This document shows, one piece after another, positions 1 to 64,000 of a stretch of 64,000 nucleotides of DNA (position 1 is the first letter of the stretch; each line of letters starts with the position of its first letter). The position numbers and the translations under genes were made by a program. Source of the DNA: a virus; the IMG/VR virus record IMGVR_UViG_3300025423_000001, positions 1-64,000 of that record, one strand, 5' to 3'. The notes under the pieces were generated by a model. The model was given only the letters and a program-made list of their open reading frames with translations. It was not told the DNA's origin and ran no database searches.

Positions 1-2
1 AC

Positions 3-3000
3 ACTGGTGACCTGGAGAAACAGCTCAAAAGCCTGACTGATTCACAGAAGACCCAAGCCGGCCACACTGAGGCTACGATAGCAGGCTATGCCAAAGATAA
101 CACTGACCACGAGTACAAGGCTAAGGCTGAGGAAGCTGTGATAAACCTTGACCATCTGGACGGGCTGTACAAGAAACTCCACCGCACATACTTTGACAAT
201 CACCAGCCTTTAAGCAAAGACGTGGTTGACCATCTGTTCGTGAGGCATGCCCAGCTCCATCTCGATGGGCAGGCCATCACACATGAGGAAGCAAGACTGG
301 CTGAGATGGAAGGCATACAGAACCTGTCATCCCTTGACGGTGCTGCCGGTATGGATGCCGCTGTGTCACAGTGGAATGCCCATGTGCAGTCTGCCAAAGC
401 CGTAGCTGACAACCTGAATAGCGACAGGGAGAAACTGCTCAAGGCTGTTGATAACTTGAAGAGTGATAAGCCGCAGGTTAAGGCCAAAGCCCAGGAGACT
501 ATCAAGGAACTAACAAACCAATACGCCCCTAAGGGCCTGTCTGATACAGCTGGCTTACAGGATTTGGCTGACAAGCTATCTAACCACATTGACAAGCACA
601 ACCAAGACATGAAGGATGCTAGGGACAAACTGGAGCAAGGCTCTGGTTATGCTGCCTGGAAAGAGGCCAACCCCGGTAAGAGCTTCAAAGACTACCAGGA
701 AACCATCATGCAGCACAGCCTATGGCAAGAAGATAAGAACGACCTCGAGACTGCCAAAGCCGTACATGCTATAGCCACAGATAACTTGAAAGACTTGATG
801 AAGGACACAGGTCGCCATGAACTGTACAAGCAGTTTGAGCAACGTAACCGTGAACTCGCCAAGCAGTGGGAAGACAAGGTGAAGGCTGAGAACACACAGG
901 ACTTCCGTAAGCGTATGGAAGACCAGAACTTTGCCAAGCTTACTCTTGAACAGAAACAAGCCGAGATGCACAAGTTGCAACAAACAGTACTTGACCTGAC
1001 CCGTGAAAGGAATGAAGCCTCTGCTGCTTATAACACAGCCAAGGACAAGCTGGCTGCCTTGAGGGATGAGAAAGGTTTCTTTGCCCGTGTCAACGATGAG
1101 ATAAAGCTCAAGGCTGAGATGACCAAGGCCAAGAAACGCATGGAAGCTCTGGACAAGAAACTTGACTTAGTCAAGGAACAACTCAGGCGTGTGGCTGATG
1201 CCGTTGATAAGGCTGGCACCAACGTGGCCAGAGCCGAGCATGTGGTGCAAACAGCTCCGGTGGATAGGACTGATGAGCCTCCTGTTCAAGAAGAAGAGCC
1301 GTTCACGGAGCCTGAACAAGAGCCTGAGAGTGAACAGCCTGAAGAAGAACCGGAGGACGAACACGCCGACCAGCCGCATGAACCTGGGCTGGAGGAAGAC
1401 GAAGACAAGCTACCTGAGGAATACACAGCCCTTGTACAGAAACTCGACCTCAATCCCCGGCAGAAAACTGAGCTTGCCCTGATAGAAGAGAATGCGTGGA
1501 AGAAGCTGCAACAGGCTGACACTAAGGAAAAGCAGGATGCTGTACTATTCCACCTACCCATCATGGACATGCAGAAGGCTAAAATCCCACACTTCGCTGA
1601 GGTGTACACAGCTCTTAGACAGTACCTGAAGCAAAGACTTGCAGACAACAAGGAACCTACCGCTGACCTACAGCCAGAGCCCCCAGCCCCTGTTCCACCC
1701 ACCAGCGAACCAGTTGAAGTTCCTAAGCCCCAGCCATCGGGACAGCCAGAGATGTACTCCGGTAAGCGTAACGAGCGTGGCATGCCTGGGGAGAAGACAC
1801 GCTGGGAGGACACTCCCAAGGTTGTGCAAGCCGGTACTGCCGTGGCCAGCGCTGACGTAGAGTACACAGAGATAACCAAGCCCAGTGGAGAGAAAGGGCT
1901 GAGGAATAAGGTAGCCGACACGGGACAGGTTGAACTAAACCAGAAGACCAGCCTCAGGCGGATGGTGCCAGGGGCTATCAGGGTTGGCGATAAGGTTAGG
2001 CTAGAGATGGATACCAGTGAGAAGAATGGCTTCAAATCCTACACGACCAGTGGCAAGATTGACCTTCACTCCAATGCCCATACCAACATTCCCATCAAGA
2101 TAATCCACGAGGCTACAGGCGAGCTGATAGGCTACCTGCACACCCAGGATTGGCTAAAGGAGAAGGGAAGGAACGTAGCCGAACATTATAAAGATGAGAA
2201 GGGTAATTCTGTCCCTGGTAATCCAGAACGCCAGCTAAAAGAGAATCTCGAGATACGCCAGAAGCTTGCCAGGCTCTATAACCTGAACCCTGATGCCGCT
2301 GTGCTTCACTCAGCCGTGGGGGAACGTACTGGCGGGCAGATATTGTATGCAGCTAAGTACGACCCTGCCACAGGCAAGACCAAGTACATCGAGAACAAGG
2401 TGGTGGATGCCATTCCCCAGCAAGGTTTAACCTATGCCACCGTGGACAGCAAGGGTAGAGTCTATACAGCCAAAGGACAGGAGCTGACAGGCGTGAAGCT
2501 TGCCAGCGACCCCGAAAAGCTAAAGGGAAGTGCCGTGGTACTGCTACCTTTGCCCAACGGAGAACATCACATGGAACCTATATGGACAGAAGCGCTTAAC
2601 CCATCACACATTCGTACTGTGGTTAAGGCGATTGAGACATACATGCTTGCAGGGATGAAAGACCCTTCCGCAGCAAGTACGCTGGCCAAGGTGAAAGAAC
2701 ATACAGGTTTTGACATCTCGACAGCGAAAGGGTTGGAGCATTTCATCGAACAGTATTTCACACACACCACAGGCTTTACCAAAGCCAATACCAGTTCAGC
2801 TGCCCCTGCTGACGTGGATGAAGAAGGCAACACATCCAAGGTACAGAAGTTCATGTTACACATACCTAAAAAGGGCGCACCACCGCAAGCCGGGATTGCC
2901 TTTGGGAACGTGTACCAGTCTGCCAGGATTGTGGACGGCAAGTTGAACCCAGAGTTCAGGCAGCTGCTGGAAAGTGAATTGGCCAAGCGTAACAGGATTG

Positions 3001-3629
3001 TGAACCTTGGCGGGGGTAAGATACGTGGCATCAATGAGCATACAAACCCTAACCTGAAGAATACCCCCTTCAACTCTGTGAGTATCTCTGAAGATGGAAA
3101 GGTAAGCTCTAAGGCTTTCAAGAACTATGACGACTACATGCGCCATCAAACCAGCACGGTTGTGGATGGCACCAACAAAGTAAGGATTGAGAACGACACC
3201 AACCCAGTGCTGAAAGGCAAAGAACACTACGTCTACTCAGCCAACAGCCAGGTGATTATAGACAAGGAAAGCTTGCTGAAAGAAGACTTAGCGCAGAAGG
3301 CTGTAGAATTACCAACTGAGAATATTGCTGAAGTGGGTGTTGTACATGAGCCTGAGGTTGTACCCGTGGAAGACATTGAACAGATAACTCCCAGCATCTT
3401 TGCTGGAGATGACGATGATGTGATTTCCAATGCCTCGAAACTGCCAACCACCGGTATTTTGAAAGTTGACGGGTATCCCATAGATTTGTCCTCTGTGAAC
3501 GAACTAATGACCATGGTACCGACTGATGAGCGTGAACCAGGTTTGACACCTGAAGATGTACTGGAACAGATGAGGCAGTCAGGGCTGTCAGCGATACCGG
3601 AAGGGTACAACCCGTTCAGAAAGTGTTAA
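3..3629 (+). CDS. Giant virion cargo/ejection protein, crAss-like (5'-truncated by window edge)
   Basis: Frame is open from position 3 (ORF track starts at internal GTG 138). Long coiled-coil and acidic Pro/Glu linker. Lies upstream of the virion RNAP, as crAss-like cargo genes do. Confidence 0.6.
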   Translation, partial: TGDLEKQLKSLTDSQKTQAGHTEATIAGYAKDNTDHEYKAKAEEAVINLDHLDGLYKKLHRTYFDNHQPLSKDVVDHLFVRHAQLHLDGQAITHEEARLAEMEGIQNLSSLDGAAGMDAAVSQWNAHVQSAKAVADNLNSDREKLLKAVDNLKSDKPQVKAKAQETIKELTNQYAPKGLSDTAGLQDLADKLSNHIDKHNQDMKDARDKLEQGSGYAAWKEANPGKSFKDYQETIMQHSLWQEDKNDLETAKAVHAIATDNLKDLMKDTGRHELYKQFEQRNRELAKQWEDKVKAENTQDFRKRMEDQNFAKLTLEQKQAEMHKLQQTVLDLTRERNEASAAYNTAKDKLAALRDEKGFFARVNDEIKLKAEMTKAKKRMEALDKKLDLVKEQLRRVADAVDKAGTNVARAEHVVQTAPVDRTDEPPVQEEEPFTEPEQEPESEQPEEEPEDEHADQPHEPGLEEDEDKLPEEYTALVQKLDLNPRQKTELALIEENAWKKLQQADTKEKQDAVLFHLPIMDMQKAKIPHFAEVYTALRQYLKQRLADNKEPTADLQPEPPAPVPPTSEPVEVPKPQPSGQPEMYSGKRNERGMPGEKTRWEDTPKVVQAGTAVASADVEYTEITKPSGEKGLRNKVADTGQVELNQKTSLRRMVPGAIRVGDKVRLEMDTSEKNGFKSYTTSGKIDLHSNAHTNIPIKIIHEATGELIGYLHTQDWLKEKGRNVAEHYKDEKGNSVPGNPERQLKENLEIRQKLARLYNLNPDAAVLHSAVGERTGGQILYAAKYDPATGKTKYIENKVVDAIPQQGLTYATVDSKGRVYTAKGQELTGVKLASDPEKLKGSAVVLLPLPNGEHHMEPIWTEALNPSHIRTVVKAIETYMLAGMKDPSAASTLAKVKEHTGFDISTAKGLEHFIEQYFTHTTGFTKANTSSAAPADVDEEGNTSKVQKFMLHIPKKGAPPQAGIAFGNVYQSARIVDGKLNPEFRQLLESELAKRNRIVNLGGGKIRGINEHTNPNLKNTPFNSVSISEDGKVSSKAFKNYDDYMRHQTSTVVDGTNKVRIENDTNPVLKGKEHYVYSANSQVIIDKESLLKEDLAQKAVELPTENIAEVGVVHEPEVVPVEDIEQITPSIFAGDDDDVISNASKLPTTGILKVDGYPIDLSSVNELMTMVPTDEREPGLTPEDVLEQMRQSGLSAIPEGYNPFRKC

Positions 3630-3644
3630 ACCTTAACTCAATAT

Positions 3645-4088
3645 ATGAAACGACTCTCAGTAGTGTTAATGCTTGCATTTACAAGTATCTACGCACATAG
3701 CCAACTAATTTTCTCAGTAAAACATTACCAAGCTCCTATAATGTATGCCAAAATTGTAGTACAGGGAAAACCAACTTATAATCGGCCTTGGGGTAAAAAC
3801 GTATTTGTTGACTATGACACACTGTTTAAGTCGTATCAATTATTGTACATGAATGAAGAAGGTGAGGTAGAGAAATTAAGATTTAAATATATCACTACAG
3901 AGAAAGAGCGTATTTATAACAGTATTCCAGACCTTGTTCGAGAAGAACAAACAACTGGAGATATTGGTTTATGGTACGTATTCAATACATTAAGCATTGA
4001 TGGTAGACTATCTTTTTTGAACTACGCAAGCACAATAGCTGATGGAGAGAAGTGGATAATTGTCGATAACAACACGTTGATACAATAA
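3645..4088 (+). CDS. AT-rich secreted/periplasmic hypothetical protein (moron-like)
   Basis: N-terminal Sec signal MKRLSVVLMLAFTSIYAHSQ; visibly more AT-rich than flanking genes. Confidence 0.6.
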   Translation: MKRLSVVLMLAFTSIYAHSQLIFSVKHYQAPIMYAKIVVQGKPTYNRPWGKNVFVDYDTLFKSYQLLYMNEEGEVEKLRFKYITTEKERIYNSIPDLVREEQTTGDIGLWYVFNTLSIDGRLSFLNYASTIADGEKWIIVDNNTLIQ

Positions 4089-4133
4089 CCACATTCTACT
4101 CTAAATTAATCCAAATATCCAAATCTCTATCCT

Positions 4134-7100
4134 ATGAATTGCAATAAAGTAGCCGTACCCGGCACAGACACGCCATCCCTGCTGTATGCAGGTCTCGAAC
4201 AGAAGTACGGTGAAGACCGGGCTTTACAAGTGTGGGCTTGGGCACACCAGCGTAACTGGGCCGAGCACGATGAACACGGTGAGCCGACACTGGCCGCCGT
4301 GGAAGCTGCATTACCACAGCCTAAGGCTGAGGATGAAATTGTCAATGCTGCTAAAGAAGAGGAGCCAAAGGACTACGCCCATATCGCCCAGCCAGAACCC
4401 AATCCCCTCGACATCAATCCTGCCGTACTCGACAAGCAGCTCGAACTTACCACTGTGAAGCTACCTGATGGAGGTTACTGGGAAGCCAGCAAGCAGGAGC
4501 AGGTGGTGGATACTATACAATACGGGTTATTCAACACTTTTCCTAAAGCCATGACAGATGCTGCCGTACAGGAGCAGATTAAGGCTAAGGGCCAGACAAC
4601 ACTCAGCTACGTCAAGGATGAGATACTCAAGGGCTTCAAGAAAATGCGTGACCAGTACGCCAACATTGAAGCCAACAAAAACTCCAAGGTAACACCTACG
4701 GCTGTGACAAAGGAAAGGCTCAACTCCCTCAACGCCATCATTCACAGCTTCGACACCCCTCGAGGTTTCTGGCATTTCACCATGGAGCGCCTGAAGAACA
4801 TGGGCATCGAGTTCAAGAGTGACGGTACCCTCGAAGAAGGCATCAAGCCTGAGACGCTGGAAGCTATGAACAACGAGGCTTACGAAAAAACTGGGGATGC
4901 CAGCAAAGAGATAGACTTGCAAGACAGTACAGGGGTGAGAGACCACTTTGTAGACAGTTTTGGGATAAACCAAAAACAAACCACATCAACCCTAATGAAA
5001 ATGTTGATGGGAAATGTGGAACAAAGCAAGTTCTCTGACACAGCCAACTTACGTACTACTCAGATTACAACAGCTAATCCTGAAACTCGCAAAGCTATTT
5101 TAGCCGGTAAGAAAACTGACCTTATTTTATCCTCATACCTTAGCAAGGAAAGATGGAAAGGGCCAGAACCCATATTTGCCAAAGATACCATCAACCAAGA
5201 AGCTACCCCAGAAGAAAAGCGCCGAGGCACACAGGTAATGACTAAGATTGACGGTGTGACAGCCAGGCTTTCTGCAGGCAATGCACTGACAGAGGCAGAC
5301 TTAACACCGGACTTTGTAAATAGAATTGAACGCGAGGAGGACTATACACCACAGGTTGGCGACATCCCCATGCACATCACGCTGTACCCGAAAGGCACTA
5401 CAGACCTCGTGCCAGAGAAGAACTTCCTCAACCTCAACCGTGTGGCAGACTTCAACGAGATGTATGCTGCCACGATGGGGCACTTGGTTGGTATGGAGCC
5501 TAACTTCCAAGGCTACCTGAAAGCACTCAAGGAAGCTCCCATACCCAACCTACGAAAACTAGCTGAGAAATTGGAGAAGCAACCCGTGCACATACAGAAC
5601 CAGTTCGTGCAGGCATTCTCCGGCCAATACCGTAAGATGCAGATGGTGCTGGTACGCAAGGCTGACACCGGGTTCCTCGAGAGCCGTGTGATAGACAGTA
5701 ACCAGGGTAACGAGCTGAACTCCATCATCAATATTTGGAAGGAAAACCAGAAGGCTAACGAAGACCTCTGGACTACCGACGCGAATGGCAAGAAGATAAT
5801 CAACAAGGCCAACGTGGCCGGACTGTGGAAGGAACTCAAGGCGCTGAACAACACTTTCCGTGACAGCGACAGGAAGACACAGGAATGGAAAGAGCAGGCC
5901 CGTGCCTTGTTCAAGAAGACGTTGGACATGAACGGCATCCATCTCTCAGACGAGGCTATGACCTACCTCTGGGACAAGTTTGGCAAGGGTGAGAGGCTGA
6001 ACAAGAACTCCACACTCAGCCTGATAGGGGATGGCTTCACACAGGAAGGCAAGCCCAACAGTATGGCCGAGGCACTGATTGCCCGCATGAACGGCAAGCT
6101 TGATAACGACGGCGAAGGTGAGGAAGGAGATGTAGACGAGGACGCTTACAAGGTGAACAACCCTATCTACACGGAGCAGAGCAGCATGAAGTGGCTGGCT
6201 GCGGCAGAAGCCAAGTTCGCCAAAAACATCCACACCAACACATTCAAAAATTCAGAAGGCAAGACGATATACGGCTATGGCTTTAACACAGCCTTGAGCC
6301 ATGCAGTACGCAGGTTTAATGAAGACCCTGCTGCTTACAAGGCCACCATGTCCGAGTCTCCATACAACTACAGAAGTTGGCTCTTCAGCCATAAGAAAGG
6401 CATCGAACTATCTTACATGGACGGGCTGCGTAATGAATACGGAGAAGGGGACAAGGAAGGCGTGACCCGTACAGACATGAGTGACAGGGAACAATGGGCT
6501 ACAGTGCTGGCTCTATTCCAGTCGGGTAGGTTTGTGAGCCTTACACACTCGGACAAGACTACAAGCCCTGTGTTTGGCGGGGGCATCCTTATGAGCCCGG
6601 AATACGTGATAGACAAGGATACCAACGGCTCCCCAGCATTCTCCACTAACGTGATTGACGACATCTACCAGCATGTGTTCTTGGCTGAGCACGAAAGGAT
6701 GCAGTCACAGGCTGCACACAACATCAAGAACTACGACATAGCCAAAGACCTGTTCTACTTGCTACCCATCTTTAACAGGGAAAGTATGCAGGAGATGGTA
6801 AAGGAAGGAAGAATTAGCCAAGGCCACTACAATACCATCTGGGGACAAGACGGAACTATCAACGGCGTAGACACACAAAACTTTGCACCAGCAGTTAAAG
6901 CCATCATCAAAAGCCATCTGGATGAGATGGTTGAGCAAACATTACAGACTTGGCAAGATAGCAAGCTGTTAGATGGCCGGATACCACTGACTGATAAGTA
7001 CACACGCAGGCTGCTGCAGTATATGGATGTGCACCCCAGCGGGAAGGAATGGTGGAAAAAACCTCTTGACAAACGTACATGGAAAGATTCCATAGACACT

Positions 7101-10100
7101 CTCATTCCCACCGATGTTGTAAGAAGTTCCGCACTTAGCATGGTTGCCATGCACTACACAGCCAATGCCTTCCTCATCAACACAGGGCTGACACAGGCAT
7201 TCTTTGGAGACCCGGCCATGGCCTTTAAACCTGGCAAGCAGGATATGACAACCGTGGAGAAAGATGGTATGAAAGTGAAACAGGTAGCCGAAGGACGGCA
7301 AGAAGCCGTTGTACTGGCAGCCTTAGACCAATATGGCAAAAGGCTGGCTAAGGACATAGCTCCCGGCGCTGACAGGGACTACTCCGACAACCCCCACTAT
7401 TCAGCCATCACCGTGGCAGATTACGAGCCGATAGCTAAAGAGTTGGCCGGTGTGCCCGGGTATGAAAAAGGCGTGGCCGGTACAGACGCCCAAGAACTAA
7501 TTACCACAGCCGAGAAGCTGTATGGCCTATGGAAAGATGGTAAGATTGACAAGCCTACGTACGACCGTGGCATCAACATAATCGAGGCTGCCAAGGGCGG
7601 CTTCTATACATTTGAGAATGACCCGCAACTCAAGGGCCTCATCTTCCAAGCTGGCAAGCCCATGGTTGGGGGAATGGTGGCAGACGGAGACGTAATGCGC
7701 TATGACTACGTGAAATCTTCTGATGTTGCCTTGTACCCGCCAATGACAGCAGGGCGTGAGATTGACAAGCTACGCACAGCCATGGAAACCCAAAAGATTG
7801 ACAGGCTGGCTTACTCCTCAGCCAAAAAGATTGGTGCGCCTAAGGATGCTGTAAGTCTATTCTCCAAAGATGGTACCATAGATGAGAAAGTATTCAAATC
7901 TCCTGAGTGGCAGGCTTCTGTGCAGAAACTTGATAGGGCTAACATGCGTATCCAGCAAGAAATTGTACATGAACCGGATAAAGCCCATGTGCTTATTGTA
8001 AGTCAGATGAATAAGAACCTTACAGAACATTTGGCAACTATAAGAGGATTATTAGACTATAAAGGGGAACATATTACCGGCGCAAGGTTAAGGCAGATAA
8101 AGGAGGATTTAGTCAATCAAATGACTGAAAAAAATCATCAACACTTTCTTGAACAAACAGGCGCTGATGAAAGAGCAGATGGCTCTGTCTATCTCAAAGC
8201 CCCACGCAAGTTCTACAAGGTACTGGCTGAAGAAGCTGCTACTGGAGCTGGGTACGGGAACAACGACTTGCTCCAGCTATCCTCTTTCCTTGATGGCAAA
8301 GATGAGCTAACAGTTCCCCTTTATCTCGCAGCCAGCGCCAGCAAGTTCGAGGCTAAAATGATGAGCATGATACAGAAGATTGTCAAAATCAAAGTACCAG
8401 GCCACAGCTTTGTACAGGCATCTTCTGCTGGCTTCGGACGCATCACCACAGATGAAGGGCTGGATAAGAGTGGCATCACATGGGTAGGAGAGCCGTTGAA
8501 AAGTGAGTTGCAGACAGCAAGACAGGACGGTGAAGGTAAGACCATCCCTGCCCAGATACTTGTCTCCTCAGCCCACTTTAAGCGTATCATGGGACAGGAC
8601 ATCAAGGACTTCATCAAAGATGGCAAACTCGAATTGAGCGATGACCAGAAGAAGATGATGCAAATGGTGCTAGCCCGTATCCCCAACCAAGGGCATTCTT
8701 CCATGCTTGTGGCCGAGATTGCTGGCTTCTTGCCAGAGACCATGGCTGACACGATGATGGTGCCGATGGCCATCACCAAGCAGATGGGTTCTGACTTTGA
8801 CGTGGACAAGGTGTACACTTACAACCGCACGCCGCACGGTGGGCTAGAGAACGACTACTTTGATGTGCACTGGAGTGTACTGACACACCCGGAGATGTAC
8901 CAGAGCATGATGAAACCGCTGGACATTGACGACGCCAAGGAAGAAGCCAAGCTGCTGGCTGACAAGAAAACCAGCATGAACTACTTCTCACCAGCCTACC
9001 AGATGCAGGACTTCCAGTCTATGAAGGGTGCCAAGGTGCTTGTGGGGCAGACTTCACTGGCACTGACACACAACGCTGAGGTGCAGAATAAAGACCTGCC
9101 ACTTATCACCAAGACACCTGAAGGAGACAAACAGGCTTCCATCGTGGTACTGGATGATGATGGCAAAGAGCTGCACTTGACACACCTATCTGGGTATGGG
9201 GTGAGCACTTACACTAACAGCAAAGGCGAGAAGCTGCAACGCTCCAAGTCTGACAACATACAGATACAGCAGTCCGAATCTGTTGACCATGCTAATAACA
9301 GGATAGTAGACAAGTTGAACTTGACGCCAGATACATGGACGGCTTCCAATGCTATCAGCCGGTTACAAAGTCGAGACAATGGCACACCAGGTAAGGAAGA
9401 CTTTGAACCAGGCCAAGCGCTGCCATTCAGTTTCAACGCCCGCCTGCTTATGCAGCCTATCATACGAGAATTCTCCAAGGAGATGAGTGTAAGCAACGAC
9501 AGCCTTTCCAACAAGTTCATACCGAATGTAAAGCTATCTGTATTTGATGGGCTAAGAAACAAATACATGACTGAACTCAAGATAGAACTTAGTGGTAAGC
9601 GCAAAGAACTGGAGGCTATTGAGAAGCCTGAGGACAAGGCAGCCATGCTGAAGACTATTACTGATGAACCACTGCCAGAGCATATACAAGACATTGTGGA
9701 CAACCACAAATTTAATCCCGAAGGTTTGCATGAGACATTCCTGATGGGTCAGAAGGCCAAACCTGAAGCAGAGTTCTACGCCCGTCAGCTTGCAGCTCTA
9801 TCCTTGTATGAGCAGTTCGATGGGGTAGGCTCTCAGATTGTAACCTTACAGAGCGTCATGAGCCAGAATACACGTGGAGCTGGGGCCAACATGCTGGATG
9901 CCTGGAACGTAGTGGAGAAGAGAGCTAAGCTCGGCACTAACATCTCCGAGCCAATCCTACTGGGCAACACACAGTCTTTGTTTGGCAACAATGAAGTAGG
10001 CACCACATACGCACGTACCATCGGTACAGCTACATCCCTCTACCATGATATACTCCCATACCACAAGATACTGCCACTCTACGGCTATGTACAGGAGCAG

Positions 10101-13100
10101 GCTGGTAGGGGTGGGGTAGATATGAGCCCTAAGAACAAGTCCACCATATTCCGTGCACTTAAGCATTTCATGTACTCCCACTCAGAGCTTGGCTTGTACA
10201 CAGATGCGCAGAATGAAAGAACACGCCTGCTGTTCTCCGGTGAAGGCAGGCAGAGCCTTGCTGCCCGTGTGCAGGAGGCCAAGATGACTTGGGGACGGAA
10301 CGACCACTTGCTGGCAAGGCTCAGCACAGACATCAACCTTGATGGCCAGGCCCCAGATAGGGTAGAGTACTCAGCTTCTAAGGTGATGGATGGCAACGAA
10401 CAGATTGAGAATGAACGCTCGTGGCTCTCAGGTTTAAAAAGCGAAGACCCCAAGGTACGTGGGTTGTTCGAGGACTTGATACGCTACAACTATGTGACAG
10501 GCGGCTTACAGAATGCACGCAACTTCGTCAAGTTCATTCCGTGGGCTGCGATAGAAGGCTCAGGCATTGCCGCAGGGCTGAGAAGCTTGGACAGTAGGCT
10601 TGCCAACGCGGCAGCCAGCCGTGCACTCCGTGAGCAGATATTCCAGCACAACCCAGAGATGGCCAGGCAGTTGTCCAGAGACATGAGTGAGACAGACAGG
10701 CCGTTGAAGAAAGGTAAAAGGCCGGGTACCACGTTCTCGCTCGACAGGCCAATAGAGGGAGGTAACAACAGAGCTAAGAGTATGCTCGTGGAAGTGACAG
10801 GGCCGGATGGTAAAAAGATTACCACATTACCTGATTACGTGAGCTATCGTGACGGCAAAGACATGCGCCTGTACAAGGCTGTAGAATGGGGACAGAAAGT
10901 AGTCTATAGGCAGATTGACACCCTTGGGGATAAGAAAGCCGGGATAGTTGAATACGCAGCCAATGCCACACGTGAGGTACGCTCGTTGGTAAAGGCTAAC
11001 CGTGTACCTGACGAACCGGCCCTGATACGTGGCGAGAAGATAGAGAACAAGAGCATAGCCCAGAAAGTGATGGGGCAAGTTGGCTTACCTGAGACTGAAG
11101 GTGGCCATGCAGATTTACACACAGCCCTACAAAGGATTTCTGTAGACCCTGAGCAGCCTGAGTACATTAGCACCATGGCCGGCATGCTTAGCAAGCTCCA
11201 GCGCAATGTGGTGGAGGATACAGCTTACTCATCTCTGTTCAAGCTGGATAAAGAATTCTCCTTACGTGTGGCAGACCTCGGCACTGGAGACAGGGCAAGA
11301 TTTGACAGTATTGGCAACTCCATGGTTATTAACTCCCAAGGGCTGAGTGACAAAACCAGTGCTGCCCAGGACATCATCCACGAGACGATGCACTACCACA
11401 CCGGCCTGCTTTACGCAGCCTATGAAGGGCCGGAGATGTGGGAGCGGAAAGGATACAGTGAAGGGCTGAAGAAGAAGCTTGGGCAGGTACGCGAGATGAT
11501 AGATAATAACCCAGACTTCAAGAAGAAATTGGATGCGCTGGATAAAGTGCGCAAAGAAGCTTACGAAGAGTTCAGCCAACGCGTAATCAATCGAATTGGC
11601 ATGGACAGGTGGAAAGCTGAGACATCTAAGAACGAAGGGCAGTTCGGCATTCTACACTACGCCTTATCCAGCCCGACAGAATTCATAGCACACTTGTTTA
11701 CACACAGGCAGACAATGGATTTCTTGAACGGCTTGCCTGCCAACAAAGAAGGACGTGGATTGCTGGAACGTGTAACTGACGCACTCAAAAACATCTGGGC
11801 CCATTTATCGAAGGCACTGGGCATCAAGCAGGGTAGCAAGATGGAAGAAGCAGCAGCCCACGCCATAGACATACTTACACATAGCCAGCTGTCTAAGGCT
11901 GATATGTTTGATAGCACTGCTGCAGATTTAAGCTTGATGAATGCCAGCATTTGGAACGCAGCCAAGAACCCATTCAAAGCAGATGACACACCTATAGGAA
12001 GATTGAAAGGTAAGCTGGAGGAAGAACGCCGCTCTCTTATTGGCAGCCAGACAGGATTGAAAGACCCAACCACCAGGGACGAGCTGAGAAGAAGGATTGA
12101 AACATTGAAAGCCCAACATGAAGACTTGTCAGAAACAGCCGATTTGCAACGTATCCCTGTCATAGCCAAAGAACATCTTGATTGGGTGCAAAGAGTGCTT
12201 GAAAGAGAGAACCCTTCACGCAACGAACTTACTGCTGCCAACAGCCTTGCCAACCTGTGGGCGTATGCAGACACCATAGACTCAACGCTGACAGGCCGGG
12301 CAGTAGAGGCTATCCGCAACCTTGTACCCAAGATGAAAGACTTGATGATACAGGAAAGTGGTGGAAGCCTGAGTGCTGCCAGCTTTGACCAGATGCAAGA
12401 CTCGGCTGCAATAGAGGCTTATCTCCGTTCGGCCAACCAATCAGCCAAGAACAAACCGGTACAGTGGCTCTCGACTTACATCGAAAAGGCTGTGCATGGG
12501 GAAGATGAAGAAGTGCGCCGTAATCACATCGCACACATGGAATTGAAAAAAGACATGGTGGAATGGGGTAAGTCACACGGTATGGGATTGAAAGAAGTAT
12601 ATGGTAAACTAACCCGGAATGAAAGCAAAGCCTGGGGTCTTGTTACAGAACACAGCCAAACCTGGGACGATTGGAGGGAAGAGTTGCAGAACAAACGCAA
12701 TGGTGCCATCCGTGCAATAGACACCAACCAAGGGCTGACTGATGCTGAAAAGGCCACCCACCGTAAGCGTGTGTGGGATAAGTTTTGGGCTGATACCCGT
12801 GAGAAGTCTGTGTTTGTGGATACACGTAAGTTCTTTGACCCGATGACCGGGGAACTGAAGGCTGGCGAAGACTTTGACAAAGCTCATACCGCTCTTGTCA
12901 AGGAGCTTGGTGCAGATAGGGCTGATAGGCTGGTGAAGGAAGCACAGGAGAAGTACAAGAAGTACGTGGAGGACAGAACTATCCGTATGCAAGGGTTGGA
13001 TATGGACTACGAACGAGATATTGCCATTGTGGATGCCATGCCTGAGGGTACCCCTGAGCAGAAAGCTGCCAAGGACGCGGCCCGTAAGGATGTGCAAGAG

Positions 13101-15347
13101 AAGGACAACGCCAAGCGTGAGGAATACAAGAATATGTACAGCCCCAACGTGTTCTTTGATACAGAGAACACCAAGAAGAGCAATTCTGCTGCCTACGAGA
13201 AGTACGTAACCTTCAGCCCCAAGGGCAGTGAGAAAGCTTTCTGGGATGAGCGGTATGACGACATACAGAAGGATGCCAAGTTGAAAGACATCTATGACAG
13301 ATACAAAGCCTCGATGGACAGGTTCAAGTCATTCCTACCATCCACTGTTCAGGAGAAGATGGGTGCTGAATTCTTGCCCATCATCCATCAAAGTGTGATG
13401 AGTGACAGCCTTGATTTCCCAGCCTATATGAAGACAATGACAGAACGGATGGTGAAAAACCTCGGAGCTGCCAAGTACGAAGAAGATATGAATGCCCGGA
13501 CTTACAACCGTGTACCTATCCAGCACGTAGATGAGAATGAGGCTGAGGTAGTTGACAGGAGTAAAGATTTGATAGGTATTATTGATATGTTCAACATGAT
13601 GGCCACCCACTACAAGTACGCCAGCCAGGCTAAGAGCATGGTGGATATGGGCTCAACCATTCTGAATGAAATCAACAAGGCCCGTCTTGCCGGTACTGTG
13701 CAAGTAGAACAGAATGGCCGGATGGTAACCGTGAACGACAGCCTGAACAACAGCATTGCCGCACTTAAAAACATGGAAGATGTAGTGCTATATCGTAAGC
13801 CTAAGCAGTTAGAAGGCGCTCTCGGCACGCGCATCTATAGTAACAAGACTGAGGAAGGCGAGAAGTTTTCACTATCCCCGTTCGAGCAACGCCGTATCCG
13901 CAAAGAAGTAGATAGGCTGATACTCAAGCGTAAGGCTGTGGAGGACAGGTACAACAACGCGACAGAAGAGGAGCCTTATAGCCAGTCTGAGTTTGAGGCT
14001 GATAGAGATAAGCTGGATGATGAGCTTAGCAAATACACCGGCTACCAGCTGTACGGCTCTAAGATTGGTGACAGGCTCATCAAGATAGCACAGCTCAAGG
14101 CCATGAGTTACAATCCATTCTCAGCCTTTGCCAACGTGACGTTCGGCCTCATCTCCGCAGGCATACACGCCAACGGTAGTACGGATTTCAGCTGGGCACA
14201 CCTTGGGGAAGCCTTCAAACGCTACCACGCGGGAAGGTTTGACAAGGACGAGACAGCCAAGATTACCAACATGATGGACAGGCTGGGTATCATTGGGGAC
14301 TATGTTGACAGCAACTACGGCCAACGCAAGAAGTTTCATGATGAGGTACCGGGCTGGAAACATGCCATATCCCCATTCGAGCTGATGCGCAAAAGCGACT
14401 TCTACATGAAAGCCGTGACCACCATGGCCCTGATGCTCAAGCATACAGTGGAGGTGGAGGAGAATGGGGAGAAGAAGACCATCACCCTTTACGACAGCCT
14501 TGACAAGAATGGCTATTGGGACAAAGAGCGTTTCGGTGCCAGGCCAGAGTGGCACAGCGAAGATGCCAGTGAAGAAACTGCATGGCAGGCTTTCCAGCTT
14601 AAAGCCGGACGGGTTAATACCATCATACACGGCAACCAAGACAAGAGCAGCCCAAAGATGCTCAACAGCTACATACTTGGCCGGCTCATCATGCAGTTCC
14701 GTGGTAGTTGGCTGCCAGAGGGTTGGTATTCACGTTTCCAAGAAGAGCGTTATGATGACCACCTGGATAGGGCTGTGAAAGGAAGGTACAGGACACTCGG
14801 GGGCTTAGGCTTAGGTGGTAGTTTGGCTGTAATGGTTAAGCAACTTCTGAATCTTATTCCTGGTGTGAAAGTAGACCCATTCACCGGCCATGTGATACGC
14901 GGTACGGATAAAATGACAGGAGAACAAACACGGACAATGCTGGAAAACAGTGAAGTAGATATTGACAACATGAAACGGAACTTCGCTGAAGCAGGGTTTG
15001 CCCTGACGCTGACAGCCATGATTATGGGCCTCAAACACTTGCATGAAAAAGATGACGACAAGAAATGGCAGTATATGATGATGATGAACACGCTGATACG
15101 TACGCAGCAGGACATCAATCTGTACTACACACCGGCTGTGTTCGACCAAGTATTTCGTAATCCTATCCCGGCCATGAGTGTGCTCAAGGATTGGGGCGCC
15201 CTTATTCCGGCTTCGGCAAGGCTCGTGACAGATGACCAGTATGAGTTTGACCAGTGGATGCTCAAGTTTACCAAAGCCTTCCCATACCTGAACCACGTCA
15301 ACAGGGTAAAGACGCTTATGACCAAAGACATCAGCCAATTACAATAG
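4134..15347 (+). CDS. Virion-packaged RNA polymerase polyprotein (crAss-like) with zincin-like metalloprotease domain
   Basis: 3737 aa. GSDFDVDK (nt ~8787-8810) is the DxDxD catalytic loop of double-psi-barrel RNAPs, preceded by ARIPNQGHSS. HETMH (nt 11379-11393) plus downstream PTEFIAH fit a zincin motif. Confidence 0.85.
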   Translation: MNCNKVAVPGTDTPSLLYAGLEQKYGEDRALQVWAWAHQRNWAEHDEHGEPTLAAVEAALPQPKAEDEIVNAAKEEEPKDYAHIAQPEPNPLDINPAVLDKQLELTTVKLPDGGYWEASKQEQVVDTIQYGLFNTFPKAMTDAAVQEQIKAKGQTTLSYVKDEILKGFKKMRDQYANIEANKNSKVTPTAVTKERLNSLNAIIHSFDTPRGFWHFTMERLKNMGIEFKSDGTLEEGIKPETLEAMNNEAYEKTGDASKEIDLQDSTGVRDHFVDSFGINQKQTTSTLMKMLMGNVEQSKFSDTANLRTTQITTANPETRKAILAGKKTDLILSSYLSKERWKGPEPIFAKDTINQEATPEEKRRGTQVMTKIDGVTARLSAGNALTEADLTPDFVNRIEREEDYTPQVGDIPMHITLYPKGTTDLVPEKNFLNLNRVADFNEMYAATMGHLVGMEPNFQGYLKALKEAPIPNLRKLAEKLEKQPVHIQNQFVQAFSGQYRKMQMVLVRKADTGFLESRVIDSNQGNELNSIINIWKENQKANEDLWTTDANGKKIINKANVAGLWKELKALNNTFRDSDRKTQEWKEQARALFKKTLDMNGIHLSDEAMTYLWDKFGKGERLNKNSTLSLIGDGFTQEGKPNSMAEALIARMNGKLDNDGEGEEGDVDEDAYKVNNPIYTEQSSMKWLAAAEAKFAKNIHTNTFKNSEGKTIYGYGFNTALSHAVRRFNEDPAAYKATMSESPYNYRSWLFSHKKGIELSYMDGLRNEYGEGDKEGVTRTDMSDREQWATVLALFQSGRFVSLTHSDKTTSPVFGGGILMSPEYVIDKDTNGSPAFSTNVIDDIYQHVFLAEHERMQSQAAHNIKNYDIAKDLFYLLPIFNRESMQEMVKEGRISQGHYNTIWGQDGTINGVDTQNFAPAVKAIIKSHLDEMVEQTLQTWQDSKLLDGRIPLTDKYTRRLLQYMDVHPSGKEWWKKPLDKRTWKDSIDTLIPTDVVRSSALSMVAMHYTANAFLINTGLTQAFFGDPAMAFKPGKQDMTTVEKDGMKVKQVAEGRQEAVVLAALDQYGKRLAKDIAPGADRDYSDNPHYSAITVADYEPIAKELAGVPGYEKGVAGTDAQELITTAEKLYGLWKDGKIDKPTYDRGINIIEAAKGGFYTFENDPQLKGLIFQAGKPMVGGMVADGDVMRYDYVKSSDVALYPPMTAGREIDKLRTAMETQKIDRLAYSSAKKIGAPKDAVSLFSKDGTIDEKVFKSPEWQASVQKLDRANMRIQQEIVHEPDKAHVLIVSQMNKNLTEHLATIRGLLDYKGEHITGARLRQIKEDLVNQMTEKNHQHFLEQTGADERADGSVYLKAPRKFYKVLAEEAATGAGYGNNDLLQLSSFLDGKDELTVPLYLAASASKFEAKMMSMIQKIVKIKVPGHSFVQASSAGFGRITTDEGLDKSGITWVGEPLKSELQTARQDGEGKTIPAQILVSSAHFKRIMGQDIKDFIKDGKLELSDDQKKMMQMVLARIPNQGHSSMLVAEIAGFLPETMADTMMVPMAITKQMGSDFDVDKVYTYNRTPHGGLENDYFDVHWSVLTHPEMYQSMMKPLDIDDAKEEAKLLADKKTSMNYFSPAYQMQDFQSMKGAKVLVGQTSLALTHNAEVQNKDLPLITKTPEGDKQASIVVLDDDGKELHLTHLSGYGVSTYTNSKGEKLQRSKSDNIQIQQSESVDHANNRIVDKLNLTPDTWTASNAISRLQSRDNGTPGKEDFEPGQALPFSFNARLLMQPIIREFSKEMSVSNDSLSNKFIPNVKLSVFDGLRNKYMTELKIELSGKRKELEAIEKPEDKAAMLKTITDEPLPEHIQDIVDNHKFNPEGLHETFLMGQKAKPEAEFYARQLAALSLYEQFDGVGSQIVTLQSVMSQNTRGAGANMLDAWNVVEKRAKLGTNISEPILLGNTQSLFGNNEVGTTYARTIGTATSLYHDILPYHKILPLYGYVQEQAGRGGVDMSPKNKSTIFRALKHFMYSHSELGLYTDAQNERTRLLFSGEGRQSLAARVQEAKMTWGRNDHLLARLSTDINLDGQAPDRVEYSASKVMDGNEQIENERSWLSGLKSEDPKVRGLFEDLIRYNYVTGGLQNARNFVKFIPWAAIEGSGIAAGLRSLDSRLANAAASRALREQIFQHNPEMARQLSRDMSETDRPLKKGKRPGTTFSLDRPIEGGNNRAKSMLVEVTGPDGKKITTLPDYVSYRDGKDMRLYKAVEWGQKVVYRQIDTLGDKKAGIVEYAANATREVRSLVKANRVPDEPALIRGEKIENKSIAQKVMGQVGLPETEGGHADLHTALQRISVDPEQPEYISTMAGMLSKLQRNVVEDTAYSSLFKLDKEFSLRVADLGTGDRARFDSIGNSMVINSQGLSDKTSAAQDIIHETMHYHTGLLYAAYEGPEMWERKGYSEGLKKKLGQVREMIDNNPDFKKKLDALDKVRKEAYEEFSQRVINRIGMDRWKAETSKNEGQFGILHYALSSPTEFIAHLFTHRQTMDFLNGLPANKEGRGLLERVTDALKNIWAHLSKALGIKQGSKMEEAAAHAIDILTHSQLSKADMFDSTAADLSLMNASIWNAAKNPFKADDTPIGRLKGKLEEERRSLIGSQTGLKDPTTRDELRRRIETLKAQHEDLSETADLQRIPVIAKEHLDWVQRVLERENPSRNELTAANSLANLWAYADTIDSTLTGRAVEAIRNLVPKMKDLMIQESGGSLSAASFDQMQDSAAIEAYLRSANQSAKNKPVQWLSTYIEKAVHGEDEEVRRNHIAHMELKKDMVEWGKSHGMGLKEVYGKLTRNESKAWGLVTEHSQTWDDWREELQNKRNGAIRAIDTNQGLTDAEKATHRKRVWDKFWADTREKSVFVDTRKFFDPMTGELKAGEDFDKAHTALVKELGADRADRLVKEAQEKYKKYVEDRTIRMQGLDMDYERDIAIVDAMPEGTPEQKAAKDAARKDVQEKDNAKREEYKNMYSPNVFFDTENTKKSNSAAYEKYVTFSPKGSEKAFWDERYDDIQKDAKLKDIYDRYKASMDRFKSFLPSTVQEKMGAEFLPIIHQSVMSDSLDFPAYMKTMTERMVKNLGAAKYEEDMNARTYNRVPIQHVDENEAEVVDRSKDLIGIIDMFNMMATHYKYASQAKSMVDMGSTILNEINKARLAGTVQVEQNGRMVTVNDSLNNSIAALKNMEDVVLYRKPKQLEGALGTRIYSNKTEEGEKFSLSPFEQRRIRKEVDRLILKRKAVEDRYNNATEEEPYSQSEFEADRDKLDDELSKYTGYQLYGSKIGDRLIKIAQLKAMSYNPFSAFANVTFGLISAGIHANGSTDFSWAHLGEAFKRYHAGRFDKDETAKITNMMDRLGIIGDYVDSNYGQRKKFHDEVPGWKHAISPFELMRKSDFYMKAVTTMALMLKHTVEVEENGEKKTITLYDSLDKNGYWDKERFGARPEWHSEDASEETAWQAFQLKAGRVNTIIHGNQDKSSPKMLNSYILGRLIMQFRGSWLPEGWYSRFQEERYDDHLDRAVKGRYRTLGGLGLGGSLAVMVKQLLNLIPGVKVDPFTGHVIRGTDKMTGEQTRTMLENSEVDIDNMKRNFAEAGFALTLTAMIMGLKHLHEKDDDKKWQYMMMMNTLIRTQQDINLYYTPAVFDQVFRNPIPAMSVLKDWGALIPASARLVTDDQYEFDQWMLKFTKAFPYLNHVNRVKTLMTKDISQLQ

Positions 15348-15371
15348 CAAACAGGCTCCATAGACATGGAT

Positions 15372-15403
15372 AAGTGGAAGTAGGACAGTACCTACTTTCA
15401 CTT
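15372..15403 (+). terminator. Hairpin after RNAP gene
   Basis: aagtggaagtagg-acagta-cctactttcactt inverted repeat. Confidence 0.5.
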
Positions 15404-15407
15404 TCCT

Positions 15408-16196
15408 ATGGCACTAACACCCGTCCTATCACTCGTTTCAATAGCCCCAGATGCAAGCAGCATCACGGTGAAGGACACCACTGGGGCATACAATTCCGGC
15501 ACCAACCCTGGAGGCTATGGTTCACCTAACCTTGCCCAAGGGGATGTTACCACTGTGTTATTCCAGGTATCTTCTTATGGTAACCTGGCTGTGTCAAAGG
15601 TATACTCCCCTTCATCATTCTCAGATTTGTTTGGGACAGGGTTAGGTATTACAGCAGGTAACCTAACAATGGGCAGCGTATTAAAGGATGGTGTGTATGA
15701 AGTCATTTATGATGTGGCAGGGCCGCGTGTAAGTGACGCTGTAACCATTACCCCATTAGACACTTCTTTCCTCCTTACCAATGCCAATACCCTGCTGCAA
15801 ACTGCAGTAGGTTTCATACTACCGGACGTAGACCCAGCCAAAGTGTGGTATGTAGATAGAACCAAGTCTCTATCATCTGCCGGGGGCAGCGTTACGGAAA
15901 AATTCCCAGACACAGGGGTTATCACCGTGTTTGACTGTCAGTTTGTATACGAAAGTGACCTCAAGATACTTATCTCGGCTGCCGGTAATGCCTGCCTCGT
16001 ACAAGACATCGGTAAATGGGCTGACTGCCAGTGTCCTGAAAACACTGATTTTCGCGACATCTGGAAACGGCAGACATACAAGATAGCCCGTGACACCAAG
16101 TTCAGCCAAAATCTTTACTACGACGCCCATAACCTAGCTGTGAAATTGGCATCTTATTGCTCACACTCTAAACCTTCAGGCTGCGGATGTTCATAA
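15408..16196 (+). CDS. Virion structural protein (tail-associated)
   Basis: Beta-rich N-terminus (DTTGAYNSGTNPGGYG), Cys-rich C-terminus, position in late operon. Confidence 0.5.
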   Translation: MALTPVLSLVSIAPDASSITVKDTTGAYNSGTNPGGYGSPNLAQGDVTTVLFQVSSYGNLAVSKVYSPSSFSDLFGTGLGITAGNLTMGSVLKDGVYEVIYDVAGPRVSDAVTITPLDTSFLLTNANTLLQTAVGFILPDVDPAKVWYVDRTKSLSSAGGSVTEKFPDTGVITVFDCQFVYESDLKILISAAGNACLVQDIGKWADCQCPENTDFRDIWKRQTYKIARDTKFSQNLYYDAHNLAVKLASYCSHSKPSGCGCS

Positions 16197-16897
16197 CTAA
16201 CAGTGACATATCAGACAGGTACACCCGTGGTGTCAATGCCATCACGAACATAGCCTACAACAAGTATGGCCGTGACCTCTATGGCATCCAATACCGTAGG
16301 CTGAAGACAGAACGAAAGATACTGCTGCTTCTTACAGCTCTATCCAGCTGGGATAACAGGCCGGGGGCACCCAACGTTCTTACTCTTCGCCAGATGCAGG
16401 CTGTGATGAGTCATCTTGTAACCCTGCCTGCACAAGACCCTGACAGTGACAATGTAACCAGCGCTGACACAAGTGTAGCCTTGGCTGGGCAATCGAATAT
16501 CTCCCTCACTGTACTGGATACGTCCACCATAGACTTAAGTTACAGCAACAATGAGCTTTCAGCCCAACTGAAGGTATCTACAACTGCAGGTAACAGGGCC
16601 ACGGTGAATGCTGACGGACTTTACGTTTCGTCTTCAGCCGATACCATTACCAAACTGCTGACACAAGACAACTTTGATGCTGGTACTAACCGGTACACCA
16701 ACACAGCTTGGGCTGGTAAGAACTTGCTTGTGTGGCATAGGGGTCTCGGTTACCTTCTCTATAACGCAGCCAATCCAAGTGACACAACTAATGAAATCAG
16801 CATACAAGACACGGGTGGGTTTACCATCACCATCCCTGGCTTCAATGTACACGATGGAACCAATTACTTCTACGTAACAATCACAGACTATGCGTAA
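16187..16897 (+). CDS. Putative tail-associated protein
   Basis: Overlaps both neighbours; beta-strand-rich C-terminal half. Confidence 0.45.
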   Translation: MFITNSDISDRYTRGVNAITNIAYNKYGRDLYGIQYRRLKTERKILLLLTALSSWDNRPGAPNVLTLRQMQAVMSHLVTLPAQDPDSDNVTSADTSVALAGQSNISLTVLDTSTIDLSYSNNELSAQLKVSTTAGNRATVNADGLYVSSSADTITKLLTQDNFDAGTNRYTNTAWAGKNLLVWHRGLGYLLYNAANPSDTTNEISIQDTGGFTITIPGFNVHDGTNYFYVTITDYA

Positions 16898-19800
16898 ACT
16901 ACTGATAGCCATAGGCATTTTACTGGCTTCTTACTCAGCCTTTGCACAACCCGTAAGGGAAACATCCCCGTCTTCTATCACCAGCCTTGTACAAAGAGGC
17001 ATGTTTGGCAAAGACTTATATCTACCTAAAGTACGTACAGCTCCTTCTGGGACACCTGCTTCTATAACTGGGGGTGTGGACAGTGTTGGCGCTGAAGTAT
17101 TCTGTTTGGCCGATAGCCTTACTTACCTCTATGTAGGTGGTGGAAATTGGATACGGAGTACTCCATCGGTAAGCGGTAAGGTTAATTATACTGACACATC
17201 CAGCATGTTAAGCCCGTACCAACGCGCTACTTTTGCGGTAAAATACGCCGACACAGCCTCCATGCTAAGCTATTACTATCGCTCTAACAATCCAAGTGGG
17301 TATATAACCAGTTCTGCAATTGCTGGCAAAGTAAATTACACAGATACTGCGACTATGTTGAATGGGTACTACCGTTCAACCAACCCTGCTGGCTATATTA
17401 CAAGTGCAGCCATATCTGGAAAATTGAATGTTAGCGATACTGCTGCGATGAATGCGCGTAATACGTTGGCTTACGTGCTTAACAATGGAAACATTGGATA
17501 CAAAAGTATATACATAGGCAACACCATACTTGGCAGTGATACGATTTCATTTAATGGTACCGGCCCAATAACCATCACCACTTCCAATACCAAAGATGTT
17601 GTTATCACTACCAACAACCTACGGGTAAATGATTACGCTACTTATTTTACCGGCGCTGGTGGTGTAATTGCACCATATTACGTAACAAATTATTATAGTG
17701 GTATAGTTTTTGACGGGGGAACAGGAGTAACTAATGTTGGCGCTGCTTTTCCTGGAGTTGGCGCTAATAACAGGCTTGTTTTTCCTGCAAAATCAGATAC
17801 AATAGCTACAAAAGGTGATATTATATCAAAAGTAAGTAATTACGTAACTAAAAACACAGTTGATACAATAGTATCTTCTAAAAACTTTTTTTCTGTTTTA
17901 GACTTTGGAAGTATTTCAAATGTAACAAAATACGGTGTAATAATAACTCCAAATATAATAAACAATACAACAGGAGATATAGCAATAGCTCTTCAGGTAA
18001 ACGGAACAACAAACATAAGTAGTAACCTAATTGTAGGAACAGCAACAAGCAGTCCTATAGTTCAAGCTCAAACAAAAATAATATCAGGGCATTATTCTTC
18101 TTATGGAAATGGTGTTTTACTTTCAAATGGTGTAATAGTTGGTGGAAGTGGATACACAAATGGCTCTTATACAAATCAAACACTAACAAGTTCTACAGGT
18201 ACATTAACAGGAGTTTATGTAACAGTAAGCGGTGGTTCTGTTACAAATATAATATACGGCTCCAATAGTAGCGGATTTAACTTAAGCGATACAATTAGGT
18301 GGCCCGCTGGTACAGGTACAGGGTTTTATACTTTAGCTACAAATGTTACAGGAGGTATTTATATAGATAGCTTTGGAACAACTAATTCATTTATAAGATT
18401 TGTAGATAAAAGTAAACACCTTTTAATAAATTATTCTAATTACGCGGATACCGGAATTTATAATTTAGACGTAAATGGAAAAGCAAGAATAAATGATTTA
18501 TTAAACTTGCCAAATATATCAACAGGAACAGCAGCAAATGGACTTTATTTAGACGCAAGCGGAAATGTGATAAAAGGAGTAACTCCAATAAACTTAACCA
18601 ATTTGTCTGCTTCATCACCGCTTGCATATAACAACAGCACAGGGGCTTTTTCTATTCAACAAGCAAATACCTCACAATCAGGGTATTTAAGTAGCACGGA
18701 TTGGAATACATTTAATGGTAAACAATCAGCAGGTAACTACATCAACAACGTATATTTAAGTGGCACCCAACAAAACCCCGCAGATATTTCAATAACCGGT
18801 AGTGCAAGGTTTGGGGGTAGTTATGCAAAACCTTTCTTTTGGTTTGATAGTTCAACCAATCGGCTTAATGTTTCTGCAACAGGCTCGCAGCCAACTTCAA
18901 ATATTGGGCTTGTTAACATTACAGATTCATCCGCAAGCAATCCGTTAACTATAACCGAATTGGGTCGTTATGCGACAGTAAATGTAAATGATAAAACTGG
19001 TAATCGCTTCCAATTTGGTTATGATACTTTATTTGGTAATAGTTATATTTCTTCACAAAGTTCGGTGCCGTTATCGTTGCAATACAATGGCAACGAAAAA
19101 GAAAAAATTACTGGTAACGGAGTAATTATATCAAAATTGAACATTGGCGGTGCTGATAGTGTCATTCCTTCGGGCATTTTTATAGCGCCGGGTAACATTT
19201 TTCGGCATTATCAAAGCACAAATACTATTACAAATGCTCAGTATTTATCTGGTGCTTTTACAAATAATGAGTATAGATTTTTAACCCAAGCATCCGGTAC
19301 TGGTAACGCTCCAACTTTATTAGTAGGAAATTCTACAATAATGGGAACTTACTACGACAACGCTGGCCAACATACGGGGTCTAGTTTTAAAATCATGGAT
19401 ACCATTGGCGCAACAAACAATAATTCAATACTTGGAATAAAGCAACTTATTGGCAACCTTACAGGTTCAAGTGGAACACAAATATTGTCGACTGACTACG
19501 CAACGATAAATCAAACATCATCGGCTGGGTATATACTGCACAGGTTTTTAGCTTATGAGCAAGGCACTGGGGGGGGCGTAAAAAAGCTTTCCAGTTGGGC
19601 AACTACAAATGCGCTCAACGGTGCTGGTTCAATAACCGAAATGGCAAGCATAGATAATGCAGGTAATGGTTTATTTGCTGGTAGCGTTGGGGTGGGTTCT
19701 GTTTCTTCTAACAATGCCAGCGCAGCCTTACAAGTAACAAGCACAACGCAAGGGTTTAGGCCGCCTACCATGACTACCACCCAACAAAATGCGATTACCA

Positions 19801-20204
19801 GCCCTGCTACAGGATTGCAAGTATATAATACTACAAATGATAACCCAAGTTATTATGCTGCAAGTATAGGAGGCACGGCTGGGTGGGCAGGTTATCAGCC
19901 AATTACTAAAGTGGTCGCTGCTGCAACAACAGGAACCGTAACGGCTACATTAAACAATGTTAGTGTATGGACGGTTACCCCAACAGGCGCAATAACGTTT
20001 AATGCAAGCGGCGGTGTTGCCGGGCAGGAAGCCACATTGGTGGTAACCACAAGCGGCACAACGGCATATACTATCACGTTTGGAACCAATTTTAAAACAA
20101 CTGGCACACTAAGCACCGGCACCGTAAGCGGCAAAGTGTTTACCGTTGGTTTTGTGTATGATGGCACCAACTGGAACGAAAAAGGGCGTACAACAGCTAT
20201 GTAA
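16890..20204 (+). CDS. Tail fibre/adhesin-like protein with N-terminal signal peptide
   Basis: G/S/T/N-rich 1104 aa, repeats, SSTDWNTFNGKQ and GFRPPTMTTTQQNAITSPATGLQVYNTT segments typical of Bacteroidetes fibre-like proteins; signal MRKLLIAIGILLASYSAFAQ. Confidence 0.65.
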   Translation: MRKLLIAIGILLASYSAFAQPVRETSPSSITSLVQRGMFGKDLYLPKVRTAPSGTPASITGGVDSVGAEVFCLADSLTYLYVGGGNWIRSTPSVSGKVNYTDTSSMLSPYQRATFAVKYADTASMLSYYYRSNNPSGYITSSAIAGKVNYTDTATMLNGYYRSTNPAGYITSAAISGKLNVSDTAAMNARNTLAYVLNNGNIGYKSIYIGNTILGSDTISFNGTGPITITTSNTKDVVITTNNLRVNDYATYFTGAGGVIAPYYVTNYYSGIVFDGGTGVTNVGAAFPGVGANNRLVFPAKSDTIATKGDIISKVSNYVTKNTVDTIVSSKNFFSVLDFGSISNVTKYGVIITPNIINNTTGDIAIALQVNGTTNISSNLIVGTATSSPIVQAQTKIISGHYSSYGNGVLLSNGVIVGGSGYTNGSYTNQTLTSSTGTLTGVYVTVSGGSVTNIIYGSNSSGFNLSDTIRWPAGTGTGFYTLATNVTGGIYIDSFGTTNSFIRFVDKSKHLLINYSNYADTGIYNLDVNGKARINDLLNLPNISTGTAANGLYLDASGNVIKGVTPINLTNLSASSPLAYNNSTGAFSIQQANTSQSGYLSSTDWNTFNGKQSAGNYINNVYLSGTQQNPADISITGSARFGGSYAKPFFWFDSSTNRLNVSATGSQPTSNIGLVNITDSSASNPLTITELGRYATVNVNDKTGNRFQFGYDTLFGNSYISSQSSVPLSLQYNGNEKEKITGNGVIISKLNIGGADSVIPSGIFIAPGNIFRHYQSTNTITNAQYLSGAFTNNEYRFLTQASGTGNAPTLLVGNSTIMGTYYDNAGQHTGSSFKIMDTIGATNNNSILGIKQLIGNLTGSSGTQILSTDYATINQTSSAGYILHRFLAYEQGTGGGVKKLSSWATTNALNGAGSITEMASIDNAGNGLFAGSVGVGSVSSNNASAALQVTSTTQGFRPPTMTTTQQNAITSPATGLQVYNTTNDNPSYYAASIGGTAGWAGYQPITKVVAAATTGTVTATLNNVSVWTVTPTGAITFNASGGVAGQEATLVVTTSGTTAYTITFGTNFKTTGTLSTGTVSGKVFTVGFVYDGTNWNEKGRTTAM
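17173..17450 (+). repeat. Imperfect protein repeats (K-V-N-Y-T-D-T-x-x-M-L) in fibre N-terminus
   Basis: GKVNYTDTSSML / VKYADTASML / GKVNYTDTATML / GKLNVSDTAAM, with two YYRSxNPxGYITS copies. Confidence 0.7.
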
Positions 20205-20227
20205 ACTATAACCTAAAATAATATTTT

Positions 20228-20581
20228 ATGTATTTCAAATTATCGGGCAGCACAACAGCAAACAACACCGTCAACGCTGTAAGCGGTGCAACAGGAAATC
20301 CATGGTGGGTAAATTTTCAACCCACGCAAAACGAATTTTGGTTTGCAGATATAAAACCAGAAGATTTAAACAGCAATGTAATGGTGCAGGGTACGTTAAC
20401 GCAATTTGCCGCCGATGGTATTACGCCGTTAATGACCTTAACGATGTATGTGCCTATTTTAGGTTCAACATTGGCCAGTTTTGGCGGTACGGGCGGTGTT
20501 GCAGTAAACATAACCGCTTTAAACACCTTTTTAAGCACCATTGTACCATTTAATGTATCAACATTTTTACAACAATCATAA
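20228..20581 (+). CDS. Hypothetical protein (fibre-associated)
   Basis: ORF downstream of fibre with the same AT-rich composition. Confidence 0.5.
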   Translation: MYFKLSGSTTANNTVNAVSGATGNPWWVNFQPTQNEFWFADIKPEDLNSNVMVQGTLTQFAADGITPLMTLTMYVPILGSTLASFGGTGGVAVNITALNTFLSTIVPFNVSTFLQQS

Positions 20582-20590
20582 ACTATACCT

Positions 20591-20854
20591 ATGAAATCTA
20601 TCCAACCAAAAACAATTCACACAGGAGGGCTTACTGGAACTGATATAACAGCAACGCAGATTGCAGTCGTAATCGAAAGAGATGATTTGGCCACTAATTG
20701 CCAACTCGTGTTCCAACTGTTTGATACCGCTGGCAATCCGGTATTAGAAGCCGAGCATTGTACTATGGATGGGAGTGATTACCAGAACTGGAACGGCAAT
20801 AACGACTACCCTTATACTTACATCGCTAATCGGTACAGTCTCACACTTGTTTAA
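20591..20854 (+). CDS. Putative tail fibre assembly/chaperone protein
   Basis: Small ORF after fibre with DYQNWNGNNDYPYTYIA C-terminus. Confidence 0.45.
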   Translation: MKSIQPKTIHTGGLTGTDITATQIAVVIERDDLATNCQLVFQLFDTAGNPVLEAEHCTMDGSDYQNWNGNNDYPYTYIANRYSLTLV

Positions 20855-20863
20855 TCTCAGACT

Positions 20864-21553
20864 ATGTACACAAACTATGAATTTTTCAAGCAAAGGTTAG
20901 CAGCTTTAGGAATAGCTCACTTTCCAATTGATAACAGCCTTACCCCAGAGTTTACTGCGGCTATCACCAGTCTACAAAAAAGTCATGGGTTAGAGCCAGT
21001 AGGCTATATTGGGCCAAAGACACTTGATTTGCTTGTAGCCAATGCCTATCCTGAACTGCCTGCTATTCCTTATGTCCATACTTCTGTACCTGAGCAAGCT
21101 GTGATAGATTACTTAAATAGTGTCCAAGAAACTCCAGAGGTAAAGCGCAGCGCCTACATACTGTGGGCAAATGAAAGTGCGCACGGTAAGAGTGGCATCA
21201 ACGGGAATTACGTAGGTGCCCAGGCAGATGTTGCCCGTTGGCCCAGCCAATTTGATGACACTGTATATGCTACTACCATCAAATGTGAGAACATGACTAG
21301 CAACCCTCGGAGGTTTCTTGTATTCAATAGCTGGCAACTGGGTATAGAATTCTTGATAAACCGGGTGCAAAGCCGGGGCCTCTTCATAGGTGGCCACGCA
21401 CACCCGTATAGCAATATGGACGTAGATGATGTGGAAGAGTTTGCCAAGGCATACTGGGATGAGTGGGTGGAAGGCGACCATAGTGACCCTCCTGCTGCAG
21501 AAGTAGCAGACATTGTTGGGCTGTATAAAAAGGCTGCAGCTTATTTTCCGTAA
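20864..21553 (+). CDS. Endolysin: peptidoglycan-binding domain plus glucosaminidase(GH73)-like domain
   Basis: AITSLQKSHGLEPVGYIGPKT is a PG_binding_1-like motif; NESAHGKS..GNYVG..FLVFNSW resembles the GH73 catalytic pattern. Confidence 0.7.
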   Translation: MYTNYEFFKQRLAALGIAHFPIDNSLTPEFTAAITSLQKSHGLEPVGYIGPKTLDLLVANAYPELPAIPYVHTSVPEQAVIDYLNSVQETPEVKRSAYILWANESAHGKSGINGNYVGAQADVARWPSQFDDTVYATTIKCENMTSNPRRFLVFNSWQLGIEFLINRVQSRGLFIGGHAHPYSNMDVDDVEEFAKAYWDEWVEGDHSDPPAAEVADIVGLYKKAAAYFP

Positions 21554-21571
21554 ACTCTAAACACACATACC

Positions 21572-21886
21572 ATGTCACAGAACCATCCTCGTACAAGAGA
21601 ACAACCTCAACAACAAGACGCACAGCCTACAGTTACACATGCAGTGTACCGATGGGCAACCCCTATCCTATTAGCTATCATTGGCTGGTTGGCAGGTAAC
21701 AAGCTAAACACAATGGATGCCAAACTCGACTCGGCGCTTACAACCCTTTACAGCTTACAGTCTCGCGTTGCTGTTCTGGAAACCAAGCAAACTGAGGACG
21801 AAGGCACATTAGCAGGTCACGAACAAAGGATAACATCATTCCTTGAGCAATACCCGCTAGACCGGGAACGCAGGAGAATCAAGTAA
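21572..21886 (+). CDS. Single-TM coiled-coil lysis-cassette protein (holin/antiholin-like)
   Basis: TM WATPILLAIIGWLAG followed by coiled coil; follows endolysin. Confidence 0.5.
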   Translation: MSQNHPRTREQPQQQDAQPTVTHAVYRWATPILLAIIGWLAGNKLNTMDAKLDSALTTLYSLQSRVAVLETKQTEDEGTLAGHEQRITSFLEQYPLDRERRRIK

Positions 21887-21892
21887 TACCCC

Positions 21893-23017
21893 CTATGAAC
21901 CCACCGAAAAGGCTTTCAGGCTATCCTGGAGCCTTTTTTCATGCCCAGTGGCGTAGTATCTGCTGGTAATGGCTGTGGATGTATGACCAGCTGATGCAGC
22001 AGCCATCTCAATCCCGAGACTCTCGCTGATGAGGTCTGTGTACAAATGTTTGAGGCTATAACAATCCTGCCTCACTCCCATCTTCTCCTTCACATGGGTA
22101 TGCCAACGCCTGACTATTTGCTCGTAGCGAATAGGCCGTTTCCCCGGCACCAGCCCTTCTGAGAAAAGATAATCCCCCTGCATATCCATCAACTCCTTCC
22201 ACAGCCCAAGCACATCACCAGCTATCACTTTGTGCACTTCACGCCGGTAACTTCCCTTGCGTATAGTGACAGTAAAGAGCTGCTCTTCAAGCTGAACATG
22301 CTCCTTTCTTACAGCCAACAGCTCTGTGATGCGTGCACCCGAACAGAAGAAGATATGCAGGAAACGGTAGAAGACGTAGTTGTTCTGCTTCAACCTCGAC
22401 GCTATCTCTTTCCATTCAGCCAGGGTCATCACTTCACGCATACGGTGGATAGTTTTCTTAGGCTCTACACTGTGTACAGGATTAGATGGTATCATTTCCA
22501 TCTCAAGTAGGTAGCGGAACAGGATGGACAGGTACGTCCTGTACTGGTTATAGGCCCGGTCGGAAAATTTTACTGAGAGGCCGGCACACCCATCCAACAT
22601 CTGCTTGACATGCTTACGTGTAACCAAATGCACCGGCATGTCCAACCGCTGGTTAGCTATCGACTGCTTGACGCGTCCTACCACATGCTTTAACCCCGCC
22701 CGGGTGCCATGTGTCACAGTTACTTTCTTCCAAGCCATATCCAATGCTTCACTTAACAGCCTGTCAACTCGTCTGGCCCTGGTTCTAAGGCCAGCTTCTA
22801 CGTCTTTCAGGAGCCTCACGGTTACCTGCTGTCTTTCCTCACGACTCTTGTACTTATTCATGCCTTTGACGATTACGAGTTTACCCGTAGCATCTCCTTC
22901 CGCATGAAAACGGTAGTGGATATACCATGGTGTCATTGGGGCATTTGCTGACTGCCAGTTTGAAGGGTGGACAAGGATAGTAGTGAATGAGTCCCCATTT
23001 GGAAGGTAGTTTCGCAC
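21893..23017 (-). CDS. int: Tyrosine integrase/recombinase
   Basis: SGARITELL (catalytic R), IRKG (K), YSLKH, AGHTS and RYY (catalytic Y); SAM-like AYNQYRTYLSILFRYL..NP. Confidence 0.9.
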   Translation of the reverse strand: MRNYLPNGDSFTTILVHPSNWQSANAPMTPWYIHYRFHAEGDATGKLVIVKGMNKYKSREERQQVTVRLLKDVEAGLRTRARRVDRLLSEALDMAWKKVTVTHGTRAGLKHVVGRVKQSIANQRLDMPVHLVTRKHVKQMLDGCAGLSVKFSDRAYNQYRTYLSILFRYLLEMEMIPSNPVHSVEPKKTIHRMREVMTLAEWKEIASRLKQNNYVFYRFLHIFFCSGARITELLAVRKEHVQLEEQLFTVTIRKGSYRREVHKVIAGDVLGLWKELMDMQGDYLFSEGLVPGKRPIRYEQIVRRWHTHVKEKMGVRQDCYSLKHLYTDLISESLGIEMAAASAGHTSTAITSRYYATGHEKRLQDSLKAFSVGS

Positions 23018-23077
23018 TGGAATTAACGATTACGTTAACGGTTGTTATCTAATCCACTGGTTATCAGAGGTGTGCCT

Positions 23078-23120
23078 TTAGTTTGGGAAACTAATGCTCT
23101 ACCAACTGAGCTACTTCCGC
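23078..23120 (-). pseudogene. 5' half of tRNA-Gly(CCC) (att core)
   Basis: GCGGAAG TA GCTC AGTTGGTA GAGC A TTAGT TTCCCAA ACTAA: acceptor 5' strand, D arm and anticodon arm. No T arm or 3' acceptor strand follows. Confidence 0.9.
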
Positions 23121-23130
23121 TTGTGGGGTG

Positions 23131-23163
23131 CGAATGTACAACAAGGGGCCGTAACCCACCAAA
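23131..23163 (-). promoter_or_regulatory. Bacteroidetes sigma70-type promoter upstream of tRNA half and int
   Basis: TTTG (23163-23160), N21, TACATTCG (23138-23131); consensus is TTTG N19-21 TAnnTTTG. Confidence 0.7.
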
Positions 23164-23315
23164 TTGCAACCCACTATCTCGAAAACATACCCTTACATAC
23201 CTGTCAATTTCACTTGCCGTTAACGATTTCGTTAACGAATGTAGGAACCATGCTCCATAGGCTCAAGCTCAAGTTATCCACAGCCCGTGTAGCTTAGAGG
23301 TCTAATACCCCTACT

Positions 23316-23618
23316 ATGTTCAACTTCCTACGTGCATCACTCTCCGATGTAGACGGACAAACGTCTTCCAAGCGTGTAATTGCTTACGCATTGTTGCTTA
23401 TCCTGGGCACCATGGCCATCACTGACACATTTACCATAGCACACTTCAAGGCCGACACTTGGGATGATGTGTTCTATGGCCTGCTTTTGTACGGGGGTAT
23501 GATTACCTCTGAGAAATTCACTAAACGCTCCATCCGTAAAACACCCGATAATGAAACATCTACCAGTAGCACTACTCCTGACAGCGAGTCTGTTGTTCTT
23601 CAGCCTAAGCTCCTGTAA
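23316..23618 (+). CDS. Putative holin
   Basis: SSKR motif followed by two hydrophobic helices; upstream of spanin. Confidence 0.6.
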   Translation: MFNFLRASLSDVDGQTSSKRVIAYALLLILGTMAITDTFTIAHFKADTWDDVFYGLLLYGGMITSEKFTKRSIRKTPDNETSTSSTTPDSESVVLQPKLL

Positions 23619-24102
23619 TTATGCCCGGATATGCGCTGAGAGGTTTCCACCTCACAGCGACACGTCTACTACCGTCCATGACACTCTTGTCTATCATGAC
23701 ACGGATGTAACAAGGCTGGTACCCGTGTACATTCCTTCTGACAGTACAGTAGTGTCTCTGCCTACAAGCTTGCATGACACTGTCTTTTCTGAAAACACTA
23801 AGTACTTGTTTCAGAAAGTCATAGTTCACGACGGTAAGGCCACAGTAGTATGTGCTACAGATAGCTTACAGGCTGTAATAGCTAAGTTGACAGTGAAGCT
23901 TCAGACGCTGGAGAAGATACACGACCAATCTACCACTATTAAGACTACTGTACATATCACCACTAATCACATCCCGAAATGGGTATGGTGGCTGATAACT
24001 ATTAACATAGCCTATTTGGCGTACAAATTCTGGCCATCTTACTCGGGCATACTCGGCACCGGTGTGTCTGCAATCGTAGCTTTATGCAAACGAAAGGTTT
24101 AG
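23551..24102 (+). CDS. Putative unimolecular spanin
   Basis: Lipobox LSSC at residue 22 plus C-terminal TM (KWVWWLITINIAYLAY). Confidence 0.6.
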   Translation: MKHLPVALLLTASLLFFSLSSCNYARICAERFPPHSDTSTTVHDTLVYHDTDVTRLVPVYIPSDSTVVSLPTSLHDTVFSENTKYLFQKVIVHDGKATVVCATDSLQAVIAKLTVKLQTLEKIHDQSTTIKTTVHITTNHIPKWVWWLITINIAYLAYKFWPSYSGILGTGVSAIVALCKRKV

Positions 24103-24350
24103 TCAGCATAGCTAAAGCCTGGGCCAAGTTTATAGAAAGCTCAGAGGCTACAAAGACTCTGATGAAGAGCCGCCTATCTACCTGTGACAGTTGCCCGCAC
24201 AAACGGCAACTTAGCCCTTTTGGCAAATGGGTTATCCTCGCCATCAACAAAGAAAGCTCAACATACTTTTGCGGCCAGTGCGGTTGCCCTTTGGCAGCCA
24301 AAACAGCTACCCCTACAGAAACCTGCCCACTGAACAAGTGGGAACACTAA
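24084..24350 (+). CDS. Small Zn-finger protein (DUF6171-like)
   Basis: RLSTCDSC...CGQCGC...CPLNKW. Confidence 0.6.
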   Translation: MQTKGLVSIAKAWAKFIESSEATKTLMKSRLSTCDSCPHKRQLSPFGKWVILAINKESSTYFCGQCGCPLAAKTATPTETCPLNKWEH

Positions 24351-24354
24351 CCTC

Positions 24355-24386
24355 ACAGACAGCGCTTCACGGCGCTGTTCCTGTTT
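24355..24386 (+). terminator. Hairpin terminator
   Basis: acagcgc-ttcacg-gcgctgt followed by tcctgttt. Confidence 0.5.
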
Positions 24387-24401
24387 AAATCCAATCCTCC
24401 T

Positions 24402-25460
24402 ATGCCTATTAACACACAGCACCAAGCCCATCTACCCGCAGCTCAAATTATGTACGACTCCGGCCTCACTGTCTCTGAAATTGTCCGTAGGCTGAGTAAA
24501 GAACATGGGATAGATACTGACTCGTATGCATTCCAGATGCATCTCTACCGACATCTCAATCGGAGTAAGGTAAAATCAACGGCTCAACGGGATGAAAATC
24601 AGTATGGCACGGATGCTATCAGTACGGATAAGAAGCTGACATCCTTCAGTTACAAAGACATCATCCCATTCATACAAGGGTTGCAGAAAATAAGCAAGCA
24701 GGCTTCCTTTAACCAAGAAAAGGCTGCATGGCGTATCAAGACAGACAAGCCTATTGTGGTGGCCACAGTGGCTGACTTACAGCTCGGCAGTTGGGCTACA
24801 GACTATGACCTGTTCATGCGTGTGACGGATGAGATTATCAACACACCAGACTTGTATGTGTTGCTGTTAGGAGACATCTTGCAGATGGCTATTAAGCTAC
24901 GGGGCGTGCTCGAAGTCTCTGACAACATCATACCACCTAAGCTACAGTACTACTTCCTTGAAAGCTGGTTGCAAGACATCCAATACAAGGTGATAGCCTC
25001 CACATGGGATAACCATTCAGTCATGAGGGAAGAAGCCCAGGCCGGCTACTCCACTTATGCAGCCATATTCGGTAGACATACAATCTACGCAAACGGCATC
25101 TGCCACCTCGACACAATCGTCAATGACATTACATACAAGTGGGCCATCACCCACTTCTTCCGGGGAAAGTCTATGTACAACAAGACACACGCACCGGAAA
25201 GATATTTACGCATGGAATTCCCTGAAGGTGACATAGCCGCACAGGGAGACTTCCATGAGCCAGGCATCTCCAAGTTCTGGGAAAGGCAGAAAGAGTATGT
25301 GGCCATTGTCACAGGCTCCATCCAAACTAACTCCGGTTACGCCAAGCGTTTCTTCAGCCTGACCACCGCCCCCGTCTACCCTTGTGTTGTACTGCAGCCA
25401 GACCAGAAGATGGCCACGCCATACTGGAGTGTGAAAGAGTATTTGGCCAACAAGCGGTAA
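24402..25460 (+). CDS. Calcineurin-like metallophosphoesterase with N-terminal HTH
   Basis: ADLQLG, LLGD, WDNH, ITH and GDFH motifs. Confidence 0.7.
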   Translation: MPINTQHQAHLPAAQIMYDSGLTVSEIVRRLSKEHGIDTDSYAFQMHLYRHLNRSKVKSTAQRDENQYGTDAISTDKKLTSFSYKDIIPFIQGLQKISKQASFNQEKAAWRIKTDKPIVVATVADLQLGSWATDYDLFMRVTDEIINTPDLYVLLLGDILQMAIKLRGVLEVSDNIIPPKLQYYFLESWLQDIQYKVIASTWDNHSVMREEAQAGYSTYAAIFGRHTIYANGICHLDTIVNDITYKWAITHFFRGKSMYNKTHAPERYLRMEFPEGDIAAQGDFHEPGISKFWERQKEYVAIVTGSIQTNSGYAKRFFSLTTAPVYPCVVLQPDQKMATPYWSVKEYLANKR

Positions 25461-25481
25461 AGGCGTATGTTGAAAATTATC

Positions 25482-25550
25482 TACCCATTTTAGCCGATGG
25501 GTTTAAAAAAGTGAGGGCTGCAGTACATATAGTACTTCGCAGCCCTTCTT
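25482..25550. terminator. Hairpins between convergent late and early units
   Basis: acccat...atgggt; agggctgc...gcagccct with flanking A/T tracts. Confidence 0.55.
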
Positions 25551-25568
25551 TATAAACTGTAGTCCGGG

Positions 25569-26111
25569 CTATATCTTGCCCGGTTTAAAGTCCAATGTGA
25601 TAAACCAATCCTGTCTTGGTGCTTCCATGAGTTCTTCAGGAAGCTCGTGTTCTGGTATCTTTAGCACCTCTGCCCACTTGCGGCGCAGAACTGTGCTCTT
25701 TTCGAGTGCCAGAAGCCGCGCGTCTGTTATATCCGTGTCCGTCCTCTTATCCCTGTGCCTGTATTGAAGCGTGCTACCATCTGTAATCAGCTCCTTGGCT
25801 TCCTTGCTCATCATGCTGTACTGCCCCTTCATAAACCTTTGGATGTCAAGCAGCCACCTGTTGTCTAACCGGTAGACTAAATAGACTCCTTCTTTAGGCT
25901 TGGCATGGCCAGCGTATGCGTTGCATCCAGTCACTTGTGTGTTACAATCAAACAAGGATTTGATATGTGCTACAATGTGGCTGCCATCAGGAAATAAGTA
26001 AGTGTTAAGCAGGTTGCTGGAACCAAAATCCTTGATATTCATGCCCACGAGGGGCAGGACATACCAAGTCGTCAGGTTTTGCTCGTTCAGTACTCTAACA
26101 AATTCGTGCAT
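25569..26111 (-). CDS. Hypothetical protein
   Basis: ORF in replication operon; FMKGQYS motif. Confidence 0.6.
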   Translation of the reverse strand: MHEFVRVLNEQNLTTWYVLPLVGMNIKDFGSSNLLNTYLFPDGSHIVAHIKSLFDCNTQVTGCNAYAGHAKPKEGVYLVYRLDNRWLLDIQRFMKGQYSMMSKEAKELITDGSTLQYRHRDKRTDTDITDARLLALEKSTVLRRKWAEVLKIPEHELPEELMEAPRQDWFITLDFKPGKI

Positions 26112-27001
26112 TCTTTTAATTCTTCTGTGTCTTGAAATCCATTCCTGTAAACAGACAGGTCAGCGATACCATACTTCTCCCAAAGCGGGTGCTCAGGAGT
26201 CATCATAGTAACGGTTGCTTCTGTCTCGGCATAGATAATGGGGCCATAGTACGGGCCGAAGTGCTTTTCGTAAGCCCTTTTCACCGTGGTGCCCCACATG
26301 ATTTCGTCCACAGACTTGAGCAGTTCTGCCGCCTTCTTTTCTCCCATCCCTGGAATGCCGGCAATATTGTCAGCGCTATCACCCATCAGCATCTGCATAC
26401 ACCAATTGTACTTGGCCTCAGTGCTGGTCACTTTCTGGATTACCAGGTCAGCACTGGTCAAACCCTGCCCTTCTTCCTCAGCCTTTTTACGTGCTGGTTT
26501 GTAGTTCAGATGTAGGCCGGGTATCTGCCTGAGGTCTTTGTCTGGTGAACAGATGACAGGAATGGTAGCCTCCTCATACATCAATCCCATAGCAACCATT
26601 GCTACGACATCGTCTGTTTCAAGGTGGGCAGGAGCTTGGAGAAATTTCCACTTAGTCATCAAGTGTTCCCGTACCACAGGCTCCCAGAAGCGTATCCACT
26701 CCATCTCATTTGTTTCCTCCTTGCCCGCACGGTTACCCTTGTAAGGTTTAAATTTGTAGATGTGGTAGCGGAAACACTGGCCCGAGTAGCTCGGCCCAAG
26801 GATGCCAAGATACGACTTAGCGCTGGATAGTGTGAGGAATTCCCTCATCCATGTATCCAGGGCCCCGTGCATAAGCTCCACTTCACGGTGTTCCCGGTGG
26901 TGCCAGCCTATCATCCAGGCAATACTGTCCCCGTCAATGATGAGTGTATTGCCTTCAGAGGAGCCGGGCTGCTGTGTTGTTGAATAGTTCAAGTTTTCCA
27001 T
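26087..27001 (-). CDS. 5'-3' exonuclease (PolI N-terminal/T7 gp6-like)
   Basis: IIDGDS, YKGNR, ETDD, SPDKDLRQIPG, GDSADNIAGIPGMGEKKA. Confidence 0.9.
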   Translation of the reverse strand: MENLNYSTTQQPGSSEGNTLIIDGDSIAWMIGWHHREHREVELMHGALDTWMREFLTLSSAKSYLGILGPSYSGQCFRYHIYKFKPYKGNRAGKEETNEMEWIRFWEPVVREHLMTKWKFLQAPAHLETDDVVAMVAMGLMYEEATIPVICSPDKDLRQIPGLHLNYKPARKKAEEEGQGLTSADLVIQKVTSTEAKYNWCMQMLMGDSADNIAGIPGMGEKKAAELLKSVDEIMWGTTVKRAYEKHFGPYYGPIIYAETEATVTMMTPEHPLWEKYGIADLSVYRNGFQDTEELKECTNLLEY

Positions 27002-27251
27002 GGATTAATTTCCAGTTTGTGTCATTGCCAAGTTTTTCCTGCCTTACCAGCCCGAGATTATGCAACACCTTCAATGAGCTGAGTATAAGCCTGTGTGAGT
27101 ATGTTGCATTCACCATTTGAGGGGCGGTGCGTTCTTCTTGCTCTAAGCAGCGAAGAATGTAGGTTGTGACAGGCTTGGACAAATGGTTGTATATGAAAGC
27201 GGCTTTTGCGTAGGCTGCTAACGGAATCTTACTTGCCTGTTGTTTTTCCAT
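26955..27251 (-). CDS. Small winged-HTH protein
   Basis: Likely start MEKQQ; ArsR-like SLKVLHNLGLVRQEK. Confidence 0.45.
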   Translation of the reverse strand: MEKQQASKIPLAAYAKAAFIYNHLSKPVTTYILRCLEQEERTAPQMVNATYSHRLILSSLKVLHNLGLVRQEKLGNDTNWKLIHGKLELFNNTAARLL

Positions 27252-27633
27252 GGGCTTTCGTTTGTCGTTCATTGGAGGTTTTGCTTCTATGGCAAGTCTT
27301 GCAGAGTACTTGAAAAGCTGCAGGGTCTTCTGCTGTAAGCCGCTGGATAAAGGGTGCAATGTCAGCCCAATCACGTAACGAGCCACAAGGTATGAGATGG
27401 TCAATCTCTACGGCTGCCCGGGCAAACCATTTCCTGCACTTCGAGCATTGGTATTCCCATTTCAGCCTTCGGTTGGCATTTCGTGATGGACGTTTTGCAG
27501 CCTCCAGGGCCTGCTTCATGGGTATCCAGAAACGGAAACTCTTTCTTAAGGCACTTCTCAGCTTGCCCCAGTATTCAGCCTCAGTCATGGTACCACCGTT
27601 ACGGGTTTTAAGTACTCTTGGTTTCGTTGCCAT
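27229..27633 (-). CDS. HNH endonuclease
   Basis: CSKC...EIDHLIP...QVLCKTCHRSKT. Confidence 0.8.
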   Translation of the reverse strand: MATKPRVLKTRNGGTMTEAEYWGKLRSALRKSFRFWIPMKQALEAAKRPSRNANRRLKWEYQCSKCRKWFARAAVEIDHLIPCGSLRDWADIAPFIQRLTAEDPAAFQVLCKTCHRSKTSNERQTKAHGKTTGK

Positions 27634-27704
27634 AGGATAGTAGGATTATAAAGGGCTGGCCGGTACTCGCCTTACGGGCTCCTTCCCGGCCTTCTGCCCT
27701 TTGT

Positions 27705-28321
27705 TTAGATATGAGCCAAATGTTTCTTCTCGGCCAGGTCGTCATGAAGCTGACCAACCTTTTCCTTGTGTGCATCCACAGCCTCTTCAATCAGCTTGGC
27801 ATACTCAGCATCTGTAAGCTGAGCATACTGGCTGGAATGATACAGGTTCTGTGTAACACCAGTAAGGGCTGAATGAGGGAAGAACTTCAATACGCGTAGT
27901 GCACCGGTACCTTTGTGGTCAATGCCGCCAATGAACATCGGGTCAACGAACACGTTCAGGGTGATAGTGCCTTCATTCTGGTAGTTCTTGATGTACCTTA
28001 AGCCACCAATATGCAGCCCTTTCACGCAGCTCTGGTCGTCATTGCAGTTAACTTTGTCCCAGCTGTCGAGATAAGTAGGCTGGCCAACACGGATGATGTG
28101 TCCTTCATATTCACCAGAGAAGAACTTGTCCCCGCTTTGGCGCTGCACAGCAGGTTCAAACACACGTTGTTCAAGGAATGTTGGCTTCTGGTAAGTCTTC
28201 AGCCCGCTGAATTCATCCACCGTAAAGTCAAACCTGTCTACTTTCTTCACGCCACCATCTGCAGTGCCGTCTGGTACAAACTTCCAGTCAATTTCACTTA
28301 CGACTTTGTAAGTAGCTAATA
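27705..28321 (-). CDS. rIIB: rIIB-like protein, exon 2
   Basis: In frame with exon 1 after intron removal (..QEG-L-LATYKVV..); CVKGLHIG and LRV motifs of rIIB. Confidence 0.75.
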
Positions 28322-29470
28322 CAACTTGTTATCGCTGTGGCTTTTTATCCTCAGCTTCTTATACTTCTTAAGTTTGTATAAGTTCGGCGTACATTTTCAA
28401 CCAGTTCACTCTGGCTGTCAAGCACTCTTGGAGATATTATAGTCTGCTATGCAGTTTCAATCTCTACGCTCTACGCAGTTCAGCCTCTTTTAACTTTCTG
28501 AATTTGCTCGGTATTAGTGCCCCTTGAAATATCTTATCGTGCTTACGTTGTAGGTAAAAATGAGCGTCTTTATAAAGGAATTTGTGTAAAAGCTTAAATG
28601 CTTCCATTTTTCTGACTAAAATCTTATAAAGTTTATCCTCTCTGGTTTCCCAAGAAGTTTCTATCTGATTATGATTAAGCACTTGTTCAAGCTGTTTTAG
28701 GAACACAATACTGTTTCCACAGATACCAGCAACTCTATAACAACTTCCGTCTTTAGCTATACCTACAGAACACCATCCATCTCCATCAAATACTCCACGT
28801 ATGTAGTGGCGCAAAAGTTCTGCTGGAATTGGAGGCATATTTATTTCACAATAGGACTTTCGATTACAAAGACCCAATGCTTGTAAAGCTTTTACGATTT
28901 CTTTACAGTTACAGCTAAAGATGAAGGACTTTGCAGTACCTTGAATCAATTCTAATTCTGGGCCAATATTATCTCTAAACAAGTTTAAGATATAGACATC
29001 ATTACTGGTTACTTGAATAGTTTTGTCATCTTTAGCTATTGAGCCGTCTGCTGTAAAAAATCCAAGCAGGTAAGCTTTTAACTCATTATCTATTACATCA
29101 AAGAAATCACGATATTTCAAAGAACTAGTATCTTTTAGCCGCCACGATTTTCTGTGAACTATAACAGGTAAGGAATATGCCTTAAAGTGGTGTATAAAGA
29201 ACTTACGAGTTTTGCTATATTTTTCAGTCAATTGCTCGAGAGTCATCCCATTTAAGTGCTCTTCATACCACTCTGTTACTTGCTCTTCTATGGGGCTTAA
29301 TTTGTACCGTGTCTTTACTTTCAAGGAGCCTTTCATAGTTATAAGGATTAGAATACTAATGTATGTACCTAGTAGTCCTTGATTTTATACTGCTATGAAG
29401 CTTAAATACTTTCACCGATTTTGCTTGATGCTTATTACAACATATTACTATGCTGCCGGGCTATACACTA
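28322..29470 (-). mobile_element. Group I intron in rIIB
   Basis: Exon GGGU pairs with intron GCCC (P1, U-G at the splice site); P7 GCGTA/TACGC; S-like AAATGTACGCC; terminal G (..AAGTTG). Removal restores the reading frame. Confidence 0.8.
28464..29336 (-). CDS. Intron-encoded LAGLIDADG homing endonuclease
   Basis: YLLGFFTADG and YIRGVFDGDG motifs; AT-rich. Confidence 0.9.
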   Translation of the reverse strand: MKGSLKVKTRYKLSPIEEQVTEWYEEHLNGMTLEQLTEKYSKTRKFFIHHFKAYSLPVIVHRKSWRLKDTSSLKYRDFFDVIDNELKAYLLGFFTADGSIAKDDKTIQVTSNDVYILNLFRDNIGPELELIQGTAKSFIFSCNCKEIVKALQALGLCNRKSYCEINMPPIPAELLRHYIRGVFDGDGWCSVGIAKDGSCYRVAGICGNSIVFLKQLEQVLNHNQIETSWETREDKLYKILVRKMEAFKLLHKFLYKDAHFYLQRKHDKIFQGALIPSKFRKLKEAELRRA

Positions 29471-30026
29471 ACCCTTCCTGTGTGAAACTTACATCATACA
29501 TGGTAGCACGCTGGATAGCCACTTCGGGGGCCAGCCCGTTCTCATTCACCAGCTTGGATGCCAACTCGTGGTTCACCACAGTTGTGTTGATATACTGGGC
29601 AAAGCGTTTGGCTTTGTCATCAGTGTACCATGGATTACGCAGGAAGCGGGCCCAGCATTTTACCAGCGGCAACACATCAATCTTCTTTTCAACGGAAAGG
29701 ATGATGCGTTCTACAAGCGACTTCGGTAACGGTTTGCTACTCACCTTACCGTTGATTGCCAGATACACCTTCCCGGTGTGTTTGTTTACCCACAGGAATT
29801 GACCACCCTGGGCATGCTCTACAATCTCCTTGTAGTTTTCCTTGGTAAACGGCTCAAACTCTTCGAGTATGGCCTTTAACTCTTCCATTGATGTAGCTGT
29901 GGATGCCTTCTGCTCCAAGTCTTTCATCAAGGCGTACTTCTGTTCGTCGTACTGGATGCCGTAGGGTATCCCGTTGTACGAGCCTGAGATGCTGTCGTTA
30001 CCAACTCGGTTTACGATAATCATCAT
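29471..30026 (-). CDS. rIIB: rIIB-like protein, exon 1
   Basis: Follows rIIA; PLVKCWARFLRNP motif; likely ATG at 30026. Confidence 0.7.
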
Positions 30027-30135
30027 ATATTGGTTTAATAGTGACAAAATTGGGAGGGGCAGATTCCTTTACGCACAAGCCATGTTGTACCCCTCCCGGC
30101 CCTCATTGGAAGGGGCTGACGGATTCATAGGAGTG

Positions 30136-32868
30136 TTATATGGGACATCCTCTGTATTGGAAGTAATGCCTGATTTCCTGCTCTTGCTCCTGTGTCAGTT
30201 TATCTCCGTTTACAAGCGGGGAGACAATATTCATCAGAGTTTTCACAGGCTGGCACCAATCAACCAGTTCCAGATACATATCATACATTTCTGTGTCAAT
30301 AGCCTTGCCATTCTCTATCTCAACACCTTTCTGCGGATTGAACAGTTCCACGGCAAGCTGGGCTATTGACTCCTTGTCATCGGGGTTACTCCTCACAAAT
30401 AGTTGGAACTGCCCCACTTTGTCCAAGTGGGAAATCAGCTGGCCTGTTGTGGTGTCGTCTGCCCCGAGTATCTTGGTGTCAAAGCTCATCGGCCTCCAAT
30501 AGGCTGTGACATAAGTAGTTAGCTTGTTGTAGCTGGCGGCCTTGTCCGGGCTTATCTGTTCAAAGCCCCGCAGAAATGCCAGGTCGGCTATCTTCTCTTT
30601 TAGCAGCCTTGCCGTGTTCCACCGTATCAGTACATTGCTCATGGTGATGGTCTTGTTTCGGATTTCCTTGAAGAATTTGGTGATGTGTTTGAAGTCCTTG
30701 TAGTACTTCACATTATTCTGGGCCACCTTGATAAGCCTAACCAAGGAACTTTCATAAAAGTTAGAAAGCCTGGCATAGTCACTGGTATGGATATGCCCGT
30801 AACCTTTTTCTGTAAAGCGTTCAGGTTTATCTTCAGGTTTTAAACCATATGCATAAAGTCTCCTCAAAGACCCAGCATACCGGCTAAGCAAGGCTGCCGT
30901 ATGTAACAAAGGCTCAAAGTCCTGATTGCTCCAGAACACTTCTTCATTCTTCCAGGTGTCCGTGAGGTGTACTGGCATCTCTATCTTCTGCATTTCGTAA
31001 GCCCGTTCAAGAGATGTTAGCTTGGAGTAAGTATCCACAACCCGCGGGGTATGCAGCACTGTCATACCTGTAAGCTTCCTACGCTCCTCAGCCGATTGCT
31101 GTGCCTCTTCTGTCTGCTCTTCAACTTCTTCCTCTTCCTCCAGTTCGTTAGCCTTGAAGTCTTCTGGTACAACAATGTTTTCGTACCACACTTTATCCTG
31201 CGATGCATGAATGTAATTATGCAATGTGGCCACCTTAGCTTTAATCAACCCGTAGGTACCCAAACCAGCTTTTTGTGATTGCTCTGCAAGCTTCTGCGTA
31301 TTGGCTTCATCAATCCTTGGGCTTATCCGAATATCTTCAGCAGTTAGTGGGGTGCCGTCTTCCTTAGGGTTATACTCCAGCTGCAGCAGTATGAAACCTT
31401 GTTTGTGTACGTGTGTCAGTATGTACTTGTTACGCCTATTGGAGATAGGCCCAACATGAATAAGCAACGGCAACCCTTCAGACAAGGCTGTAGTAAAGCC
31501 CTGGTAGTACTCGACTTTCTTCTTGATTTTGCTGCCAGTACGTTCAACAGACATCTTCACAACCCTGCACCAAAGCCCATCCAACAGTTTGTTGTTGTAC
31601 CTGATTCGTGAATCAACTGGGTAAGACAGCTCTATCTTACTCATATCCACGATACGGGCCAACCTACCTATCACTGTGTTCTCCTCAGCCCTACTCCACA
31701 AGGAATTAGCTGTGGCCTGTGAGCAGACTCTTAACCAGCGCAGAAAGTCTCTTTCCTTCAGCTCTTGATTGATGGTGTTTTGGGCAATGGATACTACTTC
31801 TTGGAAGCGTTGTACTACCACTTCACGGGTTTTATCGTCCCAGATAAGTGATTCCCGACTGGGGTTGATGCTGATTTTGTCAGGGTCAACTTTAATGCCG
31901 ATGTTACCCATCTTATCCTCAAGCTCCAATTCTTGGAAATTGACATAGCCATAGTTTACACCATTAAGCAGTATGTGTGGCTTAGAGTAGCTGCTATTGC
32001 TAGCCAGCACAATCATGTCGTCTTCATACAGAATGTCAGCTTTCACCGGCACCTCACGTTGAATGCCAGCCTCAACAAGGAATAGCTTTACATTCTTGAA
32101 GTACATCAGCTGGCTGGTAACAGCATCAAGGTATTGAGCCTTATGGTGTTTCTTGGTACCTATCTCAATCTCCAACCCATTCTTGTCGCTGGTACGCCAG
32201 TAGTAGCATGTGTAGCCGTTTGAAAATGTGTATGACGCATTCGACTGCAGCGTCGTGGTATCGCCAACTTGTATCAGTTCCGTGGCCGGCACGATGCTTT
32301 CAACGCGGTGGGCATACACATTAAATTTGAACTCCATCCCATTGTACCGGCTGGTGATGGTGTAATACGGACAACCGGTAGATAATGGGGATTTGGCCCC
32401 GATGCCAAACTTGCCTAAGGCTTTGGATAGCAGCCTTTTGGAGCTATACCCCAAATTAAAATAATTCTCCAACCTTTTCCCTCCTAAGCCTACACCATGG
32501 TCACGAATGACTACATTGTCCTTGCCCATGTCACCGCCATCTGTGTAAATAACTTCCACTGTGTCTGTGGGAGAAAACCAGTCCAAGTTGTAATAGGCTG
32601 CATTAAATCTACTGTCTTTGTAGATGTCTCCTTCACGCTGTACGAAGTAGTCTTCCTCTTTGGCCTCACCGGAAAGGATGGCCCGGGCAATGTTCTTCTC
32701 TGTGATGCTGTCCAGACCGTTGCTTACAAGCTCACGGATGGTGGACTTAATTGGGTAGGCATACTGGTGTTGCTGTAACACATTCATCATCAGCCCGATG
32801 GCATTTGAGTCAATTTCCTTGGAGAATCCTCCTGATATTTCTGCCGTTTCCTGTGTCAGGATTGCCAT
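30136..32868 (-). CDS. rIIA: rIIA-like protein (GHKL/HATPase N-terminus)
   Basis: IRELVSNGLDS, DHGVGL, YSSKR, GKFGIGAKS, PSRESL. Confidence 0.85.
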   Translation of the reverse strand: MAILTQETAEISGGFSKEIDSNAIGLMMNVLQQHQYAYPIKSTIRELVSNGLDSITEKNIARAILSGEAKEEDYFVQREGDIYKDSRFNAAYYNLDWFSPTDTVEVIYTDGGDMGKDNVVIRDHGVGLGGKRLENYFNLGYSSKRLLSKALGKFGIGAKSPLSTGCPYYTITSRYNGMEFKFNVYAHRVESIVPATELIQVGDTTTLQSNASYTFSNGYTCYYWRTSDKNGLEIEIGTKKHHKAQYLDAVTSQLMYFKNVKLFLVEAGIQREVPVKADILYEDDMIVLASNSSYSKPHILLNGVNYGYVNFQELELEDKMGNIGIKVDPDKISINPSRESLIWDDKTREVVVQRFQEVVSIAQNTINQELKERDFLRWLRVCSQATANSLWSRAEENTVIGRLARIVDMSKIELSYPVDSRIRYNNKLLDGLWCRVVKMSVERTGSKIKKKVEYYQGFTTALSEGLPLLIHVGPISNRRNKYILTHVHKQGFILLQLEYNPKEDGTPLTAEDIRISPRIDEANTQKLAEQSQKAGLGTYGLIKAKVATLHNYIHASQDKVWYENIVVPEDFKANELEEEEEVEEQTEEAQQSAEERRKLTGMTVLHTPRVVDTYSKLTSLERAYEMQKIEMPVHLTDTWKNEEVFWSNQDFEPLLHTAALLSRYAGSLRRLYAYGLKPEDKPERFTEKGYGHIHTSDYARLSNFYESSLVRLIKVAQNNVKYYKDFKHITKFFKEIRNKTITMSNVLIRWNTARLLKEKIADLAFLRGFEQISPDKAASYNKLTTYVTAYWRPMSFDTKILGADDTTTGQLISHLDKVGQFQLFVRSNPDDKESIAQLAVELFNPQKGVEIENGKAIDTEMYDMYLELVDWCQPVKTLMNIVSPLVNGDKLTQEQEQEIRHYFQYRGCPI

Positions 32869-33100
32869 ACACTACTGTGTTTTCGATAAAATAATTCAGG
32901 TCACACTCATAGCGTGTCTGAGATAAGTGGTTGCCCAGCTGGAATATCACCAACACTTCCCCGCTCGAGTCCTCCACTGCCAAGCTCTGAAGCTTTCCAA
33001 ACCTGATGGTTGAGTCCGGGGCCTCCCAGGATATGTTCCTGTTCTTTAACCCTTCCTCCAGCCTCTGCTCGATTTCTTTGCGTGTTAGCAGTAATGTCAT
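32810..33100 (-). CDS. Hypothetical protein
   Basis: Likely start MTLLLTR. Confidence 0.5.
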   Translation of the reverse strand: MTLLLTRKEIEQRLEEGLKNRNISWEAPDSTIRFGKLQSLAVEDSSGEVLVIFQLGNHLSQTRYECDLNYFIENTVVYGNPDTGNGRNIRRILQGN

Positions 33101-33407
33101 TGTGTGGGATTTCAAATAAATTGGAATATACTGGGCGTCCAAGTTTTTCAAAAAGACATACTTCCAGCCTTGCACCTAAGCTATCTTCCCAATCATATAG
33201 CTTGAAAATGGCATCCACTTGTTCCACCAGTATGATAATGTCATTAGCCAAATAATTTTCCCACGCCACTGCACCTTCATGTGGCAGCTTCATAGGATTG
33301 ATTACATCATGGCCTAAACCTTTGACCAAGCGTTCTGCAAAATCAAACTTTTTGTAACAGAGCTTTTCATCTAAGCCTGAAATCTTTCCAGATAGGTATA
33401 TTGTCAT
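32907..33407 (-). CDS. DUF4406 / nucleoside deoxyribosyltransferase-like protein
   Basis: MTIYLSGKISG, VINP, DWEDSLGARLE. Confidence 0.7.
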   Translation of the reverse strand: MTIYLSGKISGLDEKLCYKKFDFAERLVKGLGHDVINPMKLPHEGAVAWENYLANDIIILVEQVDAIFKLYDWEDSLGARLEVCLFEKLGRPVYSNLFEIPHNDITANTQRNRAEAGGRVKEQEHILGGPGLNHQVWKASELGSGGLERGSVGDIPAGQPLISDTL

Positions 33408-33417
33408 AAGTGTGGGG

Positions 33418-33570
33418 TTAACTCCAGTCTTTGATAAAGGCTGCCGCAGATTCTTGTGGGGTGAGGCCCATTTCCTTGTCAAACTCAACGGTTTCACGGT
33501 CAAGTTTTATTTCATAACCAGTTTCCTTTACCAGCCTTGATACTTCATCATAGTATTCTTCAAGTGTCAT
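33418..33570 (-). CDS. 50-aa hypothetical protein (not in ORF track)
   Basis: MTLEEYYDEV...IKDWS; ATGA overlap with primase stop. Confidence 0.55.
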   Translation of the reverse strand: MTLEEYYDEVSRLVKETGYEIKLDRETVEFDKEMGLTPQESAAAFIKDWS

Positions 33571-34517
33571 CTTGTTATAGTTTCCAGCAGCTCTTTAGCC
33601 TGCTGCGGTGAATAATCCCGTGTGAAATCTGATATGTCCTTAGCCTTAGTCTCCACGGGAACGTAGATTTTCGGGTAAGGGTACCATTCTCCACGGTGTT
33701 TCATGTCATTGTCAAATAGCACCAGCTTCCGCTTGTAGTGTGCATCAGCCCAATTGAAAAATGCTTCTGGCATCGGTGTGTTCTCACTCCTTGGAGCCAC
33801 AGCCTCATAGCCAAAACTTCTCAGGCACATTACATCTTTCATGCTCTTGGTGATGATGAGTGTGTCTGTGTCGTGTTTCAATTGTTCCATGCCCATCACG
33901 TAGTTTTCCTTCAAGTCATTCCTGAACTTGTTACCTTTCTGGGCAAGTGGAAAATACAGCTGGTAGCGGTCGTAGATGCGGTAGACGTAGGACTGTGGTG
34001 GTGCGAACACCGGTGCTTTTTGACTGGGTGTCATCCAGTAACAGTAGAGAGGGCTTGTTCGGTACATCGAAAGCTCTGTCTGGCTGATGTTAAACTGTCC
34101 CCACCACTTCAAATCTGGCTGTGTAAGTGCACGGGGCCGGATACGTATGTCAGCCGAGTCTTTGTATGTGGGTCTATGCCTCACTATCTTAGGGCTGGCC
34201 TCCATTTGCCCGCCTAAGCCGAAATCACTCTTAATGCGTGCCACAGCCTCCCACTCAGTTAGGTAGCCATACAGTTTCTTTACAAGCTGAATGATTTCTC
34301 CACGTTCTCCCCTACCACCACTATCCTTCCACAGAAACTCTCGGTCTGGATACTTCAGGGAAGGATAGATGGCAAAAGAGGGTGTTTCATCATCGTCACG
34401 CAACGGAGACAAGTAATTCTGCTTTATGTCAGGCTCAAACTCTAAGTAATGGCAGTACAATGTGTACTCATCCACGAACTCGAGAATGTTGTCTACATCA
34501 ATTAGAGTAGTCCCCAT
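33567..34517 (-). CDS. DNA primase (crAss-type)
   Basis: SPLRDDDETPSF, WKD, TOPRIM IITKSMKDVM..SE..FDND. Confidence 0.8.
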   Translation of the reverse strand: MGTTLIDVDNILEFVDEYTLYCHYLEFEPDIKQNYLSPLRDDDETPSFAIYPSLKYPDREFLWKDSGGRGERGEIIQLVKKLYGYLTEWEAVARIKSDFGLGGQMEASPKIVRHRPTYKDSADIRIRPRALTQPDLKWWGQFNISQTELSMYRTSPLYCYWMTPSQKAPVFAPPQSYVYRIYDRYQLYFPLAQKGNKFRNDLKENYVMGMEQLKHDTDTLIITKSMKDVMCLRSFGYEAVAPRSENTPMPEAFFNWADAHYKRKLVLFDNDMKHRGEWYPYPKIYVPVETKAKDISDFTRDYSPQQAKELLETITR

Positions 34518-34536
34518 AGGATAGAAAGTAAACGGA

Positions 34537-35241
34537 TTAAGCAAACGGGTTCGTGGCCTCGGCAGCTGCCGCTGTAGAGCCACTTTTCTTCTCAGCCTTA
34601 TCAACTGAAGAAGGGGTGGGGTCATCTAATCCGTTGTCAATTTCCCATTTGCTAAATTTCACCTTGCTCTGTTCGGCAGGTATGTTGGCATGTTCCACAA
34701 ACGTCTCGGCAAATTTGCCTGGGTCAGGAATGGTAGCGAAGTGCTTTTCCTTGCTCTGGCGTATCAGCTTGAAACGGAGTGGTGTGGTTTTGTCGTTCTG
34801 GAACGGTGCTATCAGTTGCACGAACCGGCCAGCGAGGTTGTCGTAGATACGGTTCAACACGTCTTGGTCAAGAATGCGTGTTTCGTAGTTTTCTGGGGTA
34901 ACGCCCGTGCCTGCAAATTGAATGTCAAAGTTATTCAAGTCAATGGCGTCAGTGGTAAGGAACTGCTCAAGTATCTGTGTAAGGATATTCTTGAGCTTCT
35001 TCAAGTCCCTGTGCAGCATTTCTGCCTTTTGGGCCTGTGTCATTTCCTCTTTCTTAGGTAGCAACGGCCCGAATATCTGCAAGGAAAGGTTTGAGCTGTC
35101 ACCTACCACGCCCGCTGTCAGGGCCTCGTCAAACAGGCTCTTCTTACTCGCCTCTGCAAGCTCGATTACCAGCCTTTTCTTGTCATTGATTACTGCACTC
35201 TTGATTACAACGTTGTTGTTGATGCCGACTGTGATTGCCAT
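34537..35241 (-). CDS. Hypothetical replication protein (SSB-like position and tail)
   Basis: Between primase and helicase genes; flexible C-tail ending NPFA. Confidence 0.4.
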   Translation of the reverse strand: MAITVGINNNVVIKSAVINDKKRLVIELAEASKKSLFDEALTAGVVGDSSNLSLQIFGPLLPKKEEMTQAQKAEMLHRDLKKLKNILTQILEQFLTTDAIDLNNFDIQFAGTGVTPENYETRILDQDVLNRIYDNLAGRFVQLIAPFQNDKTTPLRFKLIRQSKEKHFATIPDPGKFAETFVEHANIPAEQSKVKFSKWEIDNGLDDPTPSSVDKAEKKSGSTAAAAEATNPFA

Positions 35242-35283
35242 ACTGTATGTATTGGATTTGCGAATTACGAATTGTGAATTTGT

Positions 35284-35319
35284 AAAAGGAATGGACGGCT
35301 AAGTTACTGCCGTCCATTC
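35284..35319 (-). terminator. Rho-independent terminator
   Basis: gaatggacggc/gccgtccattc 11-bp stem followed by a T tract on the minus strand. Confidence 0.7.
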
Positions 35320-35329
35320 TGAAAATGCA

Positions 35330-36103
35330 TTACTCAAATGGGTTGGCAGAAACGGCCATAGCTGCCGCTTCCACTTCCACATCTTCTGCTTCTTGCTGGT
35401 TATCAGCCAGTTGTGCCGCGTTTTGAGCGTCGCCGTCAGCTACAGGCTGTATAGAGCTTAATGGTACCAAAGCGTAAAACGCTGTGTTCTCCCTGCGTTG
35501 GGTTGTCACTTGGCCGGCGTTTTTGCCGCGGCTTACTTTCTTGGGTATGTTAGTGATGGACTTAGCCCAAGGCAAGCCAGTGGCAGGGTTAGCCACAAGC
35601 ACCAGGTCTACATACTCAGCACCTGCTACCTCAGCCTGGGCCGGGGTACCGTCTTTGGCTTCCATAGCAGGTTTGTAAAACGTTAGGCCATAGATGTCTT
35701 CCACTAACGGTATCAATTCATCCATACCGAAAGTTTTGGCACCCTGGTCAAGCACTGAGGCTTTAGGTTTGCCAGTCTCTTCGTAGGTAGTGCTTGCAAA
35801 CAAGTCTACTTTGGGCTGGTTGCGACTCACTGGGTTTACCAACAGGATACGCTTGGGTGTGGCAAAATGCGGATACAAGTTAGTGTCAATCACATCAAAG
35901 CCGTAGCCCACAAATGGACTGCTCTTATCTGTGTATTCAAGCTGGAACTTTTCTACCAGCTCGGCTGAAGGATACACGCTTCCGTCACGGAATACGCGGA
36001 TGGCAAGCCCCTCTGGGTTGCGTTGCTTTTTGGCCGGTGCCTTACGTGTTGATGTCTGCTCTGCTACATCGCTGAGTGTAGCGCTCATTAGGAAATCTAA
36101 CAT
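35330..36103 (-). CDS. Hypothetical protein
   Basis: 257-aa ORF with acidic tail ending NPFE. Confidence 0.6.
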   Translation of the reverse strand: MLDFLMSATLSDVAEQTSTRKAPAKKQRNPEGLAIRVFRDGSVYPSAELVEKFQLEYTDKSSPFVGYGFDVIDTNLYPHFATPKRILLVNPVSRNQPKVDLFASTTYEETGKPKASVLDQGAKTFGMDELIPLVEDIYGLTFYKPAMEAKDGTPAQAEVAGAEYVDLVLVANPATGLPWAKSITNIPKKVSRGKNAGQVTTQRRENTAFYALVPLSSIQPVADGDAQNAAQLADNQQEAEDVEVEAAAMAVSANPFE

Positions 36104-36147
36104 ATACTTGAAATTGAAAACTGAATGATTAATGAATTGGCTGTGGC

Positions 36148-36741
36148 TTAATAAACCTTGCCGTGTTTATGTGGGCGGGATTGGTTGTACCTGAGCTTCC
36201 AAGCTACGTGCTGTTCAAGGTTGATGTTGTACCAAGTACAGAATTTGAAAATAACTGCCAGTACATATCCCCATTGACAGATTGCATTGTGCTTATTCAT
36301 CATTAACACAACTACATCTACAATACGAAGAACATCAGCGGCAAAGTTTCCAGAAGATTCTCCTGTAACATTGTGGTCTTCTAAAGGAATTTCAAAACCA
36401 TGACAGTAGTCCAGGATACGGATTACAGTGTCAGCAATTTCATCTTCCACTGTGTCTTTCACTGTACTTAAGAAGCAATCAAGCCACTCAGCATCTGTGT
36501 TTACAGAAGACAGAAGACTATATTCTGCTGTACTGATTTCGCCACGTAAGAACTTTAATGCTTGATGGTTTTTGTCAGCCAAAGCCCTCCGTCCTTTTCT
36601 GTCAGCTTCTACAGCTTCACTCAGTTCAGTGATAATCAGCATCACCATTTCGCCTTTGTTACGGTCTTGCCCGGCTTCCCAAAAGCCTTTGGCTACATTG
36701 GTGTCGTAAATTTCCTTTTGGAATTTTAGTATATTTTGCAT
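36148..36741 (-). CDS. MazG-like NTP pyrophosphohydrolase
   Basis: KGFW, TELSEAVEADRK, EDEIADTVIRILD, YNQSRPHKHGK. Confidence 0.75.
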   Translation of the reverse strand: MQNILKFQKEIYDTNVAKGFWEAGQDRNKGEMVMLIITELSEAVEADRKGRRALADKNHQALKFLRGEISTAEYSLLSSVNTDAEWLDCFLSTVKDTVEDEIADTVIRILDYCHGFEIPLEDHNVTGESSGNFAADVLRIVDVVVLMMNKHNAICQWGYVLAVIFKFCTWYNINLEQHVAWKLRYNQSRPHKHGKVY

Positions 36742-36742
36742 A

Positions 36743-36904
36743 CTATGCTTGTTTAATTACACGGCTGCTGGCCGAATTGCGGCTGAACATGCGGTGTGTG
36801 TTGAACTCTGCCAGCACAATGCGTGGGAACCAGAGCAGGAATGATGTGATACGCTGCCCGAACTCGTTACGGGAGTCAGCGATGACTTTAGCTTCTATGG
36901 CCAT
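36743..36904 (-). pseudogene. thyX: Truncated flavin-dependent thymidylate synthase (53-aa N-terminal remnant)
   Basis: MAIEAKVIADSRNEFGQRITSFLLWFPRIVLAEFNTHRMFSRNSASSR then VIKQA-stop; matches the phage ThyX N-terminus and HRxxSxxxxSSR motif. Confidence 0.8.
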
Positions 36905-36906
36905 GG

Positions 36907-37761
36907 TTAAGCGAATATAGCTTTCGAAATTTTTAAGGCTGATTTAACTCCTTCAGGTAGAGCAGAGTTTGCTGGCGCTGCAGACAAAGTAGCTGGGTCA
37001 ATTCCAAATACCTCCGGGTAGATGGTAGTCCAACTGAATGGCAAGTCTTTACCAGCCAAATACTTCTGTCTGGCACCCATCACTGCACCATCGTAGGTTT
37101 GGAATGACATCCTCAGTTCGCCTTTGTTGTTGCGGTAGAGGTATGTGATGGCATCTGCCCGCGCACATACAATAGATGAAAGCTTACCGGTGAGGGAAAT
37201 GTCATTCACTTTCACTTCAGCTCCATCTTTCGTGGCTATCAGCTTTTCCTTCACATGTACAATCAGGATGAGGTACGGGCAACAGGCTGCGTAAGCATCT
37301 ATCACATCCATCACTTCCTGGCGTAAGTAGTAATAGCCGCCCCCATTGGGCAGTTCCAATACAGACCGCCCTTTGAACGATTTGCCGATGGTGGTTTCTT
37401 TGTAAGCTTCAGTGGCAGATAGCTCGGCCATGTCTTCCACAGCATCTATCGTGTCAATGGCTATGAATGTATACGGAAACTGGGCTAAGCCTGGCTTACC
37501 TACCAGCTTGGCTCCGGCATCTTTAATCAGCTTTGGTACGTATTTTACCTGGGCCATATTGTCAACCTTCATGGCTGTGGTCTCATAGGTGTCTGTGCCA
37601 TGAGGCTGCTCAGCGTCCACAATAAGGCAGTCAGCCATCTTGGCTAACTCTGTAAGTTGCTCTGTCTTTCCCACCTTGGGAAGGCTGTACATGATAAGGA
37701 TTTTAGGGCCAATCCTTGTGGCCTTGACGGGGTTAGCCCGTGTTGGGAGTGTTACGCTCAT
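36907..37761 (-). CDS. AAA ATPase (AAA_24/Sak4-like)
   Basis: YSLPKVGKT Walker A, IAIDT Walker B. Confidence 0.75.
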   Translation of the reverse strand: MSVTLPTRANPVKATRIGPKILIMYSLPKVGKTEQLTELAKMADCLIVDAEQPHGTDTYETTAMKVDNMAQVKYVPKLIKDAGAKLVGKPGLAQFPYTFIAIDTIDAVEDMAELSATEAYKETTIGKSFKGRSVLELPNGGGYYYLRQEVMDVIDAYAACCPYLILIVHVKEKLIATKDGAEVKVNDISLTGKLSSIVCARADAITYLYRNNKGELRMSFQTYDGAVMGARQKYLAGKDLPFSWTTIYPEVFGIDPATLSAAPANSALPEGVKSALKISKAIFA

Positions 37762-38942
37762 AATGTGTCTAATCGTTTAGCTTCGTCAATGAAGAATTGT
37801 AAGGCTGGGTCTAAAGGATGCTCAGGTAAGTCCCAGAACATCCCGGCTATTGGGTTCATAAACAAGGGAAACATCTTGTCTGCAGGGCCGTATCTATTTT
37901 TCATGAGATAGGCTGCCAGTAGATGCGATTGTAAGTCGTCAACTGTATAACCGTGGAAGGTCTTTAGGTTATATTGTATAGGCTTCACTAAGCCTATTAC
38001 AACATCCCCATCGCGATAAGTGTATGAGCTGTCGCCAAAATCTAATCTCTGTGGAGCAATAGCTACCTCAGTTCGCTTTTGCTCCCTGTAAGCACTCATC
38101 ATGCTTGTGGAGAACTGCTGGATTTGAACAATTGTAGCTTGAAAGATATTACGGAGCTGTACAGAGTACATACTCCACCTATCCATGATTGCTTTGGTGT
38201 TGATAGCTCCAGCTTCCACGTTGATAAGCGCCAAATGGTCTACTACCACAAGAGTGAAAGCCCGGGGGTCGTTAGGTTTAAAGCTGCGTATCATGCCTTT
38301 CTTCTTACCTTCCTTCGGCACATCACGAATGACAGTGCCTATCTTCTCGTAGTGGTCTTCAATCAGCTTATTCAGCATGCCTGTAGGATGTAGCATGTGG
38401 TCAATGATGTCAATGTCTTGTAACATCTCCTCTACCATAGCATACCCCCTAAGCACCATCCGCAGATGCACGTCGGACAAAGGCTGTCCAGGAATACGAC
38501 CTAAGATGTAGTCAGAGGATAAATCTGCTTTGTACATACGCTTAATCCATTGGCACACCCATCTGGCTTTCTTTTCTGTAGCTGAAATCTCAAAGCTGAA
38601 GTACTTCACATACAGCTTGATACCCAGCCTTTTGCAGGCAATCCAGAGGGAAAACAGGTACATAAAGTCTGCAATAGTGGTCTTACCGACGCCGCTGTCA
38701 GCCCCGATAAGGATATACCTACCCCTGTGTGTGCCGTGGATGTATTTGTTAATATCCTTCAAACCATTGTCCAACCCTTCATTCAAGCCTTGCCTGCCAC
38801 GGTTCACAGTGTCAATGAACGTGTCCTCCTTCTTAACAGCCCACTGCTTTTCTAACTCAGCCCATTCAACCTCTTCATCAGGAATTTCCCATGTGACCTT
38901 TGGCTTAGCCCCGCCTATACCGGTTGAATTCTGTGTTTCCAT
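37758..38942 (-). CDS. dnaB: DnaB-like replicative helicase
   Basis: GADSGVGKT, FSFE, VVDH, IQQ, KNRYG. Confidence 0.85.
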   Translation of the reverse strand: METQNSTGIGGAKPKVTWEIPDEEVEWAELEKQWAVKKEDTFIDTVNRGRQGLNEGLDNGLKDINKYIHGTHRGRYILIGADSGVGKTTIADFMYLFSLWIACKRLGIKLYVKYFSFEISATEKKARWVCQWIKRMYKADLSSDYILGRIPGQPLSDVHLRMVLRGYAMVEEMLQDIDIIDHMLHPTGMLNKLIEDHYEKIGTVIRDVPKEGKKKGMIRSFKPNDPRAFTLVVVDHLALINVEAGAINTKAIMDRWSMYSVQLRNIFQATIVQIQQFSTSMMSAYREQKRTEVAIAPQRLDFGDSSYTYRDGDVVIGLVKPIQYNLKTFHGYTVDDLQSHLLAAYLMKNRYGPADKMFPLFMNPIAGMFWDLPEHPLDPALQFFIDEAKRLDTL

Positions 38943-39441
38943 CTATCTCTTGTTTAATGTGTTCCTCAATTCTCCCGTCTGCGGCTGAAGCCAGCAGGGC
39001 CTGATAATCGCTCCTCCACAGCCCGTCAACGATGTATCGGCTGATGGTGACAGCATAGCTCTTGTGTGTCTTGTAATACAGCAGTGTGCTTTTAACCAGC
39101 ACCGGATACTTGACACCCTCACGTTCCACCATCTTCCTGAAGGCTTTCATGGCAGGCTCGCTGTACTTGTTTAGGTCGTAGCTACCGTCTTTGCCTTCAC
39201 AGCGCTGTGGCACTTCGGCTTCGAGGATGAACCTTGTGTACAAGGCTGGCCAATCAGTCGTGGAAGCGATAGCCGGCAAGGGGTGTTCTGCTACCACCGG
39301 GCCGCTCGGAAGCATCACCAGTCCCGTCTCCAGCCCTGTCATCTCCTTCATGAACTTGGCCGTCACCTTGTACTTCCCCTTGATGCACACCATGTACTGG
39401 TTGTCCATCAGGTACTGAACTGCTTGTTGTAGGTTGTTCAT
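38905..39441 (-). CDS. Hypothetical protein
   Basis: Likely start MNNLQQ; directly upstream of helicase. Confidence 0.55.
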   Translation of the reverse strand: MNNLQQAVQYLMDNQYMVCIKGKYKVTAKFMKEMTGLETGLVMLPSGPVVAEHPLPAIASTTDWPALYTRFILEAEVPQRCEGKDGSYDLNKYSEPAMKAFRKMVEREGVKYPVLVKSTLLYYKTHKSYAVTISRYIVDGLWRSDYQALLASAADGRIEEHIKQEIDGNTEFNRYRRG

Positions 39442-39628
39442 CTTCTTCGTCTGCGAGTTGTATGTCAGTAAGTGTATAACAATCCCACCAACGTTTTCGA
39501 CACGAGTCACACTGTACAGGTAATGCCCTAGCATCCCAATCCATGTGCCCTGCTGAAATCTCTGAATTGTGACAGTAAGGGCAGTAAGTTGGGTCGGCTA
39601 AGTATGCTGCTTTTTGCTCTGGTGTCAT
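39254..39628 (-). CDS. Small Zn-ribbon protein
   Basis: CPYC...CDSC; ATGA overlap with upstream stop. Confidence 0.55.
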   Translation of the reverse strand: MTPEQKAAYLADPTYCPYCHNSEISAGHMDWDARALPVQCDSCRKRWWDCYTLTDIQLADEEDEQPTTSSSVPDGQPVHGVHQGEVQGDGQVHEGDDRAGDGTGDASERPGGSRTPLAGYRFHD

Positions 39629-40848
39629 GCTGGTACGCTTTTGTGTGAGTAATATTTTACCTTCTGGGAATCAAACCCCTCTAAACTCTTCTCCAGCCAT
39701 CTCTCATCGGCTGTGTTCTGTACAACCAGGATGTAGATGATTGCCTTTCCGTTAAGTCCCAGGCGGAGGTTCCTTCCCACTCTTTGGGTGATGGAACGCT
39801 CATTGCTGTCAACCTGAATGACAAGGCTCTGGTCTAAGTCTGTAAAATTTATACCCTCATTCGCCGCGTTCACCACACCAAGTATATCCAGTTCCTTCTT
39901 GTTAAAGGCTGTGTAAGCTTGGCTATTACTCTTGCTATGGTACACGGCTTCCCCCAGTAACTCGTTGGCCTGGTCTATGCTTCCGCAGAATACCAGTGTC
40001 CTCTTGCCATCCCTGATAGCCTTAATGCAACGTGCGGCAAGGTTTGTTTTGGTAGCAGAGTTATAGATAAACCGGTTGCGTGCCATCGTGGCAAACATAG
40101 CCAGGTTGTCAAGCTTAGCTTTCTTAGCTGGTACAGGTTCTCTGGCAGCCAACATGCGCCACTTCTTTATCTGCTTCTCGAGGTACTCGTAGTGCTTGGC
40201 CTCCGTGGTCATGAAAGGCTTGTCCTTCGTACCAGCAAGGATGTTCTTCCGGCTGTCGTCCAGCACGGTTTGTATGACACGAATCTCGTAGTCCCGTATC
40301 ATCCCATCGCTCACACCTTGGTCAAGGCTGTATGTGAAGACGACAGGGGCAATCTGGGCTATGATACGTGCTTTGTCTGGGTCACGCTTCGGGTCTGGGA
40401 CGGTAGCAGTGAGGCCCATCACGGCTTCTGCAAGATTGGCTGCCAAGAAGGTCACGAGGGTATTGACTCCGGTTTCCTTGAAGGCTTGGGCTGAGAGAGA
40501 TGTGAGCCTATGTACCTCATCGAGTATCACCAGCTTGTACTTCTTGCCCATCTCATTCTTGAGGGAAGCAAAGCAGATAGCTTTGACACCATCCCATAGA
40601 GGTTTTACACCCCAAGCTTCAAACTCAGTCGGCCAGTTTTCATCTCGCAACTTTTCAGTAGGCGTGACAATTAGCACAGGCTGCCCCTTACAAGCACAAT
40701 CTTCTAACAGCCTTTTTACCTCCATCACAGCTACCCTGCTCTTGCCAAACCCCGTCCCAGCCACGATACTCCCGACTCTACCAGCAGCGACCCACGCTGC
40801 GTGAGCCTGCTGCTGGATTTCGTCCTTAACTTGGTTTACTGGCTTCAT
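39625..40848 (-). CDS. Superfamily 2 DNA helicase
   Basis: GTGFGKS, DEVH, GLTAT, QRVGR. Confidence 0.85.
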   Translation of the reverse strand: MKPVNQVKDEIQQQAHAAWVAAGRVGSIVAGTGFGKSRVAVMEVKRLLEDCACKGQPVLIVTPTEKLRDENWPTEFEAWGVKPLWDGVKAICFASLKNEMGKKYKLVILDEVHRLTSLSAQAFKETGVNTLVTFLAANLAEAVMGLTATVPDPKRDPDKARIIAQIAPVVFTYSLDQGVSDGMIRDYEIRVIQTVLDDSRKNILAGTKDKPFMTTEAKHYEYLEKQIKKWRMLAAREPVPAKKAKLDNLAMFATMARNRFIYNSATKTNLAARCIKAIRDGKRTLVFCGSIDQANELLGEAVYHSKSNSQAYTAFNKKELDILGVVNAANEGINFTDLDQSLVIQVDSNERSITQRVGRNLRLGLNGKAIIYILVVQNTADERWLEKSLEGFDSQKVKYYSHKSVPA

Positions 40849-41008
40849 TCTTTTGCTGTTTAAGTTCCTGCTTACGTTGTTTGGCTGCAGTGCGGAAATA
40901 AGCGTAATTGTACTCGTCAAAGCCAAATGCCTTACGAGCTTTCCATTCAAGCCAGTGTACGATGAACTGGCTGTCTACCCACCACGGTATGTAACGTTCC
41001 ATCACCAT
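40826..41008 (-). CDS. Small hypothetical protein
   Basis: Fills gap and overlaps both neighbours. Confidence 0.45.
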   Translation of the reverse strand: MVMERYIPWWVDSQFIVHWLEWKARKAFGFDEYNYAYFRTAAKQRKQELKQQKNEASKPS

Positions 41009-41688
41009 CCCTCCATAGGAAATTCGAGGTACACTTGTACCTGGTTCCTGATTTCGTTAGTAATCTGGTTCTGTCTGTCAGTGTTACGTGACAATCTGCC
41101 AAACCATCTCCAGCCGTTACCTGTAGCCTTCACACCGCTGTGAAATGTCTGCCAGTCAAAGTACAGCAGTTTACCACTTGGGGATGAATACTCCTCAAGC
41201 TGGCCTTCAGCTATCAGTTTGTTTACCTCAAGGTGCCACCTGCGGTAGATAAGTTCTCCCTCAGGAATAGCTGGCATGGTACATTGACCAAGGGCAAACT
41301 TTGTGGGACAGATGTCTCCATTCACCAGCCCGAGAATATGTTCAGACTCGTAACGTGGATTATCGTAATCAGGCTGCCCGGCTGTGATGAAATGCTGTCC
41401 CGGTGGGATGGCTGGACGTGGTACGTCGTCATGGTGCCAACCTGGAATGGCTGGGTACCATCCCGGCATCAGCATGTGTACCCGGCTGTCAAACACTGCT
41501 GTTTCCCATCCTTCGGGAAGGGCATCTAAAAAGCAGCGTGTAACAACGCCCCCGTGTTCCTTAGCGTAGGCAACACTAGCGTTGAAAAACATGGGCTCAC
41601 ACTTGATAGTGTCTTGTGAGAAACCGCTGTAGAAAGTTCCAACCTCCTTCACGGAGGATATGAATACTTTGTCTGTTGTTGCTGCCAT
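41002..41688 (-). CDS. Putative 2OG-Fe(II) oxygenase-fold protein
   Basis: GWHHDD (HxD), distal FH, terminal RWFGR. Confidence 0.55.
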   Translation of the reverse strand: MAATTDKVFISSVKEVGTFYSGFSQDTIKCEPMFFNASVAYAKEHGGVVTRCFLDALPEGWETAVFDSRVHMLMPGWYPAIPGWHHDDVPRPAIPPGQHFITAGQPDYDNPRYESEHILGLVNGDICPTKFALGQCTMPAIPEGELIYRRWHLEVNKLIAEGQLEEYSSPSGKLLYFDWQTFHSGVKATGNGWRWFGRLSRNTDRQNQITNEIRNQVQVYLEFPMEGW

Positions 41689-41692
41689 AGCT

Positions 41693-43132
41693 TTAAGGTT
41701 CGATGAATAATGTGTTTCTAGCCCGTGTGCAGGCTACATAAAGTATTCTGTTACGTTCCTCAATGTTGCGGTTGTAGTCGATGTCCCACTTCAGCACAAG
41801 GCAGTTGTCGTACGTTGAGCCTTGGCTCTTGTGGCCAGTCAGGCAGTAGTTGTACTTGACCCATGCAAAGCTTTCAAGTACATTGAAGTACTGTCGCCAT
41901 CTGGCAGCCTTGAACTGGTATGGAGCTTCAAGCGACCATGTGCGCATGTTGTTGAGAAGCCCGGTAAGACGGCTCTTGTCAGACTCGTGTATGATGGGTA
42001 TAGTAGCACTTCTTTCTCTACCATCTGTATACCAGATGCCCTTGGCATAATAGCAGAGGAAGCTGTCAAGCCTCTTGGCTTGTGTTTCGTCATTGTACTC
42101 GACTTTCTTAGAGCCTGTACTAAGGTTGACAACTTCTATCTCTTCGTTGCTGGTAATGATGTTCTTGGCGCTCAGTACGAACGGTGCATCCATTATCAGC
42201 CTCTCACCTTGCATAATGTCAGCCACATGGGCTTCATCACGGTAAATGATGTGCCGGATGATTTCATTGTACTTATCCACCGTTGTATTACGCCAAGCCA
42301 CTACTTTCATGTAGTCTGGGTCATCTTCGAACTCCTTGCAGGCGAAGTATTCTTGCAGCAATGCTGTTTCTTCATCATCTGCATGGCTGATAAGCCTGAT
42401 GCCTTCGCCGTTGTTCAGTAGGTGTTGGCTGGGTGTGAAAGAACCAGATTCATAGTCTGAACGTATGGCTGTGGCAAACTCAAGGATGGGGTTACCATCT
42501 TTCTGCCGCATGGTCTGGCTCAGCTCGGCCACTACAGCTCCCCACTTCTCCGCGTACAGGAAAGGAATGCTATCCTTTTCCTTAACTGGGGGAATTTGGG
42601 CTGGGTCACCAATAAACACTACTTTCAGCCCTTTCTTCATCCATGGCACCATCCTGTCAAACAACTCCTTGGCCAGCATACTTGTCTCATCAAGAAATAG
42701 CACTTCCAAGTCTGCGATAGGCTCTTCACCAGCTTTGAGCTTGTCTGGGATGTAGATACGCTTACCAGTGAGGTGGTCTGTGTTTTCTTTCAGTGCCAAA
42801 GCACTGTGTAGTGTACGGTAATCCACCCCCAGAATACCTTGCCGCTTTAGCACTTTCACAGCCTTATGGGTCGGCGCACACACCCCTATCGGGCCAATCC
42901 TTAACGTTTTCAAGCTGTCCACCAGCTTACCGACGGTGACACTCTTACCAGTGCCGGCAAAGCCCTTCAGCACTGCAAACGGGGCCGGTGTACTACCCGT
43001 GAGGTAAGAGAGTAGCTTGGTGTGTGCTTCTTGCTGGTGCGGGGTTAGTGTGATTTCCGGCACGGCGGGGGCTGGAGTTGAGGAACTTAGCTGGATATTC
43101 CCTGGCTGGATTAAGTCTGTTGTAATGCTCAT
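41693..43132 (-). CDS. dda: Dda/RecD-like SF1B helicase
   Basis: GFAGTGKS, APTHKA, DETSM, GDPAQIPPV, HKSQGSTY, YVACTRA. Confidence 0.9.
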   Translation of the reverse strand: MSITTDLIQPGNIQLSSSTPAPAVPEITLTPHQQEAHTKLLSYLTGSTPAPFAVLKGFAGTGKSVTVGKLVDSLKTLRIGPIGVCAPTHKAVKVLKRQGILGVDYRTLHSALALKENTDHLTGKRIYIPDKLKAGEEPIADLEVLFLDETSMLAKELFDRMVPWMKKGLKVVFIGDPAQIPPVKEKDSIPFLYAEKWGAVVAELSQTMRQKDGNPILEFATAIRSDYESGSFTPSQHLLNNGEGIRLISHADDEETALLQEYFACKEFEDDPDYMKVVAWRNTTVDKYNEIIRHIIYRDEAHVADIMQGERLIMDAPFVLSAKNIITSNEEIEVVNLSTGSKKVEYNDETQAKRLDSFLCYYAKGIWYTDGRERSATIPIIHESDKSRLTGLLNNMRTWSLEAPYQFKAARWRQYFNVLESFAWVKYNYCLTGHKSQGSTYDNCLVLKWDIDYNRNIEERNRILYVACTRARNTLFIEP

Positions 43133-43436
43133 GTAGGAATGCTTTTAAGTCGGATTTACGAATGAAATAAATGCCGGGCTCCATTGGGTGTTCAGCCTCT
43201 TTGTTCTCAAAGTAGCCTTTGGCCCTCACCATCACAGCAAATCCTGTGAGTCTTTTGGCTCTGGCCACGCTACTGTCTGTGCATTCAAGCAAGAATGCAT
43301 AACCTTCTTCAAGTTTGTCTTGACATGCATCACAGGTGTGTTCTTTACCCCTGCCACAGCAACGGCACGACGGGTCTAAGGTTTCTACTTTAATGAACTT
43401 CTGTGTCTTGGGCAGAGTGTGTGTTGAGGTTTCCAT
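42993..43436 (-). CDS. Hypothetical protein with CxxC motifs
   Basis: CRCC..CDAC. Confidence 0.5.
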   Translation of the reverse strand: METSTHTLPKTQKFIKVETLDPSCRCCGRGKEHTCDACQDKLEEGYAFLLECTDSSVARAKRLTGFAVMVRAKGYFENKEAEHPMEPGIYFIRKSDLKAFLHEHYNRLNPAREYPAKFLNSSPRRAGNHTNPAPARSTHQATLLPHG

Positions 43437-43440
43437 TTCG

Positions 43441-44250
43441 TTAAATGTTTAGAGATTTAAGTATAGATGCAACTTGTTCTGAGAGCTCTTCAATAGTACC
43501 ATTATTGTCAATGGTGTAGTCGAACTGGACGTTATCAAGGGCTGTTTCAGATGGATGTTGATTAGCTGGCTGGCCACGGTTAACCCTGATTGTCACACCC
43601 CCAGCATCTTTCACTGCAGTTAATTCATTCAGGAAACGTGTGTCTGTGATAACCCAATTAGGGAAAATCATAAAACCAACTGCTTTATACTGACTCATCA
43701 ACGCATTCACCCAAGTGTTCACATGTAAGCCATTCCTGACAGCATCAGTGCCAAGGCGTTGAAGGAATTCACGGCCTGTCATTGGGCGGTGTACTACTTC
43801 AAACTTGTCAGGCTCAAACACGGATAAACGATACTTTTCAGCGTCTTCTCGTGTGTCAAATGGCTTATAGGTTGAGAGATATTTTCCTTCAAACTTTCCA
43901 GACACAACCTTAAGCCCCCAAGCAAACCATTTAACAGGTAGTTCCATCTTCTTGAACTCGTCTGTATACAAGAACTGCTCGTCCATACCCAGCAGGATAG
44001 CTGCCACCTTGCGCAAAGCTGTGGCCCACTTACGGATTTGCCAATCCGATAACGTCCAGCTACTTGCTGTATCAAAGTCAATTCTTCCCCAACCCTCAAT
44101 ATGGTTGGCCATAACCCAAACTTTCACAGACTGGTGTTTATTTAGTTCCTCAAGCTTGATGTTATGCTTGTGCATCCAAGTATGGTACTGGATAATCTTG
44201 CCCACTGTATCCTTGCCTGAGCCGGCATAGCCCGATAGTGATATTATCAT
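43441..44250 (-). CDS. Deoxynucleoside monophosphate kinase
   Basis: SGYAGSGKDT, REFLQRLGT, ITDTRFLNE, HPSE. Confidence 0.85.
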   Translation of the reverse strand: MIISLSGYAGSGKDTVGKIIQYHTWMHKHNIKLEELNKHQSVKVWVMANHIEGWGRIDFDTASSWTLSDWQIRKWATALRKVAAILLGMDEQFLYTDEFKKMELPVKWFAWGLKVVSGKFEGKYLSTYKPFDTREDAEKYRLSVFEPDKFEVVHRPMTGREFLQRLGTDAVRNGLHVNTWVNALMSQYKAVGFMIFPNWVITDTRFLNELTAVKDAGGVTIRVNRGQPANQHPSETALDNVQFDYTIDNNGTIEELSEQVASILKSLNI

Positions 44251-44428
44251 CTTACATTAGTTTGTGAAGCTTTAGGCTCTGTTCAAGCTTTAGGCTTCTG
44301 TGATTGTAATTTCTTAATAAGCAGCTGCTCCATTTGTAGCTGCCTAAGGCTTTTGCGGTTGTGCATGTTGAACAAAGCAATTACATGCCCGTTCAAGCTT
44401 GAAAGATTGCTTGCCATGGTAATTAAGT

Positions 44429-46603
44429 TTAAGACCAACGGTCTGTAATTGTTGTATCTGTTTTAAGTATGCTTGAAGTGATTATCTCAGCTGCAGCTTC
44501 TTCCATTAGCCTTGATTGGATGGGTGCCCAGGTTTCTGCGTAGTCTTCCCTGGCTGCGGTATCAAGTGAGTCGTGGACTTCCATCTTTAACTGTACAAGA
44601 TTGGACAATTTGTTGTCATGGATATAGTTGTACACTTTAGTCATAGACAGCTTGAGAATATCTCCTGCACTGCCTTGGACTGGGGTGTTTTTACTTGCGC
44701 GTTCAATCTCCCCCAATCCGCCATGGAATTGAGCTCCTTGCAGGTGCGCATCAATAAATCGTATGTAGAATTTATGGTTAGGGAACCAACGTCTACGGTA
44801 GTACGGCTTGATAGTTTGGATGTAGCCTTTCTCGCAGCCAAACCTTCCAAAATAATCCAGCACAGCTTTCAGCTTGGGTAAGGCTGTGAAGTAGTCGTTG
44901 ATTATCTGCATAGCCTCTGGTACCGGTATACGGAGAGTAGATGCCAGCTTAAAATGGCCACCGCCGTAGATAAGCATGAAGTTCACAGTCTTAGTGGCCG
45001 TTCTCATATACTTATGGCGTTTACAGGAGCATTTGTGCTTGGAAATCTTACCATCCTTGTCTGTCTTGTAATAGGCACAATCACGTTCAGCAGCATCCTT
45101 CCATTTCTTTTGAAACACTACCTCGGCTACAGAGCTGTGCAAGTCCTGGCCCTTCTCCAATGCCTCAAGCCAAATAGGCTCTTTGGACAGGAAGGCTACA
45201 ATTACCAATTCTTCACTCACAAAGTCTGTGCTTACCCATTTCCATCCTGCTGGCAGAATGAAAGCATTCTTGTACTTGGTACCCACGGCTTCCTTCTTTG
45301 GCAGTTGTTGAAGATTGGGAGAACTACTACTTGTCCGCCCGGTACTCAGCACTTGCCTGAAGCGTGTGCGCACCTTACCATCCGGCTCCACATATTTGGC
45401 CAACCAAGCTTCACCAAAGGCTGTGATAAGTTTATCTGTATCCTTGTACTCTTCATAGTCAGCCACTATTGGATGGCTCGTCCTGCCAAGGCTTTCAGCT
45501 GACAAGTCTGTCACCTTTTCCACACACTGGATGATGGGGAGCACCTGAGCCACACTGCCCCAGTTGATGGTGGGAGTACCAGCCGGCACAAGCTGTTGGT
45601 TGGCTATTAGGTATTCCCGGTGGTTATCCATCAAGTCTTTTGTCACCTCTGACGTGTCCCCATCCAGGTAATACGGCAGCCAATGCGGCACCGGCTCCTG
45701 GGCTTTAAGCTTGTTACTCTGCCAGCGTTGAAGCACGGCTTTGGACGTACCGGGCAAGTCTGGGTAGATGTCAGCAAACATTTGTGACTTCTGCTTGGGG
45801 GATGCCCAATTGAGCAACAGCCTGTCCTTGGTATGGATGTACCCCAGCTCTAAGGCTTTAGTGTAGAATGGCTCCTGATTGAGCCAATCATTTAGCTTAG
45901 TTTGTGCCGCGGCCACTAAGGGTTCAACCTCAGCTTGCAGGCTCTTCCACCACGGCTGGTCAATTTCCATTCCATGGTACACCATCTCGGCAAAGGCTGG
46001 CACACAGTTGTTCTCCAGCTCTACTACCTTGTCAAAAGTGCCGTATTCCAATCTCACAGCCTGCTCACGGATGGCTTTACGTATGTTGGCCAAGTGTTTC
46101 ACGTCTTGTGCAGCATACACCACCTTCTCAGGCGTGAGTATGTTGTCACCGAACGCTGTCTGCTGGCTCTTGTCAAGTACAATTTGCAGGTAGCGAAAAC
46201 ATACATCGTCAAGGCCATAGCCTACTTCATGCTCGCCTCCCTGCAACACCATCTCTGCCAACATAGTGTCATACACATTCTGAATACGTATACCGTGAAA
46301 TAGCATTACCACACATTCAAACTGGGCATTGTGGATGAGCTTGGTCAAGCGTTTGGCTTCGAGAGCCTGTTTGATAAGCACCTTCTGGCTGTCATTTAGC
46401 CCACTCCATTGAAGTACCCATTCCGTCCCTTGCCAACCAAACTGTACAGTAATGACTTGCTTGTCACACCACCAGTCGGATGGATTGGTTTCGATGTCGA
46501 ATTCTACCTCCAGCAGCTTCACTACCCAATCCACAAAGTCTTTCCAGTTGCCAGGATTATAGCCCGGCTTCCATTCTGTGGGGTTGCCTATCACGTACGT
46601 CAT
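44429..46603 (-). CDS. polA: DNA polymerase family A with 3'-5' exonuclease
   Basis: FDIET, HNAQF, YAAQD exonuclease motifs; TGRTSSSSPNLQQLP; motif A DFVSEEL; motif B RTATKTVNFMLIYG; motif C VHDS. Confidence 0.92.
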   Translation of the reverse strand: MTYVIGNPTEWKPGYNPGNWKDFVDWVVKLLEVEFDIETNPSDWWCDKQVITVQFGWQGTEWVLQWSGLNDSQKVLIKQALEAKRLTKLIHNAQFECVVMLFHGIRIQNVYDTMLAEMVLQGGEHEVGYGLDDVCFRYLQIVLDKSQQTAFGDNILTPEKVVYAAQDVKHLANIRKAIREQAVRLEYGTFDKVVELENNCVPAFAEMVYHGMEIDQPWWKSLQAEVEPLVAAAQTKLNDWLNQEPFYTKALELGYIHTKDRLLLNWASPKQKSQMFADIYPDLPGTSKAVLQRWQSNKLKAQEPVPHWLPYYLDGDTSEVTKDLMDNHREYLIANQQLVPAGTPTINWGSVAQVLPIIQCVEKVTDLSAESLGRTSHPIVADYEEYKDTDKLITAFGEAWLAKYVEPDGKVRTRFRQVLSTGRTSSSSPNLQQLPKKEAVGTKYKNAFILPAGWKWVSTDFVSEELVIVAFLSKEPIWLEALEKGQDLHSSVAEVVFQKKWKDAAERDCAYYKTDKDGKISKHKCSCKRHKYMRTATKTVNFMLIYGGGHFKLASTLRIPVPEAMQIINDYFTALPKLKAVLDYFGRFGCEKGYIQTIKPYYRRRWFPNHKFYIRFIDAHLQGAQFHGGLGEIERASKNTPVQGSAGDILKLSMTKVYNYIHDNKLSNLVQLKMEVHDSLDTAAREDYAETWAPIQSRLMEEAAAEIITSSILKTDTTITDRWS

Positions 46604-47042
46604 ACTCTTCGTGTTCAATCATGAATAATTCAGGCTCAGGTACACTGTCGTACCGCCTGTCCTCGTCTTCTTGGTAGCCCAGCCTGGCCACGACATACAC
46701 ATAGAACCCAAACTCGTCTATGTACCCCTCATCGTCAATCCTCACACGCTGCCTATCTTCAAGCTGTGAGCGCCTCTGCCCTGCGGCTATGGCCCGCTCG
46801 TCTGTCTCTGACAGTATAGGGCTGTGGGATACAATGGTGTAGATGTGTATGTCAGGGTCGGCTGCAAGCTGTTGCTTTAGTTTCTCCGGGTCTGGTACGG
46901 CCTTACGTGTGTAGGCTGCATACCGTACGTTGGACAGCTTACCGTGCATCGGCGTGTACCAGTTCGGCCCTACCAGCGGTGGGGGATTTCTTACCTCCCG
47001 GAGGATTACCTTTTCCCTGTCGGCTGTCATCACTGTTACCAT
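46557..47042 (-). CDS. Hypothetical protein
   Basis: ORF in operon. Confidence 0.55.
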   Translation of the reverse strand: MVTVMTADREKVILREVRNPPPLVGPNWYTPMHGKLSNVRYAAYTRKAVPDPEKLKQQLAADPDIHIYTIVSHSPILSETDERAIAAGQRRSQLEDRQRVRIDDEGYIDEFGFYVYVVARLGYQEDEDRRYDSVPEPELFMIEHEEYDVRDRQPHRMEAGL

Positions 47043-47253
47043 ACAACCTCCCTTTTAAGTAGTTAAGCAATGTCATGGCCACCTTGTAAGGCATGACTTC
47101 CACCAGCCTGTATAGCAGTGTGGCCTTAGCCCTGTCAGTTAGCCCTTCAAATTGGCCTACTACCAGCTCAAAGTCCATGTAGCTTGTATGTACTGCATGT
47201 TCCGTCCCCAGCTGGTCTTGGGGCTCTTTCTTACGTTTCAAAAATCCAAACAT
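46939..47253 (-). CDS. Hypothetical protein
   Basis: ORF in operon. Confidence 0.5.
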   Translation of the reverse strand: MFGFLKRKKEPQDQLGTEHAVHTSYMDFELVVGQFEGLTDRAKATLLYRLVEVMPYKVAMTLLNYLKGRLYGNSDDSRQGKGNPPGGKKSPTAGRAELVHADAR

Positions 47254-47278
47254 CTGTGTCGTTTAATCTGTCAATCAA

Positions 47279-47623
47279 TTACCCCAAGTCTATGTCCTTA
47301 GGCTCGCGGGCAGCGTATATCCTGTCTTGCATTTTGCTTACAGCCCTGTCCTTCTTGGCCTCTGCAACCCGGTGCAGTATGCGCCTTATAAAGCCTGTAG
47401 GCACCAATACCTTTTCCCCAAACTTCATTTCAGGGGCCATGATGTCTGCTACTTGGCGTTTGCGACCCTTAGTAGTCTTACGGTTGTTGGATGGCAAAGT
47501 CTGCTTGATAAGTCTACGCTGTGCGCGGTTGGGGTGCTCATGTGTGTAAGCCAATCCTACAGATGGCTTTAACTCTTTAATCTCCTTGTGGCTCAGTGGC
47601 CTGTTGGTTTGTGTCTTTTCCAT
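47279..47623 (-). CDS. Basic hypothetical protein
   Basis: NRAQRR and NNRKTTKGRK motifs. Confidence 0.55.
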   Translation of the reverse strand: MEKTQTNRPLSHKEIKELKPSVGLAYTHEHPNRAQRRLIKQTLPSNNRKTTKGRKRQVADIMAPEMKFGEKVLVPTGFIRRILHRVAEAKKDRAVSKMQDRIYAAREPKDIDLG

Positions 47624-47996
47624 TTTGCGATTTTAATATCTGGTCTGTCATCAGCCTGTTAGCGTTTTCTTGGGCCCAGTCAATCATCTCCATACTCTCC
47701 ATCACCCAGATGATTGCCTTATGCACAGGACTTAAGTCTGGATACTCGTTGTCAAGCATGTCAGTGATTTCTTTGTAATAGCTTACCGGCAGCCATGGAA
47801 ATCCCCCTGGGCTGAAGTAATCAATCTGCATAAGATGGGCCAGCAATACAGGCTCAAACTCCAAGCGCAAGGCTATTATCTTGTCAGCACAGCTGAGTAC
47901 CACTTCCCTGGGCACCCCGGCTGCCTCAGCTAAGGAGACAGCAGTGTCTCCCACCTCAAGTTTATCCAGCCTGAGGAAATCTTTAAGTTTCTCCAT
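47577..47996 (-). CDS. Hypothetical protein
   Basis: ORF in operon. Confidence 0.55.
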   Translation of the reverse strand: MEKLKDFLRLDKLEVGDTAVSLAEAAGVPREVVLSCADKIIALRLEFEPVLLAHLMQIDYFSPGGFPWLPVSYYKEITDMLDNEYPDLSPVHKAIIWVMESMEMIDWAQENANRLMTDQILKSQNGKDTNQQATEPQGD

Positions 47997-48000
47997 ACAA

Positions 48001-48408
48001 CTATGGTTTGATTATTCGGCTGGAATTAGCCAGTTCTTGCGCCCTCTTGGCAAATGATTTCTGGACAATGTGTACGGCTGCTTCGTAGAAAGAGAACAGG
48101 AAATGGGTGTAGCACCATGCTTTTTGTACGTCCGTAAGCGTGTCACACGCATCAATTTGGCTGGCAAGTGCTTCCCGCACGCTGGTCGGCATGAAATCCA
48201 CCTCGACCTTATCGAGTTGTTCCATAGTAGTAACCTGTGCAAGCTTCTCTTGCAGATTAAGGTCTTCAATGTTCTTGCGGACAAGAGGCTCTACCTCTTT
48301 AGCCATCTGGCTCTTTGTAGCTTCAAAGAGTGAGAGGGCACTAAACACTATCTCAACTTGGCTCTGGCCGTGGATGTTGATAAGTGCAGATACTGGTGTT
48401 GTACTCAT
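48001..48408 (-). CDS. Hypothetical protein
   Basis: ORF in operon. Confidence 0.55.
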   Translation of the reverse strand: MSTTPVSALINIHGQSQVEIVFSALSLFEATKSQMAKEVEPLVRKNIEDLNLQEKLAQVTTMEQLDKVEVDFMPTSVREALASQIDACDTLTDVQKAWCYTHFLFSFYEAAVHIVQKSFAKRAQELANSSRIIKP

Positions 48409-48429
48409 GGTACGTGTTTAAAGTGTGAA

Positions 48430-48457
48430 TAAAGAGCCCGGTGTAGAAACACCAGGC
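48430..48457 (-). terminator. Terminator downstream of tmRNA
   Basis: gcctggtgt-ttct-acaccgggc followed by tcttt on the minus strand. Confidence 0.6.
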
Positions 48458-48487
48458 GAGAAAAACCAAATCAACTGCTTGTGAGAG

Positions 48488-48830
48488 TGGAGGTGGGGGG
48501 AGTCGAACCCCCGTCTTTCCTGCAAAGCCTAATACCGTTCTTACATGCTTAGTACTGCATCACTGCTGCACCGTAATTGGGGCCACACGATTGTGACCGC
48601 TCCACCACCAGCTTTTGAGTGAAACTGGAAACACTGGTTTGTGCCCTGTTGAAGTGCCGGGCTGGCAAGTGATTAGGCTGCGATAGCCTTGTCAGCAGCG
48701 AATGCCATACGGATGATGGCAGCGCCTTCTTGTTGACGTTTGTCGGTTGTTGTTTAGGAGTGGTTTGGCTCTCCCAAGCCTTGCATGTGATACTATTCTG
48801 TTACCTGAAATCAAATCCAAATACACCCCC
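48488..48830 (-). ncRNA. ssrA: tmRNA
   Basis: 5' GGGGGTG pairs with 3' CACCTCC-A giving G3-U70; T arm GGGGGTTCGACTCCCCC; CATGC/GCATG helix; pk1 GGCT/AGCC plus GGAG/CTCC; tag frame ends IAA-stop. Confidence 0.93.
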
Positions 48831-48834
48831 GTAA

Positions 48835-48953
48835 GCAGGACAGCTCCCTGGTTCACTACTAACGTTTAAGTTATCCCGAAGAATAGCAAGCCACCACGCC
48901 CGTTTGTAATGTCCGAGCCAGGAAATCTTGCTCTCGGCCTCCTGCTGCCCTGC
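48835..48953 (-). ncRNA. Candidate structured ncRNA upstream of tmRNA
   Basis: 10-bp closing stem GCAGGGCAGC/GCTGTCCTGC, a cUUCGg hairpin and potential pseudoknots. Confidence 0.45.
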
Positions 48954-49033
48954 CTTGTCCTCGGATAAAGCTCACGCCTACACCGGGGTATCAGACTATC
49001 CCCTAAGGAAACGGTGTTACCCTGTCATCTGGA

Positions 49034-49393
49034 TTATCGTGCCATCGTGGCTTGCGTTATTGCTCCTTTGGCTCTGTAGCCTGCACGTTGCGTCATCAGT
49101 ATCTGGCTGGCATACCTGTCATCTTTGATGATGAAGTTTTCATCTCCAAGCTCAGCTATCTGTGCTTTGTTGGCATTACGGACGGCTATCTTGAAAGGAT
49201 GGGCTGAAGACTTAGGGCAGATGCGTGCTTGGTTATGCACATACTGTGATACTTTTTTACTTCCTTTCATTCCCATCTTGCTGCCATAAATGAACACTCC
49301 GGCCATAACCCTGCTGGGAAACACTACAATCAAGCAAGCCTCATCAGCATTGTAAACAGCCGTAGGCTCTCCTTCTGATTTAAACTTTTGCAT
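49034..49393 (-). CDS. Hypothetical protein (NUMOD1-like DNA-binding?)
   Basis: AVYNAD..LIVVFPSRVMAG pattern. Confidence 0.45.
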   Translation of the reverse strand: MQKFKSEGEPTAVYNADEACLIVVFPSRVMAGVFIYGSKMGMKGSKKVSQYVHNQARICPKSSAHPFKIAVRNANKAQIAELGDENFIIKDDRYASQILMTQRAGYRAKGAITQATMAR

Positions 49394-49423
49394 GGTTCAA
49401 AGATTGGTTGAGAACAGTGAGGA

Positions 49424-49678
49424 TTAGTCTGTTTCTATAGAGCCTGGAGGGTCTGGCAAAGTGATAGGGAATATTACCACTTCCCTGTTACGTAGGAGCT
49501 TAACCTTTTCCAATGGAATAAATACGAACTGTTTTCCATCTACCCTGTATTCCTGTACACGCAAGTTGCCGTAATCAGTTATGCTTACTACTTTGCCTAT
49601 ACGTACAACCCTGGAAGGCGCCCATACTACTACAGAGCCTACTACAATTTCCTCTCCTTGACTGTCAAGTAACATCAT
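49424..49678 (-). CDS. Small SH3/KOW-like hypothetical protein
   Basis: D..GEEIVVGSVV..GKVVSI; paralogous pattern to 50560-50790. Confidence 0.5.
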   Translation of the reverse strand: MMLLDSQGEEIVVGSVVVWAPSRVVRIGKVVSITDYGNLRVQEYRVDGKQFVFIPLEKVKLLRNREVVIFPITLPDPPGSIETD

Positions 49679-49935
49679 TGTGTAAGAAATTTAGCGCGGT
49701 GGATAACTTGGTACCGCTGTTTGTTGATGATGAATGTTTTCTTTCTTGCGTTGCCCAGCACCTCATTCAGCAACGGGATGTGAGGCTCTGTGTTTTTAAT
49801 GGCCTGCTCTGATGTTGTAACAAAGTCCTTGGCCCCGAATGGTAGACTGTGTGGGCCGATGGCAATGGGCCATTCACCGTTGAACACGTAATGTTCGAGG
49901 TCGAGTTCCCTGAAGAATATCATGTACTGCTTCAT
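49675..49935 (-). CDS. Hypothetical protein
   Basis: ATGA-coupled ORF. Confidence 0.5.
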   Translation of the reverse strand: MKQYMIFFRELDLEHYVFNGEWPIAIGPHSLPFGAKDFVTTSEQAIKNTEPHIPLLNEVLGNARKKTFIINKQRYQVIHRAKFLTQ

Positions 49936-50420
49936 AGCTTCGGCTGCTTGAAGTTCTCAATCAGCATCTGCAACATTTGTAGCCGTTCTGGCCCAAGAGC
50001 CTGCACCTGCTCAACCACAGACATCATGTCTTTGATACGCCAAGCACTTACCCCCTCAAGGATAACATTTAGCTCTTTTACGGCTGTGGTGATAGGCTGC
50101 AGTTCATGCACAGCCTGCTTCACCTTGTCCTTTAGCTTTGGCAGCCTATCAAAGAACTCCTCCCAGAACTCATCGAGTTTAGTAGTGTGTTCTTCCTGTG
50201 CAGCTGTAAACTCCTGTCGGGCTGTGAGAAGCAAGGCTCTGTACTTCAATACTTCCTCGCTAAGTAGCTGATACTCCTGCTTCATCCAATCCTTTTCCCG
50301 TGTGAAGATTTTCTTTACCACTTCCAGTTGCATGGCATAATTGTCACGCATAGCCTCAACTTTGGCCTTGTCCTCTTTAGTGAGGTAGAGTGAGAGATAC
50401 TCTGTTTTGTTGTCGTTCAT
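49932..50420 (-). CDS. Coiled-coil hypothetical protein
   Basis: ATGA-coupled ORF. Confidence 0.55.
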   Translation of the reverse strand: MNDNKTEYLSLYLTKEDKAKVEAMRDNYAMQLEVVKKIFTREKDWMKQEYQLLSEEVLKYRALLLTARQEFTAAQEEHTTKLDEFWEEFFDRLPKLKDKVKQAVHELQPITTAVKELNVILEGVSAWRIKDMMSVVEQVQALGPERLQMLQMLIENFKQPKL

Positions 50421-50422
50421 AG

Positions 50423-50563
50423 TTATTTCTTTAAACTCCCCGGACGGGTAAATTCAGACCTGTTGACTTGCTTCTTCTTGGCAGAGCCCCCTGTGGCCTT
50501 GATGTTGTTAAAGTCTTCGATGCGGGCTCGTAAGCGTTCTGCTTGTTTCTTGGATTTCTTCAT
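50423..50563 (-). CDS. 46-aa basic peptide (not in ORF track)
   Basis: MKKSKKQAERLRARIEDF...RPGSLKK; ATGA overlap. Confidence 0.5.
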   Translation of the reverse strand: MKKSKKQAERLRARIEDFNNIKATGGSAKKKQVNRSEFTRPGSLKK

Positions 50564-50790
50564 ACCTTGATGATTTGGTGTGTTTTGATTGGTTGTTGAA
50601 TGTGGCTGTAAACGATGTCAATGCTGGGGACGCATCTATCATCCACCTTTCTTGATTTCACAGCCTGTACCCTTACCGTCCCTTTGGCACTGATGCTGGA
50701 TACCCTTCCCAGCTGTAGTCTTCCTTTACTGTAAAAACAGATGGTATCCCCAGGGGCAAGTCTGTTGTCGTAGATGTCGTATCTATCCAT
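50560..50790 (-). CDS. Small SH3/KOW-like hypothetical protein
   Basis: DIYDNRLAPGDTI..GRVSSI. Confidence 0.5.
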   Translation of the reverse strand: MDRYDIYDNRLAPGDTICFYSKGRLQLGRVSSISAKGTVRVQAVKSRKVDDRCVPSIDIVYSHIQQPIKTHQIIKV

Positions 50791-51284
50791 GGTTCTGTGT
50801 TTATTGGTTCATTATCGTCTTCGTCTATATCATCAGGCTCTCCTTCATCGGCATGGGCTGCATAATAGCTATCGGGCATTGGTACTTGGCCCATCTTGGC
50901 AAAGCATATTGGCCCCAGCCCACGTTTGATACTTTCGGCATCTGTAAGTGGGCGTGTGCACCGGCCACACTTGTTGTGATGCATTACTTCCATCTCTATG
51001 GGTATAGTCTTAGCTACTACATGCTTCCATATCCATCGGAACTTACGCTGATTTTCACGCCTATCACCCTCTGGGATGAACACGTCACCGCGTATATAGC
51101 CAATTTTGTTGAAGCCTGCGTCACGTACATACCAGCGTGTAAAAGACCGTGTGTCTTTGACAGAAGTGTGCTTTGGCCAGCCATAGATGAAGACTTTGAA
51201 CTGGTTACCTGTAGATAGGTTGTTGAATGTGACTTCACACCGGCCTGCCAGCATGAAGTCATAAACGTACTCGTGTGCTATCAT
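50673..51284 (-). CDS. DUF6011-like Zn-binding protein
   Basis: CGRCTRPLTDAESIKRGLGPIC. Confidence 0.65.
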   Translation of the reverse strand: MIAHEYVYDFMLAGRCEVTFNNLSTGNQFKVFIYGWPKHTSVKDTRSFTRWYVRDAGFNKIGYIRGDVFIPEGDRRENQRKFRWIWKHVVAKTIPIEMEVMHHNKCGRCTRPLTDAESIKRGLGPICFAKMGQVPMPDSYYAAHADEGEPDDIDEDDNEPINTEPWIDTTSTTTDLPLGIPSVFTVKEDYSWEGYPASVPKGR

Positions 51285-51574
51285 TTTAGAGCCTCCTTAC
51301 ATAGTTGAATTGCAGCTTGTAAAGCCTCAATGCGTGAGTCTTTGTCATTGACTGGCCACCAACTAAACTCTGCATCAAAGGGCTTTTGAGCATAGAACTC
51401 TGGAAAGTCTTTATCTGTGTCCATTGTAAGCTTAGGTTTGTACCCTAGCTTTTCATCAGCTACGTCATCCAGCAATAAGCATACATAATGAGGATACATA
51501 GAGTCTTCAAGAACTTCTAATGTTATTTCATAAACCCTTAACCTTTCTTCAGTTGTCAGTTTACTCCTTCTCAT
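51281..51574 (-). CDS. Hypothetical protein, paralog A
   Basis: Aligns by eye with 51571-51891. Confidence 0.6.
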   Translation of the reverse strand: MRRSKLTTEERLRVYEITLEVLEDSMYPHYVCLLLDDVADEKLGYKPKLTMDTDKDFPEFYAQKPFDAEFSWWPVNDKDSRIEALQAAIQLCKEALK

Positions 51575-51891
51575 GGGTACACTCCTTCTTCAGTCAACTT
51601 AATGGCTGCCCTGAGAGCGTTAATACGTGATTGCTTATCATACTCTTCCCACCACCTACTTGTCTCATAATGAGTATGTGGAGGTTTTTGTGCAAACAGT
51701 TCTGGGTAGTCAGCTGATATTTGTTTACTTTGCCAGTAAGGGAGAATATCCAAATTACCAGCTACCTGTTTCACAAGTATGCACAGCCAAAAGTCTTTGG
51801 TTTTCAAATGAAGACTTTCTAAAGCTGCCTTGTACACTTCCAGCCTTTGCTCTACTGTAAGCTGGCTACTGGTTATGATTTCTGGTTTCAT
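51571..51891 (-). CDS. Hypothetical protein, paralog B
   Basis: Aligns by eye with 51281-51574. Confidence 0.6.
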   Translation of the reverse strand: MKPEIITSSQLTVEQRLEVYKAALESLHLKTKDFWLCILVKQVAGNLDILPYWQSKQISADYPELFAQKPPHTHYETSRWWEEYDKQSRINALRAAIKLTEEGVYP

Positions 51892-52015
51892 GTCAATAGT
51901 TTAAAACCAGCCAAGGGGAGACTGGGGTGGCTCCCCAATTCTATCTCACAGACGTTCATGCACACATATCTTGCTCACCGTCTGTTCTCGCCTAAAGACC
52001 CTTGCTGGTAATTAG

Positions 52016-52333
52016 TTAATCTGTTTTTGTATCAAAATCTGCCCACCCGTTTGTTACTTTATCCAGCCAACAACTGTCATCAGTTGGTTCAGGCTGTGTA
52101 AGGAGGGTTTGCTGTTGGTGTGTGTACCATGTCAGCTTTTCAAACCTTGATAGCTGTATGGCCCCGAGGATAAGCATCATGTCATCGCTGTAACAAGGCT
52201 CATCACCATCATACAGTGGGGGCATAACATAGTGTAGGCTGTGCAACACCACGGTCTTACTGTCAGTGTCTGCCGGGATGATGGAATATTCCACTTTCCA
52301 ATTGCCTGGGCCGGCTGCAATAGTCAATACCAT
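52016..52333 (-). CDS. Hypothetical protein
   Basis: ORF in operon. Confidence 0.45.
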   Translation of the reverse strand: MVLTIAAGPGNWKVEYSIIPADTDSKTVVLHSLHYVMPPLYDGDEPCYSDDMMLILGAIQLSRFEKLTWYTHQQQTLLTQPEPTDDSCWLDKVTNGWADFDTKTD

Positions 52334-52524
52334 GGCTCCTCCGCGATTGTGCTTAAATAATCAGGATGTACCGAGCCTTCAACAGCATATCCTTCCTCAA
52401 GGTCGCTGTCATCAATAAATTCGTCATCTGGTTCCTGTCTCTTGGCATACTTTAGCCACAGGATTGTAACCACTCCCAGAGCAAAGCCGCTCAGGAAGCC
52501 GAATAGCAACGCTAGCTTGTCCAT
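52324..52524 (-). CDS. Small membrane protein
   Basis: N-terminal TM and acidic tail. Confidence 0.55.
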   Translation of the reverse strand: MDKLALLFGFLSGFALGVVTILWLKYAKRQEPDDEFIDDSDLEEGYAVEGSVHPDYLSTIAEEPWY

Positions 52525-52716
52525 AGTTGGATGTTTAAATGTGAATTAAGATTGTTTGATGGGCCACCTTGCCCACGAAGAAATTAGGTGCCACACTGTA
52601 TGCACAAGGCTGCTCACGGGCTAACTTAGAAAGGGTGAGTTGTTCCCGGCTATCCATCACTGGGACGCCAGGTCAGGGAATTACACGGATTGGCTACCGC
52701 TCTGACCCTGAAATCG

Positions 52717-53286
52717 TTATATACGTTTGAACACCATCAATGTGTCTTTGAACCACGGCAATGTCGAGGCTGCCCTCATCTTGTCTGTCTCAGCCAGATG
52801 AATCTCAAAGCCTCGTTGTTCCATAGCCCCGGTTATGTACCCGTTAGGCTTGCAGTTCACATGCCCGTCTCCTCCCTGCCCAGGTACAGCCCAACTCAGG
52901 ATAATCCAGTCTTTGGCATACTTGACTACGTTGTCAAGGAATGTGTCCTCGAATTGGGCTGGAATGTGTTCTCCCACTTCAAGGCTGAGGATGAAGTCAG
53001 GGTATTGCCCTTCCATTGGCTGGGCATTGTAGTAAAAGGGCTGTGATAGGTCAGCGACTTGGCACATGGGGTAATTGGTGTGTGGATTGCCGTCATAGCC
53101 TATAGCCATCATACCTGGGAATGCGTTGATGCGGGCCACATACTTTCCTTCTCCACAGCCTAAGTCCAGCATTGTCCACAGGTTGTTCTCCCACATGAAA
53201 TCCTCTATAGCGTCAGCCAACGCTTCGTCAAAGCAGTGCCCTTCATTTGTCTCGTTGAGCCAGGCTCCGTTTTCAGTTATCTTCAT
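52717..53286 (-). CDS. Class I SAM-dependent methyltransferase
   Basis: MLDLGCGEG, SLEVGEHIP, GQGGDGHVN. Confidence 0.8.
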   Translation of the reverse strand: MKITENGAWLNETNEGHCFDEALADAIEDFMWENNLWTMLDLGCGEGKYVARINAFPGMMAIGYDGNPHTNYPMCQVADLSQPFYYNAQPMEGQYPDFILSLEVGEHIPAQFEDTFLDNVVKYAKDWIILSWAVPGQGGDGHVNCKPNGYITGAMEQRGFEIHLAETDKMRAASTLPWFKDTLMVFKRI

Positions 53287-53930
53287 ACGTCCTCCCCTTT
53301 CCACAACTCATACTGCCACAAGTACCTGTCGTTGTTATAGTCTGTGTCCTTCTTCAAGATGTCGCTGTAGCCCGGCATCTGGAGTGCTATCATCTTGGCT
53401 GGCATAGTGAGATGAAATTTGTTAGAATCTGGAGCAGATGCTGTCCCCTGTGGTATTAAAGCATTAAGCTTTTCTGTCTCTTTGCTAATGGCCACATCTA
53501 AGTGCTCATTCTCATCCATGTTTAAGAAGGTGTCATAGAAATTCTGGTACACGATATAACAATGTGTGCCAGACATAGAATGGAGTAACCACCAGCAGCT
53601 GCCTTTGAAATAAACCTTATGTGTTCCATACACGCCCCCTGTATGTACAGAAGTTCTTGCACAGGGGTAAGGTTTTTCATTTACAAACCAATCAGCGGCT
53701 CCTGGGGCCGTGAACACACAATCGTCTTCCATAAGCCAGACATAAGGCAAACCCTCGTCTTTAGCCATCTGGACTATCTTCCTGTGTGACAAGTGGCAGC
53801 CACGGACAGGATTGTCCTCGTCTATCGTGGCTGCGTGTATCTCAAACTCGAAGCCCTGTTCGTCAGCCTGCTTAGTGATATTGGCTAAGCGGTCGGCACG
53901 GGCAATGTTGTGGATGATGTGTGCTGTCAT
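53283..53930 (-). CDS. Glycosyltransferase family 25-like
   Basis: RADR, GCHLSH, LMEDD, GTHCY. Confidence 0.75.
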   Translation of the reverse strand: MTAHIIHNIARADRLANITKQADEQGFEFEIHAATIDEDNPVRGCHLSHRKIVQMAKDEGLPYVWLMEDDCVFTAPGAADWFVNEKPYPCARTSVHTGGVYGTHKVYFKGSCWWLLHSMSGTHCYIVYQNFYDTFLNMDENEHLDVAISKETEKLNALIPQGTASAPDSNKFHLTMPAKMIALQMPGYSDILKKDTDYNNDRYLWQYELWKGEDV

Positions 53931-54628
53931 AGCTGTTTGTTGTTGGGGTTTTCAACCATGAAGTAATCGTACCAGAGTTGAGAGAAATGGGTGATGGTGT
54001 GCTGGGCCAGCTTCTCAGAAGCAAAGTACAATACGCTAAATTGCACGTAACAGTTATACCATGGTTCTAAGCATTTCTTATCATGGTTTAATACTATGTG
54101 CCATTTTGATTGGTTATACTGTCTCCAATTAGGGCTCCATCCTTCATTCAATGCTTCAGCTATCACAGCCAGCTTACAATAGGCCAGCACTGATTTGGCT
54201 CGGGCTTCAGATGGTACAGTTAAATGATTACTAGAGCCATGCACAAAGAGGGTATAATTATCTATCATGCCGCGATGTGTTGCCCAGTACAAAGGCTGCA
54301 CCAACTCAACCGCATCTTCCCAGCTTTTCACCATGTCTGTGATGGATTCGGGAACAAGCTCAAAAGTATTTGCACTACAAGCTGTTGGCCCAATAAACCT
54401 ATCAAATTGCACTTTATAAGAACGATGTGGGAATGCAGGTACTTCTATTATGGTGCCTAACATACCTTTGCACTGTATACCATTGGTAAACACATTAGTT
54501 GTACATATCACCCGGGTACCTACCTTAAACTTTTTCAACAGCTCCTTTTGAGCCTCTTGCTGCTGCTCTATTTTTTCGATTTGTTCAGGTGTGAGGGTGA
54601 TTGTCACTCCGTGGATTGTTGTTGTCAT
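53927..54628 (-). CDS. Hypothetical protein
   Basis: KLAVIAEALNEGWSPNW C-terminal domain. Confidence 0.6.
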   Translation of the reverse strand: MTTTIHGVTITLTPEQIEKIEQQQEAQKELLKKFKVGTRVICTTNVFTNGIQCKGMLGTIIEVPAFPHRSYKVQFDRFIGPTACSANTFELVPESITDMVKSWEDAVELVQPLYWATHRGMIDNYTLFVHGSSNHLTVPSEARAKSVLAYCKLAVIAEALNEGWSPNWRQYNQSKWHIVLNHDKKCLEPWYNCYVQFSVLYFASEKLAQHTITHFSQLWYDYFMVENPNNKQL

Positions 54629-54909
54629 GTTGAATGTTTTGATTGTAAGTATTTGTCTACTACTATACCATAAGTTTCTCTTGCTAGCTCTTGTGGATAA
54701 TCTGGAGCCATACTACATTGCAGCCATGCAATGAAGTCTATCAGCTCATCTCTCAAGCTTTTAGCTGGAAATTGAACGTGTATGCTTGGCCGTAGTTCTG
54801 CTGGGATTTCCAGTTTAGGTGTTGTCTCTATGTTTAAATAGTTTGTATACCCCGTAACCAAGCCATAGCACAAGTGACTCCCCCACTCCATGATTGTATA
54901 TGGTATCAA
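54625..54909 (-). CDS. Hypothetical protein
   Basis: ATGA overlap with downstream gene; start uncertain. Confidence 0.4.
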   Translation of the reverse strand: MIPYTIMEWGSHLCYGLVTGYTNYLNIETTPKLEIPAELRPSIHVQFPAKSLRDELIDFIAWLQCSMAPDYPQELARETYGIVVDKYLQSKHST

Positions 54910-55084
54910 GGATAGTAATGGCTGTGAGACACAGGATTGTGATTGATTGTTTCATATCATTTGAATTTGCGTTTCCACCAATCTCTGGCCATCAGCGTGA
55001 GCATGGCTACGCCTACCACCACCGGCAGCGAACAGAGGTAGGCTTGTGTGATGTAATTGATTGCTGTGAAGTCCATAGGTTAGT

Positions 55085-55312
55085 TTATAGCCATTTGGGT
55101 GGCTTGTACTTGGGAAAGATTTTTGAAATGAAATATGCCAAGGCTAGGGCGGCTGCCATAAATATGGTGCCAGGCCAAACGATTCCAAAGAATGCGCGTG
55201 TAATGACGTTAAGCCAGTTTTGCTGGTACTTTTCTTCGTAAAAAACCAGCTTGAGTAGGAAGAATACGATGATTGCTGCTAACCAGTAGCAGACTATGCC
55301 AATTATGTGCAT
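55085..55312 (-). CDS. Small two-TM membrane protein
   Basis: Two hydrophobic helices. Confidence 0.55.
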   Translation of the reverse strand: MHIIGIVCYWLAAIIVFFLLKLVFYEEKYQQNWLNVITRAFFGIVWPGTIFMAAALALAYFISKIFPKYKPPKWL

Positions 55313-55481
55313 GGCAATGGGTTTGTGCCTGAGTAGGCTGTGAATGAATGTGTTTGTAGATTGCCCCCAGCTTGGGGCGACGTGTACAGAGCTTATAGGC
55401 TTATACGGATTGTTAACAGGCTGCTAAAGTAGGAGCATTAGTTGGAATTGCCAAATCTTTTAGCAGAAATTTTTAAGGAAT

Positions 55482-55724
55482 TTAGTCAAAGTTTTCTTCA
55501 AGCACCATCTCTCTGTACACCCTCTCTGTAGCTATAGACGAGGATGCGATGGTGCTGTAGTGCCAGCTAAGGCGTGGGGTGTCTTTGGTTATGAGCTTCC
55601 ATCTGGCTACTGTGTCAGCCCACTCGTCTTCAGTGAGAGACTGCTGCCACTTTCGTGCTAAGATATGTTGGCCAAGGTCAAGTAGAGTCTCGGTCATGGC
55701 TCCTGCCATAGTGCGCTCTTTCAT
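55482..55724 (-). CDS. Hypothetical protein
   Basis: ATGA-coupled ORF. Confidence 0.5.
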   Translation of the reverse strand: MKERTMAGAMTETLLDLGQHILARKWQQSLTEDEWADTVARWKLITKDTPRLSWHYSTIASSSIATERVYREMVLEENFD

Positions 55725-56077
55725 GCCAAATGGTTTAAGAACAGGGCCGGCAACTCAACGTTGGGTGTCCTGTTGGTGAACATTGGTGCTATCTCTGAGG
55801 GTAAGTATCCAGCTAATCCACAGCCTATTGCCGCTACCTTGAAAGTATGCTCCGGGTGTAGGCTGGCGAAGTAGAGGAATTCTCTCACTTCGGCTGCTAT
55901 GGCATCAAGCGGGATGCTGCGTTGCCCACGGGACAGGTCTTTGGTGACGATGGCGTAGGACTGGCCTTGCAAGCCACGAGCCTGCCCGTAGATAGCGCCC
56001 CAGTGCCTACGGGCTTCGAGCGCTGCACCCTTGCCATGGCGGCCCTCAGTGTTGGAGCCGAATACGAAGATGGTCAT
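55721..56077 (-). CDS. Macrodomain-like phage protein
   Basis: IFVFGSNTEGRHGKGAA...IGCGLAG. Confidence 0.65.
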   Translation of the reverse strand: MTIFVFGSNTEGRHGKGAALEARRHWGAIYGQARGLQGQSYAIVTKDLSRGQRSIPLDAIAAEVREFLYFASLHPEHTFKVAAIGCGLAGYLPSEIAPMFTNRTPNVELPALFLNHLA

Positions 56078-56121
56078 GTCAGTGTTGTTAGGCTGTGTAA
56101 GGAATGTTGTTTATCACCAGC

Positions 56122-56478
56122 CTATTGCTGAGTTGTGTAAGGCTTGTCTAAAGCCGGAGATGGTGCTACTTTGATGGGAGAGACATGGCTGACTACCAGG
56201 TCGCTTTCTGGCTCCCGGTGTACCCGTTTACGTGGTGAGCTGCCATTGAAGGTTGAAAACTCCAAGGAACGGACTCTGTCAGACAGCTGCTGTGAGAGCG
56301 TGGTCAACTGGTTACGGGATTCTCTGAGTGTGTTGATGTCTTTCTCAGCCTGGGACAGTCGGTAGCGACACTCGGTAAGCTCAGCTCCCCGGTGAATGTT
56401 TTCTTTGATGAGCCTGTCAAAACCCAGCCAGCGTTGTATGATGGATTTCATGTGAAAGAGTTGTGAGTTTGTGGTCAA
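56122..56478 (-). CDS. Coiled-coil hypothetical protein
   Basis: ORF; start may be ATG at ~56451. Confidence 0.45.
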   Translation of the reverse strand: MTTNSQLFHMKSIIQRWLGFDRLIKENIHRGAELTECRYRLSQAEKDINTLRESRNQLTTLSQQLSDRVRSLEFSTFNGSSPRKRVHREPESDLVVSHVSPIKVAPSPALDKPYTTQQ

Positions 56479-56684
56479 TGTTGTGAATCCTCAGCCTGTT
56501 GACGAGGCAGGGCTGTGGCAAATGTAAGGGTAAATCCTGGTAGGATGAGGGTGAGATTGAGGGAAGGATGGGGAGGAGAGAGGGATAGATAGGATAGTCC
56601 CAGAATGGGAATGGTGTCCAGGAATGGGAAAGCAGTGTTTGTGTGAGGCGATGGTGCAGGCTGCTCGAGAGGTCGATAGAAAGA

Positions 56685-57062
56685 TTACAACTCACTACAG
56701 AATTTAGCCAACTCTACATGCTCAAGCTTAGCCAGTATGCACGGCAATAGCTCTGTTAAGTGTATGTACGTTGAAATTTCCATGCCTTCGTGTTGCACTG
56801 TGAACCAGGCTGGCTCGGATATGCCGGTAACTTCCGTCCGGTTTAAGGCAGTAGACATAGCCCGGATTAGCTGCTGGGCTGTTGCTTGTTGCAACCAGTT
56901 GATGGTAGCTAACTTCTTTAATTCTTTAGTTCTTTCAAAATTAGCCTCAACCAAGCGCTGCTGTTCCCTGAGGTCAGCCCGGTAACGTTTAATGTGTTCC
57001 TTGTTTGCTGGGTCGAGGCCAAGCTTGGCCATTTCCCGTTGGTGTCCTTTAGTTAGGCTCAT
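56685..57062 (-). CDS. First gene of leftward early operon, hypothetical
   Basis: Likely start MSLTKG after an AT-rich leader. Confidence 0.55.
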   Translation of the reverse strand: MSLTKGHQREMAKLGLDPANKEHIKRYRADLREQQRLVEANFERTKELKKLATINWLQQATAQQLIRAMSTALNRTEVTGISEPAWFTVQHEGMEISTYIHLTELLPCILAKLEHVELAKFCSEL

Positions 57063-57092
57063 GATGTTATGTATTTGATGTGCAAGATAATG

Positions 57093-57270
57093 AAAAATGT
57101 ACTCTATATAAAATACAGTGTACATTTTTGTCTAACCTTTTGTGATTTATCTACGGGTTTTTCCACTGATACCCCTACCTTTGTCCAAGGAATTATACCA
57201 TACCCCACAAAATCAAAAAAACCTTAGACAAATGGCTAAGAAAACTCCTGAAGAGAACCCTTTTGTCCAA
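57093..57270. promoter_or_regulatory. Divergent control region with palindrome and four TTTGTCYAA repeats
   Basis: aaaaatgtac..gtacattttt (57093-57129); tttgtctaa 57127, tttgtccaagg 57180, inverted ccttagacaaa 57222, tttgtccaa 57262. Confidence 0.55.
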
Positions 57271-57762
57271 ATAGCTCTGGATTTCACCATTTATGCTATC
57301 TGGAAGTCTGCTGAGTTACGCCCTGCAGGCGCTCCTGCTGATATGTCCCTGAGTAATTCCCGGACATTTGCCTACACCAAGTTCGAGGTTAACTCCAAAG
57401 CCTCAGTGTACAGCGACAATGGGCTGTTGAACATCTTTCCCACTTTGCCCTCCGCAGCCAAGGATATGTTCATGTACATTGTTGCCAAGATTCAGTATGA
57501 GTCTGACGTCATCGAGCTTGAGGAGGAGAAGTACATGGAGACCATGGGCGTGTCCCGCGCCACCTTCTATAGTGCGAGGAAGGCCCTGACCAACCGTATC
57601 ATCATGGAGCGGAAAGAGCGCAAGAATACCTACTGGGTGAACCCTGCCTACATCTTCCGAGGAAGCCGTATCAGCAAGTACCCCAAGAATGTCAAGATGG
57701 TTGACAAGTCCGGCAACCCTGTTGGCGAGCCGAAGCTTGAACCACCCACAGATGAAGACTGA
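57232..57762 (+). CDS. RepL-like winged-helix DNA-binding protein
   Basis: MGVSRATFYSARKAL HTH plus YWVNPAYIFRG wing typical of the RepL family. Confidence 0.65.
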   Translation: MAKKTPEENPFVQIALDFTIYAIWKSAELRPAGAPADMSLSNSRTFAYTKFEVNSKASVYSDNGLLNIFPTLPSAAKDMFMYIVAKIQYESDVIELEEEKYMETMGVSRATFYSARKALTNRIIMERKERKNTYWVNPAYIFRGSRISKYPKNVKMVDKSGNPVGEPKLEPPTDED

Positions 57763-58176
57763 CGAGTCAGGCCCACGGCAGCCAACCTTAACCAGCCAGC
57801 TGACGAGTCCAGACCGGGCCCGTGAAAAAAGCCCAGGCCTGCAGATACACTCTGCAGCCCAGGCTATCATCAAACACCTATCCTCCTATGCCCTGTGTAC
57901 GCGGTGTTCTACCCCGTTCACAAAGATGCTCTCCCCGGCCTGTAGGCTCAAGGTCGTGCCCAGCATACGGTAGACAATCCGCCCCTGCTGCCAGCACTCA
58001 ATCCAGATACGTTTCATACATTACGATTTAAACTGTGAATTAAAAAGCCCCCACCATCAGGCAGGGGCCATACATCCTCGTTTCACTCTTCACGTCTCTC
58101 GCTCGTCACTCTCACATTCCCAGGCTGTGTAAGGGAAGAGCTGCCTTGGCACACTCCTCCCTCTCCAGCCAACACA

Positions 58177-58848
58177 CTAAGCGGTTGCTGCCTCGCTTTC
58201 AGGTAACACAATCGCATGGCGCACCACGTTCTCGCCATCACCGCCTGTCTTTGCCTTCTTGGACAGCATTGCAAACGGATTGGTAGCCAACCCTGCAACA
58301 CTCGCACCAGCACTTGCCTCCTTCACCACAATGCTGCCACCATCCAGCGTAAGCAACGTGCCATTCTCGGTCTTCACCAAGTCCACGTAAGCCACAATCT
58401 CCTCGCCACGCAAGTTCCTGTTGAACAGGCTGTTGGTACTCAGGATGCTGAAGCTCACCTGTGTCCTGTTCAGGAAATACGTGTACAAATCGCTGGCCAA
58501 CGCCTTGTCACCAGCGTCTTCTGCGTCTTTAGCTGCAGCTAATACAGGTGTAAGCCGTGCTACAGCTTCCATGTCAACGGCCTCAACGTTGTAAATCTTC
58601 TTGCTCAACGTGCCACCATTGTAAGCCTCTACCAACGTACCATCACGCCTTGTGGCATTAACCACGTTGGTGTTCTCGTCGCCGCCTTTGGACACCAAGA
58701 ATTTCATTTTGCTGCGTGTTTCCAAATCAGCGTCAGCACGGTTGATAGCTTTACGCTTGTTAAAGATGGCCATTGCGCCTTTAAAATCCATGCGGCCTTT
58801 GCTGTCTTTAAGCTCAATTTCCAGATTACCAATTACAAACTTTGACAT
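58177..58848 (-). CDS. Hypothetical protein
   Basis: Likely start MSKFVIG; strong codon bias (GCT/CGT/AAA). Confidence 0.6.
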   Translation of the reverse strand: MSKFVIGNLEIELKDSKGRMDFKGAMAIFNKRKAINRADADLETRSKMKFLVSKGGDENTNVVNATRRDGTLVEAYNGGTLSKKIYNVEAVDMEAVARLTPVLAAAKDAEDAGDKALASDLYTYFLNRTQVSFSILSTNSLFNRNLRGEEIVAYVDLVKTENGTLLTLDGGSIVVKEASAGASVAGLATNPFAMLSKKAKTGGDGENVVRHAIVLPESEAATA

Positions 58849-59255
58849 AACATACGCGTGTTGTCCAGCCGCCGCTGGTTGTTTGATGTGAATTAAGAAT
58901 GCTTTCCGGCACTGAAATTTCCGGCCAGCCCTGAAATCTTGAAGATTCCAAGGCCACCGGTACCTTTCCCGCCAAAACTTAGCCGGGGCGTTCATCGGGA
59001 GGTGGTACCCCCATCGAACAACACGCATCCTGTTTACTATGAGGCTAGGCATCTTCCCCATCTTGATACCCGCCCCTACCAACACGCATCACTTACCAGT
59101 GGGTCATCCCTCTAACCTGATTGCTGCCCCACCAGACGACACACACACCCCTTCACTGCAGCCTACCCAGGTTACCCACACCCACTCGGCTCTCCATCAG
59201 CCTACATCCCTTACCCAGCTTACCATCTAGGCTCTGAGCTGTCGCATATTCGTAT

Positions 59256-59263
59256 TACATTTG
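59256..59263 (+). promoter_or_regulatory. Bacteroidetes -7 element for rightward operon
   Basis: Perfect TACATTTG, framed by inverted repeat tgtcgca/tgcgaca. Confidence 0.55.
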
Positions 59264-59391
59264 CGACAAAGCGCCCACGACTTTGACTCACACTTAGTAA
59301 CCTTGCTCCATACACAGCCCACTCCATCCATCTTCAGTTTGCCTACATTAGCGGGCTGAAGCAGGGACTGGCTAAGCAGTCTATCTACCCC

Positions 59392-59862
59392 ATGTCAACT
59401 TTCACCGTAGTCAGCTACAATAGCGACTTCACACCGCACTCCATCGAACGCTTAAGCGACAACCAAACATTCACCATCGGAGAGATGATTACTAACTCTG
59501 TGGGTATGCGTGGCAACATCAAGTCTTTCTCTCTCAGCAAGGACAGCTCTAAGGTATTTGTCACTACTACATGGTCAGGCGTAGGCTTTGACCTCGAGAG
59601 CGCCCAAAAGGTGCAGTTACTGCCCTCACGTTTCCAGATGCACGACCAGGTTAGGCTGCGTATCGAGCAGAAGGATTACCAAGTTGATGGCAAGGGTATC
59701 GGGCAACCTCGCACCTCACTTATCGCAGCCCATGTCCGTGGCATACACTTCTGCGGCAAAGTTGTAAAATACGACCTCGACGTAGACATCAACTGGCCGG
59801 CAGAGGCTACAGTACGCATGTACAATGTAGGACAATCACTTCTCAGCGCACCAACCACTTAA
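59392..59862 (+). CDS. Hypothetical protein
   Basis: First ORF of rightward operon. Confidence 0.55.
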   Translation: MSTFTVVSYNSDFTPHSIERLSDNQTFTIGEMITNSVGMRGNIKSFSLSKDSSKVFVTTTWSGVGFDLESAQKVQLLPSRFQMHDQVRLRIEQKDYQVDGKGIGQPRTSLIAAHVRGIHFCGKVVKYDLDVDINWPAEATVRMYNVGQSLLSAPTT

Positions 59863-59897
59863 TCACCAGCCCTCAGCTAACAACTGGGGGCTTACCT

Positions 59898-60104
59898 ATG
59901 GTACACGTCATCCCCATACACGATTCCATATCCCACAGCCTTGACACATCGTGTACGTGCAACCCTGCCGTGGAATACGGCAAAGGAGACTTCATCGTGG
60001 TGCATGATGCCCTGGATGGCAGGCTTGGAGTGGAATGGGCCAACCAACTTCTTAACCAGCCTACTCAAAGATACGGATGGGAAATTGTGTTAAAGGAAAG
60101 TTAA
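59898..60104 (+). CDS. Small His/Cys metal-binding protein
   Basis: HVIP..H..CTCNP..VVHDALDGR. Confidence 0.55.
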   Translation: MVHVIPIHDSISHSLDTSCTCNPAVEYGKGDFIVVHDALDGRLGVEWANQLLNQPTQRYGWEIVLKES

Positions 60105-60203
60105 ACCTGCCCCTAATTATCGACTCGTGGGGTATATTAGGGATGCTACGACGAAAACGATGTAGTGGCCGTTGCTAATCAATAATCCAATATCCTATAC
60201 AGT

Positions 60204-60593
60204 ATGAAACTCTACACAGAACAAGACCTTTTAGCTTTTGGGGAATACATACTCTCCAAAACTACTAATCCTGAGGAATCATTAGAAACCCTGGCAGATA
60301 ACTTCAGGCTGATTAAAAACAGTATCAACAAACCAGATTACACCCGTGGGCAAGAAGTGATGTCTGTTTCCTTTAACCCCGGACAACGTGCTGATGTGGC
60401 CGCCATTAAGCAAGTATTTGCCGATGCTTTTGACGAAATTGACATACACGTCACAGCTAAAGTCAAAGAAATAGATAGTTACTTCACCTTAGTCCAAAGC
60501 TCGCAAAAGGGTGACGTACTTAGGCTCGCCGCAATAGCCAAAACTAACCTTGAGACAGCCCAGATGTATGCTGTCAAAGTCGTTACACGATAA
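60204..60593 (+). CDS. Acb2/Tad1-like helical-hairpin protein (candidate cyclic-nucleotide sponge)
   Basis: SFNPGQRADVAAIKQ...RLAAIAKTNLETAQMYAVK resembles the Acb2 C-terminal helix pattern. Confidence 0.55.
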   Translation: MKLYTEQDLLAFGEYILSKTTNPEESLETLADNFRLIKNSINKPDYTRGQEVMSVSFNPGQRADVAAIKQVFADAFDEIDIHVTAKVKEIDSYFTLVQSSQKGDVLRLAAIAKTNLETAQMYAVKVVTR

Positions 60594-60611
60594 TCCAGTA
60601 AACCATACAGT

Positions 60612-60866
60612 ATGAAATACCTAAAGCTCACAGCAGTACTATCACTGCTATTACTATCCTTCAAGACAGGTGACAACAAACCGACACCACCAACGTCCTA
60701 CACCATCACACTTTCTGTGCAGCAGTTACAGGCCTTGTCCTACAGCCTGGACAAAAGCAATGCTGAACACACGGTAGTTACCGAGTTGGTAAAGACCATC
60801 AATGAACAGGTGGAAAAACAGTACAAGGCTGCCATGGACACAACACAGGCTAAACCTAAGCATTAA
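60612..60866 (+). CDS. Small secreted protein
   Basis: Signal peptide MKYLKLTAVLSLLLLSF. Confidence 0.55.
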   Translation: MKYLKLTAVLSLLLLSFKTGDNKPTPPTSYTITLSVQQLQALSYSLDKSNAEHTVVTELVKTINEQVEKQYKAAMDTTQAKPKH

Positions 60867-60869
60867 ATC

Positions 60870-61712
60870 ATGACAGAACCGGCTAAGCACATACCCGTAG
60901 ACTACGACGATGGCAAGCACCTGTACTCACTGCAGGGCATGCGTTACACTTCAGCTTCACAGCTCGTGGAGAAGTTCGGTAACCATTTCGATGCTGACAC
61001 TGTGGCTATTGGGTATGCTGCTAAGCATGGAATGACACCTGAGTACTGGAAAGACAAATGGGCCACCAAAAACGAGAAGTCTAAGATACGCGGCAACAAC
61101 ATACACGACCAGCAAGAGCTGATACTGAAAACACGTATGCTGGACATCTACGACGACAGACAGGTGCCGGTACATGATGGGCTGATACAAGAAACAGACC
61201 CATGGTACAATAGGCCAGACGGTGTGTACACTGAGGCTAAGCTCTGGCACCACGGTTATAGGCTGGCAGGTAGGAGTGACAAGGTGATACTGCTTACCCA
61301 CTATCCAGTGGAATTTGCCAATCCGTCCGAGACCATCCAGCGCTATGCCCACGTCGAAGACTACAAGACCAACGAGTCTTTAAACTTTGAAAGCTATCAA
61401 TATCCCAACGGCTCACGCAAGATGATGAAGCCGCCGATAGCACACATACAGGATTGCAATTGGCAGCACTACTGCCTCCAGCTTTCCATTTACATGCTCA
61501 TGCTTGAGTACCAGGGGTTCCTGCCCGGCAAGATGAGCATCACACATTTCCCGCATCCAACATCTGATAATCCAATACCCAAGCTGGTCAAGTACCCAGT
61601 ACCTTACCTCAAGAAGGAAGTGGTTACCATGGCCAGCTTCAATCTACGTTCCTATGCCACAGCCAACAACAATCGAATGCAACAAACGCTTAGCACGGGA
61701 GGTGGCCGATGA
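60870..61712 (+). CDS. PD-(D/E)XK nuclease
   Basis: RGNNIH, TE, LAGRSD, EDYKT, YCLQLSIY. Confidence 0.8.
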   Translation: MTEPAKHIPVDYDDGKHLYSLQGMRYTSASQLVEKFGNHFDADTVAIGYAAKHGMTPEYWKDKWATKNEKSKIRGNNIHDQQELILKTRMLDIYDDRQVPVHDGLIQETDPWYNRPDGVYTEAKLWHHGYRLAGRSDKVILLTHYPVEFANPSETIQRYAHVEDYKTNESLNFESYQYPNGSRKMMKPPIAHIQDCNWQHYCLQLSIYMLMLEYQGFLPGKMSITHFPHPTSDNPIPKLVKYPVPYLKKEVVTMASFNLRSYATANNNRMQQTLSTGGGR

Positions 61713-61965
61713 ACAGGCCGTAGCTCTCTCGGTTGTAGAACACGCCATCCACCATTACGGGGAATTCATTGCTACCACCATCCGCTCAGGCGGGATGGAG
61801 GGTGTGTTCATTCCGTACCTTGGAAAGATAAGCGTGAAACACCGGGAGCAGCAATTCAAAGACTACATCCACACACTCAGCCCGATAGAACAGACTGTGC
61901 TGAGAAACATGAAACAAGACGAACTTGACATAGTGTTTGCTTACAAAGAGGAGGCTGCCGTATGA
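61654..61965 (+). CDS. HU/IHF-like DNA-binding protein
   Basis: GVFIPYLGKISVK; position before terminase as in crAss-like phages. Confidence 0.55.
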   Translation: MPQPTTIECNKRLAREVADEQAVALSVVEHAIHHYGEFIATTIRSGGMEGVFIPYLGKISVKHREQQFKDYIHTLSPIEQTVLRNMKQDELDIVFAYKEEAAV

Positions 61966-62648
61966 GACTATTCTTACTTGACTCTAACTACCAGGTAGAG
62001 CTGAACAAGGAATGGATAATGCTCATTCCTGAATTCGCAGCCTTACTCAAGAGGGACAAAGGCAGCAAGGGAGACTACCGTGGTGACCTTAAACTCAAAA
62101 CGCGCAAAGAGCTAACATTCATATACTTTGACTTAGACTTCACCTCCCCCATACGTGAGTGGCCGGACTTCGAGCGTAGGGAAGAGGCTATGCGGTTTGC
62201 CGGACTCTCCGAAGCTGACCTTGACGGGCCTGTGATGGAAGCCCACGTCATGTACAACAAGCTACTCCTCCAATCATCCCGAAGCCTAAAGACGTTACGC
62301 TCGATAGAGAAATCCCTGGACGCCATGGACACTTACTTCGAGGACATAGACTTCTCAAAAGAAGACAAGAAAGGCGAACTGGTACATGACCCAGCCAAGT
62401 ACATACTCAATCTTCAACGTATAGGTGCCGCCTATGATAGCGTAGACAAGTTCCGCAAGCGTGTACAAGAAGAACTGAAAGGGGAAGCCAGCATTCGTGG
62501 TACAGCCACCCTTGGCCGGAAAGAGACTGCTGGTATGGGTGAATGGAAAGAACAGACTGAAGCTCCAGTTGCTACAGCCATCAACTTCAGTAAGATAGGC
62601 AGCCTGCTCAGAGGGGCTGTAGAGGAGGAAGAAGATGGGATGGCATAA
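61962..62648 (+). CDS. Conserved protein upstream of terminase (possible small subunit)
   Basis: RDK..ELTFIYF..DF.SP motif; overlaps TerL start. Confidence 0.5.
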   Translation: MRLFLLDSNYQVELNKEWIMLIPEFAALLKRDKGSKGDYRGDLKLKTRKELTFIYFDLDFTSPIREWPDFERREEAMRFAGLSEADLDGPVMEAHVMYNKLLLQSSRSLKTLRSIEKSLDAMDTYFEDIDFSKEDKKGELVHDPAKYILNLQRIGAAYDSVDKFRKRVQEELKGEASIRGTATLGRKETAGMGEWKEQTEAPVATAINFSKIGSLLRGAVEEEEDGMA

Positions 62649-64000
62649 CCTCAGTAACACAGCACAATTCTCCTACACAGCCAGAGACTTTATCAAGAAT
62701 GGTGGCCGGTATTGCCTTGCCCCAATTGGCAGCCGTGAATGGAACGAGTTTTGGGACATAGAGGCTAAACGCTGTCGTGAAGGCTACAAGATAGGTGACA
62801 CATGGATAACAGGCAGGCACTACCACTACCTGAACTTCACACCCATCTGGAAAGTGCCGGACGATGTGGGCATCAAAGCATTCAACGAGGCCAAGAATGG
62901 CAAGGCTAAGATAGGCAAGCTGACCGCTGAAAAGGTGTTCAGCTTTCCGCGTTTCTACGAGACAGGCTACGAATGGTACAGGTTTAAGCACATAGCCTGG
63001 TATGGGGGTGAGTTCATGGGTATCAACTCGCCCGGGGCCAAGCACATAGGCTGCGCCAAAGCAAGAGGTGCTGGCTGGAGCTACATGGAAGCCCAAGATG
63101 GTGTGTACAACTACACATTCGTAGACGGTAGTAAGAACTACTACTACGCTGGCATCGAACAATATCTTACTGTGGATGGTATCCTCAACAAGGTACAGCC
63201 CATGCTTGACTGGATAAATGACCACTGCCCTGATTGGAAGAAGAACAGGCAGAAGAAGAACACACTCATGCACATGCGGGCTAGCTATATTGACGCATTC
63301 GGGACTGAGCGTGGAAGCATGAGCGAGATAATCGGCGTGGTAGTAGACGACCCAGAGAAGACAAGGGGTAAGCGCGGGCGCAAGATAACCTTTGAGGAAG
63401 GAGGCTCATTTCGCAACATCAAGAAGGCTTACAACGTGGCACAAGGCTCTATGAAAGATGGTGACATCTACGTCGGGCAGATGACTGTGCTCGGTACCGG
63501 TGGCGAGGAAGGCCCTGACATCGAAGGGTTGGAGGATATGTTTTATGACCCAGAAAGCTTTGACATGCTGGCATTCCCCAACGTGTGGGAACCTGGCTTT
63601 GAGAATACAACCTGCGGCTACTTCTGCCCTGTGTGGCGTACCAAGTCCACCTTCATGGATGAAAACGGAAACGTTGACATAGCCATGGCCATTGAGAGTG
63701 AGAAAAAGATTAGGCTGCAGAAGAAGAAGGCCAAAGACCCGAATGTGTTGGATGGACATAAGGCTGAGTACCCAATCGTACCATCTGAAGCTTTCAAGCG
63801 TCTCAAGCGCAACTCTTTCAACGTGGCAGAAGTGGAAGCCCAAATACGGCGCATAGAAACCCAACAGGCCATACAAGGTATGCTCCGGCACGGGCAACTC
63901 ACCCGGGATGAAAAGCTGGGCGTAGTGTTTATTCCTCAGCCTAAAGACGTGGCCAAGCCAGTGGAAGAATACCCACATAACCAGAAAGGAGACCTTGAAG
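62635..64000 (+). CDS. terL: Terminase large subunit (3'-truncated; not in ORF track)
   Basis: Translated by hand: EFWDIEAKRCREGY..ITGRHYHYLNF, KARGAGWSY, FEEGG, GTGG. Frame open to window end. Confidence 0.9.
   Translation, partial: MGWHNLSNTAQFSYTARDFIKNGGRYCLAPIGSREWNEFWDIEAKRCREGYKIGDTWITGRHYHYLNFTPIWKVPDDVGIKAFNEAKNGKAKIGKLTAEKVFSFPRFYETGYEWYRFKHIAWYGGEFMGINSPGAKHIGCAKARGAGWSYMEAQDGVYNYTFVDGSKNYYYAGIEQYLTVDGILNKVQPMLDWINDHCPDWKKNRQKKNTLMHMRASYIDAFGTERGSMSEIIGVVVDDPEKTRGKRGRKITFEEGGSFRNIKKAYNVAQGSMKDGDIYVGQMTVLGTGGEEGPDIEGLEDMFYDPESFDMLAFPNVWEPGFENTTCGYFCPVWRTKSTFMDENGNVDIAMAIESEKKIRLQKKKAKDPNVLDGHKAEYPIVPSEAFKRLKRNSFNVAEVEAQIRRIETQQAIQGMLRHGQLTRDEKLGVVFIPQPKDVAKPVEEYPHNQKGDLE

Follow-up and report, generated by a model that had tools for sequence, protein, structure and literature searches.

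A freshwater crAss-like phage carries, directly upstream of a tyrosine integrase gene, an 80-nt block identical to the upstream region and 5′ half of a host tRNA-Gly(CCC) gene. The region is likely to serve as attP for a phage that is temperate, or was so until recently, and whose target is the single tRNA-Gly(CCC) gene of Parafilimonas-like Chitinophagaceae. An earlier note, made from the sequence alone, had described a promoter, a tRNA fragment and an integrase gene in that order on the minus strand, and all three are present as described; its reading of the region as an attP with the 5′ half of tRNA-Gly(CCC) is very probably right. The features are collected in Table 1, with positions counted in the window, the whole 64-kb stretch of phage DNA that was analysed.

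Table 1. Features of the int-attP region of the phage (positions in the window)
Feature	Position	Strand	Remarks
Tyrosine integrase gene (int), 374 aa, GTG start	21893..23017	minus	ORF, PF00589 and phrog_1 matches
18-nt motif CGTTAACGNNNTCGTTAA, int-proximal copy	23023..23040	minus	candidate arm-type or accessory-protein site
Phage-specific spacer with two GATAAC words	23041..23073	minus	between block and int-proximal motif
Block identical to host attB	23074..23153	minus	80/80 bases against host contigs
Anticodon loop TTCCCAA, predicted crossover (overlap) region	23083..23089	minus	inferred from relatives
-7 box TACATTCG of the tRNA gene	23131..23138	minus	inside the identical block; at -18 in both MAGs
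-33-like TTTG, phage-specific	23160..23163	minus	21 nt upstream of the -7 box, outside the block
18-nt motif, int-distal copy	23218..23237		nearly palindromic, both strands match

A crAss-like phage with a tyrosine integrase

The phage genome on record is 87,118 bp long and has direct terminal repeats. Its capsid protein matched gp32 of crAss001 (7qof, E = 2.4e-11) and in tblastn aligned with crAss phages along 95-97% of its length, with an identity of about 30%, a 3737-aa ORF matched the virion RNA polymerase of phi14:2 (6vr4, E = 8.7e-24), and PHROG matches included portal, terminase and head proteins. Judged by its capsid, portal, terminase and virion RNA polymerase homologues, the phage is crAss-like.

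The int product matched PF00589 over residues 197-356 (35.4 bits, cut-off 27.1), the integrase family phrog_1 (4e-26) and XerA (5hxy, E = 3.5e-4). Residues invariant in 12 of the 12 aligned family sequences (R229, K254, Y320-S-L-K323-H324, H345 and Y355) are all kept in Int, which is intact, as earlier described. The HxxR position reads Y320-S-L-K323, with K for the second catalytic Arg and Y for the His, and is followed by H324. This departure from the catalytic set counts against a working attP, but it is found family-wide, including in members with clear integration scars, and is compatible with the islands seen in relatives.

A PF00589 gene was absent from all four complete and all five partial crAss-like relatives searched (capsid 60-65% identical), a count that leaves out the closer capsid relatives (72-84% identity), which are fragments of 4-40 kb. 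Because these crAss-like relatives are without PF00589, int is a recent acquisition that may not be tied into phage regulation, which also speaks against a working attP. In the four complete int-less relatives, searched for an empty site, the genes flanking int and attP (20864-21553 and 24402-25460) had no match at E≤1e-5. Among the 10 ORFs near int, a PHROG scan recognized nucleases and an HNH endonuclease, and no repressor or excisionase.

An 80-nt block identical to a host tRNA-Gly(CCC) locus

The block extends from 33 nt upstream of the tRNA through tRNA position 47; within it, 15 nt of promoter spacer are followed by the -7 box, a leader of 10 nt and positions 1-47 of tRNA-Gly(CCC), among them the anticodon stem-loop. 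All of its 80 bases agree with the tRNA-Gly(CCC) locus of freshwater bacteria that co-occur with the phage, with 0 differences in the host contigs (X15 record 15 and X10 record 10), from which the host 3′ half and upstream sequence protrude as loose ends. An exact match of 64 nt was found in two Parafilimonas MAGs, where the tRNA is intact and unoccupied, and the gene is single-copy and conserved in all five Parafilimonas genomes searched. A host tRNA matching the fragment, for which the earlier note had proposed a search, is thus at hand in the freshwater host contigs and the two MAGs. The 80/80 match to the host contigs and the 64-nt exact match in the MAGs exclude a chance origin of the block.

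Positions 1-43 of the tRNA correspond to 23120-23078 on the minus strand, with the anticodon CCC at 23087-23085. The 43 nt given in the earlier note hold for these positions, but the identity reaches four bases further, to tRNA position 47 (23074), where it stops sharply. The anticodon loop is flanked by 5-bp anticodon stem arms, and the block ends 9 nt beyond the loop. From there it is 57 nt downstream to the int start (23017), which places the attP outside the int ORF.

ARAGORN called no tRNA at the fragment or anywhere in the window. The 3′ half of tRNA-Gly(CCC) was absent from the window with up to three mismatches allowed and had no exact match in the loci covering the rest of the phage genome, which holds no complete tRNA. 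The Rfam model RF00005 scored 32.2 bits at 23037-23120, above its gathering score of 29; its only matches over the whole 87-kb genome were this fragment in attP and the tmRNA, at its tRNA-like end. That score would be accounted for by an aberrant tRNA, or tRNA-like RNA, that still functions at 23037-23120, yet we find this highly improbable: the model skips 30 nt at the expected T arm, which is absent, only five of the seven acceptor positions are paired, ARAGORN was negative, the putative 3′ acceptor strand is lost in the sister phage described below, and the leader folds no better than shuffled sequences (z -0.93 and -0.71). Since acceptor pairing is even worse in the sister phage, the fragment is read as a truncated gene and not as an odd tRNA.

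A host-type core promoter upstream of the tRNA fragment

On the minus strand, TTTG (23163-23160) is followed by a 21-nt spacer, TACATTCG (23138-23131) and 10 nt to the tRNA +1. Of the 28 tRNA genes surveyed in host MAG G001, 16 have a TAnnTTnG box in the 60 nt before them, and 12 of these 16 had TTTG at a spacer of 18-21, most commonly 19. The survey covered 30 tRNA loci less two at contig ends (L134 and L136) and relied on one motif judged by eye, with no promoter model. The native host Gly(CCC) gene has GTTG at a spacer of 20 and no TTTG, and the sister phage is without a -33 box. A scan for sigma-70 promoters and terminators returned no more sites than in shuffled sequences, Bacteroidota promoters being outside the model of that scan.

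These data bear on the promoter swap on integration that had been proposed. A separate phage promoter is contradicted by the sequence from -33 to -1, an exact copy of the host upstream region: the 10-nt leader, the -7 box and 15 nt of the adjoining spacer all fall within the host-identical block, leaving only the -33 TTTG as phage-specific. The idea that integration newly puts int under a tRNA promoter fails likewise, since the same core copy already lies upstream of int in the free phage. With the host-type core promoter inside the identical block, int would be under the same core promoter before and after integration, and the promoter swap would alter only sequence upstream of about -33.

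A sister phage with the same arrangement

A search with Int of metagenome and viral contigs returned a sister phage as the sole match. Its record is a 91-kb assembly from another metagenome, with direct terminal repeats and the same attP arrangement, and its Int is 76% identical, with an ATG at the codon of the GTG start of the present phage. In the sister phage 66 nt of the block are unchanged, and both flanks have diverged, with an indel; the stretch from TACATTCG through AAGGC is invariant in the two phages and the two MAGs.

The block is bracketed by two copies of an 18-nt motif that occurs nowhere else in the 64 kb (0 expected from 100 shuffles). The copies are held in a direct repeat, D1, that is 87% identical, and both recur at equivalent places in the sister phage, the int-distal one at 1033-1052 of locus L004. 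The spacer between the block and the int-proximal copy is likewise conserved between both phages, and is unlike the host.

The anticodon region is complementary to the int start over 10 nt. This was considered as a means of leader-RNA occlusion and rejected, the leader folds having the z-scores against shuffles given above and the pairing being poorer in the sister phage.

Contigs of run X1 carry the attP arrangement without a break, and so do two independent assemblies. Contigs built at k=31 break within the block in four of four runs, with no single piece across the whole stretch, as would be expected if phage and host reads had been wrongly joined at the tRNA-like stretch. Such a chimera is nevertheless most improbable, because two phage contigs of run X1 overlap by exactly 30 nt with a sequencing-adapter tip as the sole other branch, the host flank is absent from that run, the arrangement recurs in the independent 91-kb assembly, which comes from a different metagenome, and both phage records carry direct terminal repeats.

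One contig of run X15 (record 18, covering 23147-23249) has 18 unmatched letters at each end.

Integrase relatives leave displaced 3′ tRNA fragments

In Chitinophagaceae, a complete tRNA lies directly upstream of and co-directional with the related integrase gene at 17 of 24 loci according to ARAGORN. Further complete upstream co-directional tRNAs were found by an Rfam scan at 4 of 13 loci, made up of the seven ARAGORN misses and six further loci (L031-L036). In four of the five relatives examined a displaced 3′ repeat was found 43-50 kb downstream; the remaining one had none within 60 kb. Each of these repeats reaches from linear tRNA position 15, 28, 32 or 33 to the tRNA 3′ end. The islands examined include tRNA-Val and tRNA-His targets, with Int identity of 31-42%. 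For two relatives the crossover is pinned at the anticodon loop, since their identity starts at the loop or 2 nt ahead of it.

Because displaced repeats in relatives start at or just before the anticodon loop, we infer that the phage would also cross over there. Since the relatives leave displaced 3′ fragments, the phage attP is the mirror image of the habit of its own Int family. Integration might also proceed without Int acting at the anticodon loop, through a crossover elsewhere in the 80-nt block or through host homologous recombination, and would give the same products. We judge this improbable. Perfect identity over 80 nt suffices for some RecA-dependent exchange, but an intact integrase of the anticodon-loop family lies 57 nt away and the identity in two of its relatives starts at or next to that loop.

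Predicted outcome of integration

In the mechanism that we favour, Int belongs to a Bacteroidota integrase family whose crossover is at the tRNA anticodon loop. Elements of this family normally bring the anticodon arm and 3′ half, so that the host promoter still drives the rebuilt tRNA. In this phage the restoring segment lies on the other side and extends from part of the spacer, through the -7 box, the 10-nt leader and the 5′ half, to the anticodon arm. At the int-distal junction, phage DNA with the -33 TTTG and the phage sequence from -33 to +38 would be joined to the host 3′ half, giving an intact tRNA, and at the int-proximal junction transcription from the host promoter and host 5′ half would cross 57 nt to enter int. 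Since an identical core copy precedes int in the free phage as well, a tRNA-type host promoter probably drives int whether or not the phage is integrated, with transcripts predicted to begin a few nt before tRNA +1, and for the rebuilt tRNA the change would be limited to sequence upstream of about -33. Of the crossover consequences drawn in the earlier note, a tRNA rebuilt from the phage upstream part and a host promoter facing int would follow, but a new promoter for int would not.

More tentatively, and with the balance of probability against it, the phage may have flipped the restoring side by capturing the host promoter together with the 5′ half, within an integrase family that otherwise restores the 3′ half, such that lysogeny would rewire tRNA-Gly(CCC). 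Were this true, the single-copy tRNA-Gly(CCC) gene would move to a promoter with the consensus -33 TTTG that it lacks natively, and the native promoter would be left making a transcript of the tRNA 5′ half and int. Phage carriage would then alter tRNA dosage, int expression would track the activity of the host tRNA promoter, and crAss-like phages would have their first lysogeny module defined at the level of mechanism.

Search for integrated copies

With >42% identity taken as close, Int had no match at all in six Parafilimonas genomes. In 401 sampled Chitinophagaceae genomes Int had 38 matches, none close and the best 42% identical, and in 201 relatives of MAG G001 it had four matches at E≤1e-40, all 36-39% identical and again none close. 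The capsid protein had no match in the 401 genomes, and the positive control on the phage's own genome was detected. Contigs of the four runs contain both attP and attB and no hybrid attL or attR junction, which is weak evidence since contigs drop rare variants; the host species is represented by MAGs, and the junction search was made at the contig level. Both partners are present in X10 and X15, for example, with a depth of about 79 for the host attB contig. Integration at this tRNA, as earlier predicted, thus meets no finding that contradicts it outright, but no integrated relative or junction was seen. The integrase beside an exact copy of the promoter and 5′ half nonetheless suggests that the phage can integrate.

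With no integrated copy in the genomes or contigs searched, the block could instead be a relic or a borrowed expression signal, captured once (for example by imprecise excision) and no longer a working attachment site; it would now serve int transcription alone, or nothing. That the block is the sole recognizable promoter directly upstream of int, and that a repressor or excisionase was not recognized near int, would fit this explanation as well. We regard it as unlikely, because a promoter alone needs no 47 nt of tRNA that are 100% host-identical in phages whose Int differs by 24%, 9 nt separate the end of the block from the anticodon loop, where relatives cross over, and unique paired motifs flank the block in the manner of arm sites.

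Comparison with known attachment sites

The canonical attP sites of tRNA-targeting tyrosine integrases, and the anticodon loop as a sublocation among them, were reportedly described by Williams in 2002. With the canonical 3′-type attP of the Chitinophagaceae islands the phage shares the integrase family, an Int gene directly downstream and co-directional, an anticodon arm within the block and a target that would be restored. It differs in that it would restore the target with the 5′ half and upstream promoter sequence, not with the 3′ half; once integrated, the truncated 5′ half would lie beside int and the intact tRNA would be int-distal, about 87 kb away.

The arrangement had been presented as a departure from what is established, but it is not unprecedented: PMC6563490 already describes 5′-distal tRNA recombination with promoter exchange as a rare class. 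Archaeal pTN3-like integrases and TKV4-type proviruses have the 5′ part of a tRNA gene as attB, according to PMC8371274 and PMC6563490. There, as predicted for the phage, the rebuilt tRNA is expressed from an element-borne upstream region and the host tRNA promoter faces element genes. On the same accounts, the 'suicidal' pTN3-like integrases have their attP in int, which is split, whereas the phage attP lies outside int, which would stay unsplit, and pTN3-like elements use the integrase promoter, whereas the phage copies the host's own core promoter. The phage is moreover a tailed bacterial virus of the crAss-like group, with its attP known without an integrated copy, whereas those elements are archaeal.

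Actinobacteriophages with tRNA-dependent lysogeny, as portrayed in PMC10865867, have only about 10 bp in common with attB; their integration destroys the tRNA, for which they encode a replacement. Like the phage, they combine a tyrosine integrase and an attB overlapping a host tRNA gene with a departure from the rule of 3′-half restoration; unlike them, the phage shares 80 nt with its host, has no complete tRNA gene of its own and would rebuild that of the host. The phage joins a known rare kind of reversed tRNA site, here in a crAss-like carrier.

The view in the earlier note that crAss-like phages are mostly regarded as non-integrating agrees with PMC6235969, according to which crAss001 lacks an integrase and crAss-like prophages were still unknown as of 2018. 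A 2026 catalogue (PMC13503771) gives integrase annotations in some crAss-like lineages, as annotation only. The phage resembles crAss001 and phi14:2 in its homologues of the capsid, portal, terminase and giant virion RNA polymerase and in its 87-kb genome with terminal repeats; it differs in having an integrase and a host-matched attP, a freshwater habitat and Parafilimonas as predicted host. No description of a crAss-like attP was found in the literature searched, the related match being the non-crAss phage BV01.

The region would give an environmental crAss-like phage a concrete integration site and a host genus, Parafilimonas, in a group whose lifestyle is still debated. It would also be a natural case of target orientation flipping within one integrase family, in which either half of a tRNA gene appears able to act as restoring segment, provided that the promoter is copied into the element too. 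Such prophages would be misplaced or overlooked by prophage finders built to expect a displaced 3′ fragment and, beside int, an intact tRNA.

An integrase preceded by half a tRNA gene

The tRNA stretch upstream of the tyrosine integrase (Int, gene int) is a truncated gene, as the earlier note had held: no tRNA was called there by ARAGORN, the Rfam tRNA model reached 32.2 bits only with 30 nt skipped at the place of the T arm and two mismatched acceptor pairs, and the 3′ half of the host tRNA was found neither in the window (up to three mismatches allowed) nor, as an exact match, in the loci covering the remainder of the phage genome.

Layout of the integrase-tRNA locus (window coordinates)
Feature	Position	Strand	Remarks
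TTTG	23163-23160	-	21-nt spacer follows
TACATTCG box	23138-23131	-	10-nt leader follows
tRNA positions 1-47	23120-23074	-	acceptor 5′ strand, D arm, anticodon arm (CCC), four variable-loop bases
Phage-specific spacer, 33 nt, then 18-nt motif	between tRNA fragment and int	-	
Integrase ORF, 374 aa	21893-23017	-	GTG start at 23017

The search for a matching host tRNA, suggested in the same note, succeeded. An exact 64-nt query, starting at the -7 box and reaching tRNA position 46, matched two MAGs titled uncultured Parafilimonas sp. (G001 and G002), in both of which tRNA-Gly(CCC) is intact amid ordinary host genes, so that both carry an unoccupied attB. The gene was single-copy at this similarity in all five Parafilimonas genomes searched; three of them show a few differences from the phage in the promoter, the D loop or the anticodon stem, and the phage thus fits the G001/G002 type. 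The metagenome runs containing the phage are freshwater, and two of the four examined hold host contigs identical to window 23074-23153 with zero differences (run X15, record 15, 1238 nt, depth 79; run X10, records 10 and 11), which run on into the host tRNA 3′ half one way and host upstream DNA the other. Phage and host thus share a block of 80 nt (-33 to +47), whose identity ends sharply 9 nt past the anticodon loop.

The integrase family and its tRNA sites

Int is intact, and none of the residues conserved throughout 12 aligned members of its Bacteroidota family is changed (R229, K254, YSLKH 320-324, H345 and Y355). Residues 320-324 read YSLKH in the family versus HVLRH in XerA, with K for the second catalytic Arg and Y for His; the motif is invariant in all 12 sequences, members with clear integration scars among them. 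Homologues were present in 38 of 401 sampled Chitinophagaceae genomes, at 24-47% identity over matched segments, with 31-42% for the full-length matches. A complete, co-directional tRNA lay directly upstream of int in 17 of the first 24 loci by ARAGORN; Rfam, run on the 7 loci without such an ARAGORN call plus 6 others (L031-L036), showed the same arrangement in 4 of these 13. Members of this family use tRNA genes as integration targets.

With 60 kb covered on the island side, four of five relatives showed a direct tRNA repeat 43-50 kb downstream, beginning at linear tRNA position 15, 28, 32 or 33 and extending to the 3′ end; within the same distance the fifth showed no displaced repeat. The repeats mark canonical anticodon-loop, 3′-restoring sites, of which the window block is the mirror image: position and orientation relative to int are alike and the anticodon arm is shared, with the block extending toward the 5′ end and promoter, not the 3′ end. 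The four islands themselves (43-50 kb; Chitinophagaceae G115:C1, G179:C1, G243:C4 and G324:C17, loci L041-L052) are bounded by tRNA-Val or tRNA-His and the displaced 3′ repeat, and each holds a family integrase.

Evidence for an attachment site

A sister phage of 91 kb from a different metagenome shares the window layout (Int 76% and capsid 93% identical). Starting at the -7 box and ending two bases past position 46, its sequence is that of the window; the flanks on both sides have diverged, with an indel. In the 64-kb window the CGTTAACGNNNTCGTTAA motif occurs only at 23023-23040 and 23218-23237, flanking the block (none expected by chance), and the sister phage carries it at both corresponding positions. 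Arm-type or accessory-protein sites are arranged around a core in this way, and the two copies are candidates for such sites. Five observations, namely the sister phage, the motif pair, Int itself, the tRNA sites of its family and the displaced repeats, point to an attachment site. Run X1 shows the attP arrangement to be sound: the two phage contigs share exactly 30 nt within the block, the sole competing branch at that point being a sequencing-adapter tip, and host flanks are absent from the run. The feature is real, and it is almost certainly an attP, or else a site that was one until very recently. One short X15 contig (record 18, 139 nt) matches 103 nt of the phage side exactly (window 23147-23249), while a further 18 letters at either end find no match, starting just inside the block; the contig may derive from a variant phage with a different core.

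Promoter elements at the probable attP

A TAnnTTnG box lay within 60 nt upstream of 16 of the 28 tRNA genes examined in G001 (two of 30 loci, at contig ends, were left out), and 12 of these 16 have TTTG at a spacer of 18-21 nt, most commonly 19 (7 cases). A CACyCC-like stretch often follows the box, as it does at the window locus. For tRNA-Gly(CCC), the two MAGs and the two phages all have TACATTCG at -18, and this box is very likely the -7 element of the gene. The earlier note had placed a promoter in attP. The box upstream of the tRNA is indeed there, but it lies within the host-identical block and is thus copied from the host promoter and did not originate in the phage; the one phage-specific element is the -33 TTTG. 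As a -33 element the native gene offers GTTG with a 20-nt spacer; no suitable sequence is present in the second MAG, and the sister phage lacks one.

After integration the core promoter of the rebuilt tRNA would stay as it was, and only the sequence upstream of about -33 would be altered. As int in the free phage already lies behind an identical core promoter, integration would swap copies without newly imposing host control. The promoter swap proposed earlier has the right geometry, but its regulatory contrast is weaker than claimed there.

A second TACATTCG, oriented as int, was seen at window 23236-23243 (-), adjoining the int-distal 18-nt motif and with TTG 20 nt upstream; the sister phage has TACTTTCG at this position. 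This copy could serve as another promoter, transcribing through attP, for which the motif would act as the operator. The phage -33 region TTTGGTGGGTTA (window 23152-23163) shares 12-nt identity with that of another host tRNA gene (L115, G001:C3, tRNA at 2575-2647), and TTTGGTG lies further upstream in three other Parafilimonas tRNA-Gly(CCC) genes. The sharing may reflect an extended -33 consensus or the trace of a captured host promoter.

Searches for an integrated copy

The earlier note had also proposed looking for attL/attR junctions or prophage homologues, and none emerged. Hybrid phage-host junctions were absent from the contigs of the four runs. No close Int was found in 6 Parafilimonas genomes, the 401-genome Chitinophagaceae sample or 201 relatives of G001, nor a crAss-type capsid in the 401 genomes (control search positive), and the metagenome and viral scans matched the sister phage only. 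Because rare variants are lost from contigs, and because only MAGs represent the hosts, these negatives amount to absence of evidence. Integration itself is inferred. The 10 ORFs examined near int included no recognisable repressor or excisionase. A PF00589 gene is absent from all four complete and all five partial relatives (capsid 60-65% identical) and present in the sister phage, indicating that int-attP is a recent acquisition of a small lineage.

Relation to known systems

According to PMC10865867 and PMC8371274, an attP usually carries the 3′ half and the host promoter is kept. The latter also describes exceptions, seldom met in bacteria, in which the integrase promoter expresses the rebuilt tRNA and the tRNA promoter may transcribe part of int. 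The Islander configuration filter permits a 5′ fragment upstream. The site belongs to a rare 5′-restoring type, within an otherwise 3′-restoring integrase family; the kind is already known, and its carrier here is a crAss-like phage from the environment whose host genus can be named. PMC6235969 reports no integrase in crAss001 and no crAss-like prophages known at the time; a study of epsilon-group crAss-like phages found no integrases, and a 2026 mouse catalogue (PMC13503771) has integrase annotations in some crAss-like lineages. No description of a crAss-like attP was found in the literature searched.

The source IMG/VR virus record is 87,118 bp with direct terminal repeats and CheckV completeness 100, the window being its first 64 kb. 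The capsid protein matches crAss001 gp32 (7qof, E 2.4e-11), with about 30% identity to crAss phages across 95-97% of its length; a 3737-aa ORF matches the phi14:2 virion RNA polymerase (6vr4, E 8.7e-24) and phrog_16227, and portal, terminase and head have PHROG matches. These protein matches class the phage as crAss-like. Its early genes include an HNH endonuclease (phrog_1985, 27229-27633, -) and an endonuclease (phrog_4645, 28464-29336, -). Away from the att site lies a complete, one-piece tmRNA gene (48485-48830, -; Rfam RF00023, 72.3 bits; gathering score 47), with an ARAGORN-predicted tag of 23 aa ending in AA. The neighbours of int-attP (window 20864-24350) are an endolysin-like peptidoglycan-binding gene (PF01471) and, on the other side, small membrane-protein ORFs on the + strand, so integration would cut within a lysis-like gene row.
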